Source: Escherichia coli (GTDB taxonomy: Bacteria; Pseudomonadota; Gammaproteobacteria; Enterobacterales; Enterobacteriaceae). Taken from it: a stretch of DNA of 64,000 nt. Below, in pieces: positions 1-64,000 of this stretch. Position 1 is the first letter of the stretch. Every line of letters starts with the position of its first letter. Below the pieces are notes generated by a model, which was not told the DNA's origin, made no database searches, and was given only the letters and a program-made list of their open reading frames with translations. The DNA is taken from assembly GCF_002854065.1 (NCBI RefSeq), contig NZ_CP024147.1. One strand, written 5' to 3'. The translations under genes were made by a program, and so were the position numbers.

Positions 1-173
1 AATGTTTAATGACGTACGAAACGTCAGCGGTCAACACCCGCCAGCAATGGACTGTATTGCGCTCTTCGTGCGTCGCGTCTGTTAAAAACTGGCGCTAACA
101 ATACAGGCTAAAGTCGAACCGCCAGGCTAGACTTTAGTTCCACAACACTAAACCTATAAGTTGGGGAAATACA
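1..173 (+). promoter_or_regulatory. cysK-ptsH intergenic region carrying the ptsH promoter and leader
   Basis: Non-coding stretch directly upstream of the HPr ORF; individual promoter elements not resolved by eye. Confidence 0.35.
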
Positions 174-431
174 ATGTTCCAGCAAGAAGTTACCATTACC
201 GCTCCGAACGGTCTGCACACCCGCCCTGCTGCCCAGTTTGTAAAAGAAGCTAAGGGCTTCACTTCTGAAATTACTGTGACTTCCAACGGCAAAAGCGCCA
301 GCGCGAAAAGCCTGTTTAAACTGCAGACTCTGGGCCTGACTCAAGGTACCGTTGTGACTATCTCCGCAGAAGGCGAAGACGAGCAGAAAGCGGTTGAACA
401 TCTGGTTAAACTGATGGCGGAACTCGAGTAA
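174..431 (+). CDS. ptsH: Phosphocarrier protein HPr of the PTS
   Basis: 85-aa [26 protein letters not shown] with active-site His15 context; followed by ptsI and crr. Confidence 0.95.
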
Positions 432-475
432 TTTCCCGGGTTCTTTTAAAAATCAGTCACAAGTAAGGTAGGGTT

Positions 476-2203
476 ATGATTTCAGGCATTTTAGCATCCC
501 CGGGTATCGCTTTCGGTAAAGCTCTGCTTCTGAAAGAAGACGAAATTGTCATTGACCGGAAAAAAATTTCTGCCGACCAGGTTGATCAGGAAGTTGAACG
601 TTTTCTGAGCGGTCGTGCCAAGGCATCAGCCCAGCTGGAAACGATCAAAACGAAAGCTGGTGAAACGTTCGGTGAAGAAAAAGAAGCCATCTTTGAAGGG
701 CATATTATGCTGCTCGAAGATGAGGAGCTGGAGCAGGAAATCATAGCCCTGATTAAAGATAAACACATGACAGCTGACGCAGCTGCTCATGAAGTTATCG
801 AAGGTCAGGCTTCTGCCCTGGAAGAGCTGGATGATGAATACCTGAAAGAACGTGCGGCTGACGTACGTGATATCGGTAAGCGCCTGCTGCGCAACATCCT
901 GGGCCTGAAGATTATCGACCTGAGCGCCATTCAGGATGAAGTCATTCTGGTTGCCGCTGACCTGACGCCGTCCGAAACCGCACAGCTGAACCTGAAGAAG
1001 GTGCTGGGTTTCATCACCGACGCGGGTGGCCGTACTTCCCACACCTCTATCATGGCGCGTTCTCTGGAACTGCCTGCTATCGTGGGTACCGGTAGCGTCA
1101 CCTCTCAGGTGAAAAATGACGACTATCTGATTCTGGATGCCGTAAATAATCAGGTTTACGTCAATCCAACCAACGAAGTTATTGATAAAATGCGCGCTGT
1201 TCAGGAGCAAGTGGCTTCTGAAAAAGCAGAGCTTGCTAAACTGAAAGATCTGCCAGCTATTACGCTGGACGGTCACCAGGTAGAAGTGTGCGCTAACATT
1301 GGTACGGTTCGTGACGTTGAAGGTGCAGAGCGTAACGGCGCTGAAGGCGTTGGTCTGTATCGTACTGAGTTCCTGTTCATGGACCGCGACGCGCTGCCCA
1401 CTGAAGAAGAACAGTTTGCTGCTTACAAAGCAGTGGCTGAAGCGTGTGGCTCGCAGGCGGTTATCGTTCGTACCATGGACATCGGCGGCGACAAAGAGCT
1501 GCCATACATGAACTTCCCGAAAGAAGAGAACCCGTTCCTCGGCTGGCGCGCTATCCGTATCGCGATGGATCGTAAAGAGATCCTGCGCGATCAGCTCCGC
1601 GCTATCCTGCGTGCCTCGGCTTTCGGTAAATTGCGCATTATGTTCCCGATGATCATCTCTGTTGAAGAAGTGCGTGCACTGCGCAAAGAGATCGAAATTT
1701 ACAAACAGGAACTGCGCGACGAAGGTAAAGCGTTTGACGAGTCAATTGAAATCGGCGTAATGGTGGAAACACCGGCTGCCGCAACAATTGCACGTCATTT
1801 AGCCAAAGAAGTTGATTTCTTTAGTATCGGCACCAATGATTTAACGCAGTACACTCTGGCAGTTGACCGTGGTAATGATATGATTTCACACCTTTACCAG
1901 CCAATGTCACCGTCCGTGCTGAACTTGATCAAGCAAGTTATTGATGCTTCTCATGCTGAAGGCAAATGGACTGGCATGTGTGGTGAGCTTGCTGGCGATG
2001 AACGTGCTACACTTCTGTTGCTGGGGATGGGTCTGGACGAATTCTCTATGAGCGCCATTTCTATCCCGCGCATTAAGAAGATTATCCGTAACACGAACTT
2101 CGAAGATGCGAAGGTGTTAGCAGAGCAGGCTCTTGCTCAACCGACAACGGACGAGTTAATGACGCTGGTTAACAAGTTCATTGAAGAAAAAACAATCTGC
2201 TAA
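476..2203 (+). CDS. ptsI: PTS enzyme I (phosphoenolpyruvate-protein phosphotransferase)
   Basis: 575-aa ORF with PEP-utilising enzyme motifs ([21 protein letters not shown]), between ptsH and crr. Confidence 0.95.
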
Positions 2204-2243
2204 TCCACGAGATGCGGCCCAATTTACTGCTTAGGAGAAGATC

Positions 2244-2753
2244 ATGGGTTTGTTCGATAAACTGAAATCTCTGGTTTCCGACGACAAGAAGGATACCGGA
2301 ACTATTGAGATCATTGCTCCGCTCTCTGGCGAGATCGTCAATATCGAAGACGTGCCGGATGTCGTTTTTGCGGAAAAAATCGTTGGTGATGGTATTGCTA
2401 TCAAACCAACGGGTAACAAAATGGTCGCGCCTGTAGACGGCACCATTGGTAAAATCTTTGAAACCAACCACGCATTCTCTATCGAATCTGATAGCGGCGT
2501 TGAACTGTTCGTCCACTTCGGTATCGACACCGTTGAACTGAAAGGCGAAGGCTTCAAGCGTATTGCTGAAGAAGGTCAGCGCGTGAAAGTTGGCGATACT
2601 GTCATTGAATTTGATCTGCCGCTGCTGGAAGAGAAAGCCAAGTCTACCCTGACTCCGGTTGTTATCTCCAACATGGACGAAATCAAAGAACTGATCAAAC
2701 TGTCCGGTAGCGTGACTGTGGGTGAAACCCCGGTTATCCGCATCAAGAAGTAA
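2244..2753 (+). CDS. crr: Glucose-specific PTS EIIA component
   Basis: 169-aa [42 protein letters not shown]; conserved pts operon position. Confidence 0.95.
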
Positions 2754-2766
2754 TTCTTGCCGCAGT

Positions 2767-2797
2767 GAAAAATGGCGCCCATCGGCGCCATTTTTTT
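2767..2797. terminator. Bidirectional Rho-independent terminator shared by crr (+) and pdxK (-)
   Basis: A-run, then GC stem tggcgcc / ggcgcca (2773-2790) with 4-nt loop, then T7 run; sits between convergent genes. Confidence 0.6.
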
Positions 2798-3647
2798 ATG
2801 CTTCCGCCAGCGGCGGCAAAATCAATTCATCGCTCTCATGCTGCTGGGTGTAGCGCATCACTTCCAGTACGCGCAACCCCGCGCGGTGCACCGCATCGTT
2901 TAATGCCTTCCCTTTCAGCAAACCACTGATAAGCTGAGCACAAAACAGGTCGCCAGTCCCTTTCAGGTCGGTTTTTACCCGTGAATGGGAAATGACATTC
3001 ACGCTGTCGGCAGTGACCACCACAACCTGCATCTCCTGATTTTCTTCATTACCGGAGGCGCTGGTAATCACCACCCATTTTAATGTGTCTGAAAGCAGAC
3101 TTTTTGCGGCAGCAATGGCACTGTCGAGATCGCGGCAATTTTTACCGGTCAGGATTTCCAACTCAAAGATATTGGGGGTAATTCCCTGCGCCAGCGGCAG
3201 TAAATATTGTCGATACGCTTCGGGAAGGTCAGGTTTGACATAAATTCCGCTGTCAATATCGCCAATCACCGGATCGACCATGATCAATAGGTCAGGATGG
3301 TCTTTGCGTAGCGCAGTCAGCCACTCGGCAAGGATTTTGATTTGCGATGCCGTTCCCATATAGCCCGTGGTTACAGCACGAAGTTGGCGCAGCGCATCAC
3401 GCTCCTGAAGCGCACGCAAATAGCCGCTAAACCATTCGTCCGGAATCGCACCACCGTAGAAAGTGTCATAATGCGGCGTATTGCTCAGCAATACCGTCGG
3501 CACGGCAAAGACATTCAGGCCGTTCTGTTTGATAGCAGGCACGGCAATGCTGTTGCCTACGCTGCCGTACACTACCTGCGACTGCACGGCGACGATATCC
3601 GCCTGCAGTGCCCTGCTCTTATCGTTAAACAACAACAAACTACTCAT
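2796..3647 (-). CDS. pdxK: Pyridoxal/pyridoxine/pyridoxamine kinase
   Basis: 283-aa ORF of the ribokinase-like PdxK family, convergent with crr. Confidence 0.9.
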
Positions 3648-3660
3648 TTAATTTTTTCTC

Positions 3661-4120
<460 letters not shown>

Positions 4121-4122
4121 TC

Positions 4123-5034
4123 TTAAATCCCCGCCCCCTGACTAAAATGCTCTTCCCCAAACACCCCGGTGGAAAGGTAGCGATCGCCACGATCGCAGAT
4201 GATCGCTACCACCACCGCACCAGGGTTAGCTTTTGCCACCCGCAGTGCTCCGGCAACCGCGCCGCCGGAGCTGACGCCACAGAATATTCCTTCCCGCACC
4301 GCCAGTTCGCGCATGGTGTTTTCCGCATCGCGCTGATGAATATCCAGCACCTCATCCACCAGAGAAGCGTTGAAAATCCCCGGCAGATATTCCGCAGGCC
4401 AGCGGCGAATGCCGGGAATGCTACTGCCCTCTTCCGGCTGCAGGCCAACAATGGTCACCGGTTTGGATTGTTCGCGCATAAAGCGTGAAACGCCGGTGAT
4501 AGTGCCGGTTGTTCCCATGCTGGAGACAAAATGGGTAATGCGCCCGCCAGTCTGCTGCCAGATTTCCGGCCCGGTAGTGGTGTAATGGGCGTAAGGGTTA
4601 TCGGGATTGTTGAACTGATCGAGCAGCTTTCCTTCACCACGATTCGCCATCTCCAGCGCCAGATCGCGCGCACCTTCCATGCCCTGCTCTTTGGTGACAA
4701 GAATCAGTTCCGCACCATAAGCACGCATCGCCGCACGGCGTTCCTGACTCATGTTGTCGGGCATCAGCAATTTCATGCGATAGCCTTTAAGCGCGGCAAT
4801 CATTGCCAGCGCAATGCCGGTGTTACCACTGGTGGCTTCGATTAACACATCACCCGGTTTAATTTCCCCGCGCTTTTCCGCCTCGACGATCATCCAAAGC
4901 GCAGCACGATCTTTCACCGAACCTGCCGGGTTATTGCCTTCCAGTTTTAACCACACTTCACTGCCGTTATTCGGCCCCATTCGCTGCAACTTCACCAGAG
5001 GCGTATTGCCTATTGTTTGTTCTAATGTACTCAC
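4123..5034 (-). CDS. cysM: Cysteine synthase B (O-acetylserine sulfhydrylase B)
   Basis: PLP-dependent cysteine synthase fold; start refined to the GTG (VSTLEQTIGNTPLV) inside the longer track ORF; adjacent to cysAWUP. Confidence 0.9.
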   Translation of the reverse strand: MSTLEQTIGNTPLVKLQRMGPNNGSEVWLKLEGNNPAGSVKDRAALWMIVEAEKRGEIKPGDVLIEATSGNTGIALAMIAALKGYRMKLLMPDNMSQERRAAMRAYGAELILVTKEQGMEGARDLALEMANRGEGKLLDQFNNPDNPYAHYTTTGPEIWQQTGGRITHFVSSMGTTGTITGVSRFMREQSKPVTIVGLQPEEGSSIPGIRRWPAEYLPGIFNASLVDEVLDIHQRDAENTMRELAVREGIFCGVSSGGAVAGALRVAKANPGAVVVAIICDRGDRYLSTGVFGEEHFSQGAGI

Positions 5035-5054
5035 GATCTCTGTCCATACGTGGT

Positions 5055-5095
5055 GTCGCCTGATGCGACGCTTGCGCGTCTTATCAGGCCTACAG
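5055..5095. repeat. REP (repetitive extragenic palindromic) element between cysM and cysA
   Basis: Sequence cgcctgatgcgacgcttgcgcgtcttatcaggcctaca is an imperfect palindrome of the REP type. Confidence 0.55.
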
Positions 5096-5167
5096 GTTAC
5101 AAACCTTGCCATTAAAAAACCCGGATCGCGGGAAGCGCCTCCGGGCGTTTAACATTCACTCAACCTA

Positions 5168-6265
5168 TCAGGCGCTTTGTGCGAGAGCAAGTTCCTCATC
5201 TCGGGTTTCGATACGCTCGTCGCCGTTATACAGCCGCGCATGTTGCAGACCAACGAATAAACGCTCGCCACGCTGCGGGGCATCGTCGCCATGCATCACG
5301 ACCGTCAGCGGTTCGTTGTACCACCCCAGCGGCTGCACCACTAATTGGGTGTAGTGACCTTTCGGGCTGGCTTCCAGTACCTGTACCGGCAGCGGCGAAT
5401 CGAGGCTGGTACGGCGGCTGATATCCACTTCCCACGGGCGCAGGAAGAGATCCACCGGCCCCTGATACGCAGGTGTGTAGCCCAGCGGCCAGCGATGTGC
5501 GCCAACATGGAACTGCCCGCCGCGAATGGTTCCCTGCAGGCGGTTCACTTCGCCCATAAATTCGAGCACAAAACGGGTCGCCGGTTCGCGCCATACCTGA
5601 TCCGGCGCGTCAGCCTGTTCAATATTGCCCTGGCTCATCACAACTACACGATCAGCTACTTCGGTCGCTTCTTCCTGATCGTGGGTCACAAAAACGCTGG
5701 TGAATTTTAGTTCTTCATGGAGTTGACGCAGCCAGCGACGCAGCTCTTTACGCACCTGCGCATCCAACGCGCCAAACGGTTCATCAAGCAGCAGAATTTG
5801 CGGTTCTACAGCAAGCGCACGCGCCAGCGCTACACGCTGTTTCTGGCCGCCGGAAAGCTGCGCCGGATAACGATCCGCCAGATGGGCAAGCTGGACCATT
5901 TCCAGCAATTTTGTCACTTTCGCTTTGATCGCCGCGGCATTCGGGCGCTCGCGACGCGGCAGCACCGTCAGGCCAAAAGCGATATTGTCGAATACCGTCA
6001 TATGGCGGAACAGCGCGTAATGCTGGAACACGAAACCGACTTTACGGTCGCGCGCATGCAGGCGGCTGACGTCGGTACCGTGGAAACGGATATGCCCGCT
6101 GGTTTGATGCTCCAGCCCGGCGATAATCCGCAGCAGCGTGGTTTTCCCGGAGCCGGAGGGCCCCAGCAACGCGACCATCTGACCAGAAGGAATATCCAGT
6201 GAGATATCGTTCAGCACCTGGGTGCGACCAAAAGACTTCTTAATATTGGCAATCTCAATGCTCAT
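5168..6265 (-). CDS. cysA: Sulfate/thiosulfate ABC transporter ATP-binding protein
   Basis: 365-aa ORF with Walker [10 protein letters not shown] and ABC signature LSGGQKQR. Confidence 0.95.
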
Positions 6266-7130
6266 GATGCTCCTCCTGCTGCGCGCGTTTTTCCTGATTC
6301 TCCAGACGCCACTGCAACATACTCTTTAAAAACAGGGTGATAATCGCCATCAGCGTCAACAGCGCGGCGGCGGTAAAGGAGCCGACGGTGTTGTAGTCCT
6401 GCTCCAGCAATTCAATCTGTAACGGCAGCGAAAGTGTTTCGCCACGAATCGAGCCGGAAACCACCGACACCGCGCCAAACTCGCCAATCGCGCGGGCGTT
6501 GGTCAGCACCACGCCGTAAAGCAGCGCCCAGCGAATATTCGGTAATGTAACGCGACGGAACATCTGCCAGCCAGACGCGCCAAGCAAAATCGCCGCTTCG
6601 TCTTCCTGGCTGCCCTGGCTTAACATCACCGGCACCAGCTCGCGCACCACAAACGGACACGTCACAAAGATGGTGACCAGCACCATTCCCGGCCAGGAGA
6701 ACATGATTTGCAGATTATGTTCATCCAGCCAGCCGCCCAGCGGGCCGTTAGAGCCGTAGAACAGCAGATACACCAGACCGGCAACCACCGGCGATACGGC
6801 AAACGGAATGTCCAGTAGCGTCAGCAGTAACTGGCGTCCGGGGAAGTTAAAGCGCGTCACCAGCCAGGCCAGCAGAATGCCGAACACCAGGTTCACCGGT
6901 ACGGCAATCAGCGCAATCATCACCGTCAGCCAAATCGCGTGCAACATGTCCGGATCGGCCAGATTCTGTAAAACCGGCATCAGCCCCTTGCTGAATGCCT
7001 GCACGAAGATGTAAATCATCGGCACCAGCAGGATGAACGCCGAAACCAGCATCCCGATGCCAATCAGAAACCATTTGCCCCAGTTAATCGGGCGCGCGTC
7101 ATAACGCTTCAATTGGGTAACTTCCGCCAT
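6255..7130 (-). CDS. cysW: Sulfate/thiosulfate ABC transporter permease
   Basis: 291-aa polytopic membrane ORF overlapping cysA start, typical cysUWA arrangement. Confidence 0.95.
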
Positions 7131-7963
7131 TAATGACCTACCACACGCCGACCAAAGCGACTTTGCAGAGTGTTAATTGAGAACAGCAGCAGCAGAGATG
7201 CCGCGAGGATCACCGAAGCAATCGCGCTCGCCGCCGGGTAATCAAACTCCTGCAAGCGCACAAAAATCATCAGCGACGTCACTTCCGTCTTCCAGGCGAT
7301 GTTCCCGGCGATAAATATCACCGCGCCAAACTCACCAAGACTACGGGTAAACGACAGCGCCACGCCCGCCACCAGCGCCGGAGAAAGCTCCGGCAGCACC
7401 ACTTTGCAGAAACTTTGCCAGCGCGTTGCGCCAAGCGTTTCTGCCGCTTCTTCATATTCCGGGCCCAACTCTTCCAGCACCGGCTGCACGGTACGCACCA
7501 CAAACGGGATGCTGGTAAAGGCCATCGCCACCGCGATCCCAAGCCAGGTGTAGGTGACTTTGATATCAAACTTCGCCAGCCATTCACCGTAAAAACCGTT
7601 CACGGAAAAGAGCGAGGCCAGCGTTAAACCGGCGACTGCCGTTGGCAGCGCAAAGGGTAAATCCATCAGCGCATCAAGCAGCGTGCGGCCCGGAAAGCGA
7701 TAGCGGGTTAAGATCCACGCCATCAGCAGACCGAAAACGCCGTTAAAAATTGATGCCACAAACGCCGACAGCAGCGTCACTTTGTAGGCCGCGACCACCT
7801 GCGGGTTGGTGATCACCTCCCAGTACTGCGCCCAGCTCATCTCAGAGAGTTGCATAACCAGCGCAGAGAGCGGTAGCAGCAAAATCAGGCACACAAACAG
7901 CAGACTGGTGCCGAGGCTTAAGGTAAAGCCCGGCAGCACGCGTCTTGATGAAACTGCAAACAT
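7130..7963 (-). CDS. cysU: Sulfate/thiosulfate ABC transporter permease
   Basis: 277-aa membrane ORF, stop overlaps cysW start. Confidence 0.95.
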   Translation of the reverse strand: MFAVSSRRVLPGFTLSLGTSLLFVCLILLLPLSALVMQLSEMSWAQYWEVITNPQVVAAYKVTLLSAFVASIFNGVFGLLMAWILTRYRFPGRTLLDALMDLPFALPTAVAGLTLASLFSVNGFYGEWLAKFDIKVTYTWLGIAVAMAFTSIPFVVRTVQPVLEELGPEYEEAAETLGATRWQSFCKVVLPELSPALVAGVALSFTRSLGEFGAVIFIAGNIAWKTEVTSLMIFVRLQEFDYPAASAIASVILAASLLLLFSINTLQSRFGRRVVGH

Positions 7964-8979
7964 TACTTACGCCCCGCCGCTAACAGCTTGTCTAACTCGC
8001 CGCCGCTGGTGAAATGGGTTTTCATCACTTCCAGCCAGGAGCCAAATTTGTCTTCCACGCGGAACAGCTCGGTCTGCGGGAATTTGTCTTTCAGTTTGTC
8101 CATGACTTCCGGGTTATTTACGCGGTAGTAATAGTCGGTGATGATGGTCTGCGCCTGCGGGCTGTAGAGCCAATTCAGATAGGCAATTGCTGCTTTTTCC
8201 GTACCGTTGTCCTGCACGTTTTTATCGACCCACGCCACCGGGAATTCCGCCAGAATGTTGGTTTTCGGAATCACCACTTCAAAGCCCTGCGCTTCATACT
8301 GTTTGCGGATGTTGTTCACTTCCGACTCGAAGCTGATCAGCACATCGCCCAGGCCGCGCTCGGCAAAAGTGGTGGTCGCGCCACGACCGCCAGTATCGAA
8401 CACTTCAACGTTTTTCAGGAACTGGGTCATAAACTGTTCGGTTTTGGCTTTATCGCCACCGTCAGCTTTGTCCGCTGCGCCCCATGCCGCCAGATAGGTG
8501 TAACGCGCGTTACCGGAGGTTTTTGGGTTCGGAAAAATTAGCTTCACATCGGAGCGCACCAGGTCGTTCCAGTCGTGGATATTTTTCGGGTTGCCCTTAC
8601 GCACCAGGAAGCCCATGGTGGAGTAGAACGGCGAGCTATTATTCGGCAGGCGCGACTGCCAGTCCGCCGGGATAAGCTTGCCTTTATCGTGCAGAATTTG
8701 TACGTCGGTCACCTGGTTATAAGTGACAACGTCGGCTTTTAAGCCCTGCAAAATTGCCAGCGCCTGTTTTGATGACCCGGCATGAGATTGTTTTATCGTC
8801 AGTTTGTCGCCGCCGTTATCTTTGGCCCATTGTTGCTCAAACGGCGGGTTCAGGGCGGCAAACAGCTCGCGGGAGACGTCATAAGAACTGTTCAGCAGTT
8901 CCGTTGCCTGTACATGGCCCGCCAGCAGCAGAGAAGCGACCAGCGCGAGTGAGTTCTTTTTCAGTAAGTTAACGGCCAT
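7963..8979 (-). CDS. cysP: Thiosulfate-binding periplasmic protein
   Basis: 338-aa ORF with signal peptide, first gene of the cysPUWA-cysM cluster. Confidence 0.95.
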
Positions 8980-9136
8980 TGCGCACCCTTATAAATTTAA
9001 TGACTTTCTAATAGCCATCATATTTATAACGGACGTGAAAGGAGTAACGGTTTTATATACCGTTTGGTGATTTGGAAGTTGAAAAGGGAATAAGACGAAA
9101 TCCTCCCCACACATGCAGGGAGGAAACAGAGGTGAA

Positions 9137-9928
9137 TCAGATACCGACGCTGACCGTCTCCGGCAGTGTGCTGCCGCCATCAATCACATTCTGTGTACCG
9201 GTTAAATAGCTGGATTCATCCGATGCAAGGAAGGCCGCCAGTTCGCCGACTTCCAGCGGATCGGCGAGGCGACGCAGCGGGATTGCTTTTGCCATATCAG
9301 TCAGCACCGACTCTGGATCTTCCGGGTTCGACTGGCGGGCAATGCTTTCCGCCATTGGCGTGCGGACGTATCCCGGGCAGATGGCGTTAACGCGAATACC
9401 GGATTGCGCGTACTCCACCGCCAGCGATTTTGTCAGGCCAACAATCGCCGCTTTCGTTAAGGCGTACGCCGTTTCACCCGGATCGGCCACCATATCACCA
9501 GTGACTGAAGACATCATCACAATGCGACCATCTTTGCGGGCAATCATCTCCGGCAGCACCGCCTTCGTGACGTTCCATACGCCTTTAATATTGATGTCAA
9601 TATGGAAATCGCGATCGTCATCGCTCATATCGAGGAAACTGCCCAGACGACAAACGCCTGCGTTATTCACCAGGATATCAATGCGCCCTTCTTTTTCCTT
9701 CGCGCGTTTGATAGCTGCGGCTACCGACGCCGGGTCACGCACATCGGCGACAACCGCCGTACAGCGATGACCACGACCACACAGTTCGTCCGCCAGCTTT
9801 TCGATCTCAGGGGAGATATCCAGCAAGATTAGGTTTGCGCCATGACGCGCAAAAGTTCTGGCAATTCCTTCGCCAATTCCCTGCAATGCGCCCGTAATCA
9901 GTGCTGTCTTGCCCGTGAGTTTACCCAT
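9137..9928 (-). CDS. ucpA: Short-chain dehydrogenase/reductase UcpA
   Basis: Rossmann motif TGALQGIGEG; start refined to internal ATG (MGKLTGKTALITG) at 9926-9928. Confidence 0.85.
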   Translation of the reverse strand: MGKLTGKTALITGALQGIGEGIARTFARHGANLILLDISPEIEKLADELCGRGHRCTAVVADVRDPASVAAAIKRAKEKEGRIDILVNNAGVCRLGSFLDMSDDDRDFHIDINIKGVWNVTKAVLPEMIARKDGRIVMMSSVTGDMVADPGETAYALTKAAIVGLTKSLAVEYAQSGIRVNAICPGYVRTPMAESIARQSNPEDPESVLTDMAKAIPLRRLADPLEVGELAAFLASDESSYLTGTQNVIDGGSTLPETVSVGI

Positions 9929-10056
9929 TTTAATGCTCTCCTTGTTAATACAGAGCGTTACACTCCATTCCCTCTGAAAATACAGGATAAACAAAATATT
10001 GCTGCGGATCAGCTCACTAATTCAGGAAAATCTCAATCCAGTCGCTGCTTTATGCA

Positions 10057-10914
10057 TCATTTCAGGCGTTGTGTTAGCTCACTGCTGCGCTGAATCATTT
10101 TCAATGACTCCACATCATTGAGTTGCACAAGACCAACAAACAGTAAATCGGTAACAGAATTTTGCGCCGTGCGGGTAGACATCGACGAGCTACGCCATTC
10201 GGTTTCACCGGAAACGGTATCGAGCGTGAAATGCGCCAGCCGCCGCAGCGGAGAGTCAGCCAGAGAAGTAATGGCAATCACCGTTGCCCCCTGCTTTCGT
10301 GCCGCTTCTGCGCACAAGACAATCTCTTTTTTACTGCCGCTGTAAGAGATAGCGATTTGTACATCGCCTTTTTTCAACGCCTGGGAAACGGTAGCTTGTA
10401 CGTGCGTGTCGGCTTCGCAGGCCACGCGATAGCCAATTTTCATCAGTTTGAACGACAGATCGCGCCCCACCAGCGCCGATCCGCCCAGGCCCGTTATCTG
10501 GATAAACGGTGCTTTACTGATGACCTCAATGATTTTTTGCAGCCGCGCGTAGTCGAACAACGCGCAGGTTTGCTCCAGCGCCAGCTCTTTTTCGCGATTC
10601 AGTTTGCGGGCAATCACTTCCAGCGAATCATCACTGGTAATCGAACTGTGCAGGTGCAGCGCCGTGGCATTCGTTTTCTCCCGGCTGGCACAGTATTCGC
10701 CTATTAACGCCATACGCAATTCAGTAAATCCTTGTGCGCCGAGCTTCTGGGCAAACTTCACAATACTCGACTGGCTGATGCCGAGCTGTTTCGCCATCTT
10801 GCGCGAAGAGACGGATTTCAGCTCACTCACGTTGGCCCGCAGAAAGTCAGCAATTTTTTGCTCGTTCTCGGTAAATTCACTTTCCGCATTGCGTATTTTC
10901 GTCAGGTACAACAT
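10057..10914 (-). CDS. murR: RpiR-family repressor of murQP
   Basis: HTH plus SIS domain; start refined to ATG at 10912-10914 ([14 protein letters not shown]); divergent from murQ. Confidence 0.85.
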
Positions 10915-11077
10915 CTTCCACTCTCCTGGGCTGGCAGCAAAAATTCCGCTTAAGTTCTTATGACGCTCTTCACACTCTGCGAGTGTAGACTCAATGATTC
11001 CTTTATGTCTGTCAATTCGGGATATATGATTCCATACATCTGCAATTATTTGATCGTAAATAGTAAGGTCACCACCG

Positions 11078-11974
11078 ATGCAACTTGAAAAGATGATTAC
11101 CGAAGGCTCGAACGCCGCCTCGGCTGAAATTGACCGCGTATCAACGCTGGAAATGTGCCGGATTGTCAACGATGAAGATAAAACCGTACCGCTTGCCGTT
11201 GAGCGCGTACTGCCGGATATCGCCGCGGCGATCGATGTTATCCACGCCCAGGTAAGCGGCGGCGGTCGTCTGATTTATCTCGGTGCGGGAACATCCGGTC
11301 GTCTGGGGATTCTGGATGCCAGCGAATGTCCGCCCACCTACGGCGTGAAACCGGGTTTGGTGGTTGGTTTGATTGCTGGAGGCGAATATGCCATTCAGCA
11401 CGCGGTGGAAGGCGCTGAAGATAGCCGGGAAGGTGGTGTTAACGATCTGAAAAATATTAATTTAACGGCACAGGATGTGGTGGTTGGTATTGCGGCCAGT
11501 GGTCGCACGCCGTATGTAATTGCCGGACTGGAATACGCACGCCAGCTCGGCTGCCGTACAGTGGGAATTTCCTGTAATCCGGGGAGTGCCGTTTCAACCA
11601 CCGCCGAGTTTGCCATTACACCGATTGTAGGTGCCGAAGTGGTTACCGGTTCTTCGCGAATGAAAGCAGGCACAGCGCAGAAACTGGTGCTCAATATGCT
11701 CTCCACCGGGCTGATGATTAAATCCGGCAAAGTGTTCGGCAACCTGATGGTCGATGTGGTCGCCACCAACGAAAAACTGCATGTGCGCCAGGTCAATATC
11801 GTTAAAAACGCTACCGGATGTAGCGCAGAGCAAGCGGAAGCGGCGTTAATTGCCTGCGAGCGCAACTGTAAAACGGCCATTGTGATGTTGCTGAAAAATC
11901 TCGATGCCGCAGAGGCTAAAAAACGCCTGGATCAACACGGCGGCTTTATTCGTCAGGTTTTAGACAAGGAATAA
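11078..11974 (+). CDS. murQ: N-acetylmuramic acid 6-phosphate etherase
   Basis: 298-aa SIS-domain ORF upstream of murP. Confidence 0.9.
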
Positions 11975-11977
11975 CCC

Positions 11978-13402
<1,425 letters not shown>

Positions 13403-13406
13403 TATT

Positions 13407-14711
13407 ATGAAACGGACAATGCTCTATCTTTCTCTGCTGGCTGTCAGCTATAGCGTCAGCGCCGCAAAATACCCTGTTCTGACAGAAAGTTCGCCAGAGA
13501 AAGCAGGGTTCAACGTCGAACGGCTTAACCAGATGGATCGCTGGATTAGCCAGCAAGTGGACGCCGGTTATCCCGGCGTAAACCTGCTGATTATAAAAGA
13601 TAATCAGATTGTGTATCGCAAAGCCTGGGGAGCGGCGAAAAAGTACGATGGCAGCGTATTGATGGAACAGCCTGTCAAAGCCACCACCGGGACGCTGTAT
13701 GACCTGGCTTCCAATACCAAGATGTACGCCACTAACTTTGCTCTGCAAAAGCTAATGAGCGAAGGCAAGCTGCATCCTGACGATCGGATTGCGAAATATA
13801 TTCCGGGATTTGCCGATAGTCCAAATGACACCATCAAAGGCAAAAACACGCTGCGGATTTCTGACCTGCTGCATCACAGCGGCGGTTTCCCGGCGGACCC
13901 ACAATATCCGAATAAAGCGGTCGCGGGCGCGTTATATTCCCAGGATAAAGGCCAAACGCTGGAGATGATCAAGCGCACGCCGCTAGAGTATCAGCCCGGC
14001 AGCAAGCATATTTACAGTGATGTCGATTATATGCTGCTTGGATTTATCGTCGAGTCGGTCACCGGTCAGCCGCTTGACCGCTATGTTGAAGAGTCGATTT
14101 ATCGCCCGCTCGGCCTGAAACATACGGTATTTAACCCGTTGCTGAAAGGCTTTAAACCGCAGCAAATTGCCGCCACGGAATTGAACGGCAATACCCGCGA
14201 TGGAGTGATCCACTTCCCGAATATCCGCACCTCCACTCTCTGGGGTCAGGTGCACGATGAAAAAGCCTTTTATTCGATGGGCGGCGTTTCCGGGCACGCA
14301 GGTTTGTTTTCCAATACCGGCGATATTGCGGTGTTAATGCAAACGATGCTGAACGGCGGGGGCTATGGCGATGTGCAGCTGTTCAGTGCGGAAACGGTGA
14401 AGATGTTCACCACCAGCTCTAAGGAAGATGCCACTTTTGGCCTCGGCTGGCGCGTGAATGGTAATGCCACCATGACGCCGACGTTTGGCACGCTGGCAAG
14501 CCCGCAAACCTACGGTCACACTGGCTGGACCGGAACGGTGACCGTTATCGATCCGGTGAATCATATGGCGATTGTGATGTTAAGCAACAAGCCACATTCG
14601 CCAGTTGCCGATCCGCAAAAGAATCCCAATATGTTCGAAAGCGGTCAGTTACCGATTGCAACTTATGGTTGGGTGGTTGATCAGGTATATGCGGCGTTAA
14701 AGCAGAAATAA
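13407..14711 (+). CDS. yfeW: Penicillin-binding protein 4B-like beta-lactamase-fold protein
   Basis: Signal peptide plus SxxK-type motif (ASNTKMY); start refined to ATG at 13407. Confidence 0.85.
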   Translation: MKRTMLYLSLLAVSYSVSAAKYPVLTESSPEKAGFNVERLNQMDRWISQQVDAGYPGVNLLIIKDNQIVYRKAWGAAKKYDGSVLMEQPVKATTGTLYDLASNTKMYATNFALQKLMSEGKLHPDDRIAKYIPGFADSPNDTIKGKNTLRISDLLHHSGGFPADPQYPNKAVAGALYSQDKGQTLEMIKRTPLEYQPGSKHIYSDVDYMLLGFIVESVTGQPLDRYVEESIYRPLGLKHTVFNPLLKGFKPQQIAATELNGNTRDGVIHFPNIRTSTLWGQVHDEKAFYSMGGVSGHAGLFSNTGDIAVLMQTMLNGGGYGDVQLFSAETVKMFTTSSKEDATFGLGWRVNGNATMTPTFGTLASPQTYGHTGWTGTVTVIDPVNHMAIVMLSNKPHSPVADPQKNPNMFESGQLPIATYGWVVDQVYAALKQK

Positions 14712-14768
14712 TAAAAAGGCCAGTCAGTTGTGTTACTGGCTGGCCTTGAATCATCGAATCAGAAACGC

Positions 14769-15752
<984 letters not shown>

Positions 15753-15763
15753 TCAGACGCAAA

Positions 15764-16339
15764 TTAACGCCGCCAGATAATTTTACTGACTTTCCAGTTT
15801 TTCAGGGTATCGTCCGAAGGCATTAACCCTTCAGGACCACTCCATTCCCCGCTGAACTGGTAGCTAATATGTTGACTGCCTTCGGCTTTACATTCGACGG
15901 CACGATTATCATCACCATCAGCTTTTTGGCAATTGCCAAATGCTTTGCTGTAAAGGTCGCTAAACGGTGTACCGATTTTAACACCGGTGTCAGCAGGAAT
16001 ATCGCTATCCAGCACGTCAATGCGACTGATCGTGCCTTGATCGCCGTTAATCACCATCGCCACGTTGTCGCCCTTCATCACTTCAAAAAAGCGCACCACG
16101 TTGCCGTTCGCGGTTTTCATTCCGCTGCGCAGGCGATAATCGCCATCAAGCGCATCGGCAATGGCTTGTTCTTGCAGTGGTGTGGACGCCGTTAATTCAC
16201 CAACGCCCTGCTCGCTCACTTTGGTGGACGACCCAAACCAGTTCCACGGGTTAGCGGCAGACCAGTTAACTGACGACATCGTGGAACAGCCGGTCAGCAT
16301 CAATGGCATAGCGCATAACATTAAACGCAGCGATTTCAT
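15764..16339 (-). CDS. yfeY: Lipoprotein YfeY
   Basis: 191-aa ORF with lipobox LTGCS after a signal peptide. Confidence 0.8.
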   Translation of the reverse strand: MKSLRLMLCAMPLMLTGCSTMSSVNWSAANPWNWFGSSTKVSEQGVGELTASTPLQEQAIADALDGDYRLRSGMKTANGNVVRFFEVMKGDNVAMVINGDQGTISRIDVLDSDIPADTGVKIGTPFSDLYSKAFGNCQKADGDDNRAVECKAEGSQHISYQFSGEWSGPEGLMPSDDTLKNWKVSKIIWRR

Positions 16340-16399
16340 GTCACTTCCTTTGGTTATTCAATAACGTTGCTTGGAGTGCAAATTCACCAAAAAGTGCCG

Positions 16400-16849
16400 T
16401 TATTCTTTTACTTCATTAAAACAAGCGCGTAAACGTCGATTGGTCAGCAGCCAGATTAACGCCACAATATCCGCCACTACCAGCGCCAGACCGAAACCGC
16501 TAACGGATTCACCGTTCAGCCACAGCCACGGTTGCCAGCAAAGTAAAACCACCTGCGCCAACAGCAACAGAAAATAGAGTACACGCCAGGTGCGAGGAAA
16601 CGTAGCCCGCCGACCGCTCAACAAAAACGCCAGCACCGCCGGAATGCCAGGAATCAGCCCCAGCCAGAAATTATCGTGATCGGGATAAAACAGATTTAGC
16701 AGCGCAGTACCCTGCTCGCGCGACGCACCGGCAATGACAAACAGCACCCAGGTTCGCGCCTGAAGCAATAGCACAAGCCAGAAGAGCAAGGGTAAACGCA
16801 GGCGACCGTGCGCATCATAATGGACAGGATGAAACTCAGTACTCTTCAT
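16400..16849 (-). CDS. yfeZ: Inner membrane protein YfeZ
   Basis: Small hydrophobic ORF with several predicted TM segments; synteny. Confidence 0.75.
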
Positions 16850-17261
16850 CTTCAATCAAACGCTTACCCAGACTCAGCACGTCGGCGTGTTCATATCCCA
16901 GGCGTTCATACATTCCGAGCACCATGTCGTTATCTTCCGGCACGTTGATCTGAATTTTCGGGCAGCCGCGAGCAATCAGCTTTTTCTCCAGCCGGTTAAG
17001 CAACGCATTGGCAATCCCACGCCCACGAAACTCTGGATGCACGCCAAGATAATAAGCAGACCCGCGATGCCCGTCATAACCGCCCATCACCGTTCCGACC
17101 ACTTCACCGTTCACCTCAGCGACCAGAAACAAACTGACGTCATGGTTCATCTTACGCTCGATGTCCATTTCCGGATCGTTCCACGGACGCAGCAAGTCGC
17201 AACGCTCCCAAAGGGTGATGACCTCTTCGAAATCTTCCTGGCGAAATACGCGTATCTCCAT
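16836..17261 (-). CDS. ypeA: GNAT-family acetyltransferase YpeA
   Basis: GNAT motif (GRGIANALL); start refined to ATG at 17259-17261 ([14 protein letters not shown]). Confidence 0.8.
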
Positions 17262-17474
17262 GGTATTCGTTACCTTTTTGCGGGTTAAAAGGCTGATTAT
17301 GGCGTGAACGGTCGAATTAGCCAATATCTGACGAAAATCGGTTGAAAAAGTGGCATAATGGGGAGTTGTCAACTATTGAAATGAAAAGTAAAACAATTCT
17401 CAACAGCAAACGGTCGTAACGGATTACGCGATACGATATAACATCTGGAACTTTATTATTACAACTCAGGCCGT

Positions 17475-18344
17475 ATGAGCACTTTTAAACCACTAAAAAC
17501 ACTCACTTCGCGCCGCCAGGTGCTGAAAGCCGGTTTGGCTGCCCTGACGTTGTCAGGAATGTCGCAAGCCATCGCCAAAGACGAACCTTTAAAAACCAGC
17601 AATGGACACAGCAAGCCGAAAGCTAAAAAATCTGGCGGCAAACGTGTCGTTGTTCTCGATCCAGGCCACGGCGGGATTGATACCGGAGCGATCGGGCGCA
17701 ACGGTTCGAAAGAAAAACATGTGGTGCTGGCGATTGCTAAAAACGTCCGTTCCATTTTGCGTAATCATGGGATTGATGCGCGTTTAACGCGTTCTGGCGA
17801 TACGTTTATCCCACTTTACGATCGCGTTGAAATCGCCCATAAACATGGCGCAGATCTGTTTATGTCAATTCATGCCGATGGCTTTACCAACCCGAAAGCT
17901 GCCGGTGCTTCGGTATTTGCCCTCTCTAACCGTGGGGCAAGTAGCGCAATGGCGAAATACCTGTCTGAACGCGAAAACCGCGCCGATGAAGTTGCCGGTA
18001 AAAAGGCGACTGACAAGGATCACCTATTGCAGCAAGTGCTGTTTGATCTGGTGCAAACCGATACTATTAAAAACAGCCTGACGCTTGGCTCGCATATTCT
18101 GAAAAAGATTAAGCCGGTGCATAAACTGCACAGCCGCAACACCGAACAAGCCGCGTTTGTGGTGTTGAAATCGCCGTCGGTTCCTTCGGTGCTGGTGGAA
18201 ACCTCGTTTATCACCAACCCGGAAGAAGAGCGGCTGTTAGGCACGGCGGCGTTTCGTCAGAAAATCGCCACAGCGATTGCTGAAGGCGTGATCAGTTATT
18301 TCCACTGGTTCGACAACCAGAAAGCACATTCGAAAAAGCGATAA
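17475..18344 (+). CDS. amiA: N-acetylmuramoyl-L-alanine amidase A
   Basis: Tat-type signal (SRRQVLKAG) and Amidase_3-like domain. Confidence 0.9.
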   Translation: MSTFKPLKTLTSRRQVLKAGLAALTLSGMSQAIAKDEPLKTSNGHSKPKAKKSGGKRVVVLDPGHGGIDTGAIGRNGSKEKHVVLAIAKNVRSILRNHGIDARLTRSGDTFIPLYDRVEIAHKHGADLFMSIHADGFTNPKAAGASVFALSNRGASSAMAKYLSERENRADEVAGKKATDKDHLLQQVLFDLVQTDTIKNSLTLGSHILKKIKPVHKLHSRNTEQAAFVVLKSPSVPSVLVETSFITNPEEERLLGTAAFRQKIATAIAEGVISYFHWFDNQKAHSKKR

Positions 18345-19247
<903 letters not shown>

Positions 19248-19252
19248 CTCCC

Positions 19253-20305
19253 TCACCCCCATTCCCGCATCCGCTGATGCAACGTCAACGACGGCTTCTC
19301 GGCAAACAGCTGCTGGTAATCCGTGGCAAATTGCCCCAGATGCCAGAATCCCCACTGCATGGCGGCGTCTTTTACCGTTGTGCTTTGCGACCACGGGCTT
19401 ATCAGTTCGCGGCGCACGGCGTTCAGGCGAATGCGTTTCAGCCACGCGTTTGGGCCAATGCCTAAAATAGCGTGAAACGCGTTTTGTAGCGTGCGGCGGC
19501 TGACATGCAGTTGATTACACAAATCCAGCACCGTCACCGGTTCGGACATGTTTTCCAGCACATATTCACGGGCGCGGGAAAGTAATCTACGGTAACTCTG
19601 ATGACTGATGCTTTCCGCCGTCACCATTGGCTGTGCTTCTTCCAGCATCGCCCCCATCGCCATTAGCAAATTATCCCCCAGCACTTTTCGCACTGCAGGC
19701 TGATGGAGATTTTCCGGGTTCTCGCAAAACGTCGCCAGCGCCTGTTGGACAAAGCCCCACAGCGCGGCTTTATGCTGCTCTTTCACTTCCAGCGCCGACT
19801 GGCTACGCAGCATATGTAATACCCGATCCGGATTATGCAAAAAGTTAGCCTGACGGGTGATGACATCTTCAGAAAGCACTACGCCCAGGATCGTGTAATC
19901 GTCCGGCGTACTTAATTCAAACTCGGTTCCACCGGGGCGCGTCGCTATTTCTGCGCTTCCCAGACATTGCGAACCGATAAATCCCTGCTCACCGCGCGTC
20001 GCCGGAATGCCAAACCAGAACGAGTTCGGCCAGACCAGGCACGACTGACGCAGCGCCAGACCGGTGTATTCACGAAAAACCTGAATATCATCGAGTAGAA
20101 TTTCCGTAAATTCACCATGAAACTTGCCCGGATGCAGCTGATCGTAAATCTGCTGCCAGGCGGTAATCGTTAAAGCATGTTCATAGACATCCGTTGTCTG
20201 TCGTTGATGAACATTATCCACTTCGACCTTCGGCGTGAGCTTCAGGTTTTCGGGTAAGGGTTCATGATAAAGATGGTGCAAATTGGCTGTACGGGTCTTT
20301 TTCAT
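19253..20305 (-). CDS. eutR: AraC-family activator of the eut operon
   Basis: 350-aa ORF with C-terminal AraC-type HTH; last gene of the eut cluster. Confidence 0.9.
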
Positions 20306-20350
20306 GATGTTAATGCCGGGTGTTGTAGGACACCCGGCACCTCCGACAGG

Positions 20351-20854
20351 TTAATGGGGCTTGAGACGATAACGACTACTGCGTTTACGTAACGTCCCGG
20401 CAGAAAAGAGCTGTTCGAGCGCATTTCTGGCTTTTTCCAGCGGCCAGCCAAAGTGGGCAGCCACTTCTCCTGCCGTCATTCCCTGACGTACTGATGTTAA
20501 CAGCGCCAACAACTCGTCAGCAGATTCCGCGACGATAACTGGCGCGTCGGGTTCCTTTACGGGTTGCTTCGGCTGGCGGTTAAAGCCAGTAACCAGCCAC
20601 TGGGTGTCATCGTCTGGCCGACCGATCTCCTTACGGCTGATGACACGCCCGGTACGCATCGCGGCAGCACAACCTGCGTCCAGCGCAGCACGACACGCCG
20701 CCAGATCGCCTTCCACCACCAGCGTTAAGCGACCAGGGTCAAGCACTTCGTGACTGAGCAGACAAACGTTAGCTGCTTTGAGCATGGCCGCTGCATCTAT
20801 CGCAGCGGCCATGCCGTCCACTTCCAGCAATCCCAGTGCATTGATCATCGGCAA
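20351..20854 (-). CDS. eutK: Ethanolamine-utilisation microcompartment shell protein EutK
   Basis: N-terminal BMC-domain-like sequence (ALGLLEVDGMAAAIDAAAMLKAANV) plus C-terminal extension; synteny. Confidence 0.85.
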   Translation of the reverse strand: MPMINALGLLEVDGMAAAIDAAAMLKAANVCLLSHEVLDPGRLTLVVEGDLAACRAALDAGCAAAMRTGRVISRKEIGRPDDDTQWLVTGFNRQPKQPVKEPDAPVIVAESADELLALLTSVRQGMTAGEVAAHFGWPLEKARNALEQLFSAGTLRKRSSRYRLKPH

Positions 20855-20860
20855 CCTCCA

Positions 20861-21520
20861 TTACGCACGCTGGATTGGATTACGCGCGATTTCCAGCACT
20901 GCATCGGTAAAGGCGTTACAGGCCGCTTTACACGCTGCCTGGCTACCGGTTAAAAATGCTGCCGAGTAGTTAGTTTCAGACGGTGGCGGGACATAGGTCA
21001 CCAGCTGTACGTCGGCAGATTTCAACGCTGCATCAATGCCGTAGGTCGCTTCCAGCGGCGGTGCCACCAGATACGCCATCGGATCGCCAAGCGTGATCCC
21101 GGCGGTTGATGAGAGATAAGAACCGGTACGCGAAACTACATGTGCCAGGAATGCCGTATCTTGCGCATCATTAGCCCACTGGAAAGCAGCGCCATTTTCA
21201 ATATGCGCAACCATCGCATCCAGACCGGCACGCACTTCCGCCGGGTTTGGCCCACCAAGCATAATCAGTACTTCACCGGCAGTCGGTGACGGGCCGTGTG
21301 CAGCGCCCGCATACAGCGAGCGGCCATACACCACTTCTACCATCGCTTGTTTGGTCGCTTCGTCAGCCGCAATGTAGGTTACGTCATCGGAATCAGCAGA
21401 AATCAGCCCGAGGCTACGAATATGCGGCGGCAATTTCAGTTCACGCGCAAAATCGGCGTTAACGGAGGCAATCACCCGCATAGCGGTGACAGACGGTCGA
21501 ATAAAATCTAAAGCTGGCAT
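20861..21520 (-). CDS. eutL: Ethanolamine-utilisation microcompartment shell protein EutL
   Basis: 219-aa tandem-BMC-type protein between eutC and eutK. Confidence 0.9.
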
Positions 21521-21529
21521 GATGCCTCC

Positions 21530-22417
21530 TTATCGGGTCATGTTGATGCCGGATGCTTTCTGCTCCAGCATACGTTTCGCCAAATCCACAATGACGGCTG
21601 CGGCTTCAACCGGCGGCGTGCCGCCCTGGTGAATGTTAGAGATACAGGTGCGATCGGCCTCAACGGTGGTCGCCATACGCGGCGAGTAAACGGCGTAGCA
21701 GGAGAGGCTTTCTGACTGACCCAACCCCGGACGTTCGCCCACCAGCAGGATCACTACTTTCGCGCCGAGGATCTCACCGATCTGATCTTCAATCTTCACG
21801 CGACCATAACGAACAAAGAATGGTGTACCGACTTTCAGCCCGGCCTGTTTCAGCCCCGCCATCAGCGGTGGCAGGATCTCTTCGTAGTTCACGGTGATCG
21901 CATCAGTTGACAGGCCATCAGAAATAACGACCTGTACGTCCGGATTAGCAACACACTGTGCTTTCAGCGCTTCAACAGCTTCTGCACACAGGCGGCGGCC
22001 CATATCCGGGCGAGTCAGGTAGAGATTTTTGTCGCTAATTTCAGAGCGTACTTCCAGCAAGCCCTGCGCTTTCACCCACTCTTCCGGCACTTCTTTAAGT
22101 ACGGTATCTTTCGAACGAGAGTGATCGGCCAGGAAACGCAGCAACGCCTGGGTACGCGGACGCGGACCGGCACGACCGGTACAAACGCGGGCCACGGTGC
22201 TGCGACGCAGTTCTGTTAACACATCCGCACGATGTGGGTTTTCAACACCAATCCACGCTTTTGCTTCCGCAGAACCTAAATCCAGCGCACAGCTTTCCGA
22301 GGTCACCGGTGCCGCACAGGTGGTAGTGGCGCACTTTGCTTCTGACGGCGCGGGGGCCGTTTGTCCCATTGACGCCATCACGCTGCGTACAATTTCTTCA
22401 ATCTGTTTTTGATCCAT
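21530..22417 (-). CDS. eutC: Ethanolamine ammonia-lyase small subunit
   Basis: 295-aa ORF downstream of eutB. Confidence 0.9.
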
Positions 22418-22437
22418 GATGTGTTATCTCCGCGTCA

Positions 22438-23799
22438 TCAGAAGAACAGTGACGGATCGCCCGCCCGTTTGATCAAGCGACCGTTTGCCATAATGCCCAT
22501 GCTTTCCAGCCAGCGTTCAAACTCCGGTGACGGGCGCAGGTTGAGTAACTGACGCACAGTGGCAGTGTCGTGGAAGGCGGTGGTCTGGTAGTTGAGCATG
22601 ATGTCATCGCCCAACGGCATCCCCATGATGTAATTGCAGCCTGCGGTGGCGAGCAGGATCATCAGGTTTTCGTTGAGGTTCTGGTCAGCGTCAGCGTGGT
22701 TGGTGTAACAGCAGTCACAGCCCATAGAGATGCCGCTCAGCTTGCCCATAAAGTGATCTTCTAAGCCCGCACGGATAATCTGGCGGTCGTTGTAGAGATA
22801 CTCCGGCCCAATAAAGCCGACCACGGTGTTGACGATAAACGGATCGTAATGACGCGCCAGCCCATAGTTACGTGCTTCCATCGTCACCTGGTCTGCGCCG
22901 AAGTTAGCGCCAGCGGATAGCGCTGAACCTTGTCCGGTTTCGAAGTAGAGGCAGTTTTCCCCGGCGATACGGTTGAACTCTGCACCCACTGCGCGCGCTT
23001 CGTCGAGCATCGCCAGTTCCACGCCAAACTCTTTCAGCCCTTTTTCACTGCCACAGATACTCTGGAAAATCAGCCCGCCTGGTGCGCCACGACGAATCGC
23101 TTCGATCTGGGTGGTGACGTGCGCCAGTACGCAGCCCTGAGTTGGGATGTTGAATTTGTCGATCACGCCATAGATGGTGTCCAGCACGCGGCTTAAGTTT
23201 TCCACGTCGTCAGTCACCGGGTTAACGCCGATCACCGCATCGCCCACCCCGAAGGAAAGCCCTTCGTAGATTTGCGCGGCGATACTTTGCACGTCGTCAC
23301 GGGTGTCATTTGGCTGCAAACGGGCGCTGAAGGTGCCCGGAATACCGATGGTGGTATTGGCCTTTTTGATTACCGGCATTTTCTTCGCGCCGTAGATCAG
23401 GTCCGCGTTGGAGCAAATCTTCGCTATCGCCGCGACCACTTCCGAGGTCAGCCCTTTGCGGGTAAAGGTAATGTCGTCCACGCTGGTTTCATCGCTCAGC
23501 ACATACTCACGCAGTTCGCTGATGCTCCAGTTTTTAATCTGGTTGTAGGCCGTTTCGTTAACATCGTCCTGAATCAGCCGCGTCACGCAGTCATCTTCAT
23601 AGGCAATCACCGGATTATTGCGGATGTCCGCTACGGTCATTTCCGACAACACCTGCTTTGCCGCCACGCGCTCCTGTGAACTTGCCGCTGCAACGCCTGC
23701 CAGCACATCCCCCGAACGCAGTTCGTTGGCTTTAGCCAGCACCTCTTTTACATCCTTAAACTGATATACATTGCCGAACAATGTGGTCTTTAGTTTCAT
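22438..23799 (-). CDS. eutB: Ethanolamine ammonia-lyase large subunit
   Basis: 453-aa ORF of the EutB family; first eut gene retained in this window. Confidence 0.9.
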   Translation of the reverse strand: MKLKTTLFGNVYQFKDVKEVLAKANELRSGDVLAGVAAASSQERVAAKQVLSEMTVADIRNNPVIAYEDDCVTRLIQDDVNETAYNQIKNWSISELREYVLSDETSVDDITFTRKGLTSEVVAAIAKICSNADLIYGAKKMPVIKKANTTIGIPGTFSARLQPNDTRDDVQSIAAQIYEGLSFGVGDAVIGVNPVTDDVENLSRVLDTIYGVIDKFNIPTQGCVLAHVTTQIEAIRRGAPGGLIFQSICGSEKGLKEFGVELAMLDEARAVGAEFNRIAGENCLYFETGQGSALSAGANFGADQVTMEARNYGLARHYDPFIVNTVVGFIGPEYLYNDRQIIRAGLEDHFMGKLSGISMGCDCCYTNHADADQNLNENLMILLATAGCNYIMGMPLGDDIMLNYQTTAFHDTATVRQLLNLRPSPEFERWLESMGIMANGRLIKRAGDPSLFF

Positions 23800-23986
23800 A
23801 AGTCGTTCCCTCAGGAAGAAGTGATGAGTAACATTTCTTCCAGCATTCGAACAATTCTATTTCATCGTTAGCCCTTGTCCTGTAAGGTAATTGTCTTAAC
23901 ACGCCCGTTATTCATCATGCCGAACGCAACCGAACGCGCCGGATACATGATCGGGTTTATCCAGTCGTTATGTCGAGGTATCCGGT

Positions 23987-25192
23987 TTGAGCAAGACACC
24001 ACTCACAGCAAAGGCCATCGCAGCCGCGCAGCCAAAAGACAAGCCCTATAAACTCACCGATTCACTGACGCCAGGACTGTTTTTGCTGGTGCATCCCAAC
24101 GGCAGCAAATACTGGCGATTCAGGTATTGGTTGAATAAACGAGAGTTTTTGCAGGCCATTGGTGTTTACCCGCTAATCACACTCAAAGAAGCACGCAGAC
24201 GCGCCACAGAGAGCCGATCTCTGATTGCTAATGGAATTAATCCAGTGGAAGAAGCACGCAAGGAAAAAGCCATTGATGCGCTCAACATGGCGGCAGGTTT
24301 TAAGACGGTAGCGGAGGACTGGCTGGCTACCAGGGTCAGCGGGTGGTCAGAGTCCTACACGAAACAGGTTAGATCGGCACTGGAAAAAGATGTTTACCCC
24401 GTGCTGGGGAAGCGGTCAATTGTCGATATAACGGCCCGTGACGTGCTGGAATTGCTTCAGAAGAAAGAGCGTACCGCACCGGAACAAGCCAGGAAGCTAC
24501 GCCAGCGTATCGGGGAGATCTTCAAATTTGCCGTTATCACCGAACTGGTGGCAAGAAATCCGGTTGCAGATCTGAACACAGCACTAAAAGCCCGCCGTCC
24601 GGGCCACAACGCATGGCTGCAAATTAACGAAATTCAGGCGTTCTATGAAGCACTTGAGAGAGCCGGGAGCGTCCAGATTCAGACGGCAATACGTTTGCTC
24701 ATATTGAGCGCTCTAAGGACGGTGGAACTGCGTAAAATGCGCTGGGAATGGGTTAACCTGGAAGACGCGATCATCACCCTACCCGCTGAAGTCATGAAGG
24801 CCCGTCGCCCGCATGTGGTCCCGCTATCACGGCAGGCGGTAGAGCTATTGCAGGACCAGTTTACTCGCACCGGATACAGCGCTTTCGTCTTCCCTGGTCG
24901 ATTCATGGATAAGCCCTTGTCTGCCAGCGCGATACTGAAAGCCCTGGAGCGTATCGGATACAAGTCGATAGCCACAGCACACGGCTGGCGTACAACGTTC
25001 AGCACGACGCTTAACGAGTCCGGCAGGTACTCACCAGACTGGATTGAAATCCAATTGGCCCACGTCCCGAAGGGTGTACGCGGTGTATATAACCAGGCGG
25101 CCTATCTCAAACAGCGCCGTCAAATGCTTCAGGACTACGCCGACGCCATTGATTCAATACTGGCTGGTGAAGGTAATCCGCTGGAACCGTGA
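23987..25192 (+). CDS. intZ: P4-type tyrosine integrase of a prophage remnant (TTG start)
   Basis: 401-aa ORF with N-terminal P4-integrase arm motif (KLTDSLTPGLFLLVHPNGSKYWRFRYW) and C-terminal tyrosine-recombinase core; K-12 has intZ next to eutB. Confidence 0.8.
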   Translation: MSKTPLTAKAIAAAQPKDKPYKLTDSLTPGLFLLVHPNGSKYWRFRYWLNKREFLQAIGVYPLITLKEARRRATESRSLIANGINPVEEARKEKAIDALNMAAGFKTVAEDWLATRVSGWSESYTKQVRSALEKDVYPVLGKRSIVDITARDVLELLQKKERTAPEQARKLRQRIGEIFKFAVITELVARNPVADLNTALKARRPGHNAWLQINEIQAFYEALERAGSVQIQTAIRLLILSALRTVELRKMRWEWVNLEDAIITLPAEVMKARRPHVVPLSRQAVELLQDQFTRTGYSAFVFPGRFMDKPLSASAILKALERIGYKSIATAHGWRTTFSTTLNESGRYSPDWIEIQLAHVPKGVRGVYNQAAYLKQRRQMLQDYADAIDSILAGEGNPLEP

Positions 25193-25198
25193 ACTATA

Positions 25199-25224
25199 AG
25201 GCCGGATTCGTCCGGCTTTTCTTT
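25199..25224 (+). terminator. Rho-independent terminator after the integrase gene
   Basis: Stem gccgga / tccggc with ttcg loop followed by ttttcttt. Confidence 0.5.
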
Positions 25225-25418
25225 CGCTAATTATTCCACTATTCCAATTAAGTGGAATAAATTATTCAATATCAAAAACTTACATCAATATTGCAACAAT
25301 AAAAACGGTGGCTTATGATCAGATCATGATTTTCGGTATGTGAACAGCAAAAACAAGAAGCCCGGAAAGGCGGCAACCAATCCGGGCGATATGGGAAAAG
25401 AGATTAGGAGGTTTCCCC

Positions 25419-26186
25419 ATGCGTAATAGTTTAGCAGTTCGCTTTAGCTTGCAGCAAGGCGAAGAATTATCACAGGAATATCAATTCATCAAATACGAAG
25501 AAGCGCCGGAACAGGTGCAAATAGCTTTTGATGATCAGCACTACGGCAACACTATCCGCTACGACGGTAAAAAATGGTTTCTCAATCCGGTAACAAATGC
25601 CATTCACGTATGTCAAATCATTACGCCAGTAAATAACAGCGCGGATAACGATTCGGCTATTGACGCTGAACTGGTGACAGAACCACTACCGCCACCGCCG
25701 CCAGTACAAGAAAGCGATGTAAAACCCGACGCCATCGATCTGACAGCAGAAGCCAGAGAGCGCAAACAACCGAAGCCGGAACAACCGCAAGCCAAGGATA
25801 ACAAACAGTGGCACGGTAACACGGCGTATCTGAATACGTTTGCTTGTCATCTTCATGAAGTGCTACCACAGGCCATCTATAGCACATGGTGCGACAAACA
25901 AACGGCGGCACACTTCCACCTGCTTTACGCGCTTTGCTACCTGGCAAGCTACGAAAACAAAGATGAAGGTATCGAGCTTGGCGAGGTGTTATATGGTGCT
26001 GAAAAGATCACAAAGGGCGGCGTAGTACCTGGTTTCCATATGGCCCGATCAACGTTCGATATCAAGATTAACGAGCTTGAACAGTGGGGATTAATCAAGG
26101 TAACACGAGGTAAGAAACGTAAGGACGGGCAAGGCAACTTGCCGAACAGTATCAAACTGAACTTTAAGCCGTACAGTTTAAAATAA
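25419..26186 (+). CDS. Hypothetical prophage protein, possibly a winged-helix replication-initiator-like protein
   Basis: 255-aa ORF behind a strong SD (aggagg); proline/acidic linker then a basic C-terminal segment (ELEQWGLIKVTRGKKRKDG) resembling winged-helix initiators; weak inference. Confidence 0.55.
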   Translation: MRNSLAVRFSLQQGEELSQEYQFIKYEEAPEQVQIAFDDQHYGNTIRYDGKKWFLNPVTNAIHVCQIITPVNNSADNDSAIDAELVTEPLPPPPPVQESDVKPDAIDLTAEARERKQPKPEQPQAKDNKQWHGNTAYLNTFACHLHEVLPQAIYSTWCDKQTAAHFHLLYALCYLASYENKDEGIELGEVLYGAEKITKGGVVPGFHMARSTFDIKINELEQWGLIKVTRGKKRKDGQGNLPNSIKLNFKPYSLK

Positions 26187-26194
26187 TCACACTA

Positions 26195-26220
26195 GGCGGG
26201 CAATGTTCCCGCCTTTTCTT
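26195..26220 (+). terminator. Rho-independent terminator after the 255-aa ORF
   Basis: Stem ggcggg / cccgcc with 7-nt loop followed by ttttctt. Confidence 0.5.
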
Positions 26221-26243
26221 TGCCTCAATCCTATAAAATTCAC

Positions 26244-26282
26244 ATCCCGAAAATCGGTATCTGGGTATCCCGAAAATCGGTA
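26244..26282. repeat. Two perfect 16-bp direct repeats ATCCCGAAAATCGGTA with 23-bp period
   Basis: Copies at 26244-26259 and 26267-26282, immediately followed by an AT-rich tract. Confidence 0.7.
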
Positions 26283-27668
26283 AGTAATAATAAGTATTAT
26301 CCTTAAAGGTAAAAACCATATAAGTAAGATCTATCTCTTCAAGAATGTATATATTCACTACGTTCATATATACATGAGAAGTTTCCCTTTCATGCAGTCA
26401 AAACTACATTCATCAGCATCGCTTTCTGCGCTCTCCTTCCCAGCAAGCTGGAAAGGCCCATTCACTCACGCACAACCTGCAAACCAGACCAACATACCAT
26501 CATGGCGATTCGTTCATGGGTAGCGCGGGTATATCTCAAAGGGTGATTTCTTCTTGGTGGACCTTCGGAAGACTTCGAGCAATCGCCAGCTCAAAAGACG
26601 GTCTGGCAGTGATGGTTATCATCGACAGCATTGAGCGCTACCGCGCCAACTTACAGCAGCAGGATAACTACCGAAGGAAAACCCACGCCGAAAGGGATTG
26701 ACTCACTGCAAAGCCAATGGGTTTTATCAGCGTATACAGACCAGACAGGAAACAGCAGCAAAGCAGCGTATAGCCAGGTGCAGACAGTACCATCACACAA
26801 CGCACAGCAGGCTGAGGTGAACACTCAAACAGGTTTATCCCCGCAGCCGACCAACGCAAACCATCCTGACCGTGCCAAATTCGAACGGAATGGTGCCTGT
26901 AACGCGATGAACACATATAACCGCTTACTTGCTTACCTGAAAACTTCACGTCGCCACAGAGCGATTTAGACGCATTATAATTGATGCGATTTCATTAAAT
27001 TTTCACCAGACACCGGAACAACGCCGATTAATCCAGGAATGGATTCATCGACATGCGCCGCTTTCCCCGCAGAACAGTCTCGCCTGAATAGTCTCACCAA
27101 CCAGATTTCAGATTGTCCAATCAGGCACGTCTCATTAAACGACAGAATGCGGCCTACAACGCCATCGCTGCCGATCTCGTTTGAGCAAGGTGCTGAGACT
27201 GAATGACGGACGCCCACTCCTCAGAGCTGAGGAATCGCCACACAGAACGCTGAGATCTGATATTACCGCCGCACCATTCCACGCCAGACGAATCAATCTA
27301 ATCACACCTGAGCAAATGCATTGCCAAAAATTAAGGCCGTCAGAATGCGTTATATTGCGTTTAAACGGCATCTAATTTTAATTAGTTTTGATGTGGTGAT
27401 TGCAGGCAAAAAAAATCCCGCCGGAGAGAGCGGGGAAGTGAAATCAATCGTTGTAGTTATAGATCACATTTTGAGTAAGGGTTACCAGCCCTTGAGTAAT
27501 ATTATCCCTGTATTACGTGAGATGCGCAATTATTTTTTGCTAATTAAAAGTTTTGTAAACATTACAGAATATCCCCTTTCCCTATATGGTAAAAGATGTG
27601 AAACAGGGACATGAGGAATATAATATTAAGTATCAACAGTAATGTTGGTCTTTAATTTCATTCAGGGC

Positions 27669-27710
27669 GCGGTGAGGGTTTTCCCATATTTTTCCTCACC
27701 GCTACTTTTT
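27669..27710 (+). terminator. Terminator/attenuator-like hairpin in the leader of the AlpA-like gene
   Basis: Perfect 9-bp stem gcggtgagg (27669-27677) / cctcaccgc (27694-27702), 16-nt loop, T5 run at 27706-27710. Confidence 0.4.
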
Positions 27711-27721
27711 GAGGTGAGAAC

Positions 27722-27913
27722 ATGAATGATAGCGAATTAATGACGGTGAGCGAGGTAGCCGCTTTATTCGGCGTTACCCGACGCACTATATTCCGCTGGC
27801 TGAACAAGATTAAAGGTTGGCCCGTTCCGGTTACTCCGGTCGGTGCACGAATTAAGTTTATCCGATCTGAGATTTTGGAATTCTATAAAAACAAAGGCGC
27901 TCGCCACCAATGA
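27722..27913 (+). CDS. AlpA/excisionase-family helix-turn-helix prophage regulator
   Basis: 63-aa ORF MNDSELMTVSEVAALFGVTRRTIFRWLNK; HTH typical of prophage AlpA/Xis-type regulators; SD gaggtga 6 nt upstream. Confidence 0.7.
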   Translation: MNDSELMTVSEVAALFGVTRRTIFRWLNKIKGWPVPVTPVGARIKFIRSEILEFYKNKGARHQ

Positions 27914-27989
27914 AAACAGCTACTGAGATTATCAAATAACCTATTGATTTAATAAGCTAGCTACCGCAATTTCTGAAGGAATAGGCAGC

Positions 27990-28316
27990 ATGAAAATCAA
28001 AGCAAACACAATTAAAGAAATAACATCAATCAAAGTAAAAGGAGCAGATGCCATGCATTCATTAGACAGTTATTTTCAGCGCACGACAGCCCCTAAATCA
28101 GCCGCCCAGGAACGCCGTGAGGAATTCCAGGAAAAAGTGATGCGTTCTGCTGATTATATTGCGGACAAGTTCGTGGAAACGGTTCGGCCACTTGTTGATG
28201 AAGTAGCTGATAAACTTCAGTCTGAAATGCCGGAAGACATGGAAGGCACTGCAAAGGCGCGACTCCTTTTTGAATTAAGTCGTCGTTTCGGCGTGTCAAT
28301 AAGCACTTTTAAATAA
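27990..28316 (+). CDS. Hypothetical prophage protein (108 aa; may start at internal Met)
   Basis: ORF in co-directional tight cassette; no recognisable motif. Confidence 0.45.
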   Translation: MKIKANTIKEITSIKVKGADAMHSLDSYFQRTTAPKSAAQERREEFQEKVMRSADYIADKFVETVRPLVDEVADKLQSEMPEDMEGTAKARLLFELSRRFGVSISTFK

Positions 28317-28333
28317 TCGGAGGAGAAAAGACA

Positions 28334-28876
28334 ATGGACGCATTTGATGTACTGACAAACAAAGGCGATGAACTGGTAGCACAGCGTGATAAAACCGCCA
28401 ACGAAGGGGAACGCGCACTGTTAAATAAGCAGATTAAAGCGATCCGTATGGCCCAGTTTAAATTAATCAGCAATGAAGTTATCGAAATAATTAAACCGCA
28501 GATCCCACAAATCGTTGCTGACGCTATTAAAGCCGCCGGACTGGAGAAACGCATTGCCGGGCTGAAAACGAACGCAGAGAAAATGGAGATGCACAAACAG
28601 AGCGGTGCTCCGACTCCGGATGAGTACTTCTCACCGGATGCTGAGTTTATGGCGCAGGTTGAGGAACGTCTGGGTAGCTGTCTCACCGAGGAACAGCGTC
28701 GCTATTTTGATGGAGTGGATAGTTCGGCAGGTATTGACCTGAACTCGTGTTTCGGTCGTGAAATTGAGCATTTTGATGCCGCCCCGTCTATGCCGGAGCC
28801 AGAACCAGAAATGGCCGCCGATCCTGAAGCTGAGCAACGGAAACGCGTATTCAATGCGATAGGGATTCGGTACTGA
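28334..28876 (+). CDS. Hypothetical prophage protein (180 aa) with acidic C-terminal tail
   Basis: Strong SD (ggagga) 7 nt upstream; predicted helical N-terminal half and PEPEPE-containing acidic tail; no recognisable motif. Confidence 0.55.
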   Translation: MDAFDVLTNKGDELVAQRDKTANEGERALLNKQIKAIRMAQFKLISNEVIEIIKPQIPQIVADAIKAAGLEKRIAGLKTNAEKMEMHKQSGAPTPDEYFSPDAEFMAQVEERLGSCLTEEQRRYFDGVDSSAGIDLNSCFGREIEHFDAAPSMPEPEPEMAADPEAEQRKRVFNAIGIRY

Positions 28877-28927
28877 TCGGATAAAAGAAAGCCGGGAATT
28901 ACCCCGGCTGACTTAACAATGTGACCA

Positions 28928-29302
28928 ATGAACAAATCGGACAAGACAAACAGGATAAGCAGTCTCGAAACAATGTTCGGGAACTATATTAGCACAAGTC
29001 CGGAGAAAATCATCATGTTGGCACTACGCATCATGCAGGGCATCGCTAAGACCCTCGCAGAACATGTCTTAGACCTGAAACATTCGCCACTGAGCAAACA
29101 GGCCATGAAGCGCCAAACGCTTCGTCTGTGGGCTGAATATTCGCTTGGAACTATCAATAAAATCATCGACATGAAATCGGGGCCGAGCAACCAGAGCGCG
29201 GAGGAAATGGAGTTCATCAGGCGTTTAATTCTCATTCGCAGAGATATTCATAGCCAGTTACACAGCGTGGGAATCGATATTAATGATGGGACGGGCGATT
29301 AA
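28928..29302 (+). CDS. Hypothetical prophage protein (124 aa)
   Basis: ORF in same cassette; basic, helical; no recognisable motif. Confidence 0.5.
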   Translation: MNKSDKTNRISSLETMFGNYISTSPEKIIMLALRIMQGIAKTLAEHVLDLKHSPLSKQAMKRQTLRLWAEYSLGTINKIIDMKSGPSNQSAEEMEFIRRLILIRRDIHSQLHSVGIDINDGTGD

Positions 29303-29340
29303 TTTTCGGACAAGTACAATGCGCGCGCGAGGAGCTGAAC

Positions 29341-29571
29341 ATGAAGCAAGATATTGCAGACAGGCTGGAGATACTCGAAGGCCAGCGGGCAGAAGCGAAA
29401 CAACTACGTAAGCAGGCCAGAAGAGCGCACAGGAACTACGAAGCAGAATCACTGACCGCTTTCATCAACTTCACAAACCGTTGCATCCAGGAGTGTTACA
29501 GGGAGGATGCAGAAAACTGGCTGGATTCATTGCCAGAACAGACTCTGCATGAACTGAACGGCGACCAGTAA
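29341..29571 (+). CDS. Hypothetical prophage protein (76 aa, coiled-coil-like)
   Basis: SD gaggag 7 nt upstream of ATG; Arg/Glu/Gln-rich helical sequence. Confidence 0.45.
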   Translation: MKQDIADRLEILEGQRAEAKQLRKQARRAHRNYEAESLTAFINFTNRCIQECYREDAENWLDSLPEQTLHELNGDQ

Positions 29572-29859
29572 ATAAATCCAGTACGTTTCCCGCAGTGCGC
29601 ATAACGTACATTATGTGAAAAACGATATGGATGTATATCAGTATTGATTTCATTGAGAAAACTGGGTTTTCAGTGGCACAGACAAAGAAGCATAGCTGAT
29701 ACAGCTTTATAAGCCATTGATTCTATTAAGTGATGTTTTTTGTGATTGGTTGAAGCAAACCAAAACACGATGCCACTGAAGCGTTAATAAACTGTTTCAA
29801 TGTGAAATTATTAGAGTAAAGAACAATTTGGAGGGTCCGCAAACGCGGATAACAATATC

Positions 29860-32040
29860 ATGAGTGGAAATCTCGGGACCATATACTACGAGGTCGATGC
29901 CCGCACTGGGAAACTTCTTATCGCGCAACAGCAGGCGGAAGAGGCGTTCGATCGCATTGAACGAGGAGCGCGGAAGGCTGATAGCGGCGTCAAAAAGTTA
30001 AATACGCAGATGACTAAAACATCAGCCGCAGTCAAAACCAACCTTTCCCCGGCAATCCGTAACGCATCATACCAGATCGCAGACCTTGCCACTCAATTGC
30101 AGATGGGCGGTAATGCGCTTCAGGCGTTCGCTGTGCAGGGTGCGCAGTTATTAGCTGGCTTTGGCACGATGGGCGCGGTAGCTGGCGCGGTGCTGGCTAT
30201 CGCTGGCGCTATGGGTGGAAGCCTGGCACAAGGCGCTGATAGTGCAGCCGGATCGGTTGAGTATCTGGACAAGGCGATCACCAAACTGAACGAGGTCATA
30301 GCTGTAAATGAACAGGGCGTGACGGTGATGAGTGATAGTTACGCCAGACTTTCTAAGGTTAACGCTGAAGTAGCGAAACAGATGCGGAACATGGCTGAAA
30401 TTCAGGCAATTGCAGCACTGCGTGACCTGAAAGAACAGGCAAGCCAGGCACAGGGGGAAATGTCGTCATTCTGGCGCAGCTTGCAGGGTGGTAAAGCTGA
30501 CGCAGCAGCAGCAGCACAGGCACTTGATGATCTTGGAATCACAACCAACGACTACAAAGAGGCGATAGCCATACTGAACGCCAATCAGCCGGATACACAG
30601 GCGCAAATGGCAACGCTAGCCAAATCCGTGATGTATGTTGGAGAGCAATATGATCTGACCAACCAGCAAGCATACGAATTTATACGCGCACTAAATAAGG
30701 CCGCGACAACGAAAACGCCGGAAGCCATGCAGGAGCTATCTGGCTTCATGCAGGTTTTGCTTCAGGATACCGAAAACGGTAACGAGGCATTCCGTGAACT
30801 GGCTATCAAATTCGTCGATGCACAAACCAAAGGCGCAATGTTGGAGGACCAACTAAACCGACTGAAAGGCGCTATTAGTGACGCAGCCACAGAAGCCAGA
30901 AACGCAAACTTTACCACTATGCTCAACACCGTCGCCGCACGCCTGGCAACCATTGAGCAAGGTTGGGAGGCAGGCGTTAGGATGCAGATGAAAGCCCAGG
31001 GCTACACTGAAGAGCAGATCGATGAATATGTGAACATGGAAACGGCGTACCGTGATGCAAAAGCCGCTTTGGACGAGAAGAACAAGGCCGACCGTGAAGC
31101 TATTGCGCTATCCAAACGCCAGGCCGCAGAAGCAGCCCGCAAGGCAAAACAGGAAGAAGCTGAAGCACAACGCAAGGCCAAACAGTTAGCCGCGCAGAAG
31201 GAGCAGGCAGGACGCTTTACGCAGCAAGTAATGACGGAATACCTGACGACCGTAGATCCGGCAACAGGCAAGGCGTTTAACCCTGCCGCACAAGTAGAAA
31301 TGCAGGAGCAGCAGAAGAAAGCGGCGCTGGATAAATACAGACAGTTGGGCGTCCTGGATGAACAGCAGTACCAGAACACGCTAACCGCCATCCAGAAAAC
31401 CGCGTCAATGCGCCGCCAGCAAATCATCAAAGACGAGGCCGACACGTTATTCAACAATCAGCAACAGTTGATCGGCACATTTGGCGATTTCTTCGGTGAA
31501 CTGTCTGGAGTCATAGCAGACGGTGCAGGTGAGCAAAACGCGGCATATCAAGCGCTATTTGCTGTGCAGAAGGGTTTTGTATTGGCATCAGCAGCTTTAA
31601 GCCTTCAGAAAGCGCTTGCTGAGGCAAACGCCTTGCCTTTCCCGGCTAATCTTCCGGCCTATGCGCAAGCTATGTCAGCAGGTACGCAGATCATTTCAGC
31701 TATTCGTGGAATAGCTTTCGGTGGCGGACGCTACAACGGCGGCGCGGTTGGTGCTGGCAACCTGTACCGCGTGGGTGAACACGGTAAGCCTGAGATATTC
31801 AAGGCGAACAATGGCAGCCAGTACATGATCCCAGGTGATAACGGTCGCGTGATAAGTAATCGTGACATTGGCGGCGGTGGCGGCGTAACAATCAACAGCC
31901 CGATCACCATTAACACTACGAATGGCTTCAGTGATGAAGACTCAAGGCGTCTTGAGGAAGCGATGAAGCGCGTAGCTATGGGCGTTTGCAGGCAGGAGTC
32001 AACCAGACCGGGAGGAATGTTAGCCCCGCGCCGTCGTTAA
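29860..32040 (+). CDS. Phage tail tape-measure-like protein
   Basis: 726-aa Ala/Gln-rich mostly helical ORF with glycine-rich hydrophobic N-terminal segment, long coiled-coil region (AEAARKAKQEEAEAQRKAKQLAAQKEQ) and C-terminal Gly-rich motif GGGRYNGGAVGAGNLYRVGEHG resembling the lambda gpH C-terminus as recalled. Confidence 0.65.
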   Translation: MSGNLGTIYYEVDARTGKLLIAQQQAEEAFDRIERGARKADSGVKKLNTQMTKTSAAVKTNLSPAIRNASYQIADLATQLQMGGNALQAFAVQGAQLLAGFGTMGAVAGAVLAIAGAMGGSLAQGADSAAGSVEYLDKAITKLNEVIAVNEQGVTVMSDSYARLSKVNAEVAKQMRNMAEIQAIAALRDLKEQASQAQGEMSSFWRSLQGGKADAAAAAQALDDLGITTNDYKEAIAILNANQPDTQAQMATLAKSVMYVGEQYDLTNQQAYEFIRALNKAATTKTPEAMQELSGFMQVLLQDTENGNEAFRELAIKFVDAQTKGAMLEDQLNRLKGAISDAATEARNANFTTMLNTVAARLATIEQGWEAGVRMQMKAQGYTEEQIDEYVNMETAYRDAKAALDEKNKADREAIALSKRQAAEAARKAKQEEAEAQRKAKQLAAQKEQAGRFTQQVMTEYLTTVDPATGKAFNPAAQVEMQEQQKKAALDKYRQLGVLDEQQYQNTLTAIQKTASMRRQQIIKDEADTLFNNQQQLIGTFGDFFGELSGVIADGAGEQNAAYQALFAVQKGFVLASAALSLQKALAEANALPFPANLPAYAQAMSAGTQIISAIRGIAFGGGRYNGGAVGAGNLYRVGEHGKPEIFKANNGSQYMIPGDNGRVISNRDIGGGGGVTINSPITINTTNGFSDEDSRRLEEAMKRVAMGVCRQESTRPGGMLAPRRR

Positions 32041-32163
32041 CCAAATCCCACGCCAGGGGAACAGACTGGCGGACCTTCAAAGACGGTCGCACACCGTGTT
32101 TGACATAATTTATTGTTTTTTGCTTGCTCTTATTATTGCAGCCGTTAGGGTAATGACTCCAAC

Positions 32164-32667
32164 TTATTGATAGTGTTTTATGTTCAGATAATGCCCGATG
32201 ACTTTGTCATGCAGCTCCACCGATTTTGAGAACGACAGCGACTTCCGTCCCAGCCGTGCCAGGTGCTGCCTCAGATTCAGGTTATGCCGCTCAATTCGCT
32301 GCGTATATCGCTTGCTGATTACGTGCAGCTTTCCCTTCAGGCGGGATTCATACAGCGGCCAGCCATCCGTCATCCATATCACCACGTCAAAGGGTGACAG
32401 CAGGCTCATAAGACGCCCCAGCGTCGCCATAGTGCGTTCACCGAATACGTGCGCAACAACCGTCTTCCGGAGACTGTCATACGCGTAAAACAGCCAGCGC
32501 TGGCGCGATTTAGCCCCGACGTATCCCCACTGTTCGTCCATTTCCGCGCAGACGATGACGTCACTGCCCGGCTGTATGCGCGAGGTTACCGACTGCGGCC
32601 TGAGTTTTTTAAATGGCGGAAAATCGTGTTGAGGCCAACGCCCATAATGCGGGCGGTTGCCCGGCAT
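32164..32667 (-). CDS. insB: IS1 InsB reading frame (expressed as InsAB transposase by -1 frameshift)
   Basis: 167-aa ORF overlapping the insA 3-prime end in the -1 frame, classic IS1 organisation. Confidence 0.85.
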
Positions 32668-32861
32668 CCAACGCCATTCATGGCCATATCAATGATTTTC
32701 TGGTGCGTACCGGGTTGAGAAGCGGTGTAAGTGAACTGCAGTTGCCATGTTTTACGGCAGTGAGAGCAGAGATAGCGCTGATGTCCGGCAGTGCTTTTGC
32801 CGTTACGCACCACCCCGTCAGTAGCTGAACAGGAGGGACAGCTGATAGAAACAGAAGCCAC
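32586..32861 (-). CDS. insA: IS1 InsA protein
   Basis: 91-aa [46 protein letters not shown] with zinc-finger cysteines. Confidence 0.9.
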
Positions 32862-32988
32862 TGGAGCACCTCAAAAACACCATCATACACTAAATCAGTA
32901 AGTTGGCAGCATCACCAGCTTTACTAATATATTGCAGCTGGACCGCTTACCCTGAATATTCAGGGTAAGCGTGAGAGTTAAAAAAGAA

Positions 32989-35268
32989 TTACAGCGGTTG
33001 GGTTTGCGCTTCAACCACGGCCAGCGCCACCATGTTGACGATACGACGTACCGATGCGATCGGCGTTAACACGTGAACCGGTTTCGCCACGCCCATCAGC
33101 ACCGGACCGACAGTCACACCTTCCGAGCTGGAAACGCGCAGTAAGTTGTAACTAATGCGGGCAGCTTCCATGTTTGGCATTACCAGAATATTGGCAGAAC
33201 CTTTCAAAGGGCTGTCCGGCATACGGTCGTTGCGAATCGCTTCCACCAGCGCTGCATCGCCGTGCATTTCACCATCAATCATCAGTTCTGGCGCACGTTC
33301 CCTGACCAGTTCCAGCGCCTGACGCATTTTGCTCGACGACGGACAGTCAGAAGAACCAAAGTTGGAGTGCGACAACAGAGCAACGCGCGGCTCAATACCA
33401 AAACGACGGACAGTTTCTGCCGCCATCAAGGTGATCTCCGCCAGCTCTTCTGCGTCTGGTTCGTCATTGACGTAGGTATCGGCAATAAAGGTGTTACCAC
33501 TCGGCAGCAGCAGCGCGTTCATTGCACCTGCGGTGTGAACGCCATCGCGATAACCAAAGACATTTTTCACCACGCTAAAATGTTCATGATAATCACCCAC
33601 CGTACCGCAAATCATTGCATCGGCTTCGCCACGCTGAACCATGATCGCGCCGATCACTGTCGGGTTACTGATCAACGCCCGCTGCGCCTGTTCCTGAGTG
33701 ACGCCGCGACGCTTCATGATCTGGAAGTATTCGGTCCAGTACTCTTTAAAGCGCGGATCGGATTCGTTATTGACGATCTCAAAATCAACGCCCGCTTTGA
33801 TCTGCAAGCCCAGTTTCTGAATGCGCATTTCGATCACGTTCGGACGACCGATAAGGATCGGTTTCGCCAGTCCCAGCGTTACCAGTTCCTGAGTGGCATG
33901 TAGAACGCGCGCCTCTTCCCCTTCCGGCAGAACTACGCGCTTCGGCGCTTTGCGAGCCTGGGAGAAAATCGGCTTCATAAACAGGTTGGTTTTGTAAACG
34001 AACTCAGTCAGCTTGTCGATGTAGACGTCGAAATCAGCAATCGGACGCGTCGCCACGCCCGACTCCATCGCCGCTTTCGCGACCGCAGGAGCGATCTTAA
34101 CGATCAAGCGCGGATCAAACGGTTTTGGAATGATGTATTCCGGACCAAAGCTCAGATCCTGATCGCCATACGCTGAAGCCACCACTTCGCTCTGTTCCGC
34201 ATGGGCCAGTTCTGCAATCGCGCGTACCGCCGCCAGTTTCATCTCTTCGTTGATGGCGGTTGCGCCAACGTCCAGCGCGCCACGGAAGATGAACGGGAAG
34301 CAAAGGACGTTGTTGACCTGGTTTGGATAGTCAGAACGACCGGTGCAGATGATGGCATCCGGACGCACTTCTTTCGCCAGCGGCGGCAGAATTTCCGGTT
34401 CCGGGTTCGCCAGCGCCAGGATCATTGGCGCTCGAGCCATTTTCTTCACCATTTCCTGGGTCAGCACTTTCGGGCCGGAACAGCCGAGGAAAATATCCGC
34501 GCCTTCAATCACATCATCGAGGGTACGTTTGCCGTCATCCACTACCGCATATGCGGCTTTGGTTTCCGCCATGTTTGGCTCACGGCCCTGATAGATAACG
34601 CCTTTTGAATCGCAAACCACGATGTTATGTTTTTGCAGACCCAGCGCGACCAGCAGGTTCATACAGGCGATTGCTGCAGCACCCGCGCCGGAAACCACCA
34701 TACGCACGTCAGAGATGTTTTTCTCCACCACGCGCAAGCCGTTGAGGATGGCGGCAGTGCTGATGATTGCCGTGCCGTGCTGATCGTCGTGGAATACCGG
34801 AATATTCATCCGCTCGCGCAGTTTCTGTTCAATATAGAAACATTCTGGCGCTTTAATGTCTTCGAGGTTGATTCCGCCGAAGGTCGGTTCGAGCGCAGCG
34901 ACGACTTCAATAAATTTGTCCGGGTCGAGTTCATCAACTTCAATGTCAAATACATCAATCCCGGCGAATTTCTTAAACAGAACGCCCTTGCCTTCCATCA
35001 CCGGTTTGCCTGCCAGCGCGCCAATGTTGCCTAACCCCAGCACCGCCGTACCGTTAGAGATCACCGCCACCAGGTTACCGCGCGCGGTATATTTGTAGGC
35101 TTTTAACGGGTCTTTTTCGATTTCAAGACAAGGTGCGGCAACGCCTGGTGAGTAGGCCAGCGCCAGATCGCGCTGCGTTGCCAGAGGCTTGGTTGGAGAA
35201 ACCTGGATTTTCCCTGGAACTGGAAATTCATGGAAATCAAGTGCACTTTGTTTTAACTGGTCATCCAT
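32989..35268 (-). CDS. maeB: NADP-dependent malic enzyme
   Basis: 759-aa ORF with N-terminal malic enzyme domain and C-terminal phosphotransacetylase-like domain. Confidence 0.95.
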
Positions 35269-35556
35269 TTGGTTGTTCCTTTCACGTAACGTTCACAAAT
35301 AAAGTGTGTGGGCAACAGCCCCTGCCCACAACGTGGCGCACATTATTACCTTGCCGGAGTCTACAGACTTTGAGCAAGTCCAAACTCTCACCATTAATAT
35401 AATGTTTTGGTAATAATCCTATAACACTGATGTTACCTGCTTAATCCAGCAATACCATGCCTGTCTGCTATGCTTTTTTGATGCGTTTAGCGAAATTTCT
35501 CAGAAGTGTGAATTAACGCACTCATCTAACACTTTACTTTTCAAGGAGTATTTCCT

Positions 35557-36507
35557 ATGAACGAGTTAGACGGCATCAAACAGTTCACCACTGTCGTGGC
35601 AGACAGCGGCGATATTGAGTCCATTCGCCATTATCATCCTCAGGATGCCACCACCAATCCTTCGCTGTTGCTCAAGGCTGCCGGATTATCACAATATGAG
35701 CATTTAATAGACGATGCTATCGCCTGGGGTAAAAAAAATGGCAAGACCCAGGAACAACAGGTGGTCGCAGCGTGTGACAAACTGGCGGTCAATTTCGGTG
35801 CTGAAATCCTCAAAATCGTACCCGGTCGCGTGTCAACAGAAGTTGATGCACGCCTCTCTTTTGATAAAGAAAAGAGTATTGAGAAGGCGCGCCATCTGGT
35901 GGACTTGTATCAGCAACAAGGCGTTGAGAAATCACGCATTCTGATCAAGCTGGCTTCGACCTGGGAAGGAATTCGCGCGGCAGAAGAGTTGGAAAAAGAA
36001 GGTATTAACTGCAACCTGACGCTGCTGTTTTCTTTTGCACAGGCCCGGGCCTGTGCGGAAGCAGGCGTTTTTCTGATTTCGCCGTTTGTCGGGCGTATTT
36101 ATGACTGGTATCAGGCACGCAAGCCGATGGACCCGTATGTGGTGGAAGAAGATCCAGGCGTTAAATCGGTGCGCAATATCTACGACTACTATAAGCAACA
36201 CCACTATGAAACCATTGTGATGGGCGCGAGCTTCCGTCGCACCGAACAAATCCTCGCCTTAACCGGCTGCGATCGACTAACTATCGCACCGAATTTGCTG
36301 AAGGAGCTGCAGGAAAAAGTTTCGCCAGTGGTACGTAAATTAATCCCACCTTCTCAGACGTTCCCACGCCCAGCTCCCATGAGCGAAGCGGAGTTCCGTT
36401 GGGAGCACAATCAGGATGCGATGGCGGTAGAAAAACTGTCTGAAGGCATTCGTCTGTTCGCCGTTGATCAACGCAAACTGGAAGATCTTCTTGCCGCCAA
36501 ACTATAA
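35557..36507 (+). CDS. talA: Transaldolase A
   Basis: 316-aa transaldolase directly upstream of tktB. Confidence 0.9.
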
Positions 36508-36526
36508 ACCAGCCACGGAGTGTTAT

Positions 36527-38530
36527 ATGTCCCGAAAAGACCTTGCCAATGCGATTCGCGCACTCAGTATGGATGCGGTACAAAAAGCCAATTCTGGTCA
36601 TCCCGGCGCGCCGATGGGCATGGCTGATATTGCCGAAGTGCTGTGGAACGATTTTCTTAAACATAACCCTACCGACCCAACCTGGTATGATCGCGACCGC
36701 TTTATTCTTTCCAACGGTCACGCGTCGATGCTGCTCTACAGTTTGCTACATCTGACCGGTTACGACCTGCCGCTGGAAGAGCTGAAGAACTTTCGTCAAC
36801 TGCATTCGAAAACCCCTGGCCACCCGGAAATCGGCTATACGCCCGGAGTTGAAACCACCACCGGTCCTCTTGGACAAGGTTTGGCGAACGCCGTCGGGCT
36901 GGCGATAGCGGAACGTACACTGGCGGCGCAGTTTAACCAGCCGGATCATGAAATTGTCGATCACTTCACCTATGTGTTTATGGGCGACGGCTGCCTGATG
37001 GAAGGTATTTCCCACGAAGTCTGTTCGCTGGCGGGCACGCTGGGACTGGGCAAGCTGATTGGTTTTTACGATCACAACGGTATTTCGATTGATGGAGAAA
37101 CCGAAGGCTGGTTTACCGACGATACGGCAAAACGTTTTGAAGCCTATCACTGGCATGTGATCCATGAAATCGACGGTCACGATCCGCAGGCGGTGAAGGA
37201 AGCGATCCTTGAAGCGCAAAGCGTGAAAGATAAGCCGTCGCTGATTATCTGTCGTACGGTGATTGGCTTTGGATCGCCGAATAAAGCAGGTAAGGAAGAG
37301 GCGCACGGCGCACCGCTGGGGGAAGAAGAAGTGGCGCTGGCACGGCAAAAACTGGGCTGGCACCATCCGCCATTTGAGATCCCTAAAGAGATTTATCACG
37401 CCTGGGATGCCCGCGAAAAAGGCGAAAAAGCGCAGCAGAGCTGGAATGAGAAGTTTGCCGCCTATAAAAAGGCTCATCCGCAACTGGCAGAAGAGTTTAT
37501 CCGTCGGATGAGCGGTGGTTTACCGAAGGACTGGGAGAAAACGACTCAGAAATATATCAATGAGTTACAGGCAAATCCGGCGAAAATCGCTACCCGTAAG
37601 GCTTCGCAAAATACGCTTAACGCTTACGGGCCGATACTACCGGAGCTGCTCGGCGGTTCGGCGGATCTGGCGCCCAGCAACCTGACCATCTGGAAAGGTT
37701 CTGTTTCGCTGAAGGAAGATCCGGCGGGCAACTACATTCACTACGGGGTGCGTGAATTTGGCATGACCGCTATCGCCAATGGCATTGCGCACCACGGTGG
37801 CTTTGTGCCGTATACCGCGACGTTCCTGATGTTTGTTGAATACGCCCGTAACGCCGCGCGGATGGCGGCACTGATGAAAGCGCGGCAGATTATGGTTTAT
37901 ACCCACGACTCAATTGGCCTAGGCGAAGATGGTCCGACGCACCAGGCTGTTGAGCAACTGGCCAGCCTGCGCTTAACGCCAAATTTCAGCACCTGGCGAC
38001 CGTGCGATCAGGTGGAAGCGGCGGTAGGCTGGAAGCTGGCGGTTGAGCGCCACAACGGACCGACGGCACTGATTCTCTCCAGGCAGAATCTGGCCCAGGT
38101 GGAACGTACGCCGGATCAGGTTAAAGAGATTGCTCGTGGCGGTTATGTGCTGAAAGACAGCGGCGGTAAGCCAGATATTATTTTGATTGCCACCGGTTCA
38201 GAGATGGAAATCACCCTGCAAGCGGCAGAGAAATTAGCGGGAGAAGGTCGCAATGTTCGCGTAGTTTCCCTGCCCTCGACCGATATTTTCGACGCCCAGG
38301 ATGAGGAATATCGGGAGTCGGTGTTGCCTTCTAACGTTGCGGCTCGCGTGGCGGTGGAAGCAGGTATTGCCGATTACTGGTACAAGTATGTTGGTCTGAA
38401 AGGGGCAATTGTCGGGATGACGGGTTATGGGGAATCTGCTCCGGCGGATAAGCTGTTCCCGTTCTTTGGCTTTACCGCCGAGAATATTGTGGCAAAAGCG
38501 CATAAGGTGCTGGGAGTAAAAGGTGCCTGA
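36527..38530 (+). CDS. tktB: Transketolase 2
   Basis: Thiamine-diphosphate transketolase family; start refined to ATG at 36527 ([18 protein letters not shown]). Confidence 0.9.
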
Positions 38531-38610
38531 TGGTGATCGCCGGATGCTGATTGCCGGATGCGACGCTGACGCGTCTTATCCGGCCTACAGCGTCTTATCC
38601 GGCCTACATG
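38531..38610. repeat. Cluster of REP elements (BIME-like) downstream of tktB
   Basis: gccggatgcgacgctgacgcgtcttatccggcctaca followed by a second gcgtcttatccggcctaca copy. Confidence 0.65.
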
Positions 38611-38624
38611 TCCCGCCATTTTGT

Positions 38625-39668
38625 TTAACGGGTGATCCACAACGTGGGCCAGGCGTCTGGCCCATGCCAGTTATCGCAGGTGGGCTCTGCGGCGTAACGC
38701 ACCAGGCGAAAACGCTGACCGTCAAAGCGCCAGCGCGCCTGAATGCCACAATCGCTTAATCCGCGCCCTTTCGCTAAGGTCACCAGTTCACGCGATTTCT
38801 CATCAAATGTTGCGTTCATCAGTTCCAGTTCATTCGTCTCCTGCCCGTTGTTGAACGGCAAACGCAACCGAACCGGACGCGAGGCCAGTGGCTTTTTACG
38901 CGACACAATCCATGCCAAATCAATGGTGTTATAGGCCCCTGCCTCACAGCTAATCATCATCAGCGCTTTATCATCAGTCAGCGCAGTGACATTCACCTCA
39001 CGACGTAACGGATCAAGCGAGCAGCGCAGACCATTCATCCGCCAGTTTCCATAATCCAGCAAATCGTTGCGTTCTTCGAGTGAGAGTGGCGTCGGCGTTG
39101 GGTTAACCACCGCGACCTCTTTCAGCGCAGGCGCGGGCGGTACGCTGAGCGGCGGTTCGTCCCCTTTCTTTATCCACGCGGTTTCACTGCCAACGCGCTT
39201 TTGCTGAGCATCAATAAACAACAACGCCGCTTTTAAGCCACTCAGAGAAATGGTCTGATTGCCGTCGCGTAAGGTGATCGCCTTCCCTTCCTGAATCATC
39301 TGCAAAAACGCGGTGATGGTTGCCGTATCATCGGTTACTAGTAACCATGGTGAAATCCGCCACTTGTCACCACTTAACGCCAACGGCTCACCATCTAACA
39401 GCAGCCGTGGCGCAATTTCCCCTTCAGACGCATCCGGCGACTTCAACCCGCCGCGCTCAATACGTAAAACGGCATCGGTATGCGCCCCGGCGCTGCGGCT
39501 CAGGGTCATCACCAGTCCATTATGATCGCCCGTATTACGCGCCACGCAGAAGTTTTGGTTATTACAGGTGACCTGCCAGTCGGAAAACGCCCGTTGCGCT
39601 GGTGCCGCCCACACCAAAGACGTCGGCAACAAAGCGAAAAAAAAGAGAAGGAAAATGCGATAGCGCAT
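38625..39668 (-). CDS. ypfG: Periplasmic hypothetical protein YpfG
   Basis: 347-aa ORF with signal peptide (MRYRIFLLFFFALLPTSLVWA); synteny. Confidence 0.8.
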   Translation of the reverse strand: MRYRIFLLFFFALLPTSLVWAAPAQRAFSDWQVTCNNQNFCVARNTGDHNGLVMTLSRSAGAHTDAVLRIERGGLKSPDASEGEIAPRLLLDGEPLALSGDKWRISPWLLVTDDTATITAFLQMIQEGKAITLRDGNQTISLSGLKAALLFIDAQQKRVGSETAWIKKGDEPPLSVPPAPALKEVAVVNPTPTPLSLEERNDLLDYGNWRMNGLRCSLDPLRREVNVTALTDDKALMMISCEAGAYNTIDLAWIVSRKKPLASRPVRLRLPFNNGQETNELELMNATFDEKSRELVTLAKGRGLSDCGIQARWRFDGQRFRLVRYAAEPTCDNWHGPDAWPTLWITR

Positions 39669-39793
39669 GGACGGTACGACCCCAGAAGTTCAAACAAACA
39701 GCACAAGTCGTATCTTCGTTGCGCAGGTAGCGCGGCTCAATCGGATTTGTCGGATTGAGCCAACAATAAACAACGAAATATTATTGTTATTTT

Positions 39794-40369
39794 TCAGTCC
39801 ATTAAATGTGACGTTTGCAAATAGTTAAGCAATAACACCGTCTTACCGTCACGTATCTCGCCGGTTTTGATCATCTCCAGCGCCTGGCTGAACGACAGCT
39901 CGAGCACTTCAATATCTTCATCTTCGACACCGCCACCGGCGTTAGCGCGCTGATTGTCACTGTATTCGGCGATAAAAAAGTGGATTAGCTCAGTCACACC
40001 GCCTGGCGACATATACAGTTCAAATAATTTGCGCACTTCACCCACTTCATAGCCCGTCTCTTCAATCGCTTCTTTGCGAATGCACACTTCCGGTTCGTCG
40101 TTATCCAGCAGCCCGGCGCAGGTTTCAATCAGCTGCCCGCTTTCATTGCCATTAACCCAAGTAGCGACACGGAACTGACGAATCAGAACCACGGTCTTTT
40201 TCTTCGCGTTGTACAGGAGGATCGTCGCACCATTACCGCGATCGTAAACTTCACGTTTATGGCGGATAACTTCGCCATCTTTGCGCGTGAGATCGTAAGT
40301 AATGTTGTGCAGGGTGAAATAGTTATCGGAGAGAATTTTGTCTTTAATGAGGGTGATTTGTTGCGTCAT
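39794..40369 (-). CDS. nudK: GDP-mannose pyrophosphatase (Nudix hydrolase)
   Basis: Nudix box ([13 protein letters not shown]); start refined to ATG at 40367-40369 ([11 protein letters not shown]). Confidence 0.85.
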
Positions 40370-40436
40370 ACCGACTCCACAGCGCGAAATGAACAATTAT
40401 CTTACGCTGTGAAGTCGGGTTTGTCTGCGCAGGCTA

Positions 40437-42416
40437 TCAGTGAGATTTGACTGATTTTACCCCCAGCCAGTCAATAATCCCCTGTGCCGCATGACGTCCT
40501 TCTGCCATTGCGGTAACCACCAGATCCGCACCACGCACGGCGTCGCCACCGGCGAAGATTTTCGGATTGGTGGTCTGGTAACGGTACTGGCTTTCCACAT
40601 CCGCGATGATGCGGCCCCATTTGTCTACCGTTACACCGTGCGACTCCAGCCACGGCATCCCGTGCGGATTGAAGCCAAACGCCATAATCACCGCGTCGGC
40701 TGGCATGACAAATTCACTGCCTTCCACCGGTACTGGACGCCGACGCCCCTGGGCATCCGGCTCGCCAAGACGCGTACGCAGGAAACGAATCCCGCAAACG
40801 TGACCTTGTTCATTCAGCTCAAGCGCCACCGGCTGGACGTTAAATTCGAAGTTGGCCCCCTCTTCGCGGGCGTTCTTCACCTCTTTCTTCGAGCCTGGCA
40901 TGTTAGCTTCATCACGACGATAAGCGCAGGTGACGTTACTCGCGCCGTGGCGCAGCGCAGTACGCACACAGTCCATCGCGGTGTCGCCGCCGCCCAGTAC
41001 CACGACGTTAAGTCCGGCGGTATTGATAAACGGCTCTTCCGGTAGCTCTTCGAGCCCCATCACCTGTTTAGTGTTGGCGATGAGGAACGGCAGCGCGTCA
41101 TAAACGCCCGGCGCATCTTCATTGGGTAAACCCGCTTTCATGGAACGGTAAGTGCCTACGCCAACGAAGACCGCGTCGTATTGTTCCAAAAGCGAATCCA
41201 AAGAGACATCTTTACCCACTTCACAATTGAGTTCGAAGTGAATCCCCATCGCGCTGAAGATTTCCCGACGGCGTGCCAGCAGGGATTTATCCAGTTTGAA
41301 AGAAGGAATGCCGAAAGTGAGCAAGCCACCGATTTCTGGATGGCGATCATACACCGTCACCGCCACGCCATTGCGGGTCAGAACATCCGCACAGGCCAGC
41401 CCTGCCGGACCTGCACCGATAATCGCCACCCGCTTGTCCACTTTGGTGACATGGCTTAAGTCAGGGCGCCAACCTTTCGCCAACGCCTGATCTGAAATGT
41501 AGCGTTCAATGTTGCCGATAGTTACCGCACCGTGCTCATCGCGAATAGTACAGGCACCTTCACACAAACGGTCTTGCGGACAAACGCGTCCGGTAATTTC
41601 CGGCAGGGTGTTGGTCAGGTGAGAAAGCTCGACGGCGGCGTCGATGTTTCCGGCTTTCACCAGTTCAATCCACTGCGGTATATGGTTATGCAGCGGGCAG
41701 GTCCATTCACAAACGCTGTGCTCGCCGCATTTAAGGCAGCGCGAGGCTTCCCGTTGTGCCTGATCGGCACGGAATGGCAGATAAATTTCATCAAAACTGG
41801 TTTTGCGCGCTTCAATCGCCAGTTTATCCGGCTCGCCACGCGCGGGCGTTGCCTGCATTTGTTCGACTTTACTCATTACCGGCATTTCTTGTGCAGCGGT
41901 ACTGGCATGCCACGGTTGATGTTCCTGACGTGCGGTACGCAAGCGGCGGGATTTCGCCATGCCTGAGAGTGCGGCGTCAGTGACCAGCTGCAGCGCGTCC
42001 GCCGGGCAATTCTCGACACAGGCAGGACCGTTTTCGCGCCCTGCACAAAGGTCGCATTTATGCGCCGTGGCTTTAACCTTGCCCGCTGCGACGGGTGTCA
42101 GGACGATTTGCATCGTACCAAACGGACAGGCCACCACGCAGGATTTACAGCCAATACACTTTTGCTGATTGACCTGAATGCTGTCATCAACGTGGCTGAT
42201 TGCGCCATTAGGGCAGCTACGGGCGCAGGGCGCATCTTCACAATGGTGACAGGTCACTGCACTACGTTGCTGCTGATGTTTGATAACCGTAATTCGGGGA
42301 TGAAAATGATGTTGGCTCAGGACATGTTGCTCATCATTGTGAGCCATGACACAAGCGATTTCACAAGCATGACAACCCAGACATTGCTGACTGTTGGCCA
42401 TAATAAAACGATTCAT
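40437..42416 (-). CDS. aegA: Putative Fe-S oxidoreductase AegA (glutamate synthase small-subunit-like)
   Basis: 659-aa ORF with N-terminal 4Fe-4S ferredoxin cysteine clusters and C-terminal FAD/NAD(P)-binding domain. Confidence 0.85.
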   Translation of the reverse strand: MNRFIMANSQQCLGCHACEIACVMAHNDEQHVLSQHHFHPRITVIKHQQQRSAVTCHHCEDAPCARSCPNGAISHVDDSIQVNQQKCIGCKSCVVACPFGTMQIVLTPVAAGKVKATAHKCDLCAGRENGPACVENCPADALQLVTDAALSGMAKSRRLRTARQEHQPWHASTAAQEMPVMSKVEQMQATPARGEPDKLAIEARKTSFDEIYLPFRADQAQREASRCLKCGEHSVCEWTCPLHNHIPQWIELVKAGNIDAAVELSHLTNTLPEITGRVCPQDRLCEGACTIRDEHGAVTIGNIERYISDQALAKGWRPDLSHVTKVDKRVAIIGAGPAGLACADVLTRNGVAVTVYDRHPEIGGLLTFGIPSFKLDKSLLARRREIFSAMGIHFELNCEVGKDVSLDSLLEQYDAVFVGVGTYRSMKAGLPNEDAPGVYDALPFLIANTKQVMGLEELPEEPFINTAGLNVVVLGGGDTAMDCVRTALRHGASNVTCAYRRDEANMPGSKKEVKNAREEGANFEFNVQPVALELNEQGHVCGIRFLRTRLGEPDAQGRRRPVPVEGSEFVMPADAVIMAFGFNPHGMPWLESHGVTVDKWGRIIADVESQYRYQTTNPKIFAGGDAVRGADLVVTAMAEGRHAAQGIIDWLGVKSVKSH

Positions 42417-42621
42417 AACGACCTTCTTTTTTGGTTGTAAAAACCTTATTCTTTATATGAGTGTTGTTATTACCCGACTTACAGGGGAATCGGCAATGTT
42501 CATGTGCCCAGAATAAGTAACTATTTCGCTATAAACTGTGGCAGATCAAATAATCCCATCATTGACTAAATTGCGTTTCAGCGAACTGGAACATTAATGA
42601 TTTTTTGTGGAGAAGACGCGT

Positions 42622-44322
42622 GTGATTGTTAAACGACCCGTCTCGGCCAGTCTGGCCCGGGCCTTTTTTTACATTGTGCTGCTGTCGATTCTTTCCACGG
42701 GTATCGCTCTGCTAACTCTGGCGAGCAGTTTGCGCGACGCTGAGGCTATCAATATTGCCGGATCGCTGCGTATGCAGAGTTACCGCCTGGGCTACGACTT
42801 GCAAAGTGGCAGTCCACAACTCAATGCACATCGCCAGTTATTTCAGCAGGCACTGCATTCACCGGTATTAACCAACCTCAACGTCTGGTATGTGCCAGAG
42901 GCAGTAAAAACTCGCTATGCGCATCTGAATGCTAACTGGCTGGAGATGAATAATCGTCTCAGCAAGGGCGACTTGCCGTGGTATCAGGCCAATATTAATA
43001 ACTATGTTAATCAGATAGACCTGTTCGTGCTGGCTTTACAGCACTACGCTGAACGCAAAATGCTGCTGGTGGTGGCGATTTCCCTGGCTGGCGGCATCGG
43101 TATTTTCACGCTGGTCTTTTTTACTTTGCGCCGCATACGCCATCAGGTGGTTGCCCCGCTGAATCAGCTGGTTACCGCCAGTCAGCGTATTGAACACGGA
43201 CAGTTCGACTCGCCACCGCTGGATACCAGCCTGCCGAATGAGCTTGGCCTGCTTGCAAAAACCTTTAACCAGATGTCGAGCGAGCTGCATAAATTGTACC
43301 GTTCGCTGGAGGCGTCAGTAGAAGAAAAGACCCGCGATCTCCACGAGGCCAAGCGTCGTCTGGAGGTGTTGTATCAATGTTCGCAGGCGCTGAACACCAG
43401 CCAGATTGATGTGCATTGTTTCCGCCATATTTTGCAGATTGTTCGCGACAATGAAGCGGCTGAATATCTGGAGTTAAATGTCGGTGAAAACTGGCGGATT
43501 AGCGAAGGGCAACCAAACCCGGAATTGCCGATGCAGATTTTACCGGTGACAATGCAAGAGACGGTTTACGGCGAACTGCACTGGCAAAATAGTCACGTTT
43601 CATCATCAGAACCGCTGCTTAACAGCGTTTCGTCGATGCTGGGACGCGGTTTGTACTTTAATCAGGCGCAGAAGCATTTTCAGCAGTTATTGTTGATGGA
43701 AGAACGTGCAACCATCGCCCGCGAATTGCACGACTCGCTGGCTCAGGTACTTTCTTACTTACGTATCCAGTTGACGTTACTTAAGCGTTCGATACCGGAA
43801 GATAACGCCACCGCACAAAGTATCATGGCCGATTTTTCCCAGGCGTTGAATGATGCTTATCGGCAGTTACGCGAGCTGTTGACTACTTTTCGCCTGACGC
43901 TGCAGCAGGCGGATCTCCCCTCCGCGTTGAGGGAAATGCTGGATACGTTACAAAATCAAACCAGCGCCAAACTGACCCTCGACTGCCGTCTGCCAACCCT
44001 GGCACTGGATGCGCAAATGCAGGTGCATTTGTTGCAAATTATTCGCGAAGCGGTGCTGAATGCGATGAAGCACGCCAACGCCAGCGAAATCGCCGTCAGT
44101 TGCGTCACCGCGCCGGACGGCAATCACACGGTTTATATCCGTGATAACGGGATTGGTATCGGTGAACCGAAAGAACCCGAAGGTCATTATGGTCTGAATA
44201 TCATGCGCGAACGCGCGGAACGGCTAGGTGGGACGCTGACTTTTTCACAACCTTCCGGCGGCGGTACGTTAGTGAGTATTAGCTTTCGCTCTGCGGAGGG
44301 TGAGGAAAGTCAGTTAATGTAA
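42622..44322 (+). CDS. narQ: Nitrate/nitrite sensor histidine kinase
   Basis: Two TM segments, HAMP region and histidine-kinase core; start set at in-frame GTG (VIVKRPVSASL) 15 nt inside the track ORF. Confidence 0.9.
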   Translation: MIVKRPVSASLARAFFYIVLLSILSTGIALLTLASSLRDAEAINIAGSLRMQSYRLGYDLQSGSPQLNAHRQLFQQALHSPVLTNLNVWYVPEAVKTRYAHLNANWLEMNNRLSKGDLPWYQANINNYVNQIDLFVLALQHYAERKMLLVVAISLAGGIGIFTLVFFTLRRIRHQVVAPLNQLVTASQRIEHGQFDSPPLDTSLPNELGLLAKTFNQMSSELHKLYRSLEASVEEKTRDLHEAKRRLEVLYQCSQALNTSQIDVHCFRHILQIVRDNEAAEYLELNVGENWRISEGQPNPELPMQILPVTMQETVYGELHWQNSHVSSSEPLLNSVSSMLGRGLYFNQAQKHFQQLLLMEERATIARELHDSLAQVLSYLRIQLTLLKRSIPEDNATAQSIMADFSQALNDAYRQLRELLTTFRLTLQQADLPSALREMLDTLQNQTSAKLTLDCRLPTLALDAQMQVHLLQIIREAVLNAMKHANASEIAVSCVTAPDGNHTVYIRDNGIGIGEPKEPEGHYGLNIMRERAERLGGTLTFSQPSGGGTLVSISFRSAEGEESQLM

Positions 44323-44485
44323 TGCCTCCTACTGACCAAAGAATGCTTGCACTTAAGGTTCAGTATAAAAGGGCATGATAATTTACATTAACTCCTTTTT
44401 TTCTCCACGATTGGCTCGTACCTTGCCGCTACAGTGAAGCAAGTCAAGCCTACAACGATACGCAGAAACACGAGGTCCTCTTTTA

Positions 44486-47400
44486 ATGGCGAATTTCTTT
44501 ATTGATCGCCCCATTTTTGCCTGGGTGCTGGCAATCCTGTTGTGTCTGACAGGTACCCTGGCGATTTTTTCATTGCCCGTTGAACAATACCCCGATCTCG
44601 CGCCACCGAATGTGCGAGTGACCGCTAACTATCCCGGCGCATCGGCCCAGACGCTGGAAAACACCGTGACCCAGGTTATCGAGCAAAATATGACTGGCCT
44701 CGATAATCTCATGTATATGTCATCTCAGAGCAGTGGCACCGGTCAGGCATCTGTCACTTTAAGTTTTAAAGCAGGCACCGATCCGGACGAAGCCGTGCAG
44801 CAAGTACAAAACCAGCTGCAATCAGCCATGCGAAAGTTACCGCAGGCGGTGCAAAATCAGGGCGTGACGGTGCGTAAAACCGGCGATACCAACATTCTGA
44901 CCATTGCCTTCGTCTCTACCGATGGTTCGATGGATAAACAGGATATTGCTGATTATGTTGCCAGTAATATTCAGGACCCGTTAAGCCGCGTGAATGGCGT
45001 CGGGGATATCGATGCCTATGGTTCGCAATATTCCATGCGTATCTGGCTGGACCCGGCGAAACTCAACAGTTTCCAGATGACGGCTAAAGATGTCACTGAT
45101 GCCATTGAGTCACAGAACGCGCAGATTGCGGTTGGGCAACTTGGGGGTACACCTTCCGTCGATAAGCAGGCGCTCAACGCCACCATTAACGCCCAGTCAC
45201 TGCTGCAAACACCAGAACAGTTCCGCGATATCACCTTGCGGGTGAATCAGGACGGCTCAGAGGTAAGGCTGGGCGATGTCGCCACCGTCGAAATGGGGGC
45301 GGAGAAATACGATTATCTTAGCCGCTTCAATGGTAAGCCAGCCTCCGGGCTGGGGGTAAAACTGGCCTCCGGCGCTAACGAAATGGCGACAGCGGAGCTG
45401 GTGCTCAATCGTCTCGACGAGCTGGCGCAGTATTTCCCGCATGGACTGGAATACAAGGTGGCGTATGAAACCACCTCGTTTGTTAAAGCCTCCATTGAAG
45501 ACGTGGTGAAAACGCTGCTGGAAGCTATCGCTCTGGTTTTCCTCGTTATGTATCTGTTCCTGCAAAACTTCCGCGCCACGCTGATACCCACTATCGCCGT
45601 GCCGGTGGTGTTGATGGGAACCTTCTCCGTACTTTACGCCTTCGGTTACAGCGTCAACACCTTAACCATGTTCGCGATGGTGCTGGCGATCGGTCTGCTG
45701 GTGGATGACGCCATCGTGGTGGTGGAAAACGTCGAACGTATTATGAGTGAGGAAGGACTCACTCCTCGCGAAGCCACACGTAAATCGATGGGGCAGATCC
45801 AGGGGGCACTGGTCGGGATTGCGATGGTGCTTTCGGCGGTATTTGTACCAATGGCCTTCTTCGGCGGCACCACCGGTGCCATCTATCGCCAGTTCTCTAT
45901 TACCATTGTTGCGGCGATGGTGCTGTCAGTACTGGTAGCGATGATCCTCACTCCGGCTCTGTGTGCCACACTACTTAAGCCACTGAAAAAAGGTGAGCAT
46001 CACGGGCAAAAAGGCTTTTTTGCCTGGTTTAACCAGATGTTTAACCGCAACGCCGAACGCTTCGAAAAAGGGGTGGCGAAAATTCTCCACCGCAGCCTGC
46101 GCTGGATTGTGATTTATGTCCTGCTGCTTGGCGGCATGGTGTTCCTGTTCCTGCGTTTGCCGACGTCGTTCTTACCGCTGGAAGACCGTGGCATGTTTAC
46201 TACCTCGGTACAATTGCCCAGCGGTTCAACCCAACAACAGACCCTGAAAGTCGTTGAGCAAATCGAGAAATATTACTTCACCCATGAAAAAGACAACATC
46301 ATGTCGGTGTTTGCCACTGTTGGTTCTGGCCCTGGGGGTAACGGGCAAAACGTGGCGCGAATGTTTATCCGCCTGAAAGACTGGAGCGAACGCGACAGTA
46401 AGACCGGCACCTCATTTGCCATTATCGAGCGTGCAACGAAGGCGTTTAACAAGATTAAAGAAGCTCGCGTTATCGCCAGCAGCCCGCCAGCAATTAGCGG
46501 TCTTGGTAGTTCTGCGGGTTTTGATATGGAGTTGCAGGACCACGCTGGAGCAGGTCACGATGCGCTGATGGCAGCACGTAACCAGTTGCTGGCGCTGGCG
46601 GCGGAAAACCCGGAGCTAACCCGTGTGCGCCATAACGGCCTCGACGACAGTCCGCAGTTGCAGATTGATATCGACCAGCGTAAAGCTCAGGCGCTGGGCG
46701 TTGCTATCGACGATATTAACGACACACTGCAAACCGCCTGGGGTTCGAGCTATGTGAATGACTTTATGGATCGCGGTCGCGTGAAGAAAGTCTATGTGCA
46801 GGCAGCTGCGCCGTATCGCATGCTGCCAGATGACATCAATCTCTGGTATGTCCGAAATAAAGATGGCGGCATGGTGCCCTTCTCTGCTTTCGCGACCTCA
46901 CGCTGGGAGACAGGCTCGCCGCGTCTGGAACGCTATAACGGTTATTCTGCGGTTGAAATTGTTGGGGAAGCCGCACCGGGGGTCAGTACCGGTACGGCGA
47001 TGGATATTATGGAATCGTTAGTGAAGCAGCTGCCAAACGGCTTTGGTCTGGAGTGGACGGCGATGTCGTATCAGGAGCGGCTTTCCGGCGCGCAGGCTCC
47101 GGCGCTGTACGCCATTTCCTTGCTGGTGGTATTCCTGTGTCTGGCTGCATTGTATGAAAGCTGGTCGGTACCGTTCTCGGTAATGCTGGTCGTGCCGCTG
47201 GGGGTAATCGGCGCGCTGCTGGCAACCTGGATGCGCGGGCTGGAAAACGACGTTTACTTCCAGGTGGGCCTGTTAACGGTCATTGGTTTATCGGCGAAAA
47301 ACGCCATCCTGATCGTCGAGTTTGCTAACGAGATGAACCAAAAAGGCCACGACCTGTTTGAAGCAACGCTCCACGCCTGCCGTCAGCGTTTACGCCCGAT

Positions 47401-47599
47401 TCTGATGACCTCGCTGGCATTTATCTTCGGCGTATTGCCAATGGCAACCAGCACGGGTGCCGGTTCCGGTGGTCAGCATGCGGTGGGTACTGGCGTAATG
47501 GGCGGGATGATTTCAGCTACTATTCTGGCTATTTACTTCGTGCCGCTGTTCTTTGTGCTGGTGCGCCGCCGCTTCCCGCTGAAGCCGCGCCCGGAATAA
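44486..47599 (+). CDS. acrD: RND-family aminoglycoside efflux pump permease
   Basis: 1037-aa 12-TM RND transporter ([19 protein letters not shown]). Confidence 0.9.
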
Positions 47600-47602
47600 G
47601 CA

Positions 47603-47637
47603 ATAAAAAAGGCGACATGCTAATGTGTCGCCTTTTT
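47603..47637. terminator. Bidirectional Rho-independent terminator after acrD (also usable by ypfM on the opposite strand)
   Basis: A6 run, stem ggcgacat / tgtgtcgcc, T5 run. Confidence 0.6.
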
Positions 47638-47707
47638 CAACTTTTTTCAACTTTCCGATTAAGAACCTGCTCAGCGGGTTCTTGCTGTTTGTACTTTGTC
47701 TCAGGAA

Positions 47708-47767
47708 TTACTTACGAAGCATAACTTCGATAAAGTCTTTCCAGTTCCCCAGTTCACGTTCAATCAT
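47708..47767 (-). CDS. ypfM: 19-aa small protein YpfM
   Basis: Minus-strand mini-ORF translating to MIERELGNWKDFIEVMLRK, matching the recalled K-12 small protein; below the ORF-track size cutoff. Confidence 0.55.
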   Translation of the reverse strand: MIERELGNWKDFIEVMLRK

Positions 47768-48129
47768 AACAACCTCTCTTATAATTATGGGTATTCTACG
47801 GAAACAATATACCGTGGTGAAGCTAATTTACTCGATTGCTGCGATGACTACCTCCGGGGGACAAACCTTATGTAAATACTATGGTCCTGCGGTGATGATT
47901 TGTATGTGATACACAGCAACATTTCGAGATATTCATACGGCATCTAATACTGATTTAATTCTGGTTAAAATACAGACAGATAACAAGATGAATATTCTTA
48001 ATGTTTACGTTAAAAATGTTTAATATTATTTAATAGTTGTTAATTTGAATACTTCGATAATGTTATATTTCCTGATAATCATTTGCAGGCAAAATGTTTT
48101 CACTCTTAAATGAGTATTTATTCTCATAA

Positions 48130-48504
<375 letters not shown>

Positions 48505-48507
48505 TCT

Positions 48508-49635
48508 ATGTCGTGCCCGGTTATTGAGCTGACACAACAGCTTATTCGCCGCCCTTCCCTGAGTCCTGATGACGCAGGATGCCAGGCTTTGTTGATTGAA
48601 CGTTTGCAGGCGATCGGTTTTACCGTTGAACGCATGGATTTTGCCGATACGCAGAATTTTTGGGCATGGCGTGGGCAAGGTGAAACATTGGCCTTTGCCG
48701 GGCATACCGACGTGGTGCCGCCTGGCGACGCCGATCGTTGGATCAATCCGCCGTTTGAACCAACCATTCGTGACGGCATGTTATTCGGGCGCGGTGCGGC
48801 AGATATGAAAGGCTCGCTGGCGGCGATGGTGGTAGCTGCAGAACGTTTTGTCGCACAACATCCCAACCATACGGGGCGACTGGCATTTCTGATCACCTCT
48901 GATGAAGAAGCCAGTGCCCACAACGGTACGGTAAAAGTCGTCGAAGCGTTAATGGCACGTAATGAGCGTCTCGATTACTGCCTGGTCGGCGAACCGTCGA
49001 GTATCGAAGTGGTAGGTGATGTGGTGAAAAATGGTCGTCGTGGATCGTTAACCTGCAACCTAACCATTCATGGCGTTCAGGGGCATGTTGCCTACCCACA
49101 TCTGGCTGACAATCCGGTACATCGCGCAGCACCTTTCCTTAATGAATTAGTGGCTATTGAGTGGGATCAAGGCAATGAATTCTTCCCGGCGACCAGTATG
49201 CAGATTGCCAATATTCAGGCGGGAACGGGCAGTAACAACGTTATTCCGGGTGAACTGTTTGTGCAGTTTAACTTCCGCTTCAGCACCGAACTGACTGATG
49301 AGATGATCAAAGCGCAGGTGCTTGCCCTGCTTGAAAAACATCAACTGCGCTATACGGTGGATTGGTGGCTTTCCGGGCAGCCATTTTTGACCGCGCGCGG
49401 TAAACTGGTGGATGCGGTCGTTAACGCGGTTGAGCACTATAATGAAATTAAACCGCAGCTACTGACCACAGGCGGAACGTCCGACGGGCGCTTTATTGCT
49501 CGCATGGGGGCGCAGGTGGTGGAACTCGGGCCGGTCAATGCCACTATTCATAAAATTAATGAATGTGTGAACGCTGCCGACCTGCAGCTACTTGCCCGTA
49601 TGTATCAACGTATCATGGAACAGCTCGTCGCGTGA
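48508..49635 (+). CDS. dapE: Succinyl-diaminopimelate desuccinylase
   Basis: 375-aa M20-peptidase-family ORF. Confidence 0.9.
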
Positions 49636-49662
49636 TGAGTGGTTCTGCAAGAGGAAATAAGC

Positions 49663-49863
49663 ATGGACTGGCTGGCTAAATATTGGTGGATTCTGGTGAT
49701 TGTCTTTTTGGTAGGCGTCCTGCTGAACGTGATTAAAGATCTCAAGCGCGTCGACCATAAGAAATTTCTCGCCAACAAGCCGGAGCTTCCCCCGCATCGT
49801 GATTTCAACGATAAGTGGGACGATGACGACGACTGGCCGAAAAAGGATCAACCGAAGAAGTAA
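49663..49863 (+). CDS. ypfN: Small membrane protein YpfN
   Basis: One TM helix then charged tail; start refined to ATG at 49663 ([18 protein letters not shown]). Confidence 0.7.
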
Positions 49864-49870
49864 GCTGAGT

Positions 49871-49902
49871 GGCCGGATAAGGCGTTCACGCCGCATCCGG
49901 CC
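49871..49902. repeat. REP element downstream of ypfN
   Basis: gccggataaggcgttcacgccgcatccggcc palindrome. Confidence 0.5.
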
Positions 49903-49943
49903 ATGATGTCTGATACGGTCTTATCAGCCCTACCCGGCTATTA

Positions 49944-50642
49944 TTACATCATTTCAATCACATCATCATCGCCAGGCTTACCGCCACTTAGCGCTTCGTC
50001 GAAATAATGTTTCGGAATGGTATAACGCAAGTGATCCAGGGCAAATTGCATACTGCGATTGTCGATCGCATGGCCTAAATCCTCCACGATATCCAGCGTC
50101 ACGTCACCACCAGCACTGATTAATGCTTCCTGCGCCGCAACCGCATGCGCCAGATCGATAACCGGATCTTCACCACCATGAATCAAGTGAATTGTCGTGG
50201 CTGTAGACGCGGTTTCCGGCAGGCTCGCATAGCGTCCGTTAAAGGCAATGACGCGCGAAGCAAGGCCCGGTTCGGCTTTAATGCTCTCCAGCGCCATAAT
50301 CGCGCCTTGTGAGAAACCAATTAGCGCCGTGGCGTTAGCCCCTACTCCACTCTGTTTCTGCCAGTAGCGTACCGTTTCAATAAACGTCGGCATGATCGCA
50401 TCCACACGCGCCTGGCGATTATCTTCCGTAATACCCTGCACCGAAAACCACTGACGCCCCGCCGGATTACCGCTCGGCTCCGCGCCTCCGACACTCACCA
50501 CCAGCGCATCCGGGAACAACGGTGCAAACCAACTGCCAATCTCCCCCATCGCTACCGGGTTATCACCGACGCCGTGAAAAAGCAGCAATAACTGTTGCGC
50601 AGGTTTATCCGGGCTTTGAACAACAAAATGGTCATGTTTCAT
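49944..50642 (-). CDS. ypfH: Esterase/phospholipase-like protein YpfH
   Basis: Alpha/beta-hydrolase ORF; start refined to ATG at 50640-50642 (MKHDHFVVQSP). Confidence 0.8.
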   Translation of the reverse strand: MKHDHFVVQSPDKPAQQLLLLFHGVGDNPVAMGEIGSWFAPLFPDALVVSVGGAEPSGNPAGRQWFSVQGITEDNRQARVDAIMPTFIETVRYWQKQSGVGANATALIGFSQGAIMALESIKAEPGLASRVIAFNGRYASLPETASTATTIHLIHGGEDPVIDLAHAVAAQEALISAGGDVTLDIVEDLGHAIDNRSMQFALDHLRYTIPKHYFDEALSGGKPGDDDVIEMM

Positions 50643-50715
50643 GGCGAACTCCTTAACTGATGTCATTAATTTTACGCCGCTGACTCACAATGACCATGGG
50701 AGAAAATTGAAGGAG

Positions 50716-52731
50716 TCAGTGAAAAAATTGCCATTGCGTTATGCGATCGCGCAGACGCTCAGTGCGAACATCATTAAGTGCGAACAGCGCCTGCGCGGCC
50801 TCTTCCCGCTGACGGACCAGTAACATCTTGCGGCCTGAAAGTTTAAGTGTGGTACATAACTGCGCGTCGCTGACGTTTTTCTGTAAACGCCCACGCAGCG
50901 CCGGTAATGCCAGTTCACTGGTTTGTAGCAGACGCAATAAGCAACCTAACGATGTTAATAGCGGACGATGAGCGAAAGCAAAACCGGCCAGCTCAAGCCA
51001 GTCGTCGTCAGAAAGCACGATATCGTTTAGTGGATCAACAGGAAGCATTTCGCCATTCCACTGCGCGAGAGCTTGCGCATCGCGACGTAAACGGAAATGC
51101 TCACGTTCAGCCAGCTGTTTACCCGCATCACTCATCGGTAACAGCGCCATCGCCGTATAGCAACCGCTGCTGGCTTCACGATGATTACCCATTCGCACCA
51201 GCACAAAACCGCAGCGTTGCCAGAAACGCCATAACTCCCCGGTGTAACCAAAACTCACCGAAAGATAGTCGAGGCCAGGCCTATATTGCAAAGCGCTGGC
51301 AATGAGCTGTTGCCCAACGCCTTCGCGCTGACGCGCCGGATGAACTGCTATCCGGCTGACCCGCCGTCCACGCAATGTCGCCGCCAGTGGATTGCTGCCG
51401 TGCGCCGCCAGCGACTGGGCCACCAGATTACCCCGCGGGCGACGAAAACCTGCCCATACCGCCTGACTGAGTTCTTGAGATAATCCACCCTCATCCACCA
51501 GCCACAGCGCTCCGGCAATCTCGTTTTCGCCAGCCGCCTGTAAAAAATGTTGCCCTGGTGCATCCATCATGCGGCGTAAATCCAGTGGCGAAGTCCGGTA
51601 GTGCGCACCAGACAATAACTGATAAACCTTTAACGGCGTTTCTGGCTCGATTCGCCATAACGTCTGTTCAAATGCGGAAATGACAATATTGCCTTGTGGT
51701 GTATGGGTGAAGTTTTCATCGTCAAAAACCAGTGCATTACTAACCATTTTTTCCAGCGGGCATCCCTGTGCCCAGCGGATCGGCTGTTGCAGTTCAAAAC
51801 GGTGTAAATGCGGAAAGCGAGCGCAAAATTTCAGCAAAAAACCACGTCCGGTGCCTTCGTAGCCCTGCACCGTAGTGGTTAACAACGTTCGAGGAAAACG
51901 CGATACCAGTTGATGCAACAACGGCGCAGGTATGGCTGCGGCTTCGTCGACCACCAGCCAGTCGGCTTGCTCATCGCTGGCTAACAAGGCATCCGGCGCA
52001 ATAAAGCGAAACTTCTCGCCCGCAAATTGTGCCAGTACATCCGTTGCCGCTTTTGCGGGCGCAGTGACAATCGCACTACCCGCAATACGAGAAATGAGTT
52101 GCCCTGCCAGCGCCGATTTACCGCGCCCACGCGCAGCAGTTACCGCTGCCACGCCCGACGGCATGGTCAGTAGCTGCTGTAAGATTTGCTGTTGTTCTGG
52201 TTGTGGTGCGCCGGTCGCGGGGTGCCAGTCAGTACGGGGAGTAAAATGCGCCAACGAGAACGGCTGGTTTTGCCGCCAGAGGATAGCGTCGTTATCCGCC
52301 GTAAGTACGCGTTTGAAATGCTGGACAAAATGCGGCGTCGCAATAGGGTCAGGGCAATCACTCCAGCGCAGCGAGTCGGCATCAGGTTGGTTTTCCCACT
52401 CTTCCCATACAGGGAGTAACAAAACCAGCCAGCTTCCCGCTTTCAACGTTCCGCTAAGTGCGGCAAAGGCAGCGGCATCAAAGCCGTGGCGGGCGTCGAA
52501 TACCGCATGCCGGAACTCGCGCCCAAGTAAAGTTTGTAGTGCCGAGGGAGAACAGTGGTTTTCAGCATCTGGCTGCGGCGAAATCCACAGCCAGTCGCCA
52601 GGTAAGGCATCACGTAACTTAAGCGCATGATCAAAACACCAACCCTCTTCCCCGCTCAACACCAGCAAGCGGCGGATCCCTTCACGTTTCATTTGCGCTG
52701 TTAATGTGTGAAGCGCAGTCAGTTCAGCCAT
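50716..52731 (-). CDS. tmcA: tRNA(Met) cytidine acetyltransferase
   Basis: 671-aa ORF with helicase-like Walker A (ARGRGKSA) and C-terminal GNAT domain. Confidence 0.85.
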   Translation of the reverse strand: MAELTALHTLTAQMKREGIRRLLVLSGEEGWCFDHALKLRDALPGDWLWISPQPDAENHCSPSALQTLLGREFRHAVFDARHGFDAAAFAALSGTLKAGSWLVLLLPVWEEWENQPDADSLRWSDCPDPIATPHFVQHFKRVLTADNDAILWRQNQPFSLAHFTPRTDWHPATGAPQPEQQQILQQLLTMPSGVAAVTAARGRGKSALAGQLISRIAGSAIVTAPAKAATDVLAQFAGEKFRFIAPDALLASDEQADWLVVDEAAAIPAPLLHQLVSRFPRTLLTTTVQGYEGTGRGFLLKFCARFPHLHRFELQQPIRWAQGCPLEKMVSNALVFDDENFTHTPQGNIVISAFEQTLWRIEPETPLKVYQLLSGAHYRTSPLDLRRMMDAPGQHFLQAAGENEIAGALWLVDEGGLSQELSQAVWAGFRRPRGNLVAQSLAAHGSNPLAATLRGRRVSRIAVHPARQREGVGQQLIASALQYRPGLDYLSVSFGYTGELWRFWQRCGFVLVRMGNHREASSGCYTAMALLPMSDAGKQLAEREHFRLRRDAQALAQWNGEMLPVDPLNDIVLSDDDWLELAGFAFAHRPLLTSLGCLLRLLQTSELALPALRGRLQKNVSDAQLCTTLKLSGRKMLLVRQREEAAQALFALNDVRTERLRDRITQWQFFH

Positions 52732-52745
52732 CCCTGCCCCGGAAG

Positions 52746-53609
52746 TTAAATGCTTTTACCAAAAGTATTGCATTGTGCCGGATCGCCGCTGTCGAAACCA
52801 CGTTTAAACCAGCTGTAGCGTTGCTGAGAAGTGCCATGAGTGAAACTGTCTGGTACTACTCGCCCCTGACTTTGCTGTTGTAAACGGTCATCGCCGATGG
52901 CCTGCGCCGCGTTCAGCGCCTCTTCCAGATCGCCGGTTTCCAGAACGCCTTGCTGCTGCATACTATGCCCCCAGACACCGGCAAAACAGTCGGCCTGGAG
53001 TTCCATACGCACAGATAAGCGGTTCACTTCCGCCTGCGTCGCGTTTTGTTGCAGTTGACGAACTTTCGGCTCGATGCCTAACAGTTTCTGCACATGATGA
53101 CCGACTTCATGGGCGATAACGTACCCCTGGGCAAAATCGCCATCCGCGCCAAGTTTGTCTTTCATGTCATCATAGAAGGAGAGATCGATATAAACCGTGC
53201 CATCCGCCGGGCAATAGAACGGCCCCATTATGGACTGGCCCGCCCCGCATCCGGTACGCGTCATTCCACGGTACATGACCAGCTTCGGTTGCTGATAGGT
53301 CTTACCCATCTTCTCGAACTGTTGTCCCCAGGTGTCTTCCGTGGTTGCCAGAATCACCGAGGTGAATTTTGCGGCTTCGTCTTCATTTGGGCTAATTGAC
53401 CGCGTTGATTGCAGTTGAGAAACCGGCTGCCCGGTCATCAACCCGGTTAAATCAACGCCATAGTAGCCTGCAACCAGCACGACTATCAGTAAAATCAGCC
53501 CGCCTTTACCGCTCGGCAGACGGAAACCGGGACCGCCCATTGACGGACCGCCGGAGCTATTGCGCCTGTCTTCAACATTGTCACTTTCACGTCGCCCTTG
53601 CCAACGCAT
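52746..53609 (-). CDS. ypfJ: Putative zinc metallopeptidase YpfJ
   Basis: 287-aa ORF with TM anchor and HExxH-like motif ([10 protein letters not shown]). Confidence 0.8.
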
Positions 53610-53776
53610 AGATACCTCAACAATATATTCATTATAGAAATGATCGTAGGTGGTTCAGAGGAAGATTACCACAGGAAAACGGGATGAAATGGCGGAGGAA
53701 TGAGCGTTCAATGCACATCTTACGAGAATGGTTGTCTTGCCGTGCTAGCAGCACGGCAAGATGATGAACAGAAAAA

Positions 53777-54490
53777 TCAGTCCAGCTGTACACCCAGGCG
53801 GCGGGCGACGGCTTCATAGGCCTCGATCAGGCCACCGAGGCTCTGGCGGAAACGGTCTTTGTCCATTTTCTCCAGCGTTTCTTTGTCCCACAGGCGGCTA
53901 CCGTCCGGGGAGAACTCATCACCCAGTACCACTTCGCCTTTGTACAGACCAAATTCCAGCTTGAAGTCGACCAGAATCAGACCAGCATCATCGAACAGTT
54001 TTTTCAGCACGTCGTTCGCTTTGTAGGTCAGCTCTTTCATACGCGCCAGGTTCTCTTTGCTCACCCAGCCAAAGGTTTCGCAGTAAGATTCGTTGACCAT
54101 CGGATCGTGCATGGCGTCGTTTTTCAGGAACAGATCGAACAGCGGCGGGTTCAGCTCAATACCTTCTTCGATTCCAAGACGTTTCACCAGAGAGCCCGCA
54201 GCACGGTTACGCACGACACACTCAACCGGTACCATATCCAGCTTTTTCACCAGACATTCGGTATCAGAGAGCAGACGCTCCATTTGAGTCGGGATACCCG
54301 CTTCAGCCAGTTTGCTCATAATGAAGTAGTTGAACTTGTTGTTCACCATACCTTTGCGATCAAACTGCTCAATGCGCGCGCCATCCCCTGCTGACGTATC
54401 ATTGCGGAATTCGAGCACCAACAGGTCCGGGTTTTCCGTGCTGTATACGGTTTTCGCTTTACCACGATACAACTCAGCTTGCTTTTGCAT
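53777..54490 (-). CDS. purC: Phosphoribosylaminoimidazole-succinocarboxamide synthase
   Basis: SAICAR synthetase family; start refined to ATG at 54488-54490 ([10 protein letters not shown]). Confidence 0.9.
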
Positions 54491-54553
54491 CTTTATCACT
54501 CCTGGGTGTGAATTAACGTTTTAAAATCTTTTGCTGTCTGGTGTGCCGGATGT

Positions 54554-54585
<32 letters not shown>

Positions 54586-54702
54586 ACTACGTCCGACAAA
54601 CAAATTTCGTGCGAATTACCGCTAAAATCGCGTTTTCCTGCCGACGCACACGTTTGCGTATCATATCAGAAAAAAGGGCCGGATGATTCCAGCCCTGTAT
54701 TT

Positions 54703-55737
54703 TTACTTGCTAAACGCAGCCTGGAAGACAGCTACCAGCGCGTCGTTCTGACTCTGAGTCAGAGTATGACCTTTCGGATCGATGAACTGTAGGCTGCTGC
54801 GGTTATCTAAATCACCAACCTGCAGTTTATAGTCACCGGATGCCAGGCCTGGATCGCTCGCGCCCAGTTCCTGCCAGTCGCTGTCAGACAGCGGCTTATA
54901 AGTTACGGCCATGTTGCCCTGCGAACGGGTGCTGTCGGTCACTTTCATGCCCACTTTTTCCAGCGCCGCTGGCAGACGTTGCCAAACCACATTGAACGGC
55001 CCGCGTACGACCAGCATTGGTAAACCGGTGTCATCAGCTGCACTTTGTACGTCCATAGTGGTGGAGGCACGATTTTGCGCAGCGTTCGCGGCGTCAGTGG
55101 CAGATTTATCCAGACCAGCGGAAATAACGTTCATCATCTCCGTGTTGTAACGCTGCATGGAAGCCGCGTCTGCAACCGGTTTGCCCGCCTGTTCCAGGTT
55201 CAGCAGTTTAACCGTAACCGCCTGCTGATAACCCTGCGGCTTAACAGAGATTTGATAACGACCACGATACTGCTCGTCTTCGTCCAGACGGTTCCATTGT
55301 ACCCAATCGGTGGTCAGTGTCTGACCAGCATCATCACGTTGGGTAATGGTGTAGTTTTTCGCCTGCAGCACGCTAACCACCTGCGGCCACAGAGTATTGC
55401 CACGACCATTTTCCACCAGCAATGAAGCGGTATCGCCCGTGAACTGGGTACGCGCGCCAGAAACCAGTGCCAGCGGCTGGGCTGGTGGACGAATGTCCAG
55501 CGCCTTACCGACAGCACCACTACCGTTGGTCACCGGGATTGCATAATCACCGGAGGTCACCGGCAAAATCATTCCAGCCGGGGCATGAAGCTCCGCAAGC
55601 GGTGCCGCTTCCAGGTAGGCTTCATCACCACTGACCTGACGCTTATAGCGTGAGTCAGAACTACAGGCAGCGAGTAATAAAACAAGCGAAACACCCGCAA
55701 CCTTTGCCAGGCGCGACTTTTGAACAGAGTAAGCCAT
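54703..55737 (-). CDS. bamC: Outer membrane protein assembly lipoprotein BamC
   Basis: Lipoprotein signal ([11 protein letters not shown]); start taken at second Met. Confidence 0.85.
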
Positions 55738-55753
55738 CAAATCTCCCTAAACT

Positions 55754-56632
55754 TTACAGCAAACCGGCATGCTTAAGCGCCGCTCTGACCGTCTCACGAC
55801 CACTGTCGGTGATTGGTGTCATTGGCAGGCGCAGCGTATCGGTCGCCACAAGACCCAGTTCCTTACATGCCCATTTCACCGGGATTGGATTGGGTTCGAC
55901 AAATAGTTTGTTGTGTAATGGCATCAGACGCTGATTAATAACGCGTGCCTCGGCAAAATGCCCTTCTGCTGCCAGTTTGCACATCTGGGCCATATCACGC
56001 GCTGCGACGTTAGCCGTAACGGAAATAACCCCATGACCGCCTAATTGCATGAAGTCCAGCGCGCTCGCATCATCGCCGCTCAGCAGAACAAAATCATCTG
56101 AAACCAGCTCTTTGATCTGGTTTACACGCGTTAAGTTCCCTGTTGCCTCTTTGATTCCGATAATATTTTTTACTTTCGCCAGACGGCCCACCGTTTCCGG
56201 GAGCAGATCGCAGCCAGTACGGGACGGCACATTATACAGAATTTGCGGCAGGTCAGTATGCTCAGCGATGGCTTTGAAATGCTGATACAAACCTTCTTGC
56301 GACGGACGATTGTAGTAAGGGGTTACCGTCAGGCAGCCGACGATACCACTGTCATTGAAGCGCTGCGTCAGGCTAATGGCTTCCGCAGTAGCGTTAGCAC
56401 CGGTCCCGGCAATCACCGGAATGCGCCCGTCAGCCAGCTCCAGCGTCATCATCACCACATCAGCATGTTCGTCATGATTTAAGGTAGCGGACTCGCCAGT
56501 GGTGCCAACAGAAACGATCGCCGAAGTACCGCTGGCGACATGATAATCAATCAGTTTTTTCAAGCTAGCCCGACAGACATTACCTTTTTCATCCATCGGA
56601 GTAACAATCGCGACAATACTTCCCGTGAACAT
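55754..56632 (-). CDS. dapA: 4-hydroxy-tetrahydrodipicolinate synthase
   Basis: DapA family; start refined to ATG at 56630-56632 ([17 protein letters not shown]). Confidence 0.9.
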
Positions 56633-56777
56633 GGGCCATCCTCTGTGCAAACAAGTGTCTCAATGGTACGTTTGGTATGGCATTAAAAGCAAGCAGACAG
56701 AACCGTTCTGATTGTTGTATGCATGTTTTTTTTATGCTTTCCTTAAGAACAACTCACCCCTTAAAGGAATAACCAGT

Positions 56778-57350
56778 TTGACACTGTCATCGCAACATTA
56801 TCTGGTGATCACTGCGTTGGGTGCCGATCGCCCTGGAATTGTGAACACCATCACCCGTCATGTCAGTAGTTGCGGCTGTAATATTGAAGACAGTCGCCTG
56901 GCGATGCTGGGAGAAGAGTTCACGTTTATCATGCTGCTTTCCGGTTCATGGAATGCCATTACTCTGATTGAATCAACGTTACCGTTGAAAGGTGCCGAAC
57001 TGGATCTTTTAATCGTGATGAAGCGCACGACGGCGCGTCCGCGTCCGCCAATGCCAGCATCTGTCTGGGTTCAGGTCGATGTTGCAGACTCCCCGCATTT
57101 AATTGAACGCTTCACAGCACTTTTCGACGCGCATCATATGAACATTGCGGAGCTGGTGTCGCGCACACAACCTGCTGAAAATGAACGGGCTGCGCAGTTG
57201 CATATTCAGATTACTGCCCACAGCCCCGCATCTGCGGACGCAGCAAATATTGAGCAAGCGTTCAAAGCCCTATGTACAGAACTCAATGCACAAGGCAGTA
57301 TTAACGTCGTCAATTATTCCCAACATGATGAACAGGATGGAGTTAAGTAA
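56778..57350 (+). CDS. gcvR: Glycine cleavage system transcriptional repressor (TTG start)
   Basis: Tandem ACT-like domains; start set at TTG 56778 (TLSSQHYLVITALGADRPG) inside the longer track ORF. Confidence 0.8.
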   Translation: MTLSSQHYLVITALGADRPGIVNTITRHVSSCGCNIEDSRLAMLGEEFTFIMLLSGSWNAITLIESTLPLKGAELDLLIVMKRTTARPRPPMPASVWVQVDVADSPHLIERFTALFDAHHMNIAELVSRTQPAENERAAQLHIQITAHSPASADAANIEQAFKALCTELNAQGSINVVNYSQHDEQDGVK

Positions 57351-57820
57351 TGAATCCACTGAAAGCCGGTGATATCGCACCGAAATTTAGCTTGCCGGAT
57401 CAAGACGGAGAACAAGTTAATTTGACCGACTTCCAGGGACAGCGTGTTCTGGTTTATTTCTACCCGAAAGCCATGACCCCCGGCTGTACCGTACAGGCCT
57501 GCGGCTTACGCGATAACATGGATGAGTTGAAAAAAGCGGGCGTTGATGTGCTGGGTATCAGCACCGATAAACCCGAAAAACTCTCCCGTTTTGCGGAAAA
57601 AGAGCTGCTTAACTTTACGCTCCTGTCTGATGAGGACCACCAGGTGTGCGAGCAATTCGGCGTCTGGGGGGAAAAGTCCTTCATGGGCAAAACCTACGAT
57701 GGTATTCATCGCATCAGCTTCCTGATTGACGCTGATGGCAAAATCGAACATGTCTTTGACGATTTCAAAACCAGCAATCACCACGACGTTGTGCTGAACT
57801 GGCTGAAAGAACACGCCTGA
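57350..57820 (+). CDS. bcp: Peroxiredoxin Bcp (thiol peroxidase)
   Basis: 156-aa ORF with peroxiredoxin motif (PGCT). Confidence 0.9.
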   Translation: MNPLKAGDIAPKFSLPDQDGEQVNLTDFQGQRVLVYFYPKAMTPGCTVQACGLRDNMDELKKAGVDVLGISTDKPEKLSRFAEKELLNFTLLSDEDHQVCEQFGVWGEKSFMGKTYDGIHRISFLIDADGKIEHVFDDFKTSNHHDVVLNWLKEHA

Positions 57821-58015
57821 TTACTTTGCTCCATTCCGTGCTGGCTGCGCTTGCGGTCAGCACACCTCACTTATCGTGATCAAGATCACATTCTCGCTTT
57901 CCCCTGCGACACGGGTGTCGAATCCATTTTTTGCTGAACGTTAATGACCATCATTTTTGTACCGTTCAGAATCCAGTTAATTCATAAATTATTGAATATA
58001 TTAAATTAATCAGAC

Positions 58016-58031
58016 TGGCATCCTTTATGCA
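58016..58031 (+). promoter_or_regulatory. Candidate sigma-54 (-24/-12) promoter of the hyf operon
   Basis: TGGCAT-N7-TGCA with GG at 58017-58018 and GC at 58029-58030, matching the TGGCAC-N5-TTGCA spacing. Confidence 0.5.
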
Positions 58032-58033
58032 AT

Positions 58034-58690
58034 ATGAAATGCAATGTTTCATATCATTTTCAAGGAGCCGACATAAACCGCTTTGTGGTGGCCGAACCAC
58101 TGTGGTGTACAGGATGTAATACCTGTCTCGCTGCCTGTTCGGACGTGCATAAAACGCAAGGTTTACAGCAACACCCGCGCCTGGCCCTGGCGAAGACGTC
58201 AACACTCACTGCCCCTGTCGTGTGTCATCACTGTGAGGAAGCCCCTTGCCTGCAGGTCTGCCCGGTCAATGCCATCTCCCAGAGGGATGATGCGATCCAA
58301 CTCAACGAAAGCCTCTGTATTGGCTGCAAGCTTTGCGCCGTGGTCTGCCCATTTGGCGCAATCAGCGCTTCAGGAAGCCGTCCGGTGAATGCCCCTGCGC
58401 AATATGTTTTTCAGGCTGAAGGCTCACTCAAAGACGGCGAAGAAAACGCGCCAACCCAACATGCTTTGCTGCGCTGGGAACCGGGTGTCCAGACCGTCGC
58501 GGTGAAATGCGACCTGTGTGATTTCTTGCCACAAGGTCCGGCCTGCGTTCGCGCTTGCCCGAATCAGGCGTTACGGCTGATCACCGACGATAGCCTGCAA
58601 CGTCAGATGAAAGAAAAACAGCGCCTTGCCGCAAGCTGGTTTGCCAATGGCGGGGAGGATCCCCTTTCCCTCACTCAGGAGCAACGCTAA
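58034..58690 (+). CDS. hyfA: Hydrogenase-4 component A, 4Fe-4S ferredoxin-type subunit (start codon uncertain, probably downstream near 58073)
   Basis: Multiple CxxCxxCxxxCP ferredoxin motifs; first gene of the hyf cluster. Confidence 0.8.
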   Translation: MKCNVSYHFQGADINRFVVAEPLWCTGCNTCLAACSDVHKTQGLQQHPRLALAKTSTLTAPVVCHHCEEAPCLQVCPVNAISQRDDAIQLNESLCIGCKLCAVVCPFGAISASGSRPVNAPAQYVFQAEGSLKDGEENAPTQHALLRWEPGVQTVAVKCDLCDFLPQGPACVRACPNQALRLITDDSLQRQMKEKQRLAASWFANGGEDPLSLTQEQR

Positions 58691-60708
58691 TGGATGCCCT
58701 GCAATTATTAACCTGGTCGCTGATCCTCTATCTGTTTGCCAGTCTGGCTTCGCTGTTTTTACTCGGTCTGGACAGACTGGCTATTAAGCTTTCCGGCATC
58801 ACATCGCTGGTGGGCGGCGTGATTGGCATTATCAGCGGAATTACGCAATTACATGCAGGCGTAACTTTAGTCGCCCGTTTTGCCACCCCTTTTGACTTTG
58901 CCGATTTAACCCTGCGAATGGATAGCCTCTCGGCATTTATGGTGCTGGTTATCTCCTTGCTGGTGGTGGTTTGTTCGCTCTATTCATTGACTTATATGCG
59001 CGAATACGAGGGCAAAGGCGCGGCGGCGATGGGCTTCTTTATGAATATTTTCATCGCATCGATGGTTGCCCTGCTGGTGATGGACAACGCTTTTTGGTTC
59101 ATCGTGCTGTTTGAAATGATGTCACTGTCTTCCTGGTTTCTGGTCATTGCCAGGCAGGATAAAAGGTCGATCAACGCTGGCATGCTCTACTTTTTTATCG
59201 CCCACGCCGGATCGGTGCTGATAATGATCGCCTTCTTGCTGATGGGGCGCGAAAGCGGCAGCCTCGATTTTGCCAGTTTCCGCACGCTTTCACTTTCTCC
59301 GGGGCTGGCGTCGGCGGTGTTCCTGCTGGCCTTTTTCGGTTTTGGCGCGAAAGCCGGGATGATGCCGTTGCACAGCTGGTTGCCGCGCGCTCACCCTGCC
59401 GCACCATCGCACGCTTCGGCGTTGATGTCTGGCGTAATGGTCAAAATCGGTATTTTCGGCATCCTGAAAGTGGCGATGGATCTGCTGGCGCAAACGGGTT
59501 TGCCGCTGTGGTGGGGCATTCTGGTGATGGCGATCGGCGCAATCTCCGCGCTCCTGGGCGTGCTGTATGCGCTGGCGGAACAGGATATCAAACGGCTGCT
59601 GGCCTGGAGTACCGTCGAAAACGTCGGCATTATTTTGCTGGCAGTCGGTGTGGCGATGGTCGGTCTGTCACTGCACGACCCGCTGCTCACCGTGGTTGGA
59701 CTGCTCGGCGCACTGTTTCATCTGCTCAACCATGCGCTGTTCAAAGGGCTGCTATTTCTCGGCGCGGGCGCGATTATTTCGCGTTTGCATACCCACGACA
59801 TGGAAAAAATGGGGGCACTGGCGAAACGGATGCCGTGGACAGCCGCAGCATGCCTGATTGGTTGCCTCGCGATATCAGCCATTCCTCCGCTGAATGGTTT
59901 TATCAGCGAATGGTACACCTGGCAGTCGCTGTTCTCACTAAGTCGTGTGGAAGCCGTAGCGCTACAACTTGCGGGTCCTATTGCTATGGTAATGCTGGCA
60001 GTCACTGGTGGGCTGGCAGTAATGTGCTTCGTCAAAATGTACGGTATTACTTTCTGTGGTGCGCCGCGCAGTACACACGCTGAAGAGGCACAGGAAGTGC
60101 CAAATACGATGATCGTCGCCATGCTACTGCTCGCGGCACTCTGCGTATTAATTGCGCTTAGTGCCAGTTGGCTGGCACCGAAGATAATGCATATTGCCCA
60201 TGCGTTTACCAATACCCCTCCCGTCACTGTCGCCAGCGGAATAGCACTTGTACCCGGCACGTTTCATACACAGGTCACCCCCTCATTACTGTTGCTGTTA
60301 CTACTGGCGATGCCTTTGCTGCCTGGCCTTTACTGGCTGTGGTGTCGTTCGCGCCGCGCAGCGTTTCGTCGCACAGGAGATGCCTGGGCATGCGGCTACG
60401 GCTGGGAAAATGCGATGGCCCCGTCAGGCAATGGCGTGATGCAGCCGCTGCGTGTGGTCTTTTCTGCGCTATTTCGTCTACGACAACAGCTCGACCCTAC
60501 GCTGAGGCTAAATAAAGGCCTTGCGCACGTCACCGCCAGGGCTCAGAGCACAGAACCCTTCTGGGATGAGCGGGTGATCCGCCCCATCGTGAGCGCCACC
60601 CAACGGCTGGCCAAAGAAATACAGCATCTGCAAAGCGGCGACTTTCGTCTCTATTGCCTGTATGTGGTTGCCGCACTGGTTGTGCTGCTAATCGCTATTG
60701 CCGTCTAA
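58690..60708 (+). CDS. hyfB: Hydrogenase-4 membrane subunit B (NuoL/MnhA-like antiporter subunit)
   Basis: 672-aa polytopic membrane ORF. Confidence 0.9.
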   Translation: MDALQLLTWSLILYLFASLASLFLLGLDRLAIKLSGITSLVGGVIGIISGITQLHAGVTLVARFATPFDFADLTLRMDSLSAFMVLVISLLVVVCSLYSLTYMREYEGKGAAAMGFFMNIFIASMVALLVMDNAFWFIVLFEMMSLSSWFLVIARQDKRSINAGMLYFFIAHAGSVLIMIAFLLMGRESGSLDFASFRTLSLSPGLASAVFLLAFFGFGAKAGMMPLHSWLPRAHPAAPSHASALMSGVMVKIGIFGILKVAMDLLAQTGLPLWWGILVMAIGAISALLGVLYALAEQDIKRLLAWSTVENVGIILLAVGVAMVGLSLHDPLLTVVGLLGALFHLLNHALFKGLLFLGAGAIISRLHTHDMEKMGALAKRMPWTAAACLIGCLAISAIPPLNGFISEWYTWQSLFSLSRVEAVALQLAGPIAMVMLAVTGGLAVMCFVKMYGITFCGAPRSTHAEEAQEVPNTMIVAMLLLAALCVLIALSASWLAPKIMHIAHAFTNTPPVTVASGIALVPGTFHTQVTPSLLLLLLLAMPLLPGLYWLWCRSRRAAFRRTGDAWACGYGWENAMAPSGNGVMQPLRVVFSALFRLRQQLDPTLRLNKGLAHVTARAQSTEPFWDERVIRPIVSATQRLAKEIQHLQSGDFRLYCLYVVAALVVLLIAIAV

Positions 60709-60718
60709 GGAAATCACC

Positions 60719-61666
60719 ATGAGACAAACTCTTTGCGACGGATATCTGGTCATTCTTGCGTTAGCACAGGCCGTGATTCTGCTGATGCTAACCCCACTTT
60801 TTACGGGTATTTCCCGGCAGATACGCGCGCGAATGCACTCCCGCCGCGGACCGGGGATCTGGCAGGATTATCGCGATATCCACAAACTGTTTAAACGCCA
60901 GGAAGTTGCGCCGACATCTTCAGGTCTGATGTTCCGCCTGATGCCGTGGGTATTAATCAGCAGCATGCTGGTGCTGGCGATGGCCCTACCACTATTTATT
61001 ACCGTTTCCCCTTTTGCGGGCGGCGGCGATCTGATCACCCTTATCTATCTTCTTGCCCTGTTTCGTTTTTTCTTTGCTCTTTCAGGGCTGGATACCGGAA
61101 GCCCGTTTGCGGGAGTCGGTGCCAGTCGCGAGTTGACGCTCGGCATTCTGGTCGAACCCATGCTCATTCTCTCACTGCTGGTATTGGCGCTGATAGCGGA
61201 TTCCACGCATATCGAGATGATCAGCAATACGCTGGCGATGGGCTGGAACTCGCCGCTAACCACCGTACTGGCGTTACTGGCCTGTGGTTTTGCCTGCTTC
61301 ATTGAGATGGGAAAAATTCCCTTTGATGTTGCTGAAGCAGAACAGGAATTACAGGAAGGCCCGCTGACAGAATATTCCGGTGCCGGGCTGGCGCTGGCGA
61401 AATGGGGGCTGGGGCTGAAACAGGTCGTGATGGCAGCACTGTTTGTGGCCCTGTTTCTGCCCTTTGAGCGCGCGCAAGAACTTTCTCTCGCCTGCCTGCT
61501 GACTTCACTTGTCGTTACGCTGCTCAAGGTTTTGCTGATTTTTGTACTGGCCTCAATCGCAGAAAACACGCTGGCACGCGGGCGTTTTTTACTCATTCAC
61601 CATGTGACCTGGCTTGGCTTCAGCCTTGCTGCGCTTGCATGGGTCTTCTGGTTAACCGGTCTGTAA
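60719..61666 (+). CDS. hyfC: Hydrogenase-4 membrane subunit C (NuoH-like)
   Basis: Polytopic membrane ORF; start refined to ATG at 60719 (MRQTLCDGYL). Confidence 0.85.
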   Translation: MRQTLCDGYLVILALAQAVILLMLTPLFTGISRQIRARMHSRRGPGIWQDYRDIHKLFKRQEVAPTSSGLMFRLMPWVLISSMLVLAMALPLFITVSPFAGGGDLITLIYLLALFRFFFALSGLDTGSPFAGVGASRELTLGILVEPMLILSLLVLALIADSTHIEMISNTLAMGWNSPLTTVLALLACGFACFIEMGKIPFDVAEAEQELQEGPLTEYSGAGLALAKWGLGLKQVVMAALFVALFLPFERAQELSLACLLTSLVVTLLKVLLIFVLASIAENTLARGRFLLIHHVTWLGFSLAALAWVFWLTGL

Positions 61667-61682
61667 GGAGCACTGACGGAAT

Positions 61683-63122
61683 ATGGAAAATCTTGCTCTG
61701 ACGACGTTAATGCTGCCTTTTATCGGCGCACTGGTCGTTTCGTTTTCGCCACAACGTCGGGCCGCCGAATGGGGGGTTTTGTTCGCCGCGCTGACCACGC
61801 TGTGCATGTTGTCGCTGATCTCCGCGTTTTATCAGGCCGATAAAGTTGCCGTCACGTTGACGTTGGTCAACGTGGGGGATGTGGCATTGTTTGGCCTGGT
61901 CATTGATCGCGTGAGTACGCTGATTCTGTTTGTGGTGGTGTTTCTCGGTTTGCTGGTCACGATCTACTCCACGGGTTATCTGACGGATAAAAATCGCGAA
62001 CACCCGCATAACGGCACGAATCGTTATTACGCATTTTTGCTGTTGTTTATCGGCGCGATGGCGGGACTGGTACTCTCCTCGACGCTGCTCGGTCAGTTGT
62101 TGTTTTTTGAAATTACGGGCGGCTGCTCCTGGGCGTTGATCAGTTATTACCAGAGCGATAAAGCACAGCGTTCAGCACTAAAAGCGTTACTTATCACTCA
62201 TATCGGCTCGTTGGGGTTGTATCTTGCCGCCGCCACGCTGTTTTTGCAGACCGAAACGTTTGCGCTTAGCGCGATGAGCGAGTTACACGGCGACGCACGT
62301 TATCTGGTTTATGGCGGCATCCTGTTTTCCGCGTGGGGGAAATCGGCCCAGCTACCGATGCAAGCGTGGCTACCGGACGCAATGGAAGCGCCAACACCGA
62401 TCAGCGCCTATCTCCACGCCGCATCGATGGTGAAAGTGGGCGTTTACATTTTTGCCCGCGCCATTATCGACGGCGGCAATATCCCGCATGTGATTGGCGG
62501 CGTTGGCATGGTCATGGCGCTGGTCACCATTCTTTATGGCTTCCTGATGTATTTGCCACAGCAGGATATGAAGCGGTTGCTGGCCTGGTCGACCATCACT
62601 CAACTTGGCTGGATGTTCTTCGGCTTGTCGCTCTCCATCTTCGGCTCGCGGCTGGCGCTGGAGGGCAGCATCGCCTACATCGTCAACCACGCGTTCGCTA
62701 AAAGCCTGTTTTTCCTTGTAGCAGGTGCGCTGAGTTACAGCTGCGGCACGCGCTTGTTGCCGCGTCTGCGTGGCGTATTGCACACCCTGCCGTTGCCAGG
62801 CGTGGGTTTCTGCGTGGCAGCGCTGGCGATTACCGGCGTACCGCCGTTCAACGGCTTCTTCAGTAAATTCCCGCTGTTTGCTGCCGGTTTTGCGTTGTCA
62901 GTGGAGTACTGGATCCTGCTGCCCGCCATGATTCTGCTGATGATTGAATCGGTCGCCAGTTTCGCCTGGTTTATTCGCTGGTTTGGTCGCGTCGTCCCCG
63001 GCAAACCGAGCGAGGCCGTCGCCGATGCCGCACCGCTGCCAGGGTCAATGCGCCTGGTGCTGATTGTACTGATTGTGATGTCGCTGATTTCCAGCGTAAT
63101 CGCCGCGACCTGGTTGCAGTAA
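61683..63122 (+). CDS. hyfD: Hydrogenase-4 membrane subunit D (NuoM/N-like)
   Basis: 479-aa polytopic membrane ORF. Confidence 0.9.
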   Translation: MENLALTTLMLPFIGALVVSFSPQRRAAEWGVLFAALTTLCMLSLISAFYQADKVAVTLTLVNVGDVALFGLVIDRVSTLILFVVVFLGLLVTIYSTGYLTDKNREHPHNGTNRYYAFLLLFIGAMAGLVLSSTLLGQLLFFEITGGCSWALISYYQSDKAQRSALKALLITHIGSLGLYLAAATLFLQTETFALSAMSELHGDARYLVYGGILFSAWGKSAQLPMQAWLPDAMEAPTPISAYLHAASMVKVGVYIFARAIIDGGNIPHVIGGVGMVMALVTILYGFLMYLPQQDMKRLLAWSTITQLGWMFFGLSLSIFGSRLALEGSIAYIVNHAFAKSLFFLVAGALSYSCGTRLLPRLRGVLHTLPLPGVGFCVAALAITGVPPFNGFFSKFPLFAAGFALSVEYWILLPAMILLMIESVASFAWFIRWFGRVVPGKPSEAVADAAPLPGSMRLVLIVLIVMSLISSVIAATWLQ

Positions 63123-63133
63123 GGAGATGATGA

Positions 63134-63784
63134 ATGACCGGTTCTATGATCGTAAATAATCTGGCGGGACTGATGATGCTGACATCGCTGTTTGTGATTA
63201 GCGTCAAAAGCTATCGCCTGTCATGCGGATTTTACGCCTGCCAGTCGCTGGTGCTGGTGTCTATTTTCGCCACTCTCTCGTGCCTGTTCACCGCAGAGCA
63301 ACTGCTGATCTGGTCCGCCAGCGCCTTTATCACCAAAGTGCTGCTGGTACCGTTAATCATGACTTACGCTGCACGAAATATTCCCCAGAACATCCCGGAA
63401 AAAGCGTTATTCGGTCCGGCAATGATGGCACTGCTCGCGGCGTTAATTGTCCTGCTTTGCGCATTTGTCGTTCAGCCCGTGAAGCTACCGATGGCTACCG
63501 GACTGAAACCGGCGCTGGCGGTGGCGTTAGGTCATTTTCTGCTTGGCCTGCTGTGCATTGTTAGCCAGCGCAATATCCTGCGGCAAATTTTTGGTTACTG
63601 CCTGATGGAAAACGGCTCCCATCTGGTGCTGGCGCTTCTAGCCTGGCGTGCACCGGAACTGGTGGAAATTGGTATCGCTACCGACGCCATCTTCGCCGTC
63701 ATTGTGATGGTGTTACTGGCAAGAAAAATATGGCGTACCCACGGCACGCTGGACGTGAACAACTTGACCGCGCTGAAGGGATAA
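63134..63784 (+). CDS. hyfE: Hydrogenase-4 membrane subunit E
   Basis: 216-aa hydrophobic ORF. Confidence 0.9.
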
Positions 63785-63788
63785 TGAG

Positions 63789-64000
63789 ATGAGTTATTCT
63801 GTGATGTTCGCTTTACTCCTGCTCACGCCGCTGCTTTTTTCGCTGCTCTGTTTTGCCTGCCGGAAACGGGGGCACTCTGCGACTCGCACGGTGACAGTAT
63901 TACATTGCTTAGGGATCACACTGCTGCTGATTCTGGCACTCTGGGTGGTCCAAACTGCCGCTGATGCAGGAGAAATATTCGCTGCGGGACTGTGGCTTCA
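63789..64000 (+). CDS. hyfF: Hydrogenase-4 membrane subunit F, 5-prime partial (runs off the window)
   Basis: ATG at 63789 opens a hydrophobic frame ([20 protein letters not shown]) still open at the window end. Confidence 0.75.

Follow-up and report, generated by a model that had tools for sequence, protein, structure and literature searches.

A perfect palindrome just downstream of maeB in the analyzed Escherichia coli DNA (a 64-kb stretch, herein referred to as the window) is probably the 3' stem-loop of the maeB mRNA, derived from a terminator whose U-tract has decayed. In this genome, the stem-loop probably acts mainly as a barrier to 3'-exonucleases and at most as a weak terminator. The palindrome is an ordinary feature and not an unusual element. 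The hairpin itself, its stability, position, single-copy status, and conservation, the polymorphism of its tail, and its positional equivalence to canonical terminators are shown by the analysis; termination, trimming, and an involvement of Rho are inferred. An earlier note on this DNA had considered an RNA stability hairpin, a REP-like element, or a protein-binding site. The first of these options is supported here and refined to a terminator-derived hairpin, since its homologues in related genomes still score as terminators.

Position and conservation of the palindrome

The 26-bp palindrome gcttaccctgaat/attcagggtaagc was found at 32945-32970, exactly where the earlier note had placed it. 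The perfect inverted repeat exceeds the noted one by a base pair at each end, covering 28 bp (32944-32971, minus strand, CGCTTACCCTGAAT/ATTCAGGGTAAGCG) with two arms of 14 nt each, 100% complementarity, and a spacer of 0. All other perfect hairpin-type inverted repeats in the window are shorter. Only one copy of the palindrome was found there, even with 3 mismatches allowed, and a match was present in 0 of 100 shuffled sequences. The number of perfect 28-bp palindromes expected by chance in 64 kb is about 64000/4^14, or 2e-4. A separate perfect inverted repeat of 12 nt with a 4-nt loop, flanked by an A-run and a T-run, was found at 2768-2795 (AAAAATGGCGCC-4-GGCGCCATTTTT); judged by its sequence, it resembles an intrinsic terminator that works in both directions.

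The maeB gene for the NADP-dependent malic enzyme, a 759-aa open reading frame identified through the RefSeq annotation of matching DNA, occupies 32989-35268 on the minus strand, with its stop codon at 32989-32991. The distance from this codon to the 26-bp version of the palindrome is 18 nt, as had been claimed, and that to the 28-bp version is 17 nt. This 17-nt spacer (32972-32988, minus strand; UUCUUUUUUAACUCUCA in maeB sense) varies among E. coli genomes, occurring as TTCTTTTTT, TTTTTTTT, or TTCATTCTT. On the other side of the hairpin, the remaining native sequence (32917-32943, minus strand; GUCCAGCUGCAAUAUAUUAGUAAAGCU in maeB sense) has 2 U in its first 8 nt, at the site of the U-run in relatives. 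It is followed by a 768-bp IS1 (32149-32916, minus strand), the transposase of which has the same direction as maeB. The palindrome had been described as the native sequence closest to IS1, which does not hold because these 27 bp of native DNA lie in between.

The segment 32917-33400 was found in 5423 of 5426 complete E. coli genomes. A 32-nt query centered on the palindrome, with 2 flanking bases included per side, matched 5409 of the 5426 genomes at one locus per genome. Among the 5410 matching records, 4048 were identical to the query, 1203 had one mismatch, and 159 had two or three. All five of the sampled one-mismatch genomes were K-12-like, with the outermost pair alone changed. Thus, by sequence comparison, the 26-bp core shows next to no variation within E. 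coli (about 3% of the 5410 matching records are exceptions), and the spacer and the tail on either side of it are polymorphic in the same sample. The apparent conservation of the palindrome is inflated by relatedness among E. coli genomes. A longer query of 68 nt spanning the tail was identical to the window in only about 106 of the 5409 genomes.

The comparison with strains having an intact maeB-eutS region, which the earlier note had proposed, found the palindrome in K-12, O157, S88, and others; the intact spacer is about 290 bp in these three strains and in many others. On this comparison, the palindrome is a native maeB-side element of E. coli. Its origin by the IS1 rearrangement is ruled out by its presence in strains with the intact spacer and in 5409 of the 5426 genomes.

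Several observations concern the IS1 junction itself. No 9-bp target-site duplication was found at the ends of the IS1 (flanks AGCCGTTAG at 32140-32148 and AGCTTTACT at 32917-32925). The left flank of IS1 (29000-32148) matches, at 99.7% identity, a CPZ-55-like prophage (intZ..yffS) that in strain MB52 is located between eutA and eutB at a distance of 13.4 kb from the maeB stop. By this comparison, the window has an IS1-associated deletion that removed eutS through eutA as well as the yffS side of the prophage. An identical IS1 junction was found in E. coli strain 100416 (stool, Gambia). Additionally, a promoter-like site at 32903-32930 on the plus strand combines a -35 box TTGGCA from the IS1 end with a native -10 box TAATAT at a 16-bp spacing (9 of 12 consensus matches). 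Its direction is outward from IS1, across the palindrome and into maeB in antisense; in K-12, the native sequence lacks a comparable -35 box. This site may be a hybrid promoter, as judged by its match to the consensus, two such sites being found versus 1.2 expected in shuffled sequences.

The palindrome as an RNA hairpin and as a DNA site

In maeB-sense RNA, the palindrome forms a 12-bp stem with 7 G-C pairs and a 4-nt loop (dG -20.4 kcal/mol). In a 79-nt context, the fold has a z-score of -4.2, and the centroid structure is this hairpin alone. A stable G+C stem-loop is therefore located shortly 3' of the gene in the sense RNA, as in intrinsic terminators. Upstream of the stem, the sense strand is rich in U and not in A. 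In the window, terminator-like stability is thus found together with the absence of both a U-tail and an upstream A-tract, the combination seen in U-less protective stem-loops. A long-range pairing between the upstream U-run and a downstream A-run, predicted for K-12, was rejected; it is not conserved in the three Escherichia representatives used for comparison (L005-L007) and is absent from the window because of IS1. A search against Rfam at E-values up to 10 returned nothing significant; the best E-value was 0.7, and all matches fell far under the gathering score.

Eight distinct Escherichia variants of the hairpin were compared. Standard pairs were found in 97.9% of the pair cells, and eight pairs never vary. 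The three variable pairs found in relatives change on one side only, each to a G-U pair on the maeB-sense strand; on the opposite strand, the same three changes give A.C mismatches. Correspondingly, the dG values of the sense versus antisense strands are -16.3 versus -7.5 in Escherichia sp. MOD1-EC7003 (L005), -19.6 versus -15.6 in E. whittamii (L007), and -18.6 versus -14.1 in E. coli MSB1_4I (L086). The terminal-pair change in K-12 favors the other strand, with C.A on the sense strand and U.G on the antisense strand. No double-sided compensatory changes were found among the eight variants, the divergence of which is too shallow, and a shuffle control of covariation was uninformative with 8 sequences. 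Taken alone, the strand argument from three one-sided changes is suggestive and not statistically significant; the direction of the U-run in relatives and the positional equivalence to their terminators, described below, weigh more.

These same variants bear on the alternative that the palindrome acts as duplex DNA, as the operator of a dimeric DNA-binding protein such as a regulator of the eut promoter about 250 bp downstream or of maeB. The dyad symmetry is perfect over 28 bp including the center, which is more than an RNA hairpin requires and which argues against the stem-loop reading. Conservation within E. coli is very strong, and the palindrome belongs to the spacer that precedes the regulated eut operon, where genomic SELEX lists a low-resolution peak of the RNAP-sigma holoenzyme between eutS and maeB (PMC5493296). 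In relatives, however, DNA dyad symmetry with a conserved half-site spacing, as would be expected for an operator, was not found. Perfect central symmetry is peculiar to E. coli, according to the sequences compared, and is not conserved in relatives: in MOD1-EC7003, E. whittamii, and MSB1_4I, the center is asymmetric, with TGAATATTCA replaced by TGGATTATTCG, TGAGTAATTCG, or TGTTTATTCG, and the distance between the arms shifts by 0-1 bp. Across the Escherichia variants, the loop varies in sequence and in length, from 3 to 6 nt by RNAfold. An asymmetric center of variable length is predicted by a hairpin and not by an operator with a fixed half-site spacing. Moreover, the A-to-G and C-to-U changes in relatives break the DNA symmetry and keep the RNA pairing.

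Other genera have an unrelated GC hairpin at the same position. The eut promoter block lies about 150 bp further on in E. coli, and in Citrobacter and Klebsiella, which lack such a palindrome, it abuts the terminator. The core sequence CCTGAATATTCAGG was not found in any paper in the literature search. Resemblances to the RcsB, UhpA, and ArgR boxes were considered, and none fits the palindrome in spacing. The protein-binding site is therefore disfavored on account of the non-conserved loop length and central symmetry, and we consider an operator very unlikely.

The maeB 3' flank and the tail of the hairpin in related genomes

The DNA 3' of the maeB stop was compared for 80 loci of species-representative genomes that code for close relatives of the MaeB C-terminus. 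Escherichia is covered by three representatives (L005-L007), which do not include E. albertii or E. fergusonii; an exact-protein look-up of EutS returned E. coli-type spacers only. In Citrobacter, Klebsiella, Pseudocitrobacter, and Salmonella, a GC hairpin GGCGCGGG-loop-CCCGCGCC followed by TTTTTTAT was found about 20 nt past the maeB stop. By its sequence, this hairpin with its T-run is a textbook intrinsic terminator, and the E. coli palindrome is its positional equivalent. In those of the genera that carry eut, the terminator directly abuts a block of conserved eut promoter sequence, TTCTTAGTGATC..CACCTTTTAAA..TTGCCGAATTTTGTTATTTA; in E. coli, this block is located about 150 bp further downstream of the hairpin. 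Within Escherichia, one representative (L006) has a palindrome identical to that of the window, and homologous hairpins were found in E. whittamii (CGCTTACCCTGAGTAATTCGGGGTAAGCG, then the tail ATTTTTAT) and in MOD1-EC7003 (CGCTTACTCTGGATTATTCGGGGTAAGCG, then the tail GTTTTATT).

The tails were scored with a TransTermHP-style formula, for which the mean of random sequences is -2.08. The tails of Citrobacter, Klebsiella, and Salmonella, of the TTTTTTAT type, score from -5.3 to -5.8. The scores are -3.68 for E. whittamii (ATTTTTAT) and -3.39 for MOD1-EC7003 (GTTTTATT), both called as terminators on the maeB-sense strand. Among E. coli genomes, GTTTTCC was found at L085, L093, and L106 (-3.16 for L085) and GTTTTG in MSB1_4I (-3.15). 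Most E. coli have GTTTAG or GTTTGG (-2.8), the K-12 type is AGTTTAG (-2.27), and GTCCAG was found in the window, in strain 100416, and at L099 (-1.98). The hairpin of E. coli FDAARGOS_1281 (L085) has the same 28-bp palindrome as the window with the tail GTTTTCCT, and the scanner calls it terminator-like on the maeB-sense strand; neither the window nor the K-12 type is called. The natural tails include AUUUUUAU, GUUUUCCU, GUUUAGCU, and GUCCAGCU. The U-rich stretch of 7-8 nt that marks an intrinsic terminator is present in E. whittamii, MOD1-EC7003, and FDAARGOS_1281 and absent from the window, the tail of which, GUCCAGCU, has 2 U in 8 and scores about as random. Since L099 has the GTCCAG tail alongside an intact eutS, this tail predates the IS1 event.

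It had previously been noted that no U-run follows the palindrome on either strand, and this agrees with the lack of any scanner call in the window and with its tail score of -1.98 against the random mean of -2.08. The conclusion drawn from it, that the palindrome is not a canonical intrinsic terminator, is valid for the window, marginal for most E. coli (GUUUAG), and wrong for some E. coli and for the sister species. A still-functional intrinsic terminator in the window, compensating for its poor tail by a strong hairpin with forward translocation or by the help of NusA/NusG, is rather unlikely. The stem is indeed strong and long, and, with 4 U in 8, the majority tail GUUUAGCU scores -2.8. 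Some well-studied terminators, such as T7Te, work with interrupted U-tracts. Against this, the tail present here has a score equal to random, the scanner rejects both the window and K-12, and U-less hairpins in E. coli mark ends that are processed, not terminated (PMC6061677).

Between the hairpin and the eut block, Escherichia genomes contain about 150 bp of roughly 80% A+T sequence (K-12: L004, 1307-1555) that is absent from Citrobacter and Klebsiella; in the window, it is cut off at 32917. In MSB1_4I, the DNA 3' of the hairpin bears no relation to the eut spacer, and the annotation shows no eutS within 400 bp. Judged by the identity band, this pattern probably occurs in most of the approximately 159 genomes with variant hairpins, which suggests another rearrangement or island at this junction. 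Many Enterobacter, Leclercia, and Lelliottia species have no simple terminator in the maeB 3' flank, which is occupied instead by tandem CCCTCTCCC..GGGAGAGGG palindromic repeats or by REP-type repeats (GCCGGATAAGCGCAGCGCCATCC) (loci L028, L044, L054, L058, L062, L066, L075, L077, L081, and others). These flanks show how freely the maeB 3' position is re-tooled.

A member of a dispersed repeat, REP/BIME-like or a remnant of a miniature mobile element, would also be an extragenic palindrome at a gene 3' end, as REPs are, and the AT-rich Escherichia maeB-eutS sequence of about 150 bp missing from Citrobacter and Klebsiella could be counted in favor of such an insertion. This explanation is nevertheless extremely improbable. 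The palindrome has a single locus in each of 5409 genomes and a single window copy at up to 3 mismatches; the two match places reported per genome were traced by local BLAST to the palindrome matching its own opposite strand. Furthermore, it has no resemblance to the REP sequences past maeB in Enterobacter and Leclercia and no significant match in Rfam. The single-copy counts lead us to reject the REP-like option and rule out a dispersed repeat for copies about 85% or more identical.

A neutral accident of sequence having no function is highly improbable as well. The functional role of the hairpin is argued from sequence comparison, and kinship among genomes inflates conservation, both of which leave room for such an accident. 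However, only about 2e-4 such palindromes would be expected by chance in a window of this size. Moreover, both flanks of the core vary and the core itself does not, the stem persists in different Escherichia species through changes that preserve its pairing, and other genera have a terminator at the equivalent position.

Proposed role and comparison with known systems

The stem-loop reading favored here can be described as follows. The U-tract downstream of the maeB terminator hairpin has probably decayed to different degrees across Escherichia. Past the stem in the window, the tail GUCCAGCUG gives an RNA:DNA hybrid that is not U-rich, and RNA polymerase would mostly read through, continuing into IS1, which has the same orientation as maeB. 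The transcripts would have their first ends at later points: inside IS1 in the window, and within the AT-rich spacer preceding the eut promoter in the native arrangement. The hairpin would then block the 3'-5' exonucleases PNPase and RNase II that trim these transcripts, and trimming to the stem would define and stabilize the maeB mRNA 3' end, by analogy with Dar and Sorek (2018). The lineages with GUUUU or AUUUUU tails have probably kept direct intrinsic termination, insulating the inducible eut operon from constitutive maeB. A need for such insulation is plausible, since the eut operon, located 290 bp downstream on the same strand, is induced by ethanolamine plus B12 and MaeB is not (PMC11334477).

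According to 3'-end mapping in E. coli, Rho-dependent transcripts end precisely past stable stem-loops without U-tracts, which shield the RNA from PNPase and RNase II once transcription has terminated diffusely at later positions (Dar and Sorek, 2018; PMC6061677). Past the maeB hairpin, A+T makes up about 80% of the K-12 spacer, which has little G and in which C outnumbers G only from about +100; no clear C-rich, G-poor rut-like stretch was seen directly past the hairpin in this spacer. In the window, the downstream sequence is IS1. No entry for the maeB 3' end was found in the supplementary text of two Term-seq papers (Adams, 2021; TERMITe, 2025), and a full-text literature search on maeB termination or its 3' UTR returned nothing relevant.

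A further idea, conceivable though doubtful, is that the maeB hairpin is in transition from intrinsic to Rho- or processing-dependent 3'-end formation. The U-tract polymorphism (GUUUUC, GUUUAG, GUCCAG) would then set the read-through into eut, and the lineages would differ in basal, inducer-independent expression. Terminators could switch type in evolution merely by a changed U content past the stem (PMC6061677). Beyond annotation, the palindrome matters little, being resolved as the native maeB 3' hairpin. Nonetheless, one stem with a full, partial, or absent U-run in close lineages provides a clean natural series for the decay of an intrinsic terminator into a purely protective stem-loop. 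The same series is suitable for asking whether U-tract decay alters read-through into the adjacent, tightly regulated eut operon.

Three known systems can be compared with the maeB hairpin. REP/BIME elements consist of imperfect palindromes located in 3' UTRs, where they, too, can stabilize the upstream mRNA; they are multi-copy with a family consensus, whereas the maeB palindrome is single-copy and unrelated in sequence. The maeB terminator of Citrobacter, Klebsiella, and Salmonella is similar to the palindrome in place (about 20 nt past the stop), strand, and the presumed separation of maeB from eut. It differs in having an unrelated stem, GGCGCGGG/CCCGCGCC, and 7 T in the first 8 nt versus 2 in the window. 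The protective stem-loops of Dar and Sorek (2018) resemble the maeB hairpin in their site just past the stop, their terminator-like energy, and the lack of both a U-tail and an upstream A-tract. Members of that class have a dominant steady-state 3' end directly past the stem and depend on Rho or terminate inefficiently, features that the maeB hairpin may share; unlike in those cases, the native downstream region where termination would occur is replaced here by IS1. The switch of type through U content was foreseen by the same authors, and the Escherichia maeB series looks like such a switch under way.

Follow-up and report, generated by a model that had tools for sequence, protein, structure and literature searches.

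In the 64,000-nucleotide stretch of Escherichia coli DNA analysed here (hereafter the window), the codon found where the hydrogenase-4 gene hyfA is expected to begin is ATA, which raises the question of how this gene comes to lack an ordinary start and what is left of its product. A preliminary description of the locus offered two alternatives: either hyfA is initiated non-canonically, or its start codon in this DNA is not that of the reference. The comparisons described below uphold the second, and show that a G>A transition at 58075, derived and specific to one lineage, turned the hyfA ATG into ATA; the first has to be invoked only for residual HyfA, as a consequence of that change. Promoter and gene were already known; what had gone unremarked is the ATA, a natural allele of a familiar type, start-codon loss.

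The hyf locus in the window

The stretch 58011-58090 comprises part of the 252-bp bcp-hyfA intergenic region of E. coli and the beginning of hyfA. Upstream of hyfA lie dapA, gcvR and bcp, and downstream lie hyfB, hyfC, hyfD, hyfE and the start of hyfF; this order agrees with the RefSeq annotation, and hyfA is the first gene of hyfABCDEFGHIJR, of which hyfR falls outside the window. The ATG of hyfB overlaps the hyfA stop codon (TAATG), a layout that allows translational coupling. The genes hyfC (ATG at 60719), hyfD and hyfE are full length in the window, and everything from hyfB to the start of hyfJ is full length in the lineage that carries the ATA. A Shigella or otherwise heavily decayed genome was considered as the source of the DNA and rejected: 25 kb of it match E. 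coli strain 100416 at about 99.97% identity, and hyfB to hyfE are intact.

Read with M at position 1, the 205-aa sequence encoded by hyfA of the window is identical to one on record (P0001) under the source name hydrogenase 4 subunit HyfA, and Fer4 Pfam domains are recorded for it; judged from these matches, the product is the ferredoxin-type Fe-S subunit of hydrogenase 4. An NCBIfam scan of HyfA returned paralogue models only, with no HyfA-specific model above the cut-off.

The sigma-54 promoter

The preliminary description had placed a -24/-12 element across the start of the open reading frame. Read directly from the sequence, TGGCAT lies at 58016-58021 and TGCA at 58028-58031, and the ATG at 58034, the AAGGAG, the ATA at 58073 and the GTG at 58085 are likewise where that description had put them, in the one frame of the 218-aa open reading frame (ORF). 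Its spacer of seven nucleotides between TGGCAT and TGCA has to be corrected to six (N6). In consensus form the promoter is TGGCAT-CCTTT-ATGCA, that is, TGGCAT-N5-ATGCA, and its GG and GC are 12 nt apart (GG-N10-GC), as they are in TGGCAC-N5-TTGCA, the consensus with invariant GG and GC by which sigma-54 sites were judged here. A degenerate pattern, TGGCAY-N6-TGCW, has one match in the 64-kb window as against 1.15 expected in shuffled sequence and is not rarer than chance; the promoter is credible because of its location and its match to a known K-12 site, not because of statistics.

That site is the sigma-54 ChIP-seq site OS23 upstream of hyfA in K-12, ATGGCATCCTTTATGCA, for which transcription is predicted to start 31 nt from hyfA and which carries the EcoCyc mark 'confirmed' (PMC4591121). 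The bcp-hyfA spacer also gives the strongest RpoN-holoenzyme gSELEX peak in K-12 (PMC8743547). The window sequence, CTGGCATCCTTTATGCA, is identical to the K-12 site ATGGCATCCTTTATGCA at 16 of 17 positions, the one difference being a non-core base at the 5' edge of the motif, and both the -24 and the -12 element are kept in Citrobacter amalonaticus. From the identity with K-12, sigma-54 holoenzyme would be expected to bind at the window site, which is positioned to drive hyfA, and 58016..58031 is none other than the hyf promoter already characterised in E. coli. We take this promoter to be sigma-54-dependent and activated by FhlA and HyfR in K-12. Primer extension, reportedly by Skibinski et al. 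2002 (J Bacteriol 184:6642), is said to have placed the hyfA start 30 bp upstream of hyfA.

The preliminary description had predicted transcription to start near 58042. The C of the -12 GC lies at 58030, and adding 12 gives the same position, in agreement with both sigma-54 geometry and the 31-nt distance of K-12 (PMC4591121); by analogy with K-12, transcription in the window strain would begin at about 58042. Among seven diverse E. coli sequences, no site varies from 58043 to 58072. Compared with the K-12 hyf locus (hyfA being b2481), the window has the same bcp-hyfA-hyfB order, the same -24/-12 core, leader of about 30 nt, Shine-Dalgarno (SD) sequence and HyfA sequence; it differs by ATA for ATG and by the single non-core promoter base. 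The features of the region are collected in Table 1.

Table 1. Coordinates of features around the hyfA start and of hyfB in the window
Feature	Position	Strand	Remarks
Sigma-54 promoter of the hyf operon	58016..58031	+	-24 TGGCAT (GG 58017-18); -12 (A)TGCA (GC 58029-30)
Upstream in-frame ATG	58034..58036	+	Start of the mechanical 218-aa ORF (58034..58690); not the real start
Predicted transcription start and 5' UTR of about 30 nt	58042 (+/-1)..58072	+	From sigma-54 geometry and the K-12 31-nt distance
hyfA Shine-Dalgarno AAGGAG	58062..58067	+	5 nt before codon 1 (spacer 58068-72)
hyfA initiation codon	58073..58075	+	ATA in the window, ATG in relatives; G>A at 58075
hyfA coding region	58073..58690	+	205 codons and TAA; intact apart from codon 1
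Two in-frame GTG, codons 5 and 6	58085-87, 58088-90	+	17 and 20 nt past the SD
hyfB Shine-Dalgarno AGGAG	58677..58681	+	8 nt before the hyfB ATG; read in the sequence
hyfB	58690..60708	+	Intact, 672 aa

The hyfA initiation codon

RefSeq lets hyfA begin at the base equivalent to 58073 of the window in the two nearest complete genomes, those of strain 100416 (Gambia) and CUWW06, and its product (WP_001400729.1, 205 aa) opens with MNRFVV, exactly the N-terminus that the preliminary description had given for this position. Over 880 bp, A versus G at 58075 is the sole mismatch between the window and these two genomes. Profiles of three paralogue families, AegA (N-terminus), HydN and YgfT, have their first position opposite residue 14 of the 218-aa ORF, the ATA codon itself; this is where homology to the family sets in, and the 13 residues in front of it lie outside the family. 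The annotated start of hyfA (58073-75) is thus occupied in the window by a codon that is not a canonical initiation codon.

The ATA is rare. A 59-mer centred on it finds no exact counterpart among the 4297 complete hyf-bearing E. coli genomes, whereas the same 59-mer with ATG is found at 100% identity in 4282 of them, and a 31-mer with ATA matches no JGI metagenome contig. The AAGGAG is identical across diverse E. coli and in C. amalonaticus, whose hyfA has ATG behind it; when a degenerate pattern running from the SD to codon 10 was searched in the GTDB species-representative genomes, C. amalonaticus was the sole match. The alignment to reference hyfA that the preliminary description had proposed as a check thus finds ATG in the relatives and ATA in the window, and a reference with the same ATA, which could have spoken for an established alternative start, was not found among the 4297 genomes.

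Apart from this codon everything is wild type: the promoter, the leader of 30 nt, the AAGGAG and its 5-nt spacer, and the remaining coding sequence. The mutation hits nothing but the start codon of a gene that stands behind a known sigma-54 promoter. The base change and its intact surroundings are observed directly, as are its rarity and its inheritance (see below). We hold it to be highly probable that a lineage-specific G>A change in the start codon has left hyfA with no usable canonical start and has made it a strong hypomorph or an effective null. The allele is derived, restricted to one lineage and without an alternative start served by an SD; it is an ordinary rare loss-of-start variant and not a new mode of initiation.

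Consequences for HyfA and HyfB

For the reasons given under alternative starts, hyfA appears to have no good replacement start; with no usable canonical start, HyfA could therefore be made only by near-cognate initiation at AUA. In E. coli reporters, AUA, AUC, AUU and CUG initiate at 0.02-3% of AUG (bioRxiv 10.1101/063800). By analogy with these reporter studies, residual initiation at the hyfA AUA is most likely about 0.02-3% of AUG, and initiation at 58073 would still yield the fMet-Asn-Arg-Phe N-terminus. The best-supported reading is that HyfA would be down by about two orders of magnitude or more, making this a leaky loss-of-start allele. For the Fe-S electron-transfer subunit of hydrogenase-4 (formate hydrogenlyase-2), this would amount to a strong hypomorph or, in effect, a null. 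The next gene, hyfB, may lose translational coupling from hyfA; it has an SD of its own.

Natural start-codon-loss alleles resemble the window in that a single transition kills the start in a shallow lineage while orthologues keep ATG, and in that there is no SD-served replacement start and the rest of the gene is intact. They differ in that the ATA of the window is near-cognate, and here traces of authentic protein would be expected from a leaky allele rather than an absolute null.

Since E. coli hyf is expressed poorly in the laboratory (PMC7384014, with reference to Skibinski 2002 and Self 2004), the phenotypic effect of the ATA may be undetectable. E. coli hyf is also described as lacking an accessory gene (PMC7384014). 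In short, the allele is one more natural knock-down of a poorly expressed and often disabled operon, and reveals no new mechanism. Together with an ATG strain such as 100416, it does provide a ready-made isogenic pair for finding out whether Hyd-4 makes any contribution in vivo.

Loss and possible silencing of hyf across E. coli

Roughly a fifth of complete E. coli genomes, about 1130 of 5426, have no hyf operon (ST131, for example); genomes lacking it match only the first 49 bases after bcp (57821-57869 of the window) and have no hyfA. Where the operon is present, hyfB often carries a 1-bp deletion (TTTCCGC>TTTCGC; CC>C at 59279/80 of the window, at about codon 197). An exact 59-mer with this deletion occurs in 1257 of 4292 hyf-bearing complete genomes; RefSeq labels such a hyfB 'frameshifted', and the gene is a pseudogene in about 29% of hyf-bearing genomes. 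A further change, 58017 G>A, strikes the essential GG of the -24 element and converts it to TAGCAT (GG>AG). It is found in ERR10376543, a sister isolate of the ATA lineage, in seven complete genomes of the 22-245 haplotype and in six genomes on a window-like haplotype, O145:H28 strains included, which makes at least 13 complete genomes on at least two further haplotype backgrounds. It would seem to be a recurrent variant that inactivates the promoter.

The hyfB deletion, the -24 GG>AG change and the absence of the operon affect the same operon as the ATA, but none of them is present in the window, where the damage is limited to the hyfA start codon and leaves both promoter and hyfB intact. The ATA allele fits the pattern of a dispensable, frequently lost operon. 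A more ambitious interpretation, which we regard as unlikely, would make it one episode in a recurrent, possibly selected, stepwise silencing of hydrogenase-4 in E. coli; it draws on the -24 change that ERR10376543 has acquired within the shallow ATA lineage, on the recurrence of that change elsewhere and on the frequent hyfB frameshift. A promoter hit following the loss of the start so closely would suggest that a membrane complex without HyfA is costly to express and that shutting off the promoter was then favoured.

Alternative starts

Could HyfA be rescued from another start codon in the same frame? The frame is open from the ATG at 58034, and the mechanical 218-aa ORF starts there because such an ORF takes the earliest start codon that follows a stop. 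Counted from the predicted transcription start, this ATG falls at -8 to -6, past the -12 element but still inside the sigma-54 promoter; lying upstream of that start, it would be absent from the sigma-54 transcript, and on this point the reasoning of the preliminary description holds. No purine-rich SD is found upstream of it, it is missing in C. amalonaticus, and the paralogue profiles do not cover the 13-aa extension that it would add.

Downstream of the ATA, the two GTG codons are the sole canonical starts that retain the first Cys cluster, and neither has an SD of its own. The preliminary description had called the GTG at 58085 poorly spaced, and at 17 nt from the SD it is; an SD-spacing study by Chen et al. 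1994 is said to give a tolerated range of about 5-13 nt. Bases 58085-89 pair with 58096-58100 in a predicted local hairpin, in which the second GTG (58088-90) is partly paired; the fold is no more stable than shuffled sequences (z = 0.5). A structural effect of the SNP itself was considered and dropped, as the folds of the ATA and ATG leaders are essentially alike and neither is more stable than shuffles.

Rescue would thus take one of two forms: an extended protein of 218 aa begun at the ATG at 58034 on transcripts reading through from bcp, or a protein begun at either GTG and lacking MNRF(V). The first Cys of HyfA is codon 12 and both kinds of product would keep every Cys motif; moreover, the first stem after bcp is without a strong T-run, and some read-through is conceivable. 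However, the ATG lacks an SD and lies in front of the predicted start; no sigma-70-like promoter was found in a scan of 57600-58300; a terminator-like site and a strong hairpin follow bcp; the extension has no homology to the family and is lacking in Citrobacter; and of the two GTGs, both beyond normal reach of the SD, the first lies in a predicted stem and the second is partly paired. On balance we find rescue distinctly improbable. No 201-aa or 200-aa HyfA product is recorded in the protein collection, and low-level protein of these lengths may arise from the GTGs, or via 70S scanning from the SD.

The practical value of the allele lies mainly in annotation. Mechanical ORF calling carries hyfA back to a spurious ATG within the gene's own promoter (218 aa), and a homology-based pipeline would need to call hyfA either a pseudogene or a gene with a non-canonical start. 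Awareness that the true start codon is mutated averts both mistakes.

Comparison with regulated non-AUG starts

The genes infC and pcnB have AUU starts. Another gene with an unusual start is lacI, which begins with GTG (PMC11445065). In all three a near-cognate codon is correctly spaced from a good SD, as it is in the hyfA of the window, and one may ask whether the ATA is likewise a functional, selected non-canonical start that tunes HyfA down, on the model of the AUU of infC or the GTG of lacI, which is beneficial to gut E. coli. Near-cognate AUA does initiate measurably, in commensal E. coli a start other than ATG can be adaptive (PMC11445065), and the SD and its spacing are intact and optimal. 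However, conservation of the unusual codon is what defines regulated non-AUG starts, and the codons of infC, pcnB and lacI are conserved across strains and species, whereas orthologues of hyfA do not share the ATA: it occurs in none of the 4297 genomes, the ATG context being exact in 4282 of them, and Citrobacter has ATG as well. The ATA is, moreover, limited to a very shallow lineage that is 7 SNPs in 25 kb away from an ATG strain, and one member of this lineage has a mutation in the promoter's -24 GG as well, a combination more in keeping with silencing than with tuning. A tuned start is, on these grounds, very improbable. Any initiation at AUA would be a consequence of the mutation, not a trait conserved in hyfA.

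Inheritance and age of the ATA allele

The exact 218-aa ORF, which requires Ile at the start codon, is recorded on four contigs in NCBI and Logan, two of which (GCA_035821435.1 and ERR10376543) were read at the nucleotide level. The NCBI draft GCA_035821435.1 has ATA and, over 16 kb, departs from the window at two positions, 53802 and 62759; the Logan assembly ERR10376543 also has ATA and differs solely at 58017 over 9.4 kb. Because these non-identical assemblies share the ATA while differing at one or two other SNPs, the ATA is inherited and not an assembly error. The nearest genome with ATG, strain 100416, is 7 SNPs from the window in 25 kb, and the hyf genes from hyfB to the start of hyfJ are still full length in the ATA lineage; the allele is recent and confined to a small, shallow lineage.

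That an error of sequencing or assembly produced the A at 58075 in a genome that really has ATG was rejected as exceedingly improbable: although the A departs from the closest complete genomes by one base only and zero complete RefSeq E. coli genomes have ATA, the codon is present in three non-identical assemblies (the window, GCA_035821435.1 and the independent ERR10376543), the latter two each with differences of their own, and the ORF that depends on it is recorded on four contigs.

Other features of the region and of the window

The 171 bp from 58034 to 58204, which cover the downstream edge of the promoter, the leader and the first 44 or so codons of hyfA, are invariant among seven diverse E. 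coli sequences except for the ATA. The invariance extends to synonymous sites, whereas 4.5-15% of sites vary in the flanks, and from the SD to codon 9 hyfA is identical in Citrobacter amalonaticus. Such a pattern suggests constraint at the nucleotide level and would count against simple neutrality. An Rfam scan of 57300-58800 gave nothing above noise.

Two further elements lie between bcp and the promoter. Just after the bcp stop codon, 57838-57863 forms a hairpin with an 11-bp stem (-22.9 kcal/mol, z = -3.4) and no T-run, which may be a transcript-end or stabiliser element of bcp. At 57907-57920, some 130 nt ahead of the point where transcription is predicted to start, there is a perfect inverted repeat (CGACAC-GG-GTGTCG) with a T-rich tail, which was flagged as terminator-like in the scan; its position and its TGTCG/CGACA half-sites would, we presume, also suit an upstream activator site for FhlA or HyfR.

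The first 39 kb of the window are collinear with strain 100416 except for one 3.7-kb prophage segment beside an IS1. This prophage-remnant segment (28447-32147) adjoins the IS1 copy at 32150-32920, is absent from strain 100416, and contains a 726-aa ORF that, judged by eye, resembles a tail tape-measure protein. In strain 100416 an IS1 abuts the point at which the segment is deleted, and the difference looks like an IS1-associated deletion/insertion polymorphism in a prophage remnant beside maeB and the eut genes, a remnant that we take to be CPZ-55-like.
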